A DNA stretch of 38,282 nt from a virus. Its lineage: Duplodnaviria; Caudoviricetes. This document shows, one piece after another, positions 1 to 38,282 of this stretch (position 1 is the first letter of the stretch; the number at the start of each line of letters is the position of its first letter). The DNA is taken from positions 1 to 38,282 of IMG/VR virus record IMGVR_UViG_3300012942_000024. The stretch is one strand, 5' to 3'. A program made the translations under genes and the position numbers. The notes under the pieces were generated by a model. It was given only the letters and a program-made list of their open reading frames with translations, was not told the origin of the DNA and made no database searches.

Positions 1-123
1 CAACTCGCCGTGACACGCGTTCAGCGCGACGAAGCGGCCATTGACGAACTGCGCAAGGAAATCGAAAAGGCCGACGCGGAAGTGATCGCGATGGTGGACG
101 AACTCAACAACATGCAGAAGGCA
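1..123. repeat. Terminal direct overlap (identical to 38160-38282); circular assembly of a complete phage genome
   Basis: First 123 nt are identical to the last 123 nt, and the exonuclease ORF reads through the junction. Confidence 0.95.
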
Positions 124-131
124 ACCTAACC

Positions 132-464
132 ATGAGCGACATTCAATACATCAACGGCCTGATCGTGAAAGCGCCTAACGAACGCGCGCCGGAGTACGTG
201 AAGGCGAAACTGTCCATCAAGCGTGCGGAGCTGATCGAGTGGCTGCAAGGTCAGCCTGGCGATTGGATTAACGCCGACGTGAAAGTGTCGCAGGGCGGCA
301 AGTGGTATTGCGCCGTGGATACGTGGAAGCCGAACAGCGGCCAGTCCGACCGTCCTGCCCAGCGCCAGGAATCGAAGCGCGAGGCGAGCTATGGCAATGG
401 CCCCGCGCCGGGTTTCGATGACGAGATCCCGTTTCATCCCATCCCGCGCCGGCAGTTGTGGTGA
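132..464 (+). CDS. Putative phage single-stranded DNA-binding protein
   Basis: 110 aa; follows ERF and exonuclease; flexible tail with an acidic FDDEIPF motif typical of SSB C-termini. Confidence 0.6.
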   Translation: MSDIQYINGLIVKAPNERAPEYVKAKLSIKRAELIEWLQGQPGDWINADVKVSQGGKWYCAVDTWKPNSGQSDRPAQRQESKREASYGNGPAPGFDDEIPFHPIPRRQLW

Positions 465-502
465 TGGGTTTGGCCGTCACCCGCGACGGCATGGAGAACG
501 AA

Positions 503-808
503 ATGAGCGACGAACCGAAATTGTGGGCGATGCACGTACCGGGGCCGGACGACGTGTTTGCGATGGCGAGTGAAGAAGCGGCGCACGCGGCCGTGGCCTA
601 GCACAACAAGGCCGTGGCCGAAATGGGGCTTGCCGAGCGCTTTGGCATGACGCCAGAGCAGGTGAGCGCCCGCGTGATCGAGTGGCCGCACAGCGCAGAG
701 TCGCACGCCGAATCACTGGCAAGCGGCGATCCGGATGTGATGGATACGACGAACGGTGGCGGCATTCCAGACAGCCTGTTCAACGCGCTGCACGGAACTG
801 ATGCATAA
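503..808 (+). pseudogene. Hypothetical protein interrupted by an in-frame TAG at 599-601
   Basis: GGAG RBS and ATG at 503 (MSDEPKLWAMHVPGPDD...AAVA*HNKAVAEMG...), in frame with track ORF 614..808. Confidence 0.65.
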
Positions 809-872
809 CACTGGAGGTAAGCCGTGAGAACGAGCGCAGCGAGTGAGCATCGGCTTGACCGACGAGTTAGCC
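803..872 (-). other. Integron attC site 1
   Basis: Minus strand: GGCTAAC-5nt-GGTCAAGC...GCTTACC-6nt-GTTATGC; imperfect palindrome with R''/L''/L'/R' layout. Confidence 0.85.
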
Positions 873-1126
873 GCGACTGGTGGGCGATTGAGGTGGCGGG
901 CTACGGCGGTTTTGCGTTTTACGGGACGGAAGACGAGGCCGAAGATATGCGCGTGCACAAAGCGCGGTGGGAGGGCGGCGTGGGCAGGAAGCGGAAGGCC
1001 GAACAGGACGACCCGATTGTGCTGAGGCAGATGGATTGGGTGAGACATGAAATTGAGTGCAAGTATCCGCGCAGCGGAGACAGAGAACGCGCAGAAACGG
1101 CTGCCGTTTTGACGGCTAACGATTAA
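824..1126 (+). CDS. Hypothetical cassette protein
   Basis: 100-aa ORF; GGAGG and GTG start lie inside attC1, stop lies inside attC2. Confidence 0.6.
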   Translation: MRTSAASEHRLDRRVSRDWWAIEVAGYGGFAFYGTEDEAEDMRVHKARWEGGVGRKRKAEQDDPIVLRQMDWVRHEIECKYPRSGDRERAETAAVLTAND

Positions 1127-1171
1127 GTTGAGCGGTGAGCGAAGCGAATCCGCTCGAACGCGGAGTTAGAC
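1114..1171 (-). other. Integron attC site 2
   Basis: Minus strand: GTCTAAC-TCCGC-GTTCGAGC...GCTCAAC-TTAATC-GTTAGCC. Confidence 0.88.
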
Positions 1172-1182
1172 GACAACCATGA

Positions 1183-1377
1183 TAGGCGTGAGAGGTGGAG
1201 ACTTGAGCAAGGCAAAAGCCCGGAGTGCTGTGCGTATCACGGTGCCCCGTAAGCAGGTTGGGGCGTATCCCCGGCCGAATCCGTTAAATGACCACGGAAA
1301 TCCGCGTTGGTGGTCAGCCGGGACCTGTATGGGCGGTGCGGAGTCTGGTTTGCTTGAGTCTCCACCTTTGACGCCTA
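1183..1377. ncRNA. Candidate structured non-coding RNA filling one cassette
   Basis: 1183-1210 pairs with 1350-1377 (~28 bp, G-U pairs, one mismatch); internal stems GCCCC/GGGGC, CCCGGC/GCCGGG and TGACCAC/GTGGTCA; only a weak ORF. Confidence 0.55.
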
Positions 1378-1429
1378 ACGACTGAATTCAGCGGCGCCGA
1401 TAGGCGTCCGCTGGAATGACTAGTTGGGC
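1373..1429 (-). other. Integron attC site 3
   Basis: Minus strand: GCCCAAC-TAGTC-ATTCCAGC GGACGCCTATCGGCGCC GCTGAAT-TCAGTC-GTTAGGC. Confidence 0.9.
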
Positions 1430-1457
1430 GTTTTGGCGACCGATTGGAGAATTGGAA

Positions 1458-1703
1458 ATGCAAAACATACTGATGAAGTTTGACCCTGCGACCGGCGAAG
1501 AAAGGCCGTACCCGAGCCATGCGGCGCAATGGCGCGAATGGCACGGAGGAACGGCATGGCTTTTCGATCCTTGGACGGGGCGGCGCCGCGATGCGCGAGA
1601 CGTAGGTGGCGACGTACACGGTCTGCTGATTGTGCCCGCCGGAACGCTCGGCATGGACATGGGCGGTGGTTGCTCGGAGAAAGACAATGTCGCGTGCGCT
1701 TGA
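1458..1703 (+). CDS. Hypothetical phage protein (Trp-rich)
   Basis: GGAG RBS, ATG at 1458; MQNILMKFDPATGEERPYPSHAAQWREWHG... Confidence 0.7.
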   Translation: MQNILMKFDPATGEERPYPSHAAQWREWHGGTAWLFDPWTGRRRDARDVGGDVHGLLIVPAGTLGMDMGGGCSEKDNVACA

Positions 1704-2319
1704 TGTGGTGACGCTGACCGGCGAGGAATACGACGACCTCATGGAATGCAAAGAGATGGTCGCCTCACTACTAGCCCAGTTGAGCGCCGCGAAAGACCGA
1801 ATTGCCGAATTGGCGCCAGTTGCTGGAATGGACTTGCGGGAAACGATGCAGCGCATGCTGACACGCATGGAGGAAACAGACCGCTGGCCTGCGATATGCG
1901 ACGAGGCGCGGGCCGTCCTGTCGCTGGCGAATGATGCCACCAGGGAGCCTGCCGCCTACCTGTGGGGCGGCTGCCTCTGGCGCACGGACGAAATGGGGCG
2001 CGGCAGACCTGGGGCAGTCGAACTGTATCGAGCGCAAACGCCGCTGACCGATGCCGACATTACCGCATTGCTTCCGATATGGCAGCAGGGATCATGGACG
2101 CTGCCAGACTACGGCAGATGGGTAGCGCGGGCCGTCGAGCGGGCGCACGGGATCAAGACATCGCACAACCTATGCCTATCCTGCGGGCACAGCATCGATG
2201 CCCACGACAGGCAATACGGCTGCGCAGAAGACGGGTGCGATTGTGAGACGCCCAACGCCGAGGATCACGCGCGGCGTAGCCGTCGCGTGGATTCTCTTGT
2301 TGGTCCTGACGGAGATTGA
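1687..2319 (+). CDS. Hypothetical mosaic phage accessory protein with a C-terminal Cys/His cluster
   Basis: ATG at 1687 after GGAG; REPAAY and WVARAVERAHGI segments; CxxCGHxxxxH...C motif; reads through attC4. Confidence 0.65.
   Translation: MSRALDVVTLTGEEYDDLMECKEMVASLLAQLSAAKDRIAELAPVAGMDLRETMQRMLTRMEETDRWPAICDEARAVLSLANDATREPAAYLWGGCLWRTDEMGRGRPGAVELYRAQTPLTDADITALLPIWQQGSWTLPDYGRWVARAVERAHGIKTSHNLCLSCGHSIDAHDRQYGCAEDGCDCETPNAEDHARRSRRVDSLVGPDGD
2250..2305 (-). other. Integron attC site 4
   Basis: Minus strand: GACCAAC-AAGAG-AATCCACG CGACGGCTACGCCGCG CGTGATC-CTCGGC-GTTGGGC. Confidence 0.8.
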
Positions 2320-2321
2320 CA

Positions 2322-2537
2322 ATGGAACCGACGCGAGAAGTTTGCATCCACGGCCGTCACTTGGTCCGAGAGTATTACTGGGCCGGCGAATACCCGGTCT
2401 ACCTTGACCAGCAACTGCAAGACGGCAAGACATTCGAGCAGGTCTGCCGTGAGGTCCGTGATACATCGCGAATGATGCCGCCCAACACCCAAGTTCAGCC
2501 GCGCCGCGAAGCGGCATCGGCTGCAACGCGTTGTTAG
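2322..2537 (+). CDS. Hypothetical cassette protein
   Basis: GGAG RBS, ATG at 2322; reads through attC5. Confidence 0.6.
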   Translation: MEPTREVCIHGRHLVREYYWAGEYPVYLDQQLQDGKTFEQVCREVRDTSRMMPPNTQVQPRREAASAATRC

Positions 2538-2539
2538 CC
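2480..2539 (-). other. Integron attC site 5
   Basis: Minus strand: GGCTAAC-AACGC-GTTGCAGC CGATGCCGCTTCGCGGCGCG GCTGAAC-TTGGGT-GTTGGGC; 60 bp. Confidence 0.92.
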
Positions 2540-2569
2540 TGCATTGCATAGGAGATTGACGCCATTATT

Positions 2570-2803
2570 TTGGACACGAAGTATGACGAGGAAGTGAATG
2601 GGTATGTGGTTGGGCGGTATCAGTTGATTTGCTCGCTGCGGTACGACGGCAGAAAGCAAGGCTCGACGATTTACGCCGAGACGGAAGAGGAAGCGGTGCG
2701 CATTGCTGAGGACAGGAAGGCGGAAATTATTCGAGAGTGCGGCGCGGCTGCTTGTGACATTTTCCCGCTCGACGCATGGGAGCTTCGCGTTCATGCGGGC
2801 TAA
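2570..2803 (+). CDS. Hypothetical cassette protein (start uncertain)
   Basis: 77-aa ORF whose TAA stop is within the attC6 core GGCTAAC. Confidence 0.55.
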   Translation: MDTKYDEEVNGYVVGRYQLICSLRYDGRKQGSTIYAETEEEAVRIAEDRKAEIIRECGAAACDIFPLDAWELRVHAG

Positions 2804-2857
2804 CACCGGAGATAAGCCGCGTAGCGAAGCTACGTCGGCTTGATTGACTAGTTATGC
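2798..2857 (-). other. Integron attC site 6
   Basis: Minus strand: GCATAAC-TAGTC-AATCAAGC CGACGTAGCTTCGCTACGCG GCTTATC-TCCGGT-GTTAGCC. Confidence 0.9.
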
Positions 2858-2876
2858 GGCAAAACAGGAGTACGAA

Positions 2877-3134
2877 ATGCTCAGGAACAAAGTAGGCGGC
2901 ATGGCGATGGTGACCCCGTGGCCGGAAGCGTCGGAGGCAATCAAGCGGCACGCCGGGACGGTTGTTGTGTGCGTTGAGCATGGCCCTTGTGGGCTTGGCG
3001 GTGACGCATGGACGACCTCTCCGACCCTGCGCTGCGAGCATGATCTTGTGATCGCTTGGGACGATCAGGACTTGCTGCCGCTTGGCGACAACCCCGATGA
3101 AGCCGAGGTCGCTCGCGGCGCGGTTGCCGCATAA
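2877..3134 (+). CDS. Hypothetical cassette protein
   Basis: AGGAG RBS, ATG at 2877; stop within GCATAAC at 3129-3135. Confidence 0.6.
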   Translation: MLRNKVGGMAMVTPWPEASEAIKRHAGTVVVCVEHGPCGLGGDAWTTSPTLRCEHDLVIAWDDQDLLPLGDNPDEAEVARGAVAA

Positions 3135-3190
3135 CACGTAATAGACCCCAAAAAGCGCGATATGCACCTTCGTGCTACGCGGCAGTTAAT
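3129..3190 (-). other. attI-like (non-palindromic) recombination boundary at the head of the cassette array
   Basis: Minus strand ...GGGGTCTATTACGT-GTTATGC; core matches the R'' of attC6 over 12 bp; no attC hairpin; AT-richer intergenic region. Confidence 0.5.
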
Positions 3191-3271
3191 CGCTGCAAAT
3201 GCATGTCCGCAAAGGCAATGCGCGGGGATTATCCGCAATAAACAAAATGGGAAAGACGACAAAGGGAAATC

Positions 3272-3622
3272 ATGAAAACCGCTGACATGCTCCCCAAGCT
3301 CGAAGCGTGGAAAGCCGCCATGGTCGAGATGGACAGGCAGTACGACGCGCTTAACGCGCTGCTCGGCCTATCGCCGGATTCGCCCTTCCCGCGTGCGATT
3401 CAAGATTTGCAGGCGGTCGCCACCGAAGCCACGGCCGAAACCGTGGGCGACGCCGGCGGCTGGCTGTCCTACTACTGGCTGGAATGCAACATGGGCGCGG
3501 GCATGCTCAGCGGCCGGCACGGCAGCGCGACCATCGGTGGCAAGGAGTACCCGATCCGCACGCTCAAGCAACTGGCGCGGGTGATCGTGGCGGACAACAG
3601 GCGGGAGTCGGTGGAATCGTGA
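3272..3622 (+). CDS. Hypothetical phage protein
   Basis: 116-aa ORF with RBS, overlapping the xis start (GTGA). Confidence 0.75.
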   Translation: MKTADMLPKLEAWKAAMVEMDRQYDALNALLGLSPDSPFPRAIQDLQAVATEATAETVGDAGGWLSYYWLECNMGAGMLSGRHGSATIGGKEYPIRTLKQLARVIVADNRRESVES

Positions 3623-3822
3623 GCCTTTGCCTCACCCGCGCTGAGTTGGCCGAACTGACCCGCACGAAGCTCAAGGCGGGCCAGGCCGCGTTCCTGCGCT
3701 CGAATGGCATCCGGCACTATGTGGACGCCCACGGCTGGCCGGTGGTGACCCGGGCGGCAGTTGAAGGCGAGCAGGACACGGAGCAAGCTTCCACCTCCTG
3801 GAAGCCGAACAAGGCCGCTTGA
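3619..3822 (+). CDS. xis: Excisionase-like protein (DUF4224-like)
   Basis: 67 aa, LTRAELAELT...QAAFLRSNGIRHYVDAHGWPVV; directly upstream of the integrase. Confidence 0.75.
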   Translation: MSLCLTRAELAELTRTKLKAGQAAFLRSNGIRHYVDAHGWPVVTRAAVEGEQDTEQASTSWKPNKAA

Positions 3823-3824
3823 CG

Positions 3825-4634
3825 ATGGGACGTCGCCCCGCTCGACCTGATGCCGTGCCGCGCCTGCGCGTGCGCAAGAAGCCATCCGGCACGATCTGCT
3901 ACTACTACGACCACGGCGGCAAGCCACGGCGCGAGGAGCCTCTTGGCAGCGACTACGGGCTGGCCATCAAACGCTGGGCTGAGATCGAGCGCGCCGGAGC
4001 GGAGAAGGCGGCGGCCGTCATCACGTTCCGCTACGTGGCCGATCGCTACCGCGCCATCGTCATCCCGACGAAAGCGCCCCGCACGCAGCTCGACAACGCG
4101 AAGGAGTTGAAGCAGCTGATCGCGTTCTTCGATGATCCACCCTGCCCGCTGGAGGCCATCGAGCCGCAGCATGTGCGGCAATACCTCGCGTGGCGCAGCC
4201 CGAAGGCGAAAATCCGCGCGAACCGGGAAAAAGCACTCCTGTCGCACATATGGAACTGGGCGCGAGGCGAAGGCTACACCGCGCTGGCCAACCCCTGCGC
4301 CGGCATCAAGGGCAACAAGGAAGCCGGACGGGATGTGTACATCGAGGATGACGTGTTCGCGGCCGTCTGGCGGCTCGCCGGTGGTCCGTTGCGCGACGCG
4401 ATGGACCTGGCCTACCTGACCGGCCAACGGGTGGCCGATACACTCCGAATGGATCAGCGCGACATGCGCGACGGGTTCCTGCACGTCAAGCAGGGCAAGA
4501 CGGGCACAAAACGGCGCATCGAGGTCACGGGCGATCTGGCCGCATTGATCGAGCGTATCGCAACGCTTGCGATTCCGTCGAATCGTGGAAGGCCCGCGCA
4601 CTTGAGGCCGAAGAAACGGCGGAGCGTTTGGTAG
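3825..4634 (+). pseudogene. int: Tyrosine integrase, C-terminally truncated
   Basis: Arm-binding and core-binding domains, LAYLTGQR (catalytic Arg) and QGKTG (Lys) are present; HxxR, His/Trp and Tyr motifs are absent; similarity is lost at ~4561. Confidence 0.85.
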
Positions 4635-4921
4635 CAGCGATGAATGACCTTACCGGCCCGACATTCATGGGTGAGCCGGTCTTGCCGAAGCCTGCAAAGC
4701 ACTGCGACCGTGGCCCGGATGACTGCGTTCAGTGCAGTGTGTTGGCCGGAACTTTCGCGGTGAAATCCGCCGCCCCGTCCGCGCCCGAGGGTGGGCATAT
4801 TGACCGTGCGCGGTTTGAGAAAGCCCCTTGCTATCTGTGCGGCTACAACGGCCCCGGGTACTACCAGCCGGGAACACATTCGTGCGCAGCCAAGTACCAC
4901 GCCACCCAGCCCGAGGAATGA
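4562..4921 (+). CDS. Hypothetical protein, probably 5'-truncated; C-terminal CYLCGY...H-C zinc-like motif
   Basis: Frame stays open upstream of track ORF 4628 (NACDSVESWKARALEAEETAERL...) back to the integrase breakpoint. Confidence 0.55.
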   Translation, partial: NACDSVESWKARALEAEETAERLVAAMNDLTGPTFMGEPVLPKPAKHCDRGPDDCVQCSVLAGTFAVKSAAPSAPEGGHIDRARFEKAPCYLCGYNGPGYYQPGTHSCAAKYHATQPEE

Positions 4922-5205
4922 CGATGCCCATGAATGAAGAAGTGCGGAAGGCGCTTGATCGTGTGCAAATCATCTGCGACGAGTGGGCCGACATTCCCAT
5001 AGCCGACTGGCACACGCTCAACAACGAACTAACCCGCCTTACCGAAATCGCCGATTCCGTCGATCCACTGGTCGTGCGGCTGGGTGAGGTGACGACGCGG
5101 CTTGAGGCGGCGGATGCGCTGCTGCGGGAAGTGTATGACCACGGCGAGAACATGGCGCTACACGAGAAAATCGCCGCCCACCTTTCGGAGAACACCCATG
5201 GCTGA
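4918..5205 (+). CDS. Hypothetical phage protein
   Basis: ATGA overlap with the upstream ORF; helical 95 aa. Confidence 0.65.
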   Translation: MTMPMNEEVRKALDRVQIICDEWADIPIADWHTLNNELTRLTEIADSVDPLVVRLGEVTTRLEAADALLREVYDHGENMALHEKIAAHLSENTHG

Positions 5206-5262
5206 GACGCTGGTGCACATCCATGCGCCGCTGCCGTGCAAACGGACTTGCCGGCGTGCTAC

Positions 5263-5577
5263 TCACGGTCGCGATGTAGCTTTCATCCGCGATGGCGCGT
5301 TCAACGCCTTACACGCGTCGGCCGCGTTCTTGTTCGGCGCCACCCAGCATTTTTCCGCAACGCCATGGCAGTTGTGCGCCAGCAACTGGTCAGCCGTGCG
5401 CGGCGCCATGATGTCCGTCTTTGCCGGCACGATGGCATGCCAGCCGGCGCACGGGTCGCCGGATGGCCTACTCTGCCCAGTCTGACAGCCGGCCAGCAGC
5501 AGTATCAGGGGGAGCGTCACCAAGAGAGACACCGGGCGCCGCATCGGGTAGCCGCTCAACGGCAGCATCAGTTTCAT
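5263..5577 (-). CDS. o-spanin (Rz1-like lipoprotein)
   Basis: Lipobox LLLAGC; overlaps the i-spanin in another frame; last gene of the lysis cassette. Confidence 0.75.
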   Translation of the reverse strand: MKLMLPLSGYPMRRPVSLLVTLPLILLLAGCQTGQSRPSGDPCAGWHAIVPAKTDIMAPRTADQLLAHNCHGVAEKCWVAPNKNAADACKALNAPSRMKATSRP

Positions 5578-5761
5578 GTCGTGACTCCAATTGTTTGGCC
5601 TTCGCCTTCGCCGCCTGCGCGGCCTCCTGTGCAGCTCGCGTCTTGCCCTGCTCCGCTGCCTTGCCCTTGGCCCTGCCGTACAGCACGGCGGCGCCAAGCG
5701 CGGCCAGGAGCGCGCCAATGGCGGCCAGCCAGCGAGTGAGCCAGCTCACAACAGGTTCCAT
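5468..5761 (-). CDS. i-spanin (Rz-like)
   Basis: N-terminal transmembrane segment plus Ala/Lys-rich coiled coil, downstream of the endolysin. Confidence 0.75.
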   Translation of the reverse strand: MEPVVSWLTRWLAAIGALLAALGAAVLYGRAKGKAAEQGKTRAAQEAAQAAKAKAKQLESRHETDAAVERLPDAAPGVSLGDAPPDTAAGRLSDWAE

Positions 5762-5843
5762 GCGACGGCGGCCGCGATGTACACGCCGAGGACGACAAGA
5801 CAGGCCCATACGATGCCACGCGCCGTGTTCAGATCGTCGTCCT

Positions 5844-6335
5844 TCATGCCGTCACCGCCTTCACCGCTGCCATGTAGTTGCCGCCCCAGCGGTCCCGATG
5901 CGGCTTGCCCGGGCGCCAGTTGCGCACGTAGTAATCCCACGCCCCCTGCTCGTCGCCGACGCCCGGTAGACGCAGTGGATCGGTCCACAGCAGCAGCCGC
6001 GCCAACCCGGCGGCCAGCTCGTCGTTCTCGGTCAGCGCCCAGTACACCGCCGCTTCCGTGGGGGGCACGTCGAACTGCTCGCACAACGTCCGGGCCCATC
6101 CTTCCGATGTGCGGTGTTTCAGCACGCCGCGCACGCCGCCACCCTTCTCGAATTGCCATAGGCCATGGGCTGGGCCCCCCACCTGCGCGCGCGTGCGGAA
6201 GCCCGATTCCTGTCCGCCGATCGCCAGCAGCATCACGGCAGCCGCGTCGGTGGACAGCGGACGTGGCAACAGGCGCAACGCCGGCATGACGACGGCGGAC
6301 AGCACGCGTTCCGGGGTGGCGGGAAGATCGAGCAT
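5844..6335 (-). CDS. Endolysin (lysozyme-like fold)
   Basis: AIGGQES...GPAHGLWQFE motif; lies between holin and spanins. Confidence 0.75.
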   Translation of the reverse strand: MLDLPATPERVLSAVVMPALRLLPRPLSTDAAAVMLLAIGGQESGFRTRAQVGGPAHGLWQFEKGGGVRGVLKHRTSEGWARTLCEQFDVPPTEAAVYWALTENDELAAGLARLLLWTDPLRLPGVGDEQGAWDYYVRNWRPGKPHRDRWGGNYMAAVKAVTA

Positions 6336-6574
6336 CACGCGCCCGCCTGATCGGTGTCGTCCGGCTTCGGCGATTGGTCGATCAGCCGCCCGTACACGCC
6401 GGCCGTTGCCGTGACCAACGTGATAACCGCCAGCCACCCGGCCGGCACCGCTGCGCGCCAGTCGGCCGGCAGGTTCAGCCAGATTCCCGGCAGCGCGCCA
6501 GTGATCGCCAGCGCGTGCACGGACAGCCAGCGCCACGCGCGTTTCCAGTTGGGCACCAATTCCGGCTTCTTCAT
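6335..6574 (-). CDS. Putative holin
   Basis: 79 aa, LVPNWKRAWRWLSV, two hydrophobic segments, upstream of the endolysin. Confidence 0.75.
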   Translation of the reverse strand: MKKPELVPNWKRAWRWLSVHALAITGALPGIWLNLPADWRAAVPAGWLAVITLVTATAGVYGRLIDQSPKPDDTDQAGA

Positions 6575-6918
6575 CGCGTCCACCCCTTCGCTTTCGTGCT
6601 GCCGCCGTCCTCAAGCCGCCCCACGCGGCGGATGAGTTCGGCCTGATTGGTTTCGAGTTTCGTGATGCGCATGGACAGGCCCGGCACATCCGCGAGCTGT
6701 GTGTTCATTACCGCGAGCTGTGAATTCATCACCGCCAGTTGCGTCACGGTGTCTTGTTGCGCCTTGCTCTGCGCATCCATGCGGTCGGAGAACGTCGAGT
6801 AGATCCGGTAACCGCCAGCCACCAGTGCAGCGGCGCCCAGCCCAACCACCCATCGCTCGACAGGGCCAAGCCGGAAGGTCACATGCCCATCGCTGGCGCG
6901 TTCGGTTTCCACGGTCAT
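6571..6918 (-). CDS. Membrane protein of the lysis cassette (holin/antiholin-like)
   Basis: One transmembrane segment plus coiled coil; position in the lysis cassette. Confidence 0.6.
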   Translation of the reverse strand: MTVETERASDGHVTFRLGPVERWVVGLGAAALVAGGYRIYSTFSDRMDAQSKAQQDTVTQLAVMNSQLAVMNTQLADVPGLSMRITKLETNQAELIRRVGRLEDGGSTKAKGWTR

Positions 6919-7137
6919 GCACAAATCCAGATGGTGATTGCCAGCGCGATCACGGCCAGCAACGTCAGCACTTCGGCAACGCGGTTGATGTCGTCGTGGC
7001 GGCGGCGGGGGTTCATGCGCTAGCTCCAGGAAGATGCACCACCCAGCCGAAGGCTTCCGGCTGCGGTAGTTGTGCGATGGCAGCCAAGCCCTCGACGGCC
7101 ACGCGCACGGAGTCGCGCAGAAGGTGTTGTTGCGGCG

Positions 7138-9357
7138 TCATGCTGACTCCAGCGCGTCGAGACGTGCCGCGAAGCCGCGGGCCAGGAACAGCAGCAGTTC
7201 GTCGTGCCTGAAGCTGTAGCGGTCACCTGCAGGCTGGTATTCCTGCACCACATCGTCGGTCTCGGGATCGCGCTGCTCCGGCGTCTCCGGCCACTCGTCG
7301 AAGCAGATGAACCCGTAACGGAACGGATCGAGGCTGTGATCCTGCATGATCTGGATCGCTCGCTGCACCGTCAGGCCGGCATGGTGGCGTGCGTTCCCAG
7401 CACCCTTGTCAGCGATACTGGCAAGCCACTGGTACGTGCCGATGGCGCGGGCAAGTTCGGCGGCGGCGGCAAGCTCCGCCGTTGTCAGCGGATCGACGGC
7501 GGTTTTCTCCCGCGCGTCGCTTGTGTTGATTACTCCGGTAGCAGCGTAGACCACTGACCATCGTTTGGATGACGAGCCCAGCGTCGCGGCGTTATCCGTA
7601 CCGGGGTCAACTACGGTTGGCGTCACGCTCAACATCGTGGGCTGGCCCGATGCTGCGCTTGTGAGTCGCAGCCCATTACCTGTCGTCAGGCCGCGTATCT
7701 GTCCGCCCGTTGCGTTACTGCTATCCGTTTGCAAGAGGATGAAGCTTTCAGCACCACCGCTTCGGTTCAAAAAAACACCAGCCACTGGTCCAGCAACTTC
7801 AAATTGATAGTTTGCAGCAGGCGCACCAATACCCACCCGGCCACTTACTTCGTTGACGTACAGCGTCGTACCGAAATTGACGGTGCTGTCATCGTTGATG
7901 AAGACCAGATCGAGGTCGCCTGATGCGTTATGCGAGGAAAGCACCATACCGGTGTAGGGCGACGCAGCACCGCGCCTCGACTTAATGGAAGCCCCTCTTC
8001 CAGCGATGTCCGTCCCCACCTCATAACAGACGGCTGTCGTCCCGGCTGTGTTATTGCCGGGAAACGTGCCTATGCCGCCGCCGATGATGGTGTTTCCGAC
8101 CGTCTTATTGCCACGGACAAACTGTGCCGCTGTGCCGGCCGTAATGGCTGGCTCTTTTGTGGCAAGCGCAGCCGCCTGCGCCGTGCTCACCGGCTTGTTC
8201 GCATCGCTGGTGTTGTCGACGTTGCCGAGGCCGACAGCCGCCTTGTTGAGCGTCTGCCACGACTTGTCGCCGCGCCAGTATTGGGTAGCGGTGCCGGCGG
8301 TGATCGCGGGTTCAGCATCCGTGATGCCATACCCGGCCAACGTCGTCGGCTTGCTGCCGATCTGTGCGAAGGTGTAATCGCCCGATGCGGGCGTGACGGA
8401 CCCGGTGCGTCCATTGAAGCTGGTGACGCCTCCGGTGGGCACCAACAACTCCTGCCAGTTCGCCAGCGTCGAGGCTGGTTCTGCGGTCAGGATCAGCGAC
8501 TGCGACAGGTCCGTGCGCACCGCGACGTCGCCCTGCTGGCAGTCGAGCGCCAGCATGGCGGCCTGAGTGTTAACCACGAATGTTTCGGTGATCGCCAGCG
8601 CCGGGAGTTGGCCAGAGTCGAGCTTGGCGTCAGCGCCAAGCGTGGCCACACCGTTGGCTGCGGCCTTCTCGCTGCTGTCGATCTTGAGCGCCAGCGCATC
8701 GAACACCGCATCGCCCGACGGGCTGTGATCCGTATCGCCATCGGTGATGCCGGAGACGACAACTGCGTCCTGCGCACGCTCATCGGTGAAATAGAGGTTG
8801 TCGCCTTCAGCAAGGTCCGTCGTCGTCGCGGCACTCGTCCCGCTGATGCGGCCCTTGGCGTCGCGCGTGATCTTGACCAGCGCCGCGCCGGTACCGCTAT
8901 TGGCGAGGTCAGCAAGATCGAGCGTTACGTTGTCATCCGCGTCCATCGACGGGGCGAAGTTGTCGGAGAATGCCGCCCATCCTTTCGTTGCTCCATCGGG
9001 CGAGCCGTAGAAACTCACGCCGGGCACGGTATCCACGTCGCCATCGAGCGAGATAAAGCGATTCTGCGAGAGGTCGCCGCCGCCTTGGATAGACCCCAGC
9101 CCGGTTATCGTGATGGACTTGTCGGCCTTGGCGTCGATCTGCCCGGAAATATCGGGGATGCCTTCGCCTGAGTCCGGATCACCGCCAAGCGCCGCGATCA
9201 CTAGCGCGAGGTTCTTCACCAGCTTGCTGATCGTGTTGATCTGGCCCTGCAGGTTCGAAACCAGCGCGTTGAAGAAGGTGTAGAAAGCGCGTGTCGGCCG
9301 GCCGGTCTGGTCAACCAGTGGGGCTCCGGACTTGGGAAGGATGCTGTTGTCGGCCAT
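7138..9357 (-). CDS. Tail fibre/spike with C-terminal intramolecular chaperone (peptidase S74-like)
   Basis: TSDAREKT cleavage motif, YSFRHDELLLF...RLDALE end, GLGNVDNTSDANKPVS fibre motif; start at MADNSILP. Confidence 0.88.
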   Translation of the reverse strand: MADNSILPKSGAPLVDQTGRPTRAFYTFFNALVSNLQGQINTISKLVKNLALVIAALGGDPDSGEGIPDISGQIDAKADKSITITGLGSIQGGGDLSQNRFISLDGDVDTVPGVSFYGSPDGATKGWAAFSDNFAPSMDADDNVTLDLADLANSGTGAALVKITRDAKGRISGTSAATTTDLAEGDNLYFTDERAQDAVVVSGITDGDTDHSPSGDAVFDALALKIDSSEKAAANGVATLGADAKLDSGQLPALAITETFVVNTQAAMLALDCQQGDVAVRTDLSQSLILTAEPASTLANWQELLVPTGGVTSFNGRTGSVTPASGDYTFAQIGSKPTTLAGYGITDAEPAITAGTATQYWRGDKSWQTLNKAAVGLGNVDNTSDANKPVSTAQAAALATKEPAITAGTAAQFVRGNKTVGNTIIGGGIGTFPGNNTAGTTAVCYEVGTDIAGRGASIKSRRGAASPYTGMVLSSHNASGDLDLVFINDDSTVNFGTTLYVNEVSGRVGIGAPAANYQFEVAGPVAGVFLNRSGGAESFILLQTDSSNATGGQIRGLTTGNGLRLTSAASGQPTMLSVTPTVVDPGTDNAATLGSSSKRWSVVYAATGVINTSDAREKTAVDPLTTAELAAAAELARAIGTYQWLASIADKGAGNARHHAGLTVQRAIQIMQDHSLDPFRYGFICFDEWPETPEQRDPETDDVVQEYQPAGDRYSFRHDELLLFLARGFAARLDALESA

Positions 9358-10208
9358 TAGCTGGCCTTCGTGCCAATCGCCAGCCAGCCAAACGTGAAGC
9401 TGCTGGTGATGTTGCTGCGGCTGTAGTTGTCCGCGCTGGTGCCGCCCGTGGCGGTGCTGAAGCCAGCCATGAAACTGCCGGTGTTGATCGTCAGGGCACT
9501 GGCACGGACATAGATGCCGTAGGGTGTGGGGCCTGACCCGTTGGGCTGGATGAATACCCGTGGCGCGCTCGCGTAGGCAGTCGGAAAGCTGACGGACTTG
9601 GAGGTAGTCTTGCCGCCGGAAGATGGCGCGGTATCGGTGCCGAACTGCACCAGTTGAGTGCCGACGGTGATGCTGTTGCTCGTGGAGGATGCGCCGGCAA
9701 TCGCCGCCCACGACGCATCCGTTCCATCCGTCGTGAGGAATTGCCCGGCATGGCCAGATTGCGCCGGCAACTGCGATGCCGGGTCATCCCAATAGGGCGT
9801 GGCGCCATCCGTCACCAACAACTTTCCGGCCTGCCCGGAAACGGCCGGCACCTGCAGCACCGGTTTCCAGATCAGACTTTCCCCGTCGGTGCTGAGGAAA
9901 TAGCCCTCGCTGCCGGCCAACGTCGGCAAATCAGCCGGCCCCCTTACATCATCGCGCGTCCATATCGTGGCGCCAGCAGCATCCTTCAGCACCACGCGAT
10001 ACACGCCGTCCATCCAGATATCGGCGTTCGCTCGGCCACTGGCGTCCAGAATCACCGGGTTGGTATTCTCGGCAGACAGGCCGGGATCGGCGTATGTTGG
10101 GCGCAAGGCGCTCGTGCCGGTGTCGTAGAAGTACAGGTTCCCGCCCGCCAGCACCTTGCCGTCGAACGTGAAGAACTGCGGGGCGGGGTTGATGAGCCGG
10201 AAAGCCAT
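9357..10208 (-). CDS. Tail protein with N-terminal head-binding-like domain
   Basis: QFFTFDGKVLAGGNLYFYDTGT...TYAD...NTNPVILDASGRA; three LPxxxGxxGxxLxTDG repeats. Confidence 0.8.
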   Translation of the reverse strand: MAFRLINPAPQFFTFDGKVLAGGNLYFYDTGTSALRPTYADPGLSAENTNPVILDASGRANADIWMDGVYRVVLKDAAGATIWTRDDVRGPADLPTLAGSEGYFLSTDGESLIWKPVLQVPAVSGQAGKLLVTDGATPYWDDPASQLPAQSGHAGQFLTTDGTDASWAAIAGASSTSNSITVGTQLVQFGTDTAPSSGGKTTSKSVSFPTAYASAPRVFIQPNGSGPTPYGIYVRASALTINTGSFMAGFSTATGGTSADNYSRSNITSSFTFGWLAIGTKAS

Positions 10209-10236
10209 GCCGAACTTTTAGGGTTCGGGATGGTGG

Positions 10237-10248
10237 ATGTCATCCCAC
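10237..10248 (-). promoter_or_regulatory. Late promoter-like motif GTGGGATGACAT (copy 4, upstream of tail genes)
   Basis: Exact 12-mer also at 20198, 22295 and 25560. Confidence 0.65.
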
Positions 10249-10260
10249 AATGGGGGAGTT

Positions 10261-10467
10261 ATGCGATTTTCATCATGGATCGTTCTGGTTGCCGCATTGC
10301 TTTCGCCTTTCCCTGCGATAGCAGCCACGGCCACGTGGACGGGTCGGCAGGAAATGGTTCAAACGGTAACGTTTAAGATGGCGTGGCGGTGCGAGTACAA
10401 CTACAACGGGCAGATGATTTATCAGATCTTCGAAACGTCGTGCCCGTCGAGCATTGAGGTTCAGTGA
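10261..10467 (+). CDS. Small secreted protein (moron)
   Basis: GGAG RBS, signal peptide ending AIA-A, two Cys; antisense to the late operon. Confidence 0.7.
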   Translation: MRFSSWIVLVAALLSPFPAIAATATWTGRQEMVQTVTFKMAWRCEYNYNGQMIYQIFETSCPSSIEVQ

Positions 10468-10691
10468 AAATCGCCGCTCCATCGAAGGATGAGCTATCGC
10501 GATGGCTGACGGGCGGACTCGTCGTTGGCGCGGGTGCGGTCGTTAAATACTGGCGCGACGATCAGTTCTGGTTATTGGCGCTGACCATTGAATGCGGCGT
10601 TATTGCCGTTGTTGTCCTGTACCTGACCATTCGTGCCACCATCCGCGCCGTTTTTGCCGGCCGCCAAGGCCGCAAGATAGCCGGCCAGTGA
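10464..10691 (+). CDS. Possible small membrane protein (moron)
   Basis: GTGA overlap with the previous ORF; two hydrophobic segments; 3' end overlaps the ejection gene. Confidence 0.45.
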   Translation: MKIAAPSKDELSRWLTGGLVVGAGAVVKYWRDDQFWLLALTIECGVIAVVVLYLTIRATIRAVFAGRQGRKIAGQ

Positions 10692-12686
10692 CGCCGCCTG
10701 CCGGCTCTGTGGCGGGAGCCGACTCAACTCCACCAGCGCGCGCCGGCCATCAGCGTTCAGCATCACGTTCGCCATCTTGCGCAAGCCGATCACCTGCGAA
10801 CCCACGCTGGCCGCCGTCTTGACGCCGAAACCTCGCAGCAGGTTCAGCATTTCGGATGCCGGTGCGGTTCCGCTGTAATTGGCGCCGAATTTGTCCCCAA
10901 GCCTTCGCATGGCTTTGAACGCATCGTCGATCTGCGCGTATTCCTTCGGCGTGAACAAGGCCCGCAGTTGCGCCACCTTCGCCGGCTTGCCGCCGCCCAT
11001 CGCTGAGACGAACTTAGCAGCGTTCAACGGCAGCACATTGGCCCCCATGCTCGCGGGCGCTGCCTGTGCCTCGTCCAGCGCGTTCTGCACCAGAAGGCGC
11101 TTGTAGTCCTGCCACACTTCCGGCGCTTGGCGCTGCATGACGTTGCCCACCATCTTCAACTCGCTGGGGGCCATGCCGCCAAGCGTAGAAATCACCTTTT
11201 CTGGCGGGAGCTTGTTCACGGTCATGAAGTCGCCAACGTTGACATGATCGCCCACCAGTCGGCGCAGCGGCGAGGCTTCGGTGGCATCCAGCAACTGCGA
11301 ATAGTTCCGATAGTTCTCATTGGCCTTGCGCCACATGTCGGCAATGCCGCCGCGCTCTATCATGGCGCCATCCGTCTGCGTCATCAGGCCAGGGCCAAAG
11401 CGTGCACCGCCATCCAATGCCGCCGCGCTGGTTTCGATGTCGTCCGTCATGGCGCCATACAGACGCTTGGCGATGCGCGCCTGCTCGCTGGTTTTCACGT
11501 CCTTGAAGATGTCGGCACTTCCCGATGCTGCGCGCCCATAGGCTGACCGCGCCTTCTGCGCCGAACTGAGCGTGTAGGCTGGCTTCTTGGCGATGTCGTC
11601 CAGCATGCCCTGCAGCTGTGACCGGATGCTGGCCGCCGCCTGCCCGGGGACGTCCGCGTATTCCCCCAGAATGCTGTTGATGGTGTCGGCAGTCTTGGTG
11701 TAACGCACCACCGGCGTTCCGCCCAATGCCTTGTCTATCGCCCCATACTGTCGCGCAGCAGTGGCTTCACGATTGGCAGCGATGGACTTGACCACATTGC
11801 GCACGGTGTCCTGCACGCGCTGGCCGACGCCCTCGGAAGAAACCTCGTTGGGCGATAACTTGTTCATCGTTCGGCGGATGTAATCGGCGGCAGCTTCTGC
11901 CGTCCGCTTGTCTGCCTCGAACGCCTTGTCCGCCGAAAAGAACGATTGGCGGGAGAGGTTTTCAAGCCCGGTCTGCATCTTCGCGCCGGACACCTGCCCC
12001 GGCGTGAACGGGATGCCAGTGCGCTGCGCCAGTTGCTCGCTTTCCTGCGCGAAGGGCTGCGCATTCGCCTTTTTGGTGAACACATTGGCGGCACGCTGCA
12101 CGATGTTGGCCGGGACAAGGTTTTCAGCGGCTCGCATGATGCCGCGCCCGGCAACAGGAACAGCACCGCCGCCTGCCGCTCCAAGACCGAATTGCTTCGC
12201 CTTCTGCCCTGCGAATCCCTCGCCGCCCTGCGTCGGATCGCTGACCGTCGCGGTAGCCCCGCCTGCCAATGCCCCGCGCAAAGCGGCAGCGCCAAGCGTT
12301 GCGCCCCGCGCCGGTACGGCCATAGCGCCAAGCGGGGCCGTGAGAGCGATGTTCCCGGTCACGCTGCCAGCTTTCGCTGCAAACGTCTTGCCCACCCCGC
12401 CTTGGTACAGCCTTTCCTCGTCAGCCACGCGCGACTCGAATGCCGGCGTGCTTTCGTTGCCAGTGAAGGCGTCAAGTTCAGGACTTGTCGGCACAAGGTG
12501 ACGATTGATCTGCTCTGCCGCCTGCCCTACGCGCGTCATGCCGTGGCCCACGCCAATCATGAAGCGGTCGAACGCGGACTCGCCGCCCGATTGATCCGCC
12601 GGTGCCGGAGTCGCCGCTGTCTGCCCCTGAACCTGTGAGAGTTTCAGCGTCTGCGGCTGAGCGGCCAGTTCAGAGAGTTTCGGCAT
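10572..12686 (-). CDS. DNA ejection/internal virion protein (P22 gp16-position)
   Basis: 704 aa, Ala/Gly-rich, third of three ejection-type genes. Confidence 0.7.
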   Translation of the reverse strand: MPKLSELAAQPQTLKLSQVQGQTAATPAPADQSGGESAFDRFMIGVGHGMTRVGQAAEQINRHLVPTSPELDAFTGNESTPAFESRVADEERLYQGGVGKTFAAKAGSVTGNIALTAPLGAMAVPARGATLGAAALRGALAGGATATVSDPTQGGEGFAGQKAKQFGLGAAGGGAVPVAGRGIMRAAENLVPANIVQRAANVFTKKANAQPFAQESEQLAQRTGIPFTPGQVSGAKMQTGLENLSRQSFFSADKAFEADKRTAEAAADYIRRTMNKLSPNEVSSEGVGQRVQDTVRNVVKSIAANREATAARQYGAIDKALGGTPVVRYTKTADTINSILGEYADVPGQAAASIRSQLQGMLDDIAKKPAYTLSSAQKARSAYGRAASGSADIFKDVKTSEQARIAKRLYGAMTDDIETSAAALDGGARFGPGLMTQTDGAMIERGGIADMWRKANENYRNYSQLLDATEASPLRRLVGDHVNVGDFMTVNKLPPEKVISTLGGMAPSELKMVGNVMQRQAPEVWQDYKRLLVQNALDEAQAAPASMGANVLPLNAAKFVSAMGGGKPAKVAQLRALFTPKEYAQIDDAFKAMRRLGDKFGANYSGTAPASEMLNLLRGFGVKTAASVGSQVIGLRKMANVMLNADGRRALVELSRLPPQSRQAASLAGYLAALAAGKNGADGGTNGQVQDNNGNNAAFNGQRQ

Positions 12687-14188
12687 TACAGCGGCTCCAC
12701 GTCGGGATCGTTCATATCGCCGCCGGTCACGCGGTACTGCTTGCCATTGACCTCGATGATCTGGCCGATGCGATACTTTCCACCTTGGTCTGCAGTAGGA
12801 CCACCTGCTGGTACAACCTGTTGATCGGAGCTGGCCCGCTGCAGGGCGTGGCGGATCAATTGAGCGTTCACTTCGTCCGGTTTATCTGGTCCCCAAATGG
12901 ACTTTGATGCGACCTCAAAGTCCGCATTAGCCACCGGTCCCGTGGGGTTGTTCATGCGGGCCATCTTGCCGGCCGCAGAATTGTGGTACGCCATAAGATC
13001 CGCGTTCGCTACCAGATCAAGGCCTGGCACTCGACCCATTACCGGGCCGCTGCTCCACCGAGATCCCTGTGCAACCAGTCCTGCCACTTGATCCGGCGTC
13101 ATGGCACGCAACTCTTCCTCCGTCTTCCCGGTAGCTGCGGCAGCATACGCATAGGCATCGTCGGCGAGCCCCTTGGTGTACAGGCTCATTTTGATCTGTT
13201 CGTCGCTTTTCTTTGCCGCTGAGCCTTTCGGAATGGGTGCCGCACCCTCTACCACGCGCCGCTCCCCGGTGTTGCTGTACTGCACCCGGATCGGCTTGCC
13301 ATCGGGGCCAGCTTCATCGACGGGCTGGCTCCACGTCTCGTTCTGCGGCTTCGGGCCTGCGGGCGTACCCACCCCGAACTGCGCTGGCACAACGGCCTGC
13401 GTCGTCTGTAGCTGATTGCCGCCTTGCACCGGCTGCCCTGGAACTTGCGGCTGCGCGCCGATCTGCTGGGCCTGCTGCTGCAACCACGCTTCAACCTGGT
13501 CCTGCGGCGCACCCATCTGGATGGCGGCGTTCGCCTGATCGATGAAGGGTTGCATGGGGTCGCTGGCAGGCTGCGTGCCGCCGACAGCGGGGCGCAGTTG
13601 CCCAATGTTCGGATCGAATGCCGCCGCCGCTGACCCCTGGCCCATCGGGGCTTTCTGATATTGCAGCGGATAAGGCACTCGCGCCATGGTTTCACCCGTG
13701 GCCGAGTTGATGAGGCTGCCATTGATGACGACGCCCCTTGCTTCCGGTATGCCGCCGGTCTGCGCAAGGATTTCGTACATCTTCGGCAGTTGCGACTGAT
13801 CAAGCCCCGGAAACGGCTTGCCGGTCAACTGGGTGAGATACGGGCCTAGCGCATTGCTGGCGCCCTGGATTCGTGCCGGGTCGCCAGACTTCAATGCATC
13901 GATGCCGAACATCGCCGCGCCGCGCAACTTTTTCAGGCGCGACTCTTGTTCGCTTTGCGCCGTCACATCCTGCGCGTGCAGTTGATTGGCTAGCGCAAAG
14001 CCCGCGTCCGGGTCAGCGCCGATAGCCTGCCCGATAAGCGCATTGCGCTGATCTGGGGCGGCCGTGTACGCCTGCTGCGCAAGGCTCGCCAGATGGTTGC
14101 GCGTGCCCTGCTGACGCCCCAGCTCGCCCTGCTGCTGGATGTAGTCGGCCACGTCCAGAACGTTCGTTGGTGCGAGAGAACCCACCAT
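12686..14188 (-). CDS. DNA ejection protein (P22 gp20-position)
   Basis: 500 aa, Gln/Ala-rich, synteny. Confidence 0.7.
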   Translation of the reverse strand: MVGSLAPTNVLDVADYIQQQGELGRQQGTRNHLASLAQQAYTAAPDQRNALIGQAIGADPDAGFALANQLHAQDVTAQSEQESRLKKLRGAAMFGIDALKSGDPARIQGASNALGPYLTQLTGKPFPGLDQSQLPKMYEILAQTGGIPEARGVVINGSLINSATGETMARVPYPLQYQKAPMGQGSAAAAFDPNIGQLRPAVGGTQPASDPMQPFIDQANAAIQMGAPQDQVEAWLQQQAQQIGAQPQVPGQPVQGGNQLQTTQAVVPAQFGVGTPAGPKPQNETWSQPVDEAGPDGKPIRVQYSNTGERRVVEGAAPIPKGSAAKKSDEQIKMSLYTKGLADDAYAYAAAATGKTEEELRAMTPDQVAGLVAQGSRWSSGPVMGRVPGLDLVANADLMAYHNSAAGKMARMNNPTGPVANADFEVASKSIWGPDKPDEVNAQLIRHALQRASSDQQVVPAGGPTADQGGKYRIGQIIEVNGKQYRVTGGDMNDPDVEPL

Positions 14189-14991
14189 CAGCCTGCTCCC
14201 GGTTTGCTGCCCAGGTACCAGCCCGAACCCCCGCCGTTGCGGGCGCTGTTGTTCTGATACCAGTTGTTGAATGCCCCGCCGATGGCGCCTGCCATTTGCG
14301 AGTTGGCATTGGCCGACTGCTGATAGGACGTCGCCATGTTGTTGGCGTTGTTGATGCCTATGTTGCCGACATTCGTGGCGTAGCTCTGGCCCAGATTGGC
14401 GAGATTATTGCTCGCCGTCTGGCCGGTGCCGGCGATGGCGGATAGACGGTTCAGATAGTTGCCCAGGTTCTGCGTTGCCATGCCTTCGGCGTATTTCGTC
14501 AAGTCCTGGCCGTAGCCACCCGAATAGAGCCGGCCACGAGCTGCGGCGCTGCGGTCAAGGGCGTTAATGCCCTGTCCCAGCGCGTACTGGTAATCGGGCG
14601 AGTCGAAGAAGCTGCTATAGTCATTCCCGCCGGAAACCGGTGTAGATGTGGCGGCGGCGAGTGCATTGCCCGCTCCGGTATAGGGCCGGGCTACCTCATA
14701 CCCCACGTTGCCTACGCCGTTGGACGGCGCAGAGGCGGAAGGCGTGGCGGCGGGTGCTGACGTGCCCAGACCGTAGATGCTCGCCAATCGGTTCAGCGCC
14801 GCCTCGCCCGTATTGAGCCACGGCAGCATGTCCTCGCGGCTCTGATCGTACTGGCGGGCCTGTTCCTGCGTGGCGGCATCGGCGGCACGCTGCGAGGCGT
14901 TGGCGGCGCCTTTGGCGGCCTTGCTCTGCTGGTTGGCCGAATACATGGCTCCGCCAGCGGCGATAGCGGCGGCGGCAACTCCCCATGGCAT
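14188..14991 (-). CDS. DNA transfer/ejection protein (P22 gp7-like)
   Basis: MPWGVAAAAIAAGG N-terminus; SPDYQY...SAAARG.LYSG motif. Confidence 0.8.
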   Translation of the reverse strand: MPWGVAAAAIAAGGAMYSANQQSKAAKGAANASQRAADAATQEQARQYDQSREDMLPWLNTGEAALNRLASIYGLGTSAPAATPSASAPSNGVGNVGYEVARPYTGAGNALAAATSTPVSGGNDYSSFFDSPDYQYALGQGINALDRSAAARGRLYSGGYGQDLTKYAEGMATQNLGNYLNRLSAIAGTGQTASNNLANLGQSYATNVGNIGINNANNMATSYQQSANANSQMAGAIGGAFNNWYQNNSARNGGGSGWYLGSKPGAG

Positions 14992-14992
14992 G

Positions 14993-15169
14993 TCAGTTCT
15001 CCTCGCTCATCACGTTGCGGCGAATCTCGATCATTTGAAGCGCCACATCCCGGCATTCCTCAAGGGTCAATACACGGTGGTCTTTCGTGCCGGCGCCGGG
15101 GTGGAATTGCAGCGACGTCACCGATGCGAAATAGACATCGAAGGCGGTTCTCTCGTCGTCTTTGACCAT
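14993..15169 (-). CDS. Hypothetical protein
   Basis: 58-aa ORF filling the gap in the late operon. Confidence 0.6.
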   Translation of the reverse strand: MVKDDERTAFDVYFASVTSLQFHPGAGTKDHRVLTLEECRDVALQMIEIRRNVMSEEN

Positions 15170-15171
15170 GG

Positions 15172-15747
15172 TCAACTGCCTTTGATGCAGATAATCAACG
15201 TCATGCGGTCGCTGTCGCTGTCGTTCGTGACCCAATGACGGCGTGAGTTGTCGAAGGCGTACAGGTCACCGGGCATAGCTGAAAGCGTCGCGTCATCGAA
15301 GCAAAACGCCTGCTTCTCGTTGCCCATGAGCTGCACGGCAAACTTCGCGTAATAGCCCGCATGCCAGCCTTGGTCGATATGAGGTTCGACGCGCCCACCG
15401 GGCGGAATCTTGGTGATCAACACGCCCCCAAGGTGCTCGCCCTCAACCACGCGCATCACGTCGAAAACGAGGTTGCGTACAGCGGGGAGCTTCCATGCCA
15501 CCGGATACCAAACGGATTGGTGGGGGCCGTTGAATGCCTCCTGATCGCCATTGAAGTTGGCCCAATCGTTGTACCGTACCCAAATGTCGGAAACGCCACC
15601 GTGCGGCGTGCCATAGGCTTCGGTGCGCATGGTGTGCTGGTTCCATGCGTCCGGGTTGTCCGCGAGTTGTTCCAGTGCGGCGGATACGTCGAAGCGCACG
15701 CCAAGCGGGAAAATTGGCGGATGCGATGGGACAGCAATGGCATTCAT
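15172..15747 (-). CDS. Aspartyl/asparaginyl beta-hydroxylase-like 2OG-Fe(II) oxygenase
   Basis: IPPGGRVEPHID (HxD), FDNSRRHWVTN (distal His), DRMTLII (2OG-binding Arg). Confidence 0.85.
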   Translation of the reverse strand: MNAIAVPSHPPIFPLGVRFDVSAALEQLADNPDAWNQHTMRTEAYGTPHGGVSDIWVRYNDWANFNGDQEAFNGPHQSVWYPVAWKLPAVRNLVFDVMRVVEGEHLGGVLITKIPPGGRVEPHIDQGWHAGYYAKFAVQLMGNEKQAFCFDDATLSAMPGDLYAFDNSRRHWVTNDSDSDRMTLIICIKGS

Positions 15748-17141
15748 GCCGCCTCCATCTGCACCGACGCCGAGATCAAGTCCCGCTTCACGTTCGAAGA
15801 CACCATGATTTCGAATACCCGATTTCGGAAGCTGCCAAGGCGCAGAAAACGGATGCGTTTTCCGTACTGGTGTACGTCGCCGAGCATCTTCTTGCGGTAA
15901 TTGGTGTATGTCTTCCCACCGTCATCCGAATAGCGCAGCCACACGGATTGATCGCCGTCCAGCGTTTCGAAGCCCGTATCCATTAGCAATTCGAGGCACG
16001 CCATCACGACGCGGTTGCCGCCGTCATGGGCGTAGGGCGTGCGACGCATTGCCACCAGTGGCTGCCCGTCTTCGGTGAAATTCGACCAATCCAGCGCGTA
16101 CAGCTTGCCGTTGAAGGCGTCGCCGCCGATCCATTTGCCGTTCCAGAACACGAGGTGTTGCACGCGCCAGACGTCCAGCTCGTAGCTGGCGCGGCGGTGC
16201 CATAGCTGCGTGGCGGCGTCATAGCCCCACGTCTTGCCATCGGGGAACGTCAGGTAATAGACCTTGTGGCCACGATCAGACCACGCCATGCCAATGGCAT
16301 TTGCCCAGTCGCACTCTGCAATGCCCTGCTCCACTGCATGGGTGGACACGCGTATTGGCGTATAGCCGTCGGCCCGGTAAACGATGCCGTCATTGCCAAG
16401 CCAGAAAATGGTGTTATCCAGGATGACCGGCGAGAATCGGGCCGCACAGCCCTGCTCGATGACCGTTCCGGACTGGCGTTCGAACGTCGCATTCTCGGCG
16501 GCGGTGTTTACGAAAATCTCCACGGTGCGCTCGCCGAACATCCACACTTCGGAATGGTTCACCACCTGCGACACCAGCCGGTCAGGCGAAGATTCCGCCT
16601 CGTATTCGTCGGTAGACAGGTAGGACAGCGCATTGGCCAGATCCGAGTGGAACCAGAACTTGCGCAGCGGCTCGATGTGCGTGACGTAGGAGTTTATGAA
16701 ATCGGTGACGATCGACCCCTTGAAATCCGGATCGGTGATCTCGGTGAGCGCATGGCTGGCGGTGTTGTAGACGAACCCCTGCGGCCCGTTGACGATCACC
16801 AGTTGATAGCCGTTGTCCTGCTGGTTGTGCGTCATCGACACGCGATCCGTGCCGGTGATCGTGCCGCGACTTACTTTCGTGCCATCGGCGGCCACTTCAT
16901 ATAGCGTGGGGCCGGCGACGACGAACAGCATGCCCTCGACATTGCGCACGCCACGGATCGCATCCTCTCCTGTATCAGCAAACAGGGTCAGGCCCGGCAC
17001 GCCGCGAAGAATGCCCGCTGATCGCGCTTGCGTGTTCTCGGCGAACTCCGGCAGGTAATTGACGCATTCCTGCTGGTCATAGGGCCGCGTTTCGTCCGTG
17101 TAGGCACCACCGACAACGGGAACGGGCTGCAGGCGGCCCAT
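15744..17141 (-). CDS. Packaged-DNA stabilization/tail hub protein (P22 gp10-like)
   Basis: 465 aa; AESSPD, WMFGERTVE, YSDDGGKT and RLGSFRNRVFE motifs. Confidence 0.88.
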   Translation of the reverse strand: MGRLQPVPVVGGAYTDETRPYDQQECVNYLPEFAENTQARSAGILRGVPGLTLFADTGEDAIRGVRNVEGMLFVVAGPTLYEVAADGTKVSRGTITGTDRVSMTHNQQDNGYQLVIVNGPQGFVYNTASHALTEITDPDFKGSIVTDFINSYVTHIEPLRKFWFHSDLANALSYLSTDEYEAESSPDRLVSQVVNHSEVWMFGERTVEIFVNTAAENATFERQSGTVIEQGCAARFSPVILDNTIFWLGNDGIVYRADGYTPIRVSTHAVEQGIAECDWANAIGMAWSDRGHKVYYLTFPDGKTWGYDAATQLWHRRASYELDVWRVQHLVFWNGKWIGGDAFNGKLYALDWSNFTEDGQPLVAMRRTPYAHDGGNRVVMACLELLMDTGFETLDGDQSVWLRYSDDGGKTYTNYRKKMLGDVHQYGKRIRFLRLGSFRNRVFEIMVSSNVKRDLISASVQMEAA

Positions 17142-17554
17142 TACCGCACGCTATCCGTGTAGAGGTTCCAGCCGTAGCCTCGCCCGGCGCCACACGGTGC
17201 GTCATTAGCCAACGACAGCGGCATCTCCACCAACCGGTCACGCTGCAAGGCGCGCAGCCCCTCATCCGCGTAGGCAATCACGGCTGCACTGGGATTGATC
17301 TGGTATTCCGGCGCAAGACGAAGGGCGAGGTTGTAGGCAATCGCCTCGTCCGCCTCGGGCGGGCTAGGCATTGTGTCTGACGGGTTGGCCACGTCGTTCC
17401 AGCCCATCGCCATGCCATTGGCTTCCCAGCGCCGGCACATGGCGTTCAGCGCAAGGATCGCCGTCTCGCTGTCTTCAGCGTCCAGCGCCTCGTTGGCATC
17501 CACGGCGCCAAGCAAACGCAAGGCGCGCGTAGTGATGGCAGAAACCGTACTCAC
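17141..17554 (-). CDS. Head-tail adaptor (P22 gp4-like)
   Basis: RALRLLG...ALNAM..WE...AIAYNLALRLAPEY. Confidence 0.82.
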   Translation of the reverse strand: MSTVSAITTRALRLLGAVDANEALDAEDSETAILALNAMCRRWEANGMAMGWNDVANPSDTMPSPPEADEAIAYNLALRLAPEYQINPSAAVIAYADEGLRALQRDRLVEMPLSLANDAPCGAGRGYGWNLYTDSVR

Positions 17555-17721
17555 TGCTCGTCCTTGGGCGGGCGGCCGCGACGCTTCGGCGCGTCTTTGT
17601 CGCCGTCATCGTCCTTGGCATCCGGCGAATCGCGCCAACCCTTGGGCAGATCATCGGAATCGAAAATGGCCGACTCAAGGCCGGCCTCGGTGTTGCGGTA
17701 CATCCAAGTGGGTACGCCCAT
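17551..17721 (-). CDS. Small hypothetical virion-region protein
   Basis: GWRDSP and KRRGRPPK tail; typical position after the coat gene. Confidence 0.65.
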   Translation of the reverse strand: MGVPTWMYRNTEAGLESAIFDSDDLPKGWRDSPDAKDDDGDKDAPKRRGRPPKDEQ

Positions 17722-17731
17722 GACGCCCTCC

Positions 17732-17770
17732 AAAAAAGGGGCGGGGAGGCCACTGCCAGCACTCCCCGCC
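17732..17770 (-). terminator. Rho-independent terminator after the coat/accessory genes
   Basis: Minus strand GGCGGGGAG...CTCCCCGCC stem followed by a T6 tract. Confidence 0.7.
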
Positions 17771-17776
17771 GATGGG

Positions 17777-17980
17777 TTAGGCCGCCTTCACCAAGCCCAG
17801 CGCAACGAGGGCTGCGATGATGCTGGCCGCGTCGGCGGTAGGCTTGTCCGGCTGGTTCACCGGCTCAGTACCAAAAAAACCCACCTTGCTGTCGGCGCTG
17901 ATGCCGACGACGGTGCCTTCGTCGGTGCCGGGAGCCGCGCCCCACTTGCTGGGGGTCTGATCCACTGCGAGATTGCTCAT
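17777..17980 (-). CDS. Capsid-associated/decoration-like small protein
   Basis: KVGFFGTEPV...IIAALVALGL; directly after the coat gene. Confidence 0.65.
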   Translation of the reverse strand: MSNLAVDQTPSKWGAAPGTDEGTVVGISADSKVGFFGTEPVNQPDKPTADAASIIAALVALGLVKAA

Positions 17981-17991
17981 GTCGTCTCTCC

Positions 17992-19197
17992 TCAGAGGCC
18001 GGTGACGGTGGCGGGGACGCGCACGGCCAATTCGGGGCGAAGCACGCCCGCGCCGTACACGATGTCGAAGCGGCTGATGAACATGTCGTTCACCATGTCG
18101 TAGCCGTTCTGGAACCGCAGCGTGATGCCCTTGTACGTGCGGCTCGCGCTGTCCACGCCATAACCCTTGGGCGGGTTCGGCAGGTCAGCCGTCACGAAGT
18201 AGAAGGCGTCCTTCACGAACGCCACGTTCTGCGCGTAGTTCGTGCTGCTGGTGCCCTTGACGGTGATGGCCGCATTGTCAGCTGGGGCGGCCGAAACGTT
18301 CTGCTCGGTGCCACTGGCGATGATCGCCGGGGTGATCTGCAACGTGGTCGTGGTGGACGCTACGGCGGACGTCACGGTGAACTGCTTCAGCCCCGCCAAC
18401 ACCTGCTTGGTCTGCGGGTGCACGTCGTAGACACCAGCGATGGTGAAGGTGTCGCCGATGTTCAACGAGCCCGTGCCGGTATCGACCGTCAGCGTGCTGC
18501 CAGTCTGGTTGGCGCCATTGACCAGGTAGCCGGCAGCCGTGCCGCGCGACACATAACTGGTCAGGTTGGACGAGAACCAGTCGAAGCCCAGGGTGTCGGT
18601 GTACATGGCACCCTTGCGGTACTGACGATCCACCTTGCTCTGCGAGTTGAAGTAACCCGACAGCGCATTCACCATGTCCACCTGCGAGTAGGTGTTAACC
18701 ATGAAGTTGCGGTCGCGCTTGGTCGCCAGCTGGCTGTCCAGGTAGGCTCCGGCCTGCAGGATGGTCTTGGGGTCGTCCAACGCGCCGTAGTCGCCCACGG
18801 TCGCCGGCACCAGTGGCACCACCCGATTGATCACGTCCGCTTCCACGGCGGTGATCAGGTCGGGGATCTTGGTATCGATGAACTGTTCCTGGTAGTCATC
18901 GATCTGCATCGCCAGCTCGGCGCTGGTCGCTCCGGTATCGACGCCCTTGTAGGAGTCGATCTTGACTGGGATGACCTTGTCCACCTGCGGCTGGATATCC
19001 ATGATCCGGCCGTCGCGAATCTTCGCCCGCTGGGGCACGCGAACGGACACGGTATCGCCGACTTTCGCGCCGCCGCGATAGCCGAACTGGTCGTCGTACT
19101 GGGTGTTGATGAGGGACAGGAACGACGGGGTTTCCGTCAGCACCGCGAGGGCGCGATCCACGATCTTCTGCGTGGTGAGAAGCTGATTGCCAGCCAT
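17992..19197 (-). CDS. Major capsid protein (P22 coat family)
   Basis: 401 aa; GAKVGDTVSVRVP, GDTFTIAGV and RFDIVYG..VLRPELAVR motifs. Confidence 0.92.
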   Translation of the reverse strand: MAGNQLLTTQKIVDRALAVLTETPSFLSLINTQYDDQFGYRGGAKVGDTVSVRVPQRAKIRDGRIMDIQPQVDKVIPVKIDSYKGVDTGATSAELAMQIDDYQEQFIDTKIPDLITAVEADVINRVVPLVPATVGDYGALDDPKTILQAGAYLDSQLATKRDRNFMVNTYSQVDMVNALSGYFNSQSKVDRQYRKGAMYTDTLGFDWFSSNLTSYVSRGTAAGYLVNGANQTGSTLTVDTGTGSLNIGDTFTIAGVYDVHPQTKQVLAGLKQFTVTSAVASTTTTLQITPAIIASGTEQNVSAAPADNAAITVKGTSSTNYAQNVAFVKDAFYFVTADLPNPPKGYGVDSASRTYKGITLRFQNGYDMVNDMFISRFDIVYGAGVLRPELAVRVPATVTGL

Positions 19198-19225
19198 TGA
19201 ATGAATCTCCGCAAGGGTTGCCCGC

Positions 19226-20128
19226 TCAGCGGCGGGCCTTTTCCCTCACGGCGGCAATGTGGTCTGCCATGTCTTCCATCGTTTTCACGCCGGGAGCCGC
19301 AGCGGACACACGATTCGCCACCGGAGGGGCGCGTGTGATCTGTGCGGGTTGACTCGGGGTCTTCGGAGCGATCAGGCGATCTTCCAGGCGCGCCAGTGCG
19401 GCACCGGCCGCGTAAGGTGGCATCTGGGCGATCGTCGCCGCCTCGTCAGGGTGTTGCCCCAGGTGATACGCCAGTGCAGGACCGTTTTCGGAAGCCTTGA
19501 TGACCTCGGCCATCGTCTCGGAAATGGGTAATGCCTGATTGCCGAACACCACGTCGTAGAAATCGTCGTGATCGTTGGCAAAGGCATCGGCCCGCTTCTT
19601 GAATTCGGCCTCGGTTTCCTGCTGCTTGCGTTGCGCGTCAGCTTTCGTGCGCTCTTCTTCGGTCTTGCGGAAGATTTCCTGCGCCTTGCGCTCGGCAAGG
19701 GCGGCGAGGAACTTTTCCTGATCGAAGTCGAACGCTTCGAGCGTCAGCGGAGAATCGGCACCTTGGGTCGGTTGATGCGTCGCGTTCTGCTGGCCAGTGA
19801 GCGCGAGGAGTTGGGCTTTCAGGGCCTCTTTCTCGCGCCGTTCCTGCTCAGCTTCCCGCTTCGCCTCGTATTTTTCCCGTGTCAACTCGCCGATGCGGTT
19901 GTGCACTCCGGGCTTTTTCCTGGGCTTCGCCTTGGCGTCGGAATCCGGCTCACCGCCTTCATCGTGGCCCTCGTCGCTTCCCTCTTCATGCCCGGCGTCA
20001 CCCGCCGCATCATCTACAGAGGCTGCCGCTTCCTCTCGCTCGGTCGGCTCATCCGACACGGTTTCGGCCACACGCGCATCGTCCGATGCGAAGTTCTTTT
20101 CGATTGCTTCAATTGCTTCAGCGCCCAT
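19226..20128 (-). CDS. Scaffolding protein
   Basis: Acidic N-terminus, RIGELT coiled coil, GPALAYHLG; between portal and coat. Confidence 0.85.
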   Translation of the reverse strand: MGAEAIEAIEKNFASDDARVAETVSDEPTEREEAAASVDDAAGDAGHEEGSDEGHDEGGEPDSDAKAKPRKKPGVHNRIGELTREKYEAKREAEQERREKEALKAQLLALTGQQNATHQPTQGADSPLTLEAFDFDQEKFLAALAERKAQEIFRKTEEERTKADAQRKQQETEAEFKKRADAFANDHDDFYDVVFGNQALPISETMAEVIKASENGPALAYHLGQHPDEAATIAQMPPYAAGAALARLEDRLIAPKTPSQPAQITRAPPVANRVSAAAPGVKTMEDMADHIAAVREKARR

Positions 20129-20197
20129 TGGCGAGTAGTTCCATGCCCAAGGAAACGCCTTGGTTCGTGGACATGACTCTGCGCAGCGGTCAAGGGC

Positions 20198-20209
20198 ATG
20201 TCATCCCAC
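20198..20209 (-). promoter_or_regulatory. Late promoter-like motif GTGGGATGACAT (copy 3, upstream of scaffold/coat)
   Basis: Exact 12-mer repeat. Confidence 0.65.
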
Positions 20210-22243
20210 GTTGCCCATGGGCACGCCGACAGCGGCCGGCGGGGCGAACATCGACTGTCCGGGCATCCGTGGAATGCCTTGCATGACGGATGCGGCCAGC
20301 GCGTGGCGCACGCCTTGTTCTTCCGTCATGCGCTGGTTTTCCAACATCGTCTGCTGCGCTTCGGCCCCGTACTTCGCGGCCTGCGCTTTGGATTTCTCCG
20401 CGTCCGCCACGTCCTTCGGGTTCGGCTGCGGTGGTTGCGGTGGCGTGTCGCCTTCGCCTGGTTCAAGCAACCCGGAGTTGACCGCCAATCGGCGCGCGCC
20501 CTCCAGGATGTCATCGACACCCGGAAGGTCCATGTTCTTGATCGCGAGATAAAACGCCAGAGGTTGCAGCGGGCCACCGGCCTGTACCAACTGCATCATC
20601 GCGTCCAGCGTCTCCATGCGCGACGTGGCAAAGCTCGGCCCGGTCGTCACGGTGACGTCATAGCGGCCCTGCGAAAGGTCGTTGACCTTCACCCACTGCC
20701 CCGTGGCCTGATCGAAAACGGGCTTGTTGATGCGGATGTAATCCTCGCTGCCATCGTCGCCGAGAATGCGGATTTGGCGATCGGTGTCGTAAATGTGCGG
20801 GATCAGATCGTTGATGATCTCGCCGGTGTACTGGATCGCGCGGGCGATGTTGTCCGAGTAATCGAAGGTCGTGGTGTCGGTCTGCCGCTGACGACTCTGG
20901 ATCGCCCGGCCGCTGGTTTCGTTGCCCTGTGCGCCCAGGCTCGCGTCATACACGCCAGTGGTCGCCTTGATGTCGTCGGCATCCATGGAACTGGCATTCG
21001 CCATCGCTGCAGGGAATTGCGGCGGAGCGTCGCGCGTGGGGGCGGTGCTGGCCGCCTGCGGGTCGGGGTTGTAGGGCAGGCCAAGGGGGTTGTCGCGCCC
21101 CTGCCGCTGCCATATCGACTCGTAACCCTCGATCTGCTTTGCGGTGTACAACCACGGCGCGCGTGGCTGGTTGGCGATGATCTCGACGAGGTTCGAGCGG
21201 TTGTAGTTGTAGAGCGTCTGGGCGTCGCGCGCCATGCGCGTCATGCCGTACCACTCATCCTTGCCCTCGACGTTAACGATGTCGCCCCACACTGGCACGA
21301 TGGGGATGAACTTGCCTGCCCAGTCGGTCGGGCCTTCCAGCACCTCGGCGCCGGAAATCACTTCCATGCGGATTTTGGTCGTACTGACCTCGCGGCTCTG
21401 CACCACGGTGACCGGTGGCGACACAGGCTGCCCGGTTTGCGGGTCGATGGGCGGATTCGCCGCATCATCCGCCAGCGCGTCCCATTCGTCGGCATCGACC
21501 ACGCGGCCATCGGATAGTTGATGGATCGTTTTCTTCGCCGTTTCCTTGTACCAATATTCCGCGATGCGGACGAAATCCTCGCCGAACCAGTCGCCGAAGC
21601 GGTCGCCATCGCGGCCCGGTCCATCAAAGCTCTTCAGCTCCTTGCCGGGGTATTTCGCCTTGAAATCCGCCTTGCTCAGGCGGCTCTCGATGAAAGCGAA
21701 ACGCGCATCGCGGCGATCCAGTTCGCGCGCCGCAGGGTCGAACCACACCGACAGTGGGTTCTGGATGCGCTTGATGCAGATATCCTGATCGAAGGATCCC
21801 TCATCAGCGTATTCGGTGGCGATCGTCCAGCAACCAAAGCCGCAGGTGATCGCGTACATCGCGCCCCAGTCGTAAGCCTCGTCGGCTTTCGAGCGTGACT
21901 CCACATTGCGGATCAACCCCTGACGAATGTCCGCCAGTTCCTTGTCGCCATCCTCGGTCGCGCGCACCTTGATCGATGGCGTGTTTTTGCGGTTGTCGTT
22001 GATGACCTGCTTGATCGTGGGCCGCAGCTTGTTGAACTCGTATTTCGGCCGGTTGCCGCGATATTCGCCGAGATGGCCGTCCCATTGGTGGCCGGCGATC
22101 ATTACGAACTTGAGGTCATCCAGCCACGCGCGGCGCAGCTCGCTTTCAGCGTCCTGGCACGACGCGAAGCGCTTGCGGATACCCGCCATGCGCGTCTCGG
22201 TATTGACCGGCTCCGTCGAATCGGTCTTGTCGTACTCGGCCAT
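20201..22243 (-). CDS. Portal protein (P22-like)
   Basis: DDLKF...GHQW, IPIVPVWG, RDAQTLYNY, ETSGRAI and GRYDVTVTTGPSFAT motifs. Confidence 0.93.
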   Translation of the reverse strand: MAEYDKTDSTEPVNTETRMAGIRKRFASCQDAESELRRAWLDDLKFVMIAGHQWDGHLGEYRGNRPKYEFNKLRPTIKQVINDNRKNTPSIKVRATEDGDKELADIRQGLIRNVESRSKADEAYDWGAMYAITCGFGCWTIATEYADEGSFDQDICIKRIQNPLSVWFDPAARELDRRDARFAFIESRLSKADFKAKYPGKELKSFDGPGRDGDRFGDWFGEDFVRIAEYWYKETAKKTIHQLSDGRVVDADEWDALADDAANPPIDPQTGQPVSPPVTVVQSREVSTTKIRMEVISGAEVLEGPTDWAGKFIPIVPVWGDIVNVEGKDEWYGMTRMARDAQTLYNYNRSNLVEIIANQPRAPWLYTAKQIEGYESIWQRQGRDNPLGLPYNPDPQAASTAPTRDAPPQFPAAMANASSMDADDIKATTGVYDASLGAQGNETSGRAIQSRQRQTDTTTFDYSDNIARAIQYTGEIINDLIPHIYDTDRQIRILGDDGSEDYIRINKPVFDQATGQWVKVNDLSQGRYDVTVTTGPSFATSRMETLDAMMQLVQAGGPLQPLAFYLAIKNMDLPGVDDILEGARRLAVNSGLLEPGEGDTPPQPPQPNPKDVADAEKSKAQAAKYGAEAQQTMLENQRMTEEQGVRHALAASVMQGIPRMPGQSMFAPPAAVGVPMGNVG

Positions 22244-22294
22244 GCGTGGACTCGCGAGAGGATCGCGACGGACTGTTGCAGTCCGGCCCAAAGC

Positions 22295-22306
22295 ATGTCA
22301 TCCCAC
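22295..22306 (-). promoter_or_regulatory. Late promoter-like motif GTGGGATGACAT (copy 2, upstream of portal)
   Basis: Exact 12-mer repeat, intergenic. Confidence 0.65.
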
Positions 22307-22309
22307 GCG

Positions 22310-23806
22310 CTAAGCGAACTCGGAGAGGAACGTCAGCGGTTTGCGGCTGGCAGTGTCTGGCCAGGTAAGCGGCAAATCAGGCTCAGCAATGCGCGCCAGC
22401 CCGTCCAGCATGTCATCATGAAGGGACACCGGGAACGGCTTGTATTCCTGCTGGACGAAGGTATTCACCAGGTCCTCCACCGTGCCCTCGTAGTTCGTGC
22501 GGTGAAGGGTTTCGGGCAGATAGACCTTGCCTTGCTCGAACAGCGGGATCAGGCGCTTGATGCGGTCCGGTTTCGGCGTCTGACCGGCCACTTCGGAGAC
22601 GTCGAACCGATAATTCTCCGACTCTTGCAACGTGCGGATGTATTCGATGTCCGCCATCATGCCGTAGCGCTCATAGCGCACTTCCTTCGGCTTCCACTTG
22701 CGGTGCAACTCCATCAGCAGCTTTCCGCGCTGCGTCAGGTTGAGGCGGTCGCGCACCATGTCCAGCACGTAGTAGTTGCCGTCAGCCGCCAGACCAACCA
22801 CCCACATCGACGTGTAATCGTTGCTCTTTCGCTTGCCGCTGGCGGGATCGCACAAGAGATAGCGATTGGTACCCGGTGACGGGTCTTGCTTCCAGTAGCG
22901 CAGCCAGCCCTCGCGGAAACCCTGCGTCTCGTCGGCCTTGGGGTCCTGCAGCATCTGGCAGGCATACGTGTACGGCCCCATGTCGCGCCGCTTCTCGGCC
23001 AGCGCCTCGCGCGTCATCAGCACTGGCTCGCCCTCGACCGTGCCGTCTTCCGTCGCGGGGTAAAGCCGCGCCTCAGCTGTACCGCGATCAAGTACCGTCT
23101 TGTACGTGTCGTTGTAGTGGTAGCGCGTGCCAATGAAGCGCTTGCGTCCACCGTCCGTGCCCAGGTTGTAGCTAAGCTCAAGCGCCGCCGTCGTCTTGCT
23201 GATCATCTCCGGCGTAGTCACTGACTCGCGCGTCACAATGTCGTCATAGACCAACACGAAAAAGTGTTTGGACGTCGGCTGGCCATCGACCAAGCCCCAC
23301 GCTTCCACCGTCGCCTCTTTCGGGTTGCTCCGGCGCTTAACGACGATACCGTCATCCTCTGACCACTTCGGCGCCTTGCGCGTGTCCTCCCAGAAGATGT
23401 CCGGGAACAACTCGCGCAGCTTGGCATTGCGCTCAAACTCGGTCTTGATCTGGCGCAGAAAGCCTTTCGCGATCGGCCGCGTGTGCGAGAAGATGCCCAC
23501 CGTCACCTCGCGGCCACCCCACTCCGGCAGCGGGTCGTCGCCGTGGCTCGCGATGACGTCCTGGATCGTCTTGCCGAACGTGATGATCGTGGACTTGTAA
23601 TGCTCTCGTGCCCACAGGTCGAGCATGCCATCCGGCCCGGCCTGCACTTCTGCGCAGCGAGCCTTGAGCCACGGCCTGTCGATGTCCTTGCGACCCAGCA
23701 CGTCGGTCAAGAGGTAGAAAAGGTCCTCCCGCGCCCGCTTGCGCGCGTCGCGTCGATCACGCTTTTCCAGCAGCGCCACCAGCTCGCGCTTTTCGTCAGG
23801 GGTCAT
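22310..23806 (-). CDS. terL: Terminase large subunit
   Basis: Walker A-like REHYKST, Walker B LVYDD, IGTRYH, nuclease DPAS...DYT and HDDMLD motifs. Confidence 0.92.
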   Translation of the reverse strand: MTPDEKRELVALLEKRDRRDARKRAREDLFYLLTDVLGRKDIDRPWLKARCAEVQAGPDGMLDLWAREHYKSTIITFGKTIQDVIASHGDDPLPEWGGREVTVGIFSHTRPIAKGFLRQIKTEFERNAKLRELFPDIFWEDTRKAPKWSEDDGIVVKRRSNPKEATVEAWGLVDGQPTSKHFFVLVYDDIVTRESVTTPEMISKTTAALELSYNLGTDGGRKRFIGTRYHYNDTYKTVLDRGTAEARLYPATEDGTVEGEPVLMTREALAEKRRDMGPYTYACQMLQDPKADETQGFREGWLRYWKQDPSPGTNRYLLCDPASGKRKSNDYTSMWVVGLAADGNYYVLDMVRDRLNLTQRGKLLMELHRKWKPKEVRYERYGMMADIEYIRTLQESENYRFDVSEVAGQTPKPDRIKRLIPLFEQGKVYLPETLHRTNYEGTVEDLVNTFVQQEYKPFPVSLHDDMLDGLARIAEPDLPLTWPDTASRKPLTFLSEFA

Positions 23807-24564
23807 GGCGCCGTGATGGACGTCGGCCCGGCAGCCACGGCAGGCTCGCCATCGAACCATGTCGCGTCCTGCACCTGCACGCGGAATAGCTGCGTGTACA
23901 CCTCTCCGTTGTCCAGCGTGGCAACGCACTTCACCCACGCGCAGCCCTGCAGCTGGGCGGTGATGTCCACCTCAGCCTCGCGCCCGGAGATGCGCGCATT
24001 CGCCATCACGACGGTGTAAGTCTGTTCGCAGCGCCACGTTACCGACGCAATCGACCGCGCAGCAGGAATGGCGCCGTTGAAGTTTGCGACAAGGCAGCGT
24101 TTCTCGCCACGCACAAGGCGCGATGCATGCACGCGGTCGCGCTGATAGCCGGAGACATAAGCACGGGTGACTCGTCCAAGCTCGGCACAAGCCACAACCG
24201 GCGGCGCAATCGTCACGTCCAACGCGTAGGGGTTGCTGCTCCTCTGGTCGTCGAGCCAAATAGATATATTTGATCCAGCCGGAACCGTGATCGTCATCGG
24301 TACACCGAGCGCTAGTGGATACGACGCATCAGCGTCGTCTGCGGTCACGCGTATCGATACATCGTCACCGCCGTTCCTCGTCGCGATGAAATCGAAAGGC
24401 TCGGTAGTTGGCGGCCCCAAGTAACGTAGCTGGGTATTATCTGCGTCAGCCAGGAATTCGTAAGCCGAGCCATTCCACTGCGGCGGCGGCGGCGGCAGCT
24501 CGGGCGACCCATGTCCGGGATACCAGCCCCACAGGCTCGGATCAGAAATCGGGTTACCTGCCAC
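23803..24564 (-). CDS. Hypothetical protein (beta-rich, possibly virion-associated)
   Basis: 253-aa ORF translationally coupled between the glycosyltransferase and terL. Confidence 0.65.
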   Translation of the reverse strand: MAGNPISDPSLWGWYPGHGSPELPPPPPQWNGSAYEFLADADNTQLRYLGPPTTEPFDFIATRNGGDDVSIRVTADDADASYPLALGVPMTITVPAGSNISIWLDDQRSSNPYALDVTIAPPVVACAELGRVTRAYVSGYQRDRVHASRLVRGEKRCLVANFNGAIPAARSIASVTWRCEQTYTVVMANARISGREAEVDITAQLQGCAWVKCVATLDNGEVYTQLFRVQVQDATWFDGEPAVAAGPTSITAP

Positions 24565-25102
24565 GGGCCATCTCCAATAGTTCGGGGCGCTGGCGCTGGA
24601 TCACGCGCGCCGGGCTATCGCCGCGCAGACGATAGACATAGACGGCATCGGGCAGGTCAATCACTTCGCGAGCCTTGCGCTCCACATGCGTGCGCAGCGC
24701 CATGGCGTCGTATGCGGGCCAGCGGGAGAAGTCGTGTCCGTCCAGCAACGTGCGCCGGTAGACGGCCAGATGATGCCGCCGATCCGTCGCGCGAAAGTAG
24801 CCGTTCTGCAGCGTGGTTTCGCGCGTGTAGATCGCGTCGCTCCCAGCCTCCAGCGCCGGCATCAGGCAGGCAAAGGCATCCGGCAACACGTAGTCGTCAT
24901 CGTCCACGAACGTCACGTAGGGATGCGAGCCCATCGCATAGCCAGCGGCGCGGGCCTTGCCGATGTGGCCAGGCACCCCATCGACGATATGGACTGCCAC
25001 GGGGTAGCCCGCGCGATCAGCCGCCTCATGCACGCTATCAAGGCACTGCGCCACCCACTCGCGCGGCGTGTCGGGGCTGACGAGGATATGCACGTCAAGC
25101 AT
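24554..25102 (-). CDS. Glycosyltransferase (GT-A/GT2-like)
   Basis: QCLDSV, GKARAAGY and YVTFVDDDDYV (DxD) motifs. Confidence 0.82.
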   Translation of the reverse strand: MLDVHILVSPDTPREWVAQCLDSVHEAADRAGYPVAVHIVDGVPGHIGKARAAGYAMGSHPYVTFVDDDDYVLPDAFACLMPALEAGSDAIYTRETTLQNGYFRATDRRHHLAVYRRTLLDGHDFSRWPAYDAMALRTHVERKAREVIDLPDAVYVYRLRGDSPARVIQRQRPELLEMARGR

Positions 25103-25508
25103 CACGCTTTGCCAGTAGCTCAGCGATGCGCGCATCCAGGTCTGTGTCGCTCACGGTGGCGAGTGGCGCGTCTTTGTCGCCAGCCAGCGTGACGCGGTCG
25201 CCGAATATCTGCGGCGCCTTGCGCTTTGCCTCTTCGAATCGCTGCCACGCCCGAAGTTTTCGGCTATCCGCCGGCTCGGAAGTGTTGTCAACGATGTCCC
25301 GCGTCTCATCGACGAGCGCGTAAGCTCCGCCAACCATGGCTTCGGCGTAACGCCGGCCGAATTCGGGGTTGTCTCGCTTCCAGTCGCACACAGTGCGACG
25401 TCGGATACGCGGGTCATCGCGCTCTAGCTGGGCCATCGTCTTCCCTGACCACAGCGTGTCGATGATCAGCTCTGCCAGCTCATCGCTGTACGTCGTCGGG
25501 GCTCCCAT
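25095..25508 (-). CDS. terS: Terminase small subunit
   Basis: MGAPTTYSDELAELI...RRTVCDW...PEF..RY.EA...APQIFGDR. Confidence 0.85.
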   Translation of the reverse strand: MGAPTTYSDELAELIIDTLWSGKTMAQLERDDPRIRRRTVCDWKRDNPEFGRRYAEAMVGGAYALVDETRDIVDNTSEPADSRKLRAWQRFEEAKRKAPQIFGDRVTLAGDKDAPLATVSDTDLDARIAELLAKRDA

Positions 25509-25559
25509 CGTATTAATCGTCCTCGCTCATGCGCGGCACGTTGCCGCCGCTTAGGTGGC

Positions 25560-25571
25560 ATGTCATCCCAC
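25560..25571 (-). promoter_or_regulatory. Late promoter-like motif GTGGGATGACAT (copy 1, upstream of terS)
   Basis: Exact 12-mer repeat. Confidence 0.65.
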
Positions 25572-25838
25572 GAGACCGACAGCCCGCGACAGCTTGCGCG
25601 CGATCTGCTCTGGACGCTCCATCCGCGTGATCTGCCCGATGTAGTCCTCCGCGTACAGTGCTGCCCATACTTGCTCGATGCGGTAGCGCTGGCTCAGCGC
25701 GTAGACGTCGCCGTGCCGGAGATAGAGGCTGACGGGGGAGTGCGGCAATGCGCGGACGCGGCGGAAAAGGATGTCGGCCGCCTCGTCGATATCGTCGATG
25801 CTGCAGACCGGGATGGGGCTTGCCGGTTTGCCGCTCAT
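25563..25838 (-). CDS. Hypothetical protein
   Basis: 91-aa ORF from MSGKP, coupled to the upstream ORF. Confidence 0.6.
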   Translation of the reverse strand: MSGKPASPIPVCSIDDIDEAADILFRRVRALPHSPVSLYLRHGDVYALSQRYRIEQVWAALYAEDYIGQITRMERPEQIARKLSRAVGLVG

Positions 25839-26035
25839 GTCATCACCCCTTGTCGTTTCCGTTGTCGTGCTTCGCGCTTGAGCATCCGCCGCAGTTCCGC
25901 CGCTTTGCTCTGCATTGCCGCGATGAGCTTGTCCGCCTCGGCAAGCTCCAAAAACTTGTAGTCCGCGCCCATGAACACGGCGACGCGGGTGCCGATGATG
26001 CAGACCTCTGGCTTCAGCGGTGGCATGTGTCGCAC
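25835..26035 (-). CDS. Hypothetical protein
   Basis: 66-aa ORF in operon orientation. Confidence 0.55.
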   Translation of the reverse strand: MRHMPPLKPEVCIIGTRVAVFMGADYKFLELAEADKLIAAMQSKAAELRRMLKREARQRKRQGVMT

Positions 26036-26149
26036 CCCTTGATACGGCCATATGCAAAATTGGAATAAGCAGGCGCTTGACTGACGCGCGTTAGCTGATA
26101 ATATCTACCCATGCCAGCCATTCCGGCGAGGCGCAAACAGGAGAGCGAC

Positions 26150-26368
26150 ATGAGCAACATGCAGATCTTGGTCGGCAAGCGGGTCAAATCCTCCAGGGCG
26201 GCCGACACACGTGACTCGCAGGCTCCGCGTGATCACACCATCGAGCGCGTATGGGCCAACAAAGACGACGGAAAATTCTATGCATGGAGCGCGAATGGAG
26301 CTGGCGGCGAACACCTCAGCGCTGCGAGTGAGAGCCAGTTGATCCGCCGCATCATGTCGTTGGCATGA
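26150..26368 (+). CDS. Moron gene 1, hypothetical
   Basis: AGGAG RBS; upstream TTGACT (26077) and TAATAT (26099) promoter-like boxes; antisense to the operon. Confidence 0.6.
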   Translation: MSNMQILVGKRVKSSRAADTRDSQAPRDHTIERVWANKDDGKFYAWSANGAGGEHLSAASESQLIRRIMSLA

Positions 26369-26583
26369 AGCCCGACGCCTCCCGCCACGATCCAGCTGGC
26401 AAGCAAGCCGGCTGGTCGCGTGCAAACGAGCGCAAGCGCATCGCTGCCGGTGGCCGTAGGCTGCCCGGTGGCGTGCTGCCTGCCGACGCCGCTGACGCGC
26501 TGGCGACGCTGCAGGACGCAGGCTATGCGGCAAGCGCGACGGGCTGCATTGCGCGGGCATTGGTAGAGGCTGCGCGGCGGTAG
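26365..26583 (+). CDS. Moron gene 2, putative small DNA-binding regulator
   Basis: Basic N-terminus, GGRRLPGGVL and helix pair (ribbon-helix-helix-like); ATGA overlap. Confidence 0.55.
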   Translation: MKPDASRHDPAGKQAGWSRANERKRIAAGGRRLPGGVLPADAADALATLQDAGYAASATGCIARALVEAARR

Positions 26584-26952
26584 TCATGACCCATCCCCCA
26601 GCAGCATCGAAACCGTCTGCAGCGCCCGCCCGCTCCGGATCATCGCCGGATCGCATCGGTACACCGTCCAGCCGAGCCGTTGCGCCGCCTCGTACTTGAG
26701 GAGGTCGGCGTGAAATCCGGTGCCCGTCGTGTGTCTGCCACCGGTCCATGCGCCGCCCTCAACTTCCACGGCCAGCTTTCGGCCCGGAATGGCAAAGTCA
26801 AAGCGCCAGTCCTTGAGTCCTGCTGCGACAAGACGCTGGCGGCAGCCTTTGCCCGTCCCGCCCGTGGCGTGGGCGGCGAAGCGGTGCTCACGCTCGAAAA
26901 CATGGCCCGTGGCCTTGAGGTGCAGGGCTAGTGTTTCTTCGGCGGCGCTCAT
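26584..26952 (-). CDS. PD-(D/E)xK (Vsr/DUF559-like) endonuclease
   Basis: WRFDFA...LAVEVEGGAWTGGRH...D..KY..A..LGW motif. Confidence 0.82.
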   Translation of the reverse strand: MSAAEETLALHLKATGHVFEREHRFAAHATGGTGKGCRQRLVAAGLKDWRFDFAIPGRKLAVEVEGGAWTGGRHTTGTGFHADLLKYEAAQRLGWTVYRCDPAMIRSGRALQTVSMLLGDGS

Positions 26953-27179
26953 CGCCTCACCTCTTGCGATGGCAGGTAGTACAGCCAGACCGTGGACTTC
27001 CCCGGCTTCTGCAGCTCTTCGGGCACGTGGAACAAGCGGCGCCGTAGCTTCCCCGTGCGCACGAGATAATTCACGCAGCCGCTGACTTGGCGGGGCTCCA
27101 TGCCGGTCTCCAGCACGATGTCGGCGATCATGCCGGGGCCTTCGCGGAACACGCCCAGGATTCGCTCAGGGATGCTCAT
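26949..27179 (-). CDS. Small winged-helix protein
   Basis: ERILGVF..GPGMIADIVLETGM..RQVSGCVNYL..TGKL. Confidence 0.6.
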   Translation of the reverse strand: MSIPERILGVFREGPGMIADIVLETGMEPRQVSGCVNYLVRTGKLRRRLFHVPEELQKPGKSTVWLYYLPSQEVRR

Positions 27180-27300
27180 TCCTCGCGCCCCACGAGACGC
27201 CAGCGCGATAGCGTGGCCTGATCGTCGGCTATGCTCGCAGCGGGAGGCTGGTGGGGTAGCGCCCAAGGTTGCGCGCGCGCGAAGATGGCGGGATTCGTGG

Positions 27301-27690
27301 TCATGCTTTGCGCTCCCCAATGGCCTGCCGTAGCCGCTCCCGCACCTTCGCCAGCAGCTCCGCCTCGGTGCCGAACTGCGCGATAAACGCCAGCCGGTCC
27401 CGATGGATGCTCGGCACCTTCGGATGCATCGTCCCCCGATGGTGCGCGTGGCATAGCGGTATCACGTCGCTGTCCGGCGCCCTCTGCCCTGCCCCGGCCC
27501 CGGTGCGCGGGTGATGAAGCTCTGGCGGCGTTCCGGGCGTCCCGGCGATCAGGCAGGCGATGCAGCCCAGCTCGGCAACGCGGGACATATGCGCTTTGGT
27601 CGCCTTGCTGCGGGATTTGCGCTTGCCGCTGGCGCGGATCGTCGTGGCCTTGAGCCCGGTCTTTCGCGGGGGCATGGGTGAACGGGTCAT
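27301..27690 (-). CDS. Ref-family/DUF968-like HNH nuclease
   Basis: VAELGCIAC...ELHH.R.G.G.GQRA....VIPLCHAHH. Confidence 0.8.
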   Translation of the reverse strand: MTRSPMPPRKTGLKATTIRASGKRKSRSKATKAHMSRVAELGCIACLIAGTPGTPPELHHPRTGAGAGQRAPDSDVIPLCHAHHRGTMHPKVPSIHRDRLAFIAQFGTEAELLAKVRERLRQAIGERKA

Positions 27691-28115
27691 GCCGCCCTCC
27701 TTTGCTCGCCCCAAACAACGCCGTGCTCTGCGCCAAACGCATAGGCCAGTTCGATCAGCTCCGACATGTCGCCTATCGTCATGCGCGAGGTGCGCTGTCC
27801 GAGCATCACGAATCCGCCCTCGATGCCTTGCGCGACACGCTGCGTCTTGCGCAGGCCAGCCGACAGAATGTCCTTCCAATCCTCCGGCTCCAGGTGCTGC
27901 AACTTGCCATCCACCGGCCATTCGACCTGCCGCGCAATGTCAGTCAGAACGGCCCACATAAGCGCGTTCTGGTCTAGCGTGCGAGTCGGCTTCTTCTCGT
28001 CGATCCGAACGCGTACCGGCTTGTCGAATTGCAGCAACTCGCATGCAACCTTCCATGCGTAAGCCATGCGGTCGCGGGCGTTGCTGGCGTCAAGAAATAT
28101 CGTGCGCGCTGTCAC
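27687..28115 (-). CDS. ninB: NinB/Orf recombination protein
   Basis: RTLDQNALMWAVLTDIARQVEW...EDWKD...TSRMT..MSELIE. Confidence 0.9.
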   Translation of the reverse strand: MTARTIFLDASNARDRMAYAWKVACELLQFDKPVRVRIDEKKPTRTLDQNALMWAVLTDIARQVEWPVDGKLQHLEPEDWKDILSAGLRKTQRVAQGIEGGFVMLGQRTSRMTIGDMSELIELAYAFGAEHGVVWGEQRRAA

Positions 28116-28354
28116 TTGTGATCCTCCATCGCATCGCAAAACGTCACGCATGCCCATGCAAGCCGCTGCTCCTTCGTCTTGCGCTTCATGCCGGCGATCT
28201 TGCGCAGCGTGTCGGCACATTCGCGCAGACCACGGATGTGGTGCACTAGCTCCGTCTGCATGAGCTTTCCGGTCGGGTCACCGGCTGCTATGCGGATATC
28301 GGCGAGCAGGGACAGTTCGGCCATCGTGGGGTCGCGGGAGTCGGGCGTGGTCAT
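28112..28354 (-). CDS. Hypothetical protein
   Basis: 80 aa, DIRIAAGDPTGKLMQTELV; coupled to both neighbours. Confidence 0.65.
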   Translation of the reverse strand: MTTPDSRDPTMAELSLLADIRIAAGDPTGKLMQTELVHHIRGLRECADTLRKIAGMKRKTKEQRLAWACVTFCDAMEDHK

Positions 28355-29940
28355 GCTTTACTCCCGGCATAAATAGCAACGTCAATCGACGTGCCGGCGA
28401 ACTGGTTGGCGAACACTTCCGACCATTCGTAATCCAGCCCCGGAATCAAATCTTTGCCGCGCTGCGATGCGGGCAGGATGCAGACAACGCGGCCACCCGG
28501 CGCAAGTAGTGACACGGCAGCTTGCAGGTGGGCGAGCCAGCGGCCATCTGAATACGGCGGATTCATGCAGACGCGATCAAACAGGTTTCCTTCGCACATC
28601 GCCTGCGCGGCCCAGGCGATAAAGTCGGCCTGTTCGCACTGATAGCCCTTCGCCCGCAGAATCATGCAGTGCAATCCGCTGATTTCGACGCACTGCGTGA
28701 AGTCGGGCGGCAACAGCGAAGCAATGGCGCCCTGCCCGGCGCTCGGCTCAAGGAACGTGCAATCGCCAAGCTCGCCGGCGTCCAACATGTCCACTGCGAC
28801 ACGCGCCACGTTCTCCGGCGTCGGGTAATACTGGTGGCTTACCTTGTCCGGCACGCAGCCAGAGACATGAATCTCGCGCAGTACGTCGCGCGGGTCGTAA
28901 TTGAAGCGCACCGTGATATCTGACTGCCGAACGCCGCCGATGCTTTCCAGTACGCGCAAAGCCTCCTTTCGTGCGGGCTTTATTTCGAACTCTTCGCAAT
29001 AGCCAAGGCTCGCGTCATTCGTGCCGCGCACCATGCACCCGGACAGAATCGCCAGCACCGCGAATGGAAGCGGTCGCCCCATCATCGTGAATGTTTTGGC
29101 TTTCTTCGGTGGCTTCGTACGGAAGCTGGCCGGGATCACGCGTGGGTATAGATTCGCCAGAATGGCATTCAGGCGCCACGCCATTTCCGGGTGAACTTCC
29201 ATGTGCACGGTGCCCTTGAGGTAGGCGCGCACGCGCAACGCCCCGCCATCCACCACATGCCATTCCCCGTGACGCTCCATGCACGCCCTGAGCATCGCGT
29301 CACTGGCGTTCCAATATGGCTCATCGCGTCCCATGAACTTTGCGATGATGCATCGAAGATCGTTCACAAGGCCGCATTTGCTGGAATTAGTGCCGCCCCA
29401 CTCACTGAAAACATAGGACAGGATCATCCGCTTGCCGAACGCCATTGGGCTATTCGTCACGTGCTCGCCGGACAGGCCGCGAAAGATGCCATCGACACGC
29501 TCAGCAAGGAACTGCCCACGCGCGGCCATCAGCGCCTCCATCGTCGCGGACACGTTGTCTTCGGTGAACTCCGGCGTCTTCAGTTCGCGAATGGATTCGT
29601 TCCATTCGTCGCGGCGCTTCTGCGGCATCGCGTTGTATACGTCCGTCAGGTTCAATGTGCGCTGCCAGAAATCAGCATCCAGCGCCTTGAGTGCCGGGCC
29701 AACGCGGAACAACTGCCCCGCATCCGGGAAGCGGTGATCGTCGTTCGCGTTGCCGGTCTTGAAGTAACCCAGCGCCACGCCGTTCTCGTCGTCCATCAGC
29801 GATGCCAGCCGCTCAACCCTTGCACGCATCGCGTGGTACTGGCCGAACAGGCCGTCAATCAGGCCGTAGGGAGTCGGCGCGAAGAACTCGTCAGCCTCGA
29901 CCAACTCACCCGCATGTGATTCCTTGAGGATTGCATTCAC
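28351..29940 (-). CDS. DUF4942-type SAM-dependent (amino) DNA methyltransferase
   Basis: QYYPTP, LEPSAGQG (motif I) and MNPPY (motif IV), with a large N-terminal domain; GTG start at 29940. Confidence 0.85.
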   Translation of the reverse strand: MNAILKESHAGELVEADEFFAPTPYGLIDGLFGQYHAMRARVERLASLMDDENGVALGYFKTGNANDDHRFPDAGQLFRVGPALKALDADFWQRTLNLTDVYNAMPQKRRDEWNESIRELKTPEFTEDNVSATMEALMAARGQFLAERVDGIFRGLSGEHVTNSPMAFGKRMILSYVFSEWGGTNSSKCGLVNDLRCIIAKFMGRDEPYWNASDAMLRACMERHGEWHVVDGGALRVRAYLKGTVHMEVHPEMAWRLNAILANLYPRVIPASFRTKPPKKAKTFTMMGRPLPFAVLAILSGCMVRGTNDASLGYCEEFEIKPARKEALRVLESIGGVRQSDITVRFNYDPRDVLREIHVSGCVPDKVSHQYYPTPENVARVAVDMLDAGELGDCTFLEPSAGQGAIASLLPPDFTQCVEISGLHCMILRAKGYQCEQADFIAWAAQAMCEGNLFDRVCMNPPYSDGRWLAHLQAAVSLLAPGGRVVCILPASQRGKDLIPGLDYEWSEVFANQFAGTSIDVAIYAGSKA

Positions 29941-30152
29941 GCCGCCACCCTCCGCGCCAGTCGAAACCGATACGGCGTGCCCCGGTCCTTCCCGATCCGC
30001 ACCACCTCGCCGCGATTGCGCATGCCGCGAAGGCAGGATTCGACGCCCATCCAGTTCACGCCGATGCGCTGCGAAATCTCGGATGCGGTCAGGTCGCCGG
30101 ATGCGAGCGTGGTGGCGATCTTGGCGATCGTTTCGTGTTTGAGTTGGCTCAT
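29937..30152 (-). CDS. Small winged-helix protein
   Basis: GDLTASEISQRIGVNW..VESCLRGM...GEV. Confidence 0.65.
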   Translation of the reverse strand: MSQLKHETIAKIATTLASGDLTASEISQRIGVNWMGVESCLRGMRNRGEVVRIGKDRGTPYRFRLARRVAA

Positions 30153-30406
30153 GCGTGCTTCCTCGCGCGCTTGGCGTCCATATCATCAAGGCGGATCAGT
30201 TGGTCCGCGTCCGTTCCATCGAATGCCTGTTGCTTGCCCATCGTCTTGCCTGCCTCGCTGAAATAAAGGGGTTTCACGCCGGGACCGAACACGGCGCGGA
30301 AGTCGTCGATGATTGACGTGCAGCCGGGGAAGTCGCGGCGGATTTGGTCGCGCCGGCTTTCGTCCTTGCGCACGTTGGCGCGGATCATTTCCACAACATC
30401 GGTCAT
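30149..30406 (-). CDS. Hypothetical protein
   Basis: FP....IDDFRAVFG..VK.LY.SE.G motif; follows the helicase. Confidence 0.7.
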   Translation of the reverse strand: MTDVVEMIRANVRKDESRRDQIRRDFPGCTSIIDDFRAVFGPGVKPLYFSEAGKTMGKQQAFDGTDADQLIRLDDMDAKRARKHA

Positions 30407-31746
30407 GGCAAGTCCCCCTCGAAACGGCTTAGGAACCGCATGGTTTCGGGAACCCATACGGTCTTGATTTCGCCGCACGGGCCGTGCCTGTTCTTTTCAA
30501 CGCTGATAATTGCTTCGCTGTCGTCGGCGTTGTCGTCAGCCGTGCCGGGGCGGAACAAGGTCAGGATCTGGTCGGCCTCTTTCTCGATCTCGCTGGAATC
30601 GGACAAGTCGCCCATGCCGGGCTGGCGCCCATCCGCCTGCCGTCCGACCTGCGCCAACGAGATCACGGGTATTTCCAGATCGCGCGCCAGGTTCTTGAGT
30701 CCGCGCACCACCTCACCCACCCTCTCCGCCTTGTTGGCGCTCTGCCGGGTTTGCGACGCCTCGATGCGCTGCACGTAATCGACAAACAGGGCACGAATGC
30801 CGTTTTGCTGCTTCCATTTGCGCGCCATGCGCGACACGTCGGCGATGGTCGGCGAGCTACGGTCGTAGATCATGCAAGTCCGCTCGCACAATTCGCCCAC
30901 CGCGTTTTCCAGCTTGTGCAGGTCTTGCGGCTCGAACCTTCCGTTACGCATCCGCTCGGCTGGAACATGCGACTTGATCGACATGACGCGGGCGCCTATT
31001 TGCTGCGCGGGCTGTTCGGCGGAAATGATCCCGGACGGCAACGCGCAGGCCGTGGCGAAGTTCAGCAGGATGGCCGTTTTCCCCTGCGACGGTCGTGCTC
31101 CAATCACGATCAGGTCGGAGTCGTGCCAGCCGCCAAGGATTCGATCCAGATCAACCAGCCCCGATGCAATACCGGGGATACGTCCGCCCAATTCGCGGGC
31201 GCGCTCCGCTTCGGCGTAAGCCATCGTCATTGCTTGGCGCAACGTGTATTCGCTGCGCGTCTCGACCTTTTGCAACGCCATCAAGTCCGTGATGCCACGG
31301 TCCACCAGTTCGACACCGTTGGACTGCCCGGCATAGGCCGACTCGACCAACTGTGTTGCCTGGTCGATGACTTGCCGCATGACGGACTTCTCGCGGACGA
31401 TTTGGGCATACGCGATGATGTTGGCCGCGCTCGGGATCGTATTCGCCAGTTCGATGCAGTAGGCCGCGCCCCCCATCATGTCGCCTAGCCCGTTGCTGTC
31501 GAACCAGTCGCCCAGCGTCACGGCATCGCAAGGCTGGCCACGCGCAGACAATTCCATGATCGCCCGCCAGATCAGTCGATGATCCTTGCGGTAGAAATCC
31601 GCCTCGCTGATTCGGTCGGCGATCTTGTCCAGAGCATCCGGGGCCAACATCAGGCCGCCCAACACCGACTGCTCGGCGTCGATGGAGTGCGGCGGGACGC
31701 GGATGCCCAGGTCGCGGGCCTCAGCCATGCGAACGACGGCGTTCAC
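30403..31746 (-). CDS. dnaB: Replicative DNA helicase (DnaB family)
   Basis: PPHSIDAEQSVLGGL, GARPSQGKT, FVDYVQ, LAQ, IEKEAD and KNRHG motifs. Confidence 0.95.
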   Translation of the reverse strand: MNAVVRMAEARDLGIRVPPHSIDAEQSVLGGLMLAPDALDKIADRISEADFYRKDHRLIWRAIMELSARGQPCDAVTLGDWFDSNGLGDMMGGAAYCIELANTIPSAANIIAYAQIVREKSVMRQVIDQATQLVESAYAGQSNGVELVDRGITDLMALQKVETRSEYTLRQAMTMAYAEAERARELGGRIPGIASGLVDLDRILGGWHDSDLIVIGARPSQGKTAILLNFATACALPSGIISAEQPAQQIGARVMSIKSHVPAERMRNGRFEPQDLHKLENAVGELCERTCMIYDRSSPTIADVSRMARKWKQQNGIRALFVDYVQRIEASQTRQSANKAERVGEVVRGLKNLARDLEIPVISLAQVGRQADGRQPGMGDLSDSSEIEKEADQILTLFRPGTADDNADDSEAIISVEKNRHGPCGEIKTVWVPETMRFLSRFEGDLP

Positions 31747-32510
31747 TTCGGCAGCCCGTAGTTGGTGGAGCTGCCTTCGCCGAGTTGCTTGCGGCGCTTC
31801 GTCGGCTGCGGCGTGACCGATCCGTTACCCGCCACCCATTCGGCCTTGAAGCCACGCCACCCGCGCTCGCAGCACATCGTCAAGGCGGCAGTCAGCGTCA
31901 AGCCGGCCTTTCCAGCCTCTCGGCGGATGCCGTCCATCGCGGTTGTGGTAATCGGAGCGCGGAGTTTCTGGCGCAGCTGCTTGAAGTCGTGAACGACTTG
32001 CTCGGGGATGCCATCGAAGAGTTCGCCGTCAGGCGTAGTCTTTTGCTTTTGTTCTTCTCTCTTATCTTCTCTCTTATCTAGTCCGCTTTCATTCCGAGAT
32101 TTGTCCGCATCGTTTGCGGACAGATTGCGGACAGGTTGCGGACATTTCCGACTGTCCCTTTTGCGCTTTTGATCCTCGGCGCGACGCTTGGCCGACTGGC
32201 CGTTATGCTCGTCAAACTCAGGCAGCGTAAGGGTTTCGCGGCCATCGAAGGACAGCCAATCGACCGCAATCATTGCCTCAGCGAAGCCGGGCCAACCGAT
32301 CACATGATCCAAAAGATCAGGCGTGTAGCCGAACAGAACCCCATCGGTCGAATGAGTGTCGAACACCGACCACGCCGCATGAAGTCCGCCGATTACCCGA
32401 AACTTGTCCGTTGCATTCTGGACGTCATGCGGACGCATTGCGGACAAAATGCGGACAACTTTCGGATGCGATTGAAGCTCTGACCGCATCTTGATCCAGT
32501 CGCCAGCCAT
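31743..32510 (-). CDS. Phage replication initiator (O-like)
   Basis: MAGDWIKMR...HPKV, FDEHNGQSAKRRA and ERGWRGFKAEW motifs; upstream of dnaB; contains iterons. Confidence 0.85.
   Translation of the reverse strand: MAGDWIKMRSELQSHPKVVRILSAMRPHDVQNATDKFRVIGGLHAAWSVFDTHSTDGVLFGYTPDLLDHVIGWPGFAEAMIAVDWLSFDGRETLTLPEFDEHNGQSAKRRAEDQKRKRDSRKCPQPVRNLSANDADKSRNESGLDKREDKREEQKQKTTPDGELFDGIPEQVVHDFKQLRQKLRAPITTTAMDGIRREAGKAGLTLTAALTMCCERGWRGFKAEWVAGNGSVTPQPTKRRKQLGEGSSTNYGLPK
32041..32144. repeat. Putative replication origin: TTGCGGACA x3 (11-bp period), one inverted copy and an adjacent pyrimidine/AT tract
   Basis: Copies at 32114, 32125 and 32136; inverted copy at 32102; T/C tract at 32041-32080. 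Confidence 0.7.
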
Positions 32511-32825
32511 CAGCGCACCCCCATCCGCCGCTCCATCACCGCAACCTCTTCCCGGCTGCGCTGCGCAATGAGCGCTGTCAGGCGGCGCCACGCGTGCACG
32601 GCTGCATCACGGTCGCCTGCCTCCATCGCGGCGACGTAGACACGTCCAGCGACGCGCATGGAGGCATGGCGGAACATGGCGCTCACGGCCGCGCCTCCCG
32701 CTTTGCATCCTCGTCATTGCGCGCCTGCCGATTGGCCTCGATAGCCTCGCGGCCGAAACGGGCGACGGCTTGCCAGCCTTCGCTCAGCGTGAATTCCAGC
32801 GGGTCGTTTTCGCCGTGGTCGGTGA

Positions 32826-33017
32826 TCATGCGGCTGCACTCCTGAGCTGGGCGTTCTCCGCCTCAAGCCTGAAAATTCGTTCTTCGGTGGATTCGGTACG
32901 CGGCACGAGATCCATGCCGACGCTATGGGCCAGCCATTGCGACCATCCCCCAGTTGCCAACAGCGTGCGCGAACGACACGGCCAGATCGGCGGGCATGTG
33001 CGCGTTGCCGGCGACAT
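32826..33017 (-). CDS. Short ORF at the cII position (possible remnant)
   Basis: Directly after cro; QWLAHSVGMDLV plus coiled coil, no HTH. Confidence 0.4.
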   Translation of the reverse strand: MSPATRTCPPIWPCRSRTLLATGGWSQWLAHSVGMDLVPRTESTEERIFRLEAENAQLRSAAA

Positions 33018-33020
33018 GGC

Positions 33021-33224
33021 TTAGGCCGCCTCTTGCTTGGTTGGCTTGGCGTAGACGTCTGCCCAGCTCACCTTGCCGCCAGTCGCCGCGACGATGCGCC
33101 TGGCTACTGCCGGGCGAGGGCTACGCGATCCCAACCGATAGCTGGTAGCCGCTCGCTCCGAGATGCCAAACAGGTCAGAGGCAGCTTTGTCGCCGATAAG
33201 TGTGATGTAGTCAGGGAGGTTCAT
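33021..33224 (-). CDS. cro: Cro-like repressor
   Basis: 67 aa HTH (AASDLFGISERAATSYRLGSRSP...IVAATGGKVSWAD), divergent from cI. Confidence 0.8.
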   Translation of the reverse strand: MNLPDYITLIGDKAASDLFGISERAATSYRLGSRSPRPAVARRIVAATGGKVSWADVYAKPTKQEAA

Positions 33225-33274
33225 GTCACTAATCGTGCTACTTTCCACGCCCAGATGCAAGCACTATTTGTGCT
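33225..33274. promoter_or_regulatory. Right operators (AGCAC-N5-GTGCT)
   Basis: GTCACTAATCGTGCT at 33225-33239 and AGCACTATTTGTGCT at 33260-33274, between cro and cI. Confidence 0.75.
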
Positions 33275-33331
33275 AGATGTAACCCCATGAAATCACAAGT
33301 AAAATTGTTGATCCTCCATGGGTCTCCTTAT

Positions 33332-33918
33332 ATGAGAAAGCACGTTGAGATATTGGCCGAGCTGCTCGAAAAGAAGGTGGGCAAGCAAGGAGCCATAGCC
33401 AAGGCGCTCGGTTACAAGTCCGCTTCGGCCGTAGGTATGATGTTGCGCGGGGAACGCGGCATGAGCCGGAAGGTGTTACAGGAGGCGCGTATCCCTGCGA
33501 ATCCTGCGAAATCCGCGAATCAGGGGCGGCAAAGGGCGGCCGATTCGCAAGATTCGCAAGATTCGCAACGCGTGGAAGTTGTAAATCACATTTCGACCCC
33601 TGCGGTATCGGCACCGCTGTCACCGCTTGCTGACACCCTGAAACCGTTACGCGCGCACCTGCTGGCGCTGGCGACTGCCGAGGGAGTCGACCCCGCCAAC
33701 GTTCACCGGCTGCACGATGCCGACCTTGCCGGCTGCAAATGTGCGAGCTGGCCGGAATCACCATTGTCTATCTGGCATCCATCTCGGATGACTTGAAAGT
33801 GGCTAAGCGCAAAGAGTCCGTGGAAGCCGCCGCCATCATGGACGACGCCACGCCGGAAGAACTGGCTGTGCTGATGCCACTTCGGCGCGCCTATCGGAAA
33901 TCGAAAACCGATAGTTAG
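33332..33918 (+). pseudogene. cI: CI-like XRE repressor split by a 254-bp insertion
   Basis: N-part MRKHV...KQGAIAKALGYKSASAVGMMLRGERGMSRKVLQ ends at 33481; C-part QMCELAGITIVYL...KTDS* (33736-33918) is in another frame; removing 254 bp restores one ORF. Confidence 0.8.
33495..33568. repeat. Inverted arrays of 9-bp repeats (3 x ~CTGCGAATC, 20-bp spacer, 3 x GATTCGCAA)
   Basis: Directly visible inside the cI insertion. Confidence 0.85.
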
Positions 33919-33932
33919 AATCAATCGATAAA

Positions 33933-34002
33933 AGCACAAATTGTGCTTGACAGGCTCTATCTGTAGGCACAGACTCTCTCCCAACGAAGCACGATTAGTG
34001 CT
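33933..34002 (+). promoter_or_regulatory. PL-like promoter with left operators
   Basis: AGCACAAATTGTGCT (33933-33947) overlaps TTGACA (33947-33952); second operator AGCACGATTAGTGCT at 33988-34002. Confidence 0.78.
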
Positions 34003-34034
34003 AGACACAAGCCAACACGGCCAGGGAGAACGAC

Positions 34035-34193
34035 ATGCAGACCTACGTCATCGAGTACTTGACCACCAACCGCTACGGCGGCCTGGTCGACAAAGTCGCC
34101 TTCGTCCGCGCTGCCAGCGCCGACATTGCTCGCGCCGAGTTCAGCGCCAAGCATCCGCACGTCGCCATCGGCTACGTCGGTGTGGAGGGCTGA
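34035..34193 (+). CDS. Hypothetical protein, first gene of the early-left operon
   Basis: GGGAG RBS; 52 aa MQTYVIEYLTTNRYGG...; below the ORF-track cutoff. Confidence 0.65.
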   Translation: MQTYVIEYLTTNRYGGLVDKVAFVRAASADIARAEFSAKHPHVAIGYVGVEG

Positions 34194-34196
34194 GCC

Positions 34197-34391
34197 ATGG
34201 CAGGCCTCATGATGATGTCTGTAATGCAGTCGGTCAGTGCCGCCCGTAACGAAGGCGCGATGGATGGCGATTGCGCCGTCACGGTCAAGATCGGCCGCGA
34301 TGCGCTCTACCTGTCCCGCAAAGAAGCCGCCCAACTCGGCGCGGAGCTGCTGAATGCATCGGGCGCAGTTCCGATGGAGGCGGCGGCATGA
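34197..34391 (+). CDS. Hypothetical protein
   Basis: 64 aa, coupled to neighbours. Confidence 0.6.
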   Translation: MAGLMMMSVMQSVSAARNEGAMDGDCAVTVKIGRDALYLSRKEAAQLGAELLNASGAVPMEAAA

Positions 34392-34624
34392 CCCCGACCC
34401 TGCAGCAGATCATCGCCAACTACGGTGCATCCGTGGCCCTGATGCCTTCCGACGTCGCCGCGTACTACCTGTGCTACCGCTGCCACGACGACGCCCGCAC
34501 GGTGCGAAACATGCGGGAAACGATCATCCCCGCGTTCCGCGCGTCGCCAGTGTTCGGGCAGGCAGAGATTGCCGAGGCGGTAGCCGCGTTCGACGCACGG
34601 TTCCCGGTGGAGGTGTCGGCATGA
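34388..34624 (+). CDS. Hypothetical protein
   Basis: GGAGG RBS, ATGA overlap; MTPTLQQII... Confidence 0.65.
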   Translation: MTPTLQQIIANYGASVALMPSDVAAYYLCYRCHDDARTVRNMRETIIPAFRASPVFGQAEIAEAVAAFDARFPVEVSA

Positions 34625-34887
34625 GCGCCCAACCCGTCCCCACCCTCGAACAGCGCCGCGCCCTGGCCGCGTACCTCGCGGACCAGCGTGAGGCCATTCA
34701 CCACGCCGAGCGCTACGAGCCGACGCACAAGATGGAAATGGACCTGCCCGTGCCGTCCGCGTGGCAGCTGATCCGCGAGGAATATCGCGACAACCCTGCC
34801 GCTTTCCTTTTCACTGGCCTGATCTGGCTGATCGTGCTGGGTATCGGGTTGGTGATGCTTGCTGTGCGGCAAGGCTGGGTGTCATGA
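34621..34887 (+). CDS. Hypothetical membrane protein
   Basis: ATGA overlap; C-terminal transmembrane segment. Confidence 0.65.
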   Translation: MSAQPVPTLEQRRALAAYLADQREAIHHAERYEPTHKMEMDLPVPSAWQLIREEYRDNPAAFLFTGLIWLIVLGIGLVMLAVRQGWVS

Positions 34888-35051
34888 CCGCCCGCACCTT
34901 CCGCTGCCGCATCGCCCGGCTTCAAGGCGGTTTCGCTCAATACGTCACGTACATCGGCCCGGTGGATCGCATCCCAGCTGGATGGTCGATTGTGATGCGG
35001 CGGGTTGTAGGGAGGGCTTCCGAGCTCACCCGCGTAGGCATTTCGTCATGA
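34884..35051 (+). CDS. Hypothetical protein
   Basis: ATGA overlaps at both ends; MTARTFRCRIARL... Confidence 0.5.
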   Translation: MTARTFRCRIARLQGGFAQYVTYIGPVDRIPAGWSIVMRRVVGRASELTRVGISS

Positions 35052-35530
35052 CCCGCGCGCAAAGCGACTTTCTCCAGAAATTTATTGCTGTTTGCCCGTC
35101 CGGGTGTTGGGAGTGGCAAGGATCGCTTGATCGTTATGGATATGGGCGCCTGAAAATTGAGGGTAAGTATGTTCGCGCGCACCGATTCGCATACGAGATT
35201 TTTCGCGGCGAAGTAGGCCCGCTGATGGATCATCTTTGCCGCAATAGGAAGTGTGTAAACCCTGAGCATCTTGAGTCCGTAACTCACGCTGAAAACGTCA
35301 TTCGCGGCAACAGCTTTAGTGCATTGAACGCGCGCAAAACACATTGCGTAAGAGGGCATGCTTTCGACGAACAGAACACCAGCCTTCGTTCCGGGAGGCG
35401 AGTCTGCAGGAAATGTGACGACATACGACACAGGAAATGCAGGATGCGAAAAGCCGAGGCTTTGCGCCTGGCCACTCGAAACTTTAGCGCCGCAACCTCC
35501 ATCACCTCCGCAACGGGAGAAAACGTATGA
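35048..35530 (+). CDS. HNH (homing-type) endonuclease
   Basis: CWEWQG...GYG...AHRFAY...DHLCRNRKCVNPEHL...EN, then KTHCVRGH..CRKC; lower GC than flanks. Confidence 0.9.
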   Translation: MTRAQSDFLQKFIAVCPSGCWEWQGSLDRYGYGRLKIEGKYVRAHRFAYEIFRGEVGPLMDHLCRNRKCVNPEHLESVTHAENVIRGNSFSALNARKTHCVRGHAFDEQNTSLRSGRRVCRKCDDIRHRKCRMRKAEALRLATRNFSAATSITSATGENV

Positions 35531-35892
35531 ACGCCCTCCCCATCCTAACCGGCCCCGGTGATAGCTACGACTGGCGCCACGACGAACTGGCGGCGCGAGA
35601 CAAGCGAATCGACGCCGCCGCAAAGGTCATCGACGCAGATACGGATCGCGTGATCGAACTGTTCCTGGACGAGGCCATCCACTTGCAGCGCGACGGCAAG
35701 GGCAACGGCCACATCGAAATGATTGCCGCAGCCGTAGCCGCAATGAACGCATGGCCCGCTATCGAAAAGCTGGGCAATCAGCCGCTGACCCTGGACGAAC
35801 AAAAGACGCTTCCCGCACTGTTCCGGGCCATCCGCCCGCTGATTGATGAGCGTGCCGTGCTGGTTCGCCAAGCGGCGGAGTTGGAAGCATGA
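35527..35892 (+). CDS. Hypothetical protein
   Basis: 121 aa with RBS. Confidence 0.7.
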   Translation: MNALPILTGPGDSYDWRHDELAARDKRIDAAAKVIDADTDRVIELFLDEAIHLQRDGKGNGHIEMIAAAVAAMNAWPAIEKLGNQPLTLDEQKTLPALFRAIRPLIDERAVLVRQAAELEA

Positions 35893-36158
35893 AGCCCTGG
35901 CCCACATTCCGCCACGTCATCACCGTTCTGCTGCTGATCGACGCAGGCATATGCGGCCTTGTCTGGGCTGCGCTGAAATTCGCGAATTAAGGAGTGCCGA
36001 GTGATCCAGATTCTTTCCATCGTCGCCGGGATTCCGGCTAACGATCCAGATTACACGCCTCCGGCAGTGAGTGCCGCAGCGTGAACGTCATTCGAAAAAT
36101 CCGCCTAAAAGTAAAGCCAGAGTCAAGCTGTTGGGCCAGCTATGCAGAGGTGTGCGTG

Positions 36159-36704
36159 ATGAGTGACGTAGTTGAGTTTGTCGAGTTTCCGAAAATGCCG
36201 CGCCTGTCGCGGGAGATCATCGTCACTGAAAAGATCGACGGCACGAACGCGCAAATATTCATTGGCGAGAACGGCGAGTTTCTGACCGGCAGCCGTACCC
36301 GCTGGATCACGCCCGAATCTGACAACTTCGGCTTCTCCGCATGGGCACACGATCACAAGGACGAGCTGTTGCAGCTTGGGCCTGGTCGCCACTTCGGGGA
36401 ATGGTGGGGAGCTGGCATACAGCGGCGCTACGGGCTCACCGAAAAGCGCTTTTCCCTGTTCGACACGGACAGGTGGAGTGACGGCGGCCTGCCGGAATGC
36501 TGCCTTGTTGTGCCGACGCTTTATCGCGGCCCGTTCAGTACCGAAGAAATCGACAAGTGTCTCGCTGACCTCGCCGAAAACGGCAGCTACGCCGCGCCCG
36601 GATTCAGTGACCCCGAGGGCATTGTGGTGTTCCACCTCGCCGGACGCGTCGGATTCAAAAAGACGATCAAGAAAGACGACGTGCCGAAAAGCATGGCGGC
36701 ATAA
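36159..36704 (+). CDS. RNA ligase (Rnl2-like nucleotidyltransferase domain)
   Basis: TEKIDGTN (motif I), SR, FGEWWG.GIQ, LFD, EGIVV and terminal K motifs. Confidence 0.85.
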   Translation: MSDVVEFVEFPKMPRLSREIIVTEKIDGTNAQIFIGENGEFLTGSRTRWITPESDNFGFSAWAHDHKDELLQLGPGRHFGEWWGAGIQRRYGLTEKRFSLFDTDRWSDGGLPECCLVVPTLYRGPFSTEEIDKCLADLAENGSYAAPGFSDPEGIVVFHLAGRVGFKKTIKKDDVPKSMAA

Positions 36705-36749
36705 CCCCTACGCCAGCCAACGCTAAACGGCTGGCAGATGTTCGATTTA

Positions 36750-36908
36750 TGGCAGTGAATGCGCAGGCTGATGCGCTGGCCGCAGAGAGCGGGAGAAGTA
36801 GGCAGCGTCACCGAAAGCACCGGTCGAAATGAAGGCTCCTGACTGACGCATTGAGCCGACTGGGATACCCCCGCCAAGCCGGAGATCAGCACCGGCCACT
36901 GCCACCCA
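36750..36908 (+). ncRNA. tRNA-like structured RNA with a long central arm and a possible kissing loop
   Basis: TGGCAGTG/CACTGCCA closing stem; GCGCA-GGCTGA-TGCGC and GCCGG-AGATCAGCA-CCGGC arms with complementary loops; intergenic. Confidence 0.7.
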
Positions 36909-36948
36909 TTCCAAAGCGCGCCGGTCGCTATACCGGCAAGGAATTGAG

Positions 36949-37659
36949 ATGACCAACGTTGCACGAGTTGAGCAGCACCAGGAGCTGGCCGCACCAGCGG
37001 ATGTGTCGCCCATGTTCGCGATGATCGAGCGCGCCGCGCGTGATCCATCCGTGGATATCGACAAGCTGGAACGGTTGATGCAGATGAAAAAGGACGCGGA
37101 TGCGCTGGCCGCTCGCGCCGCGTTCGATGCGTCGATGGCTGACCTTCAGCCCGAGTTGCCGACGATCGGTGAGCGCGGGAATGCAGCTGGACGCTACACC
37201 TACGCGCTATGGGAGGACATCAATGCGGCGATCAAGCCGGTGCTGATGCGCCACGGCTTTGCCCTCACATTCCGAACTGACTTCACAGGCGGAATCAGCA
37301 TCACGGGCGTCCTGTCGCATCGTGCCGGGCATCGCGAAGAGACGACGATCACGCTTCCCGCCGATCCATCCGGCAACAAGAACGCGGTACAGGCTGTCGC
37401 TTCCAGCGTCAGCTACGGCAAGCGGTACACCGCCGGTGCGCTGCTGAACCTGACCAGCCATGGCGAGGATGACGACGCGTTCATGGCCGCTGGCGAGGCC
37501 GATGCCGCCGCCGACTGGTATGCCGCGATTGACTCCGCTGCCGACATGGCTGCATTGCAGGGACTTGCAAACGAACTCAAGAGCGCTGGCCTCAAGGGCG
37601 CCGCCTTGCGCAACGTCCGTGCGGCATGGGCGAAGCGCAGCAAGGAGGTTGCCCAGTGA
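36949..37659 (+). CDS. erf: ERF-family ssDNA annealing protein
   Basis: DIDKLERLM, YALWEDI..AIKPVL..HG, QAVASSVSYGKRY and GEDDD motifs. Confidence 0.9.
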   Translation: MTNVARVEQHQELAAPADVSPMFAMIERAARDPSVDIDKLERLMQMKKDADALAARAAFDASMADLQPELPTIGERGNAAGRYTYALWEDINAAIKPVLMRHGFALTFRTDFTGGISITGVLSHRAGHREETTITLPADPSGNKNAVQAVASSVSYGKRYTAGALLNLTSHGEDDDAFMAAGEADAAADWYAAIDSAADMAALQGLANELKSAGLKGAALRNVRAAWAKRSKEVAQ

Positions 37660-38282
37660 AGGCTAACGAAGCGCAGGAATCCGCCGAGTGGATGGTGTCG
37701 CGTGCCGGCAACTTCACTGCCTCACGCAGCGCCGACTTGATGGCAAAGACGCGCAGCGGCCCCAGCACAAGCCGCGCAAACCTGCTGACTCTGTTGGCCG
37801 TGGAGCGCCTTACCGGCGAATGCGTGCAGACGTACCAGAACGGCGCGATGGCACGCGGCATCGAATTGGAAGCCGAGGCGCGCGATGCCTATGCCTTCGA
37901 GCGCGGCGTGGTGGTCGAGGAATGCGGATATGTGGCCGCTGCTGGCCTGCCCCATACCGGATGCAGCCCTGATGGGCTGATCGGCGCCGATGGACTGCTG
38001 GAAATCAAGTGCCCAGCGTCGATGCAGAAGCACCTGGATGCGCTGCGCACCGGGGCCCATGCCGTCGAGTACCGCTGGCAGTTGCAGCACCAAATGATGG
38101 TTACGGGGCGCGCATGGGTCGATGCGTGCAGCTATGACCCCCGATTCCCGGATGGCCTGCAACTCGCCGTGACACGCGTTCAGCGCGACGAAGCGGCCAT
38201 TGACGAACTGCGCAAGGAAATCGAAAAGGCCGACGCGGAAGTGATCGCGATGGTGGACGAACTCAACAACATGCAGAAGGCA
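37656..38282 (+). CDS. YqaJ/lambda-type exonuclease (continues across the junction to TAA at 127-129)
   Basis: Manual translation: EW...RAG.FTAS, AMARGIELE..AR, GCSPDGL, LEIKCP, Y.WQLQHQM, SYDPRFP. Confidence 0.9.
   Translation, partial: MKANEAQESAEWMVSRAGNFTASRSADLMAKTRSGPSTSRANLLTLLAVERLTGECVQTYQNGAMARGIELEAEARDAYAFERGVVVEECGYVAAAGLPHTGCSPDGLIGADGLLEIKCPASMQKHLDALRTGAHAVEYRWQLQHQMMVTGRAWVDACSYDPRFPDGLQLAVTRVQRDEAAIDELRKEIEKADAEVIAMVDELNNMQKA

Follow-up and report, generated by a model that had tools for sequence, protein, structure and literature searches.

The phage genome analysed here, a window of 38,282 nt (the whole stretch of DNA examined) that is called complete because of its direct terminal repeats, probably carries an integron platform without its enzyme, made up of an attI site of the host type and six attC-bounded, inverted cassettes that are likely handled by the IntI of the host. 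The features are summarized in Table 1. In a first-pass annotation, six imperfect palindromes had been read as minus-strand attC sites. When the window was scanned in full for attC geometry, all six were recovered on that strand and none elsewhere, while 20 dinucleotide-shuffled controls gave 0-2 scattered matches per orientation in the same scan. Since attC has no match in Rfam, we built our own covariance model, trained on 43 attC sites from bacteria and class 1 integrons, with which the six sites scored 36.0-62.6 bits on the minus strand; on the plus strand they reached 8.1 bits at most, and the strongest match elsewhere scored 10.8 bits. The hairpin R''-L''-loop-L'-R' with spacers of 5 and 6 nt and an extra base in L'' was present in all six, as had been described, but the boxes do not follow RYYYAAC and GTTRRRY strictly, several positions being deviant, and the extra base of site 5 is, on the top strand, a G and not a C. 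Site 6 displayed 81% identity with the attC belonging to a class 1 integron cassette of phage P1, where the annotated genes are on the opposite strand. Site 1 contains, on the plus strand, the stop codon of the upstream gene together with the ribosome binding site and the GTG with which the cassette 1 gene begins. The paired ends of each cassette agreed in 22 of 24 bases, compared with 15 of 24 within sites, and 8 of 5040 permutations were equally good; judged from the sequence, such matching ends are as expected from a former circle. A candidate decayed attC at about 465-480, which would make the gene at 503-808 a seventh cassette, had an end match of two out of four.

Table 1. Features of the cassette array and of the adjoining backbone (positions in the window)
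Feature	Position	Strand	Evidence and remarks
attC 1	803..872	-	geometry scan; 57.5 bits; distal, moves together with cassette 1
Cassette 1 gene, 100 aa	824..1126	+	starts within attC 1, stops within attC 2
attC 2	1114..1171	-	geometry scan; 41.4 bits
Cassette 2 body, probably non-coding structured RNA	1172..1379	+	28-nt terminal inverted repeat, internal hairpins
attC 3	1373..1429	-	geometry scan; 59.5 bits
Cassette 3 (attC 3 and ORFs 1458-1703 and 1690-2319)	1379..2256	+	whole mobile unit in other phage contigs
attC 4	2250..2305	-	geometry scan; 36.0 bits; second cassette 3 ORF reads through
Cassette 4 gene, 71 aa	2322..2537	+	ORF and codon scoring; reads through attC 5
attC 5	2480..2539	-	geometry scan; 58.3 bits; about 82% to class 1 attC sites
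Cassette 5 gene, about 79 aa	2564..2803	+	ATT start here, ATG in relatives
attC 6	2798..2857	-	geometry scan; 62.6 bits
Cassette 6 gene, 85 aa	2877..3134	+	first position at attI; stop codon within attI core
attI, Rhodanobacteraceae type	3129..3168	-	core, 6-nt spacer, TAGACCCC box, about 40 nt of similarity; no intI behind
Backbone gene	3272..3622	+	where intI sits in host integrons; 94% identical in R. caeni prophage
Excisionase and phage integrase (not IntI)	3619..4634	+	family search; comparison with prophage

At the right end of the array, we found a seventh half-site that the earlier reading had overlooked and that matches the attI of Rhodanobacteraceae integrons. By its resemblance to the sequence located 163-164 nt ahead of intI in the host family, it would be the attI heading the array, and this match makes the whole an integrase-less integron and not merely an attC cluster. 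A secondary attG site had also been considered for this end and was dropped once the host match was found. Of 401 family genomes, 52 had the attI motif (11 for the reversed control), and IntI scored above the cut-off in 72 of 151 family genomes. Ten of 32 bacterial loci examined had intI behind the motif, and the remaining 22 had none within 600 nt, so that chromosomes also carry the site on its own. Of 75 viral loci carrying the motif, 60 yielded no attC, and many of these 60 are probably chance matches. Searched exactly, 16 nt of the right-hand site gave four matches, all unrelated; 18 nt gave no viral and 46 metagenome matches, with one true relative (L389) once a contig identical to the window (L393) was excluded. 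The intI gene of a complete integron is lacking from this complete genome, in agreement with the first-pass annotation: TIGR02249 retrieved the phage integrase alone, at 12.9 bits against a cut-off of 265, and a tblastn search of the genome for IntI gave no match. Neither does a Pc promoter read the cassettes from attI; as the cassette genes point towards attI, it would transcribe them in antisense. A search of 400-3900 gave no sigma-70 consensus, and none was found for PL. With no fewer than two attC sites and no intI nearby, the array is a CALIN, a class whose definition, in the accessible part of Cury et al. 2016 (10.1101/030866), ignores attI and gene direction, whereas this array has retained attI and all of its clear genes are inverted. 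The protein encoded at 3272 had three weak viral matches only.

As the host, Rhodanobacter or a relative is more likely than the Xanthomonas brought up earlier, and the host of the nearest relative encodes IntI. A Rhodanobacter caeni prophage has the same backbone (mostly 80-96% identical, with some blocks at 67-73%, and 96% across 3132 to 4561) and the same attI, but different inverted cassettes, none of them in common with the window; all three cassettes scored were inverted, plus the attI-proximal one. The R. caeni genome codes for an IntI (499.7 bits), preceded at 163 nt by the same attI motif, and in the chromosomal array beside it the cassettes are normally oriented. Relative to the prophage copy, the phage integrase of the window is shortened at about 4561; together with a TAG at 599 and the ATT start of cassette 5, these signs of decay suggest that this copy may be idle.

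In a typical gene cassette the ORF lies upstream of its attC and on the same strand; the five coding cassettes have theirs on the opposite strand. The first-pass claim of plus-strand genes throughout stood for four of the five attC-to-attC segments and, by way of a conserved plus-strand protein with eight homologs (58-88%), for cassette 6, but not for cassette 2, and the picture of one ORF per cassette has to be amended, since cassette 3 carries two and cassette 2 no clear one. Cassette 2 folds with a z of -7.2, and its homolog in contig L413 is 87% identical with two 1-nt gaps; among the ten pairs changed between the two, six were kept (one by a two-sided change), three were broken and one fell in a gap. 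It matched no Rfam family and no tRNA, and in the window as a whole Rfam yielded nothing at the gathering score (nor at E up to 5 in 400-3400) and the tRNA search none. We conclude that it is probably a non-coding structured RNA; coding, through a 68-aa ORF, is the alternative that we do not favour, as the weak coding score and the two gaps in the homolog speak against it. The cassette 1 protein had no relative in viral contigs, and the relatives of cassette 5 span 2531-2804, stopping at the AAC of site 6. None of the cassette proteins of the window belonged to a PHROG or Pfam family, and homolog sets of 159 and 8 carried no informative names. In the sequences compared here, genes and one probable structured RNA occur both with and without attC.

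Gene-content differences among relatives had been expected to break at the core, and they did so except in contigs L005, L025 and L026. Cassette 3 was complete (878 of 878 nt) at 98.5-99.5% identity in L002, L003 and L004, where identity begins at the AAC at 1377 and ends at the AAC at 2256 and the flanks are unrelated. These junctions place the crossover in the left box of the plus strand independently of hairpin geometry; together with the end match, they point, by comparison, to a crossover in the R' box (G/TT). A comparison that covered 4 of the 24 sequencing runs listed showed, in three runs from three studies, cover concentrated on cassettes 3 and 5, besides short attC-site matches, and loose ends lying at 1369-1375, 2256-2258 and 2804. 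In X19, an RNA run available as contigs that carry neither strand nor expression information, position 2256 was joined to six letters and then to the attI box, that is, cassette 3 directly on attI; one further run, from which the window may itself derive, gave no recombination joint in its contigs, which lose rare variants. As to the exceptions, L005 departs from cassette 3 mid-gene and L025 and L026 have the gene start in common and lack attC 3, and the relatives of cassette 5 bear a different attC. Breaks away from the core mean that other recombination acts too. The body of cassette 3 was found in none of 401 host-order genomes, a search without a positive control and hence weak.

With a single attC pattern and gene direction taken from our own codon score (checked on P1, four out of four, and on the window only), 91 viral cassettes were inverted, none normal and five unclear, compared with 157 normal, 20 inverted and 56 unclear bacterial ones. 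The ORFs of the 91 inverted viral cassettes and 177 bacterial cassette ORFs had no protein in common; in this sample the cargo pools thus look distinct, in line with the separate phage pool suggested earlier. We found no literature describing inverted phage cassettes in a search that lay mostly outside subscription journals. Clusters of attC in phages have already been published (Qi 2023, PMC9892861): IntI1 recombined five of six phage sites tested, and both sites of phage PH101 recombine with IntI1 via the bottom strand. Like the window, these clusters hold phage attC without intI, and their cargo includes methyltransferases; in the accessible text of that paper, genes antisense to attC go unmentioned and attI is named only for a Shewanella prophage. 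On re-examination, TJE1 (three sites) was normal, and MW202573 (four sites) and PH101 (two sites located) were inverted. Beyond what that text describes, the window has an attI matched to the host and shows exchange between phages that is precise to the cassette. The chromosomal integrons of Rhodanobacteraceae (R. caeni) and class 1 integrons share with the window the attC family, the attI motif and ends like those of former circles; in contrast to them, the window has no intI, carries its genes on the bottom strand and has starts and stops inside att sites. Secondary attG insertion, as far as the available part of its description goes (10.1101/2022.09.11.507474), explains why cassette 3 ends against non-att DNA in L002 and L004, but the right end of the array is a conserved attI and not an arbitrary genomic site.

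We propose that host IntI inserts, removes and reorders the cassettes, in each of which the hairpin precedes the gene along the phage operon, and that new cassettes would join at the attI end, adjoining xis/int. Their inversion would most likely stem from the placement of the platform, with attI set against the early-left operon, a direction that would be expected had the platform been captured with an intI facing along the operon. Because attI opposes the operon, phage transcription, presumably from PL, would read only those cassettes whose gene occupies the attC bottom strand; the usual cassettes of the host, many with anti-phage roles, would come in as antisense and then be lost. An explanation of the inversion that is compatible with host IntI, but that we regard as somewhat unlikely, is selection by replication and not by transcription, genes that run away from the origin having the attC bottom strand on the lagging-strand template, which would raise folding and recombination. 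Bottom strands on that template recombine more often according to the part of PMC5371416 available, and the operon of the array points away from initiator and helicase genes at 30403-32591. However, GC skew tracks the coding strand and so is not independent, the origin and the direction of the fork are assumed, and replication alone does not account for zero normal cassettes in 96.

It seems improbable that an IntI encoded by the phage, and since lost, built the array, which would now be frozen or served only by IntI-bearing co-infecting phages. Such a phage exists, since G738 (L023), a complete phage of 37 kb, has six inverted attC sites, its own intI (61% to the C-terminal part of IntI1) and xis/int in the same order, and thus the enzyme need not be that of the host; moreover, the gene at 3272 starts where intI would be. 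Against this, intI followed the attI motif in none of 75 viral loci (some of these contigs end early), none of five other phage records with inverted arrays carried IntI, the attI of the window fits the host type and not the site of L023, and the near-identity of cassette 3 across unrelated phages points to recent traffic. Still less probable is that the attC sites are relics serving as short homology arms, the phage Erf and exonuclease swapping the genes with IntI uninvolved today. Erf-like and RecE-like genes do lie just upstream of the array, and the off-core junctions and the other attC of the cassette 5 relatives would suit such exchange, but in L002, L004 and X19 cassette 3 ends at AAC against non-attC flanks with only the core in common, and the end-to-end box match, the retained attI and the strict polarity would be left unexplained. 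Intergenic hairpins are common in phages, and chance palindromes or terminators between genes could be invoked; this we practically dismiss, since the geometry scan, end match and covariance scores oppose it, ORFs read through several sites and only one of the six had a terminator-like score. The attC model scores and the junctions refute chance palindromes.

Integrons capture genes in bacteria and have lately been recognized as stores of anti-phage genes. Going beyond the integrase-less platform itself, we tentatively raise the possibility, which we would not yet bet on, of a mirror-image economy in which phages use the host enzyme and a hijacked attI without intI to turn their own early-operon genes into cassettes traded across unrelated phages, the polarity keeping this pool orthogonal and the genes and RNA seen with and without attC representing stages of cassette genesis. 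If so, host defence cassettes delivered by IntI would be silent in the phage and phage cassettes silent in host integrons. R. caeni JCM 16242 is one named strain with IntI, a normal integron and an inverted-array prophage sharing its attI, which makes the source of the enzyme, the polarity and the separation of the pools directly testable. A phage pool whose polarity is reversed would constitute a second cassette economy, running in parallel, and would generate phage mosaicism in a site-specific manner, and the same genes with and without attC bear on how cassettes are first made.

The window is a complete phage genome of 38,282 nt bounded by direct terminal repeats, in which PHROG assignments give the order P22-like head genes, initiator and DnaB-like helicase, Erf-like and RecE-like genes, array, excisionase and integrase. 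A geometry scan of both strands recovered six attC sites at exactly the coordinates proposed in the first-pass annotation, and all six had their 8-nt box and 5-nt spacer at the right-hand side, which places attC on the minus strand, opposite to the cassette genes. Shuffled controls (n=20) gave 0-2 scattered hits per orientation. In phage P1, the scan called five class 1 integron sites, all on the strand that carries the annotated genes, and so confirmed that it reads polarity correctly. The attC assignment also held under a covariance model of 43 bacterial and class 1 attC sites (90% of cells paired): minus-strand scores were 62.6, 59.5, 58.3, 57.5, 41.4 and 36.0 bits, against maxima of 8.1 bits on the plus strand and 10.8 bits elsewhere, a score level that is partly circular since some training loci were retrieved with a pattern derived from sites 1 and 6. 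The strand of attC relative to the genes is free of this circularity. A search of the complete window with the IntI profile TIGR02249 was negative, in agreement with the first-pass annotation. The observation of the array is real and well supported. The element falls under the definition of a CALIN, a complete integron being ruled out, and it likely functions like an integron with an enzyme from an outside source.

Features of the array and of other regions of the phage genome
Feature	Positions	Strand	Remarks
Gene upstream of attC 1	503-808		In-frame TAG at 599-601; absent here in the R. caeni prophage; may be a cassette minus its attC
attC 1	803-872	minus	
attC 2	1114-1171	minus	
Structured element	1172-1379		Strong structure (z = -7.2), long closing stem, two hairpins with a common CGTAT loop
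attC 3	1373-1429	minus	
Cassette 3	1379-2256		
attC 4	2250-2305	minus	
attC 5	2480-2539	minus	
attC 6	2798-2857	minus	
Putative attI	3129-3168		Adjoins cassette 6
Integrase	3825-4634		Identity to the prophage integrase stops at about 4561; frame enters unrelated plus-strand genes (4640-5205)
Likely repressor gene	33332-33800		Seems split by an unrelated stretch of about 250 nt that contains short tandem repeats (by inspection); no PHROG match
Non-coding region	36720-36900		Precedes the Erf-like gene; contains hairpins; Rfam search at gathering score negative

The units of this array are real cassettes. An arrayed attC is a chimera, and the two ends of one cassette are expected to be complementary. 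In fact, the right box of each site matched the left box of the next at 22 of 24 variable bases (the sixth match depending on the half-site 3129-3135), within-site matches amounted to 15 of 24, and 8 of 5040 permutations equalled the observed matching. Cassette 3 was present over 878/878 nt at 98.5-99.5% identity in viral contigs L002, L003 and L004, where identity stopped at the AAC 2254-2256; in all three, as also in L005, L010 and L024, it began no more than a few bases from the AAC at 1377. These junctions indicate that the hairpin moves together with the plus-strand gene that comes after it, and they thereby locate the crossover in the R' box of the minus strand. The first of the two cassette 3 genes occurred in 25 loci, about half of them distant and mostly without attC nearby. 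Four of the 24 sequencing runs listed were examined, and in three runs from three studies cover was centred on cassette 3 and the cassette 5 body; the attC sites gave short matches, and loose ends fell at 1369-1375, 2256-2258 and 2804. A contig of run X19 continued after 2256 with six letters and then a TAGACCCC box, so that cassette 3 is first from attI in X19 whereas it is fourth in the window; no joint was found in the run that may be the window's source. Breaks at the core had been predicted among relatives, and this was borne out in part: the ends at AAC in L002-L004 and in the runs agree with cassette-precise exchange, but L005 departs from cassette 3 mid-gene, L025 and L026 carry the gene start but lack the hairpin, and relatives of cassette 5 bring a different attC. 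In L004 (4233-4250), the cassette 3 end is a minimal palindrome of two R boxes 4 letters apart, possibly an attC minus its middle.

The sequence to the right of the array has a counterpart in a prophage (L181) of Rhodanobacter caeni JCM 16242 (Rhodanobacteraceae), with 96% identity over 3132-4561 and backbone blocks of mostly 80-96% and some of 67-73%. Both present the order Erf, exonuclease, SSB-like gene, array, platform, unknown gene, xis and int. The prophage carries five attC sites by the covariance model, its scored cassettes are inverted, and none is common to both phages. Another contig of the R. caeni genome encodes an IntI (499.7 bits) with cassettes in normal orientation, and in this host integron the interval from the first cassette to intI contains the core, then six letters and then TAGACCCCAAAA, the same as in the phage. 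By position and by its similarity to host-family sites over about 40 nt, 3129-3168 was taken as a putative attI. The motif was found in 52 of 401 family genomes (reversed control, 11/401), and 72 of 151 encoded an IntI over the cut-off. Among 32 loci examined, intI started 163-164 nt behind the motif in nine and 208 nt behind it (partial match) in one, attC lay ahead of it in 15, and 12 had neither within the examined stretch. Viral contigs yielded 75 motif loci, of which 15, including several near-duplicates, had attC hits; all of these hits (30/30) were in matching polarity, attC lay ahead of the motif in 14 loci, and the remaining 60 loci are probably mostly chance matches. No intI occurred within 600 nt of the motif in any of these viral loci, and the genes behind it differed (excisionase, terminase, others). 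Rhodanobacteraceae chromosomes commonly hold additional attI copies that lack intI (e.g., L437, G001:C2:167805), up to four per genome, and some of these head cassette arrays. Two further inverted arrays, L340 (G084:C8) and L389, end in nearly the window's attI with different genes behind; genome G084 encodes IntI as well.

One attC pattern was applied to both collections, the matches listed covering 126 of about 170 viral and 167 of about 2,500 bacterial stretches. Scoring covered distinct segments of 100-1,500 nt between one attC and the next and used a codon and RBS score devised for this analysis; single-site loci gave no segment. Among the matches listed, viral segments (47 loci) were 91 inverted, 0 normal and 5 unclear, and bacterial segments 157 normal, 20 inverted and 56 unclear; three of those 20 belonged to the R. 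caeni prophage and the rest were mostly short low-scoring ORFs. Within the same matches, PHROG families accounted for 31 of 91 viral cargo proteins, seven being DNA methyltransferases, and for 16 among the first 91 of 157 bacterial ones, with no methyltransferases. The suggestion of a phage-specific cassette pool is consistent with the lack of any match at E 1e-5 between viral cargo proteins and 177 bacterial ones among the matches listed, a comparison of small sample and diverse cargo in which viral proteins gave only 2 matches with each other. Phage G738 (L023), a complete phage, presents six inverted sites, then its own intI, then xis/int; none of five other phage records tested had an IntI. 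In this 37-kb phage (L023 7209-8231, intI between array and xis/int) the cargo includes a PAPS-reductase-domain protein. Viral contig L035 carries an IntI-like gene and one attC among phage tail genes.

In the window, attC 1 contains the RBS and start of a cassette gene, stop codons fall within the left box of site 1, of site 6 and of attI, and ORFs read through sites 4 and 5, so that some C-termini vary with the neighbour. This copy is decayed, with an integrase short of the 345-aa prophage copy, the TAG at 599-601 and an ATT start in cassette 5; given the early integrase end, the phage may have lost the ability to integrate. A homolog of the structured element (L413, 1805-2030) closes an inverted array and has no attC to its left, and the element thus occurs both as cassette and as flank; no Rfam family was found for it.

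We propose that IntI would act in trans on the phage sites, as suggested for CALINs (10.1101/030866), taking up the bottom strand in folded form, which is the coding strand here, and inserting at attI. The inversion would be explained most simply if the polarity of the platform is fixed and selection favours cassettes that the phage operon can express; G738 presents the arrangement with intI in line with the operon. A consensus for the early-left promoter PL was looked for in the window and not found. By analogy with lambdoid phages, the replication origin would lie in the initiator gene. An added replication effect is possible, as a lambdoid layout would put bottom strands on the lagging template, where they recombine more (PMC5371416). 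As a by-product, the inversion would insulate the phage from host cassettes, many of them coding for anti-phage systems (10.1101/2024.07.02.601686).

The component parts are already known, and clusters of attC sites in phages have been published: Qi et al. (2023) reported 17 phage CALINs with IntI1 active on five of six sites (PMC9892861), the only work cited on the subject in the available text of a 2026 review (PMC13492144), and both cassettes without ORF (PMC8876359) and insertion at attG (10.1101/2022.09.11.507474) have been described. As scored here, of the examples of Qi et al., TJE1 is normal and MW202573 and PH101 are inverted; the available text does not remark on orientation (PMC9892861). 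The words "orientation" and "inverted" are likewise absent from the available text of a Xanthomonas integron preprint (10.1101/2025.06.18.660453), and no description of an inverted phage cassette pool was found in the literature searched. What is surprising is that the pool is strictly reversed and apparently separate and comes with an attI matching that of the host, and one named strain, R. caeni JCM 16242, makes the system testable.
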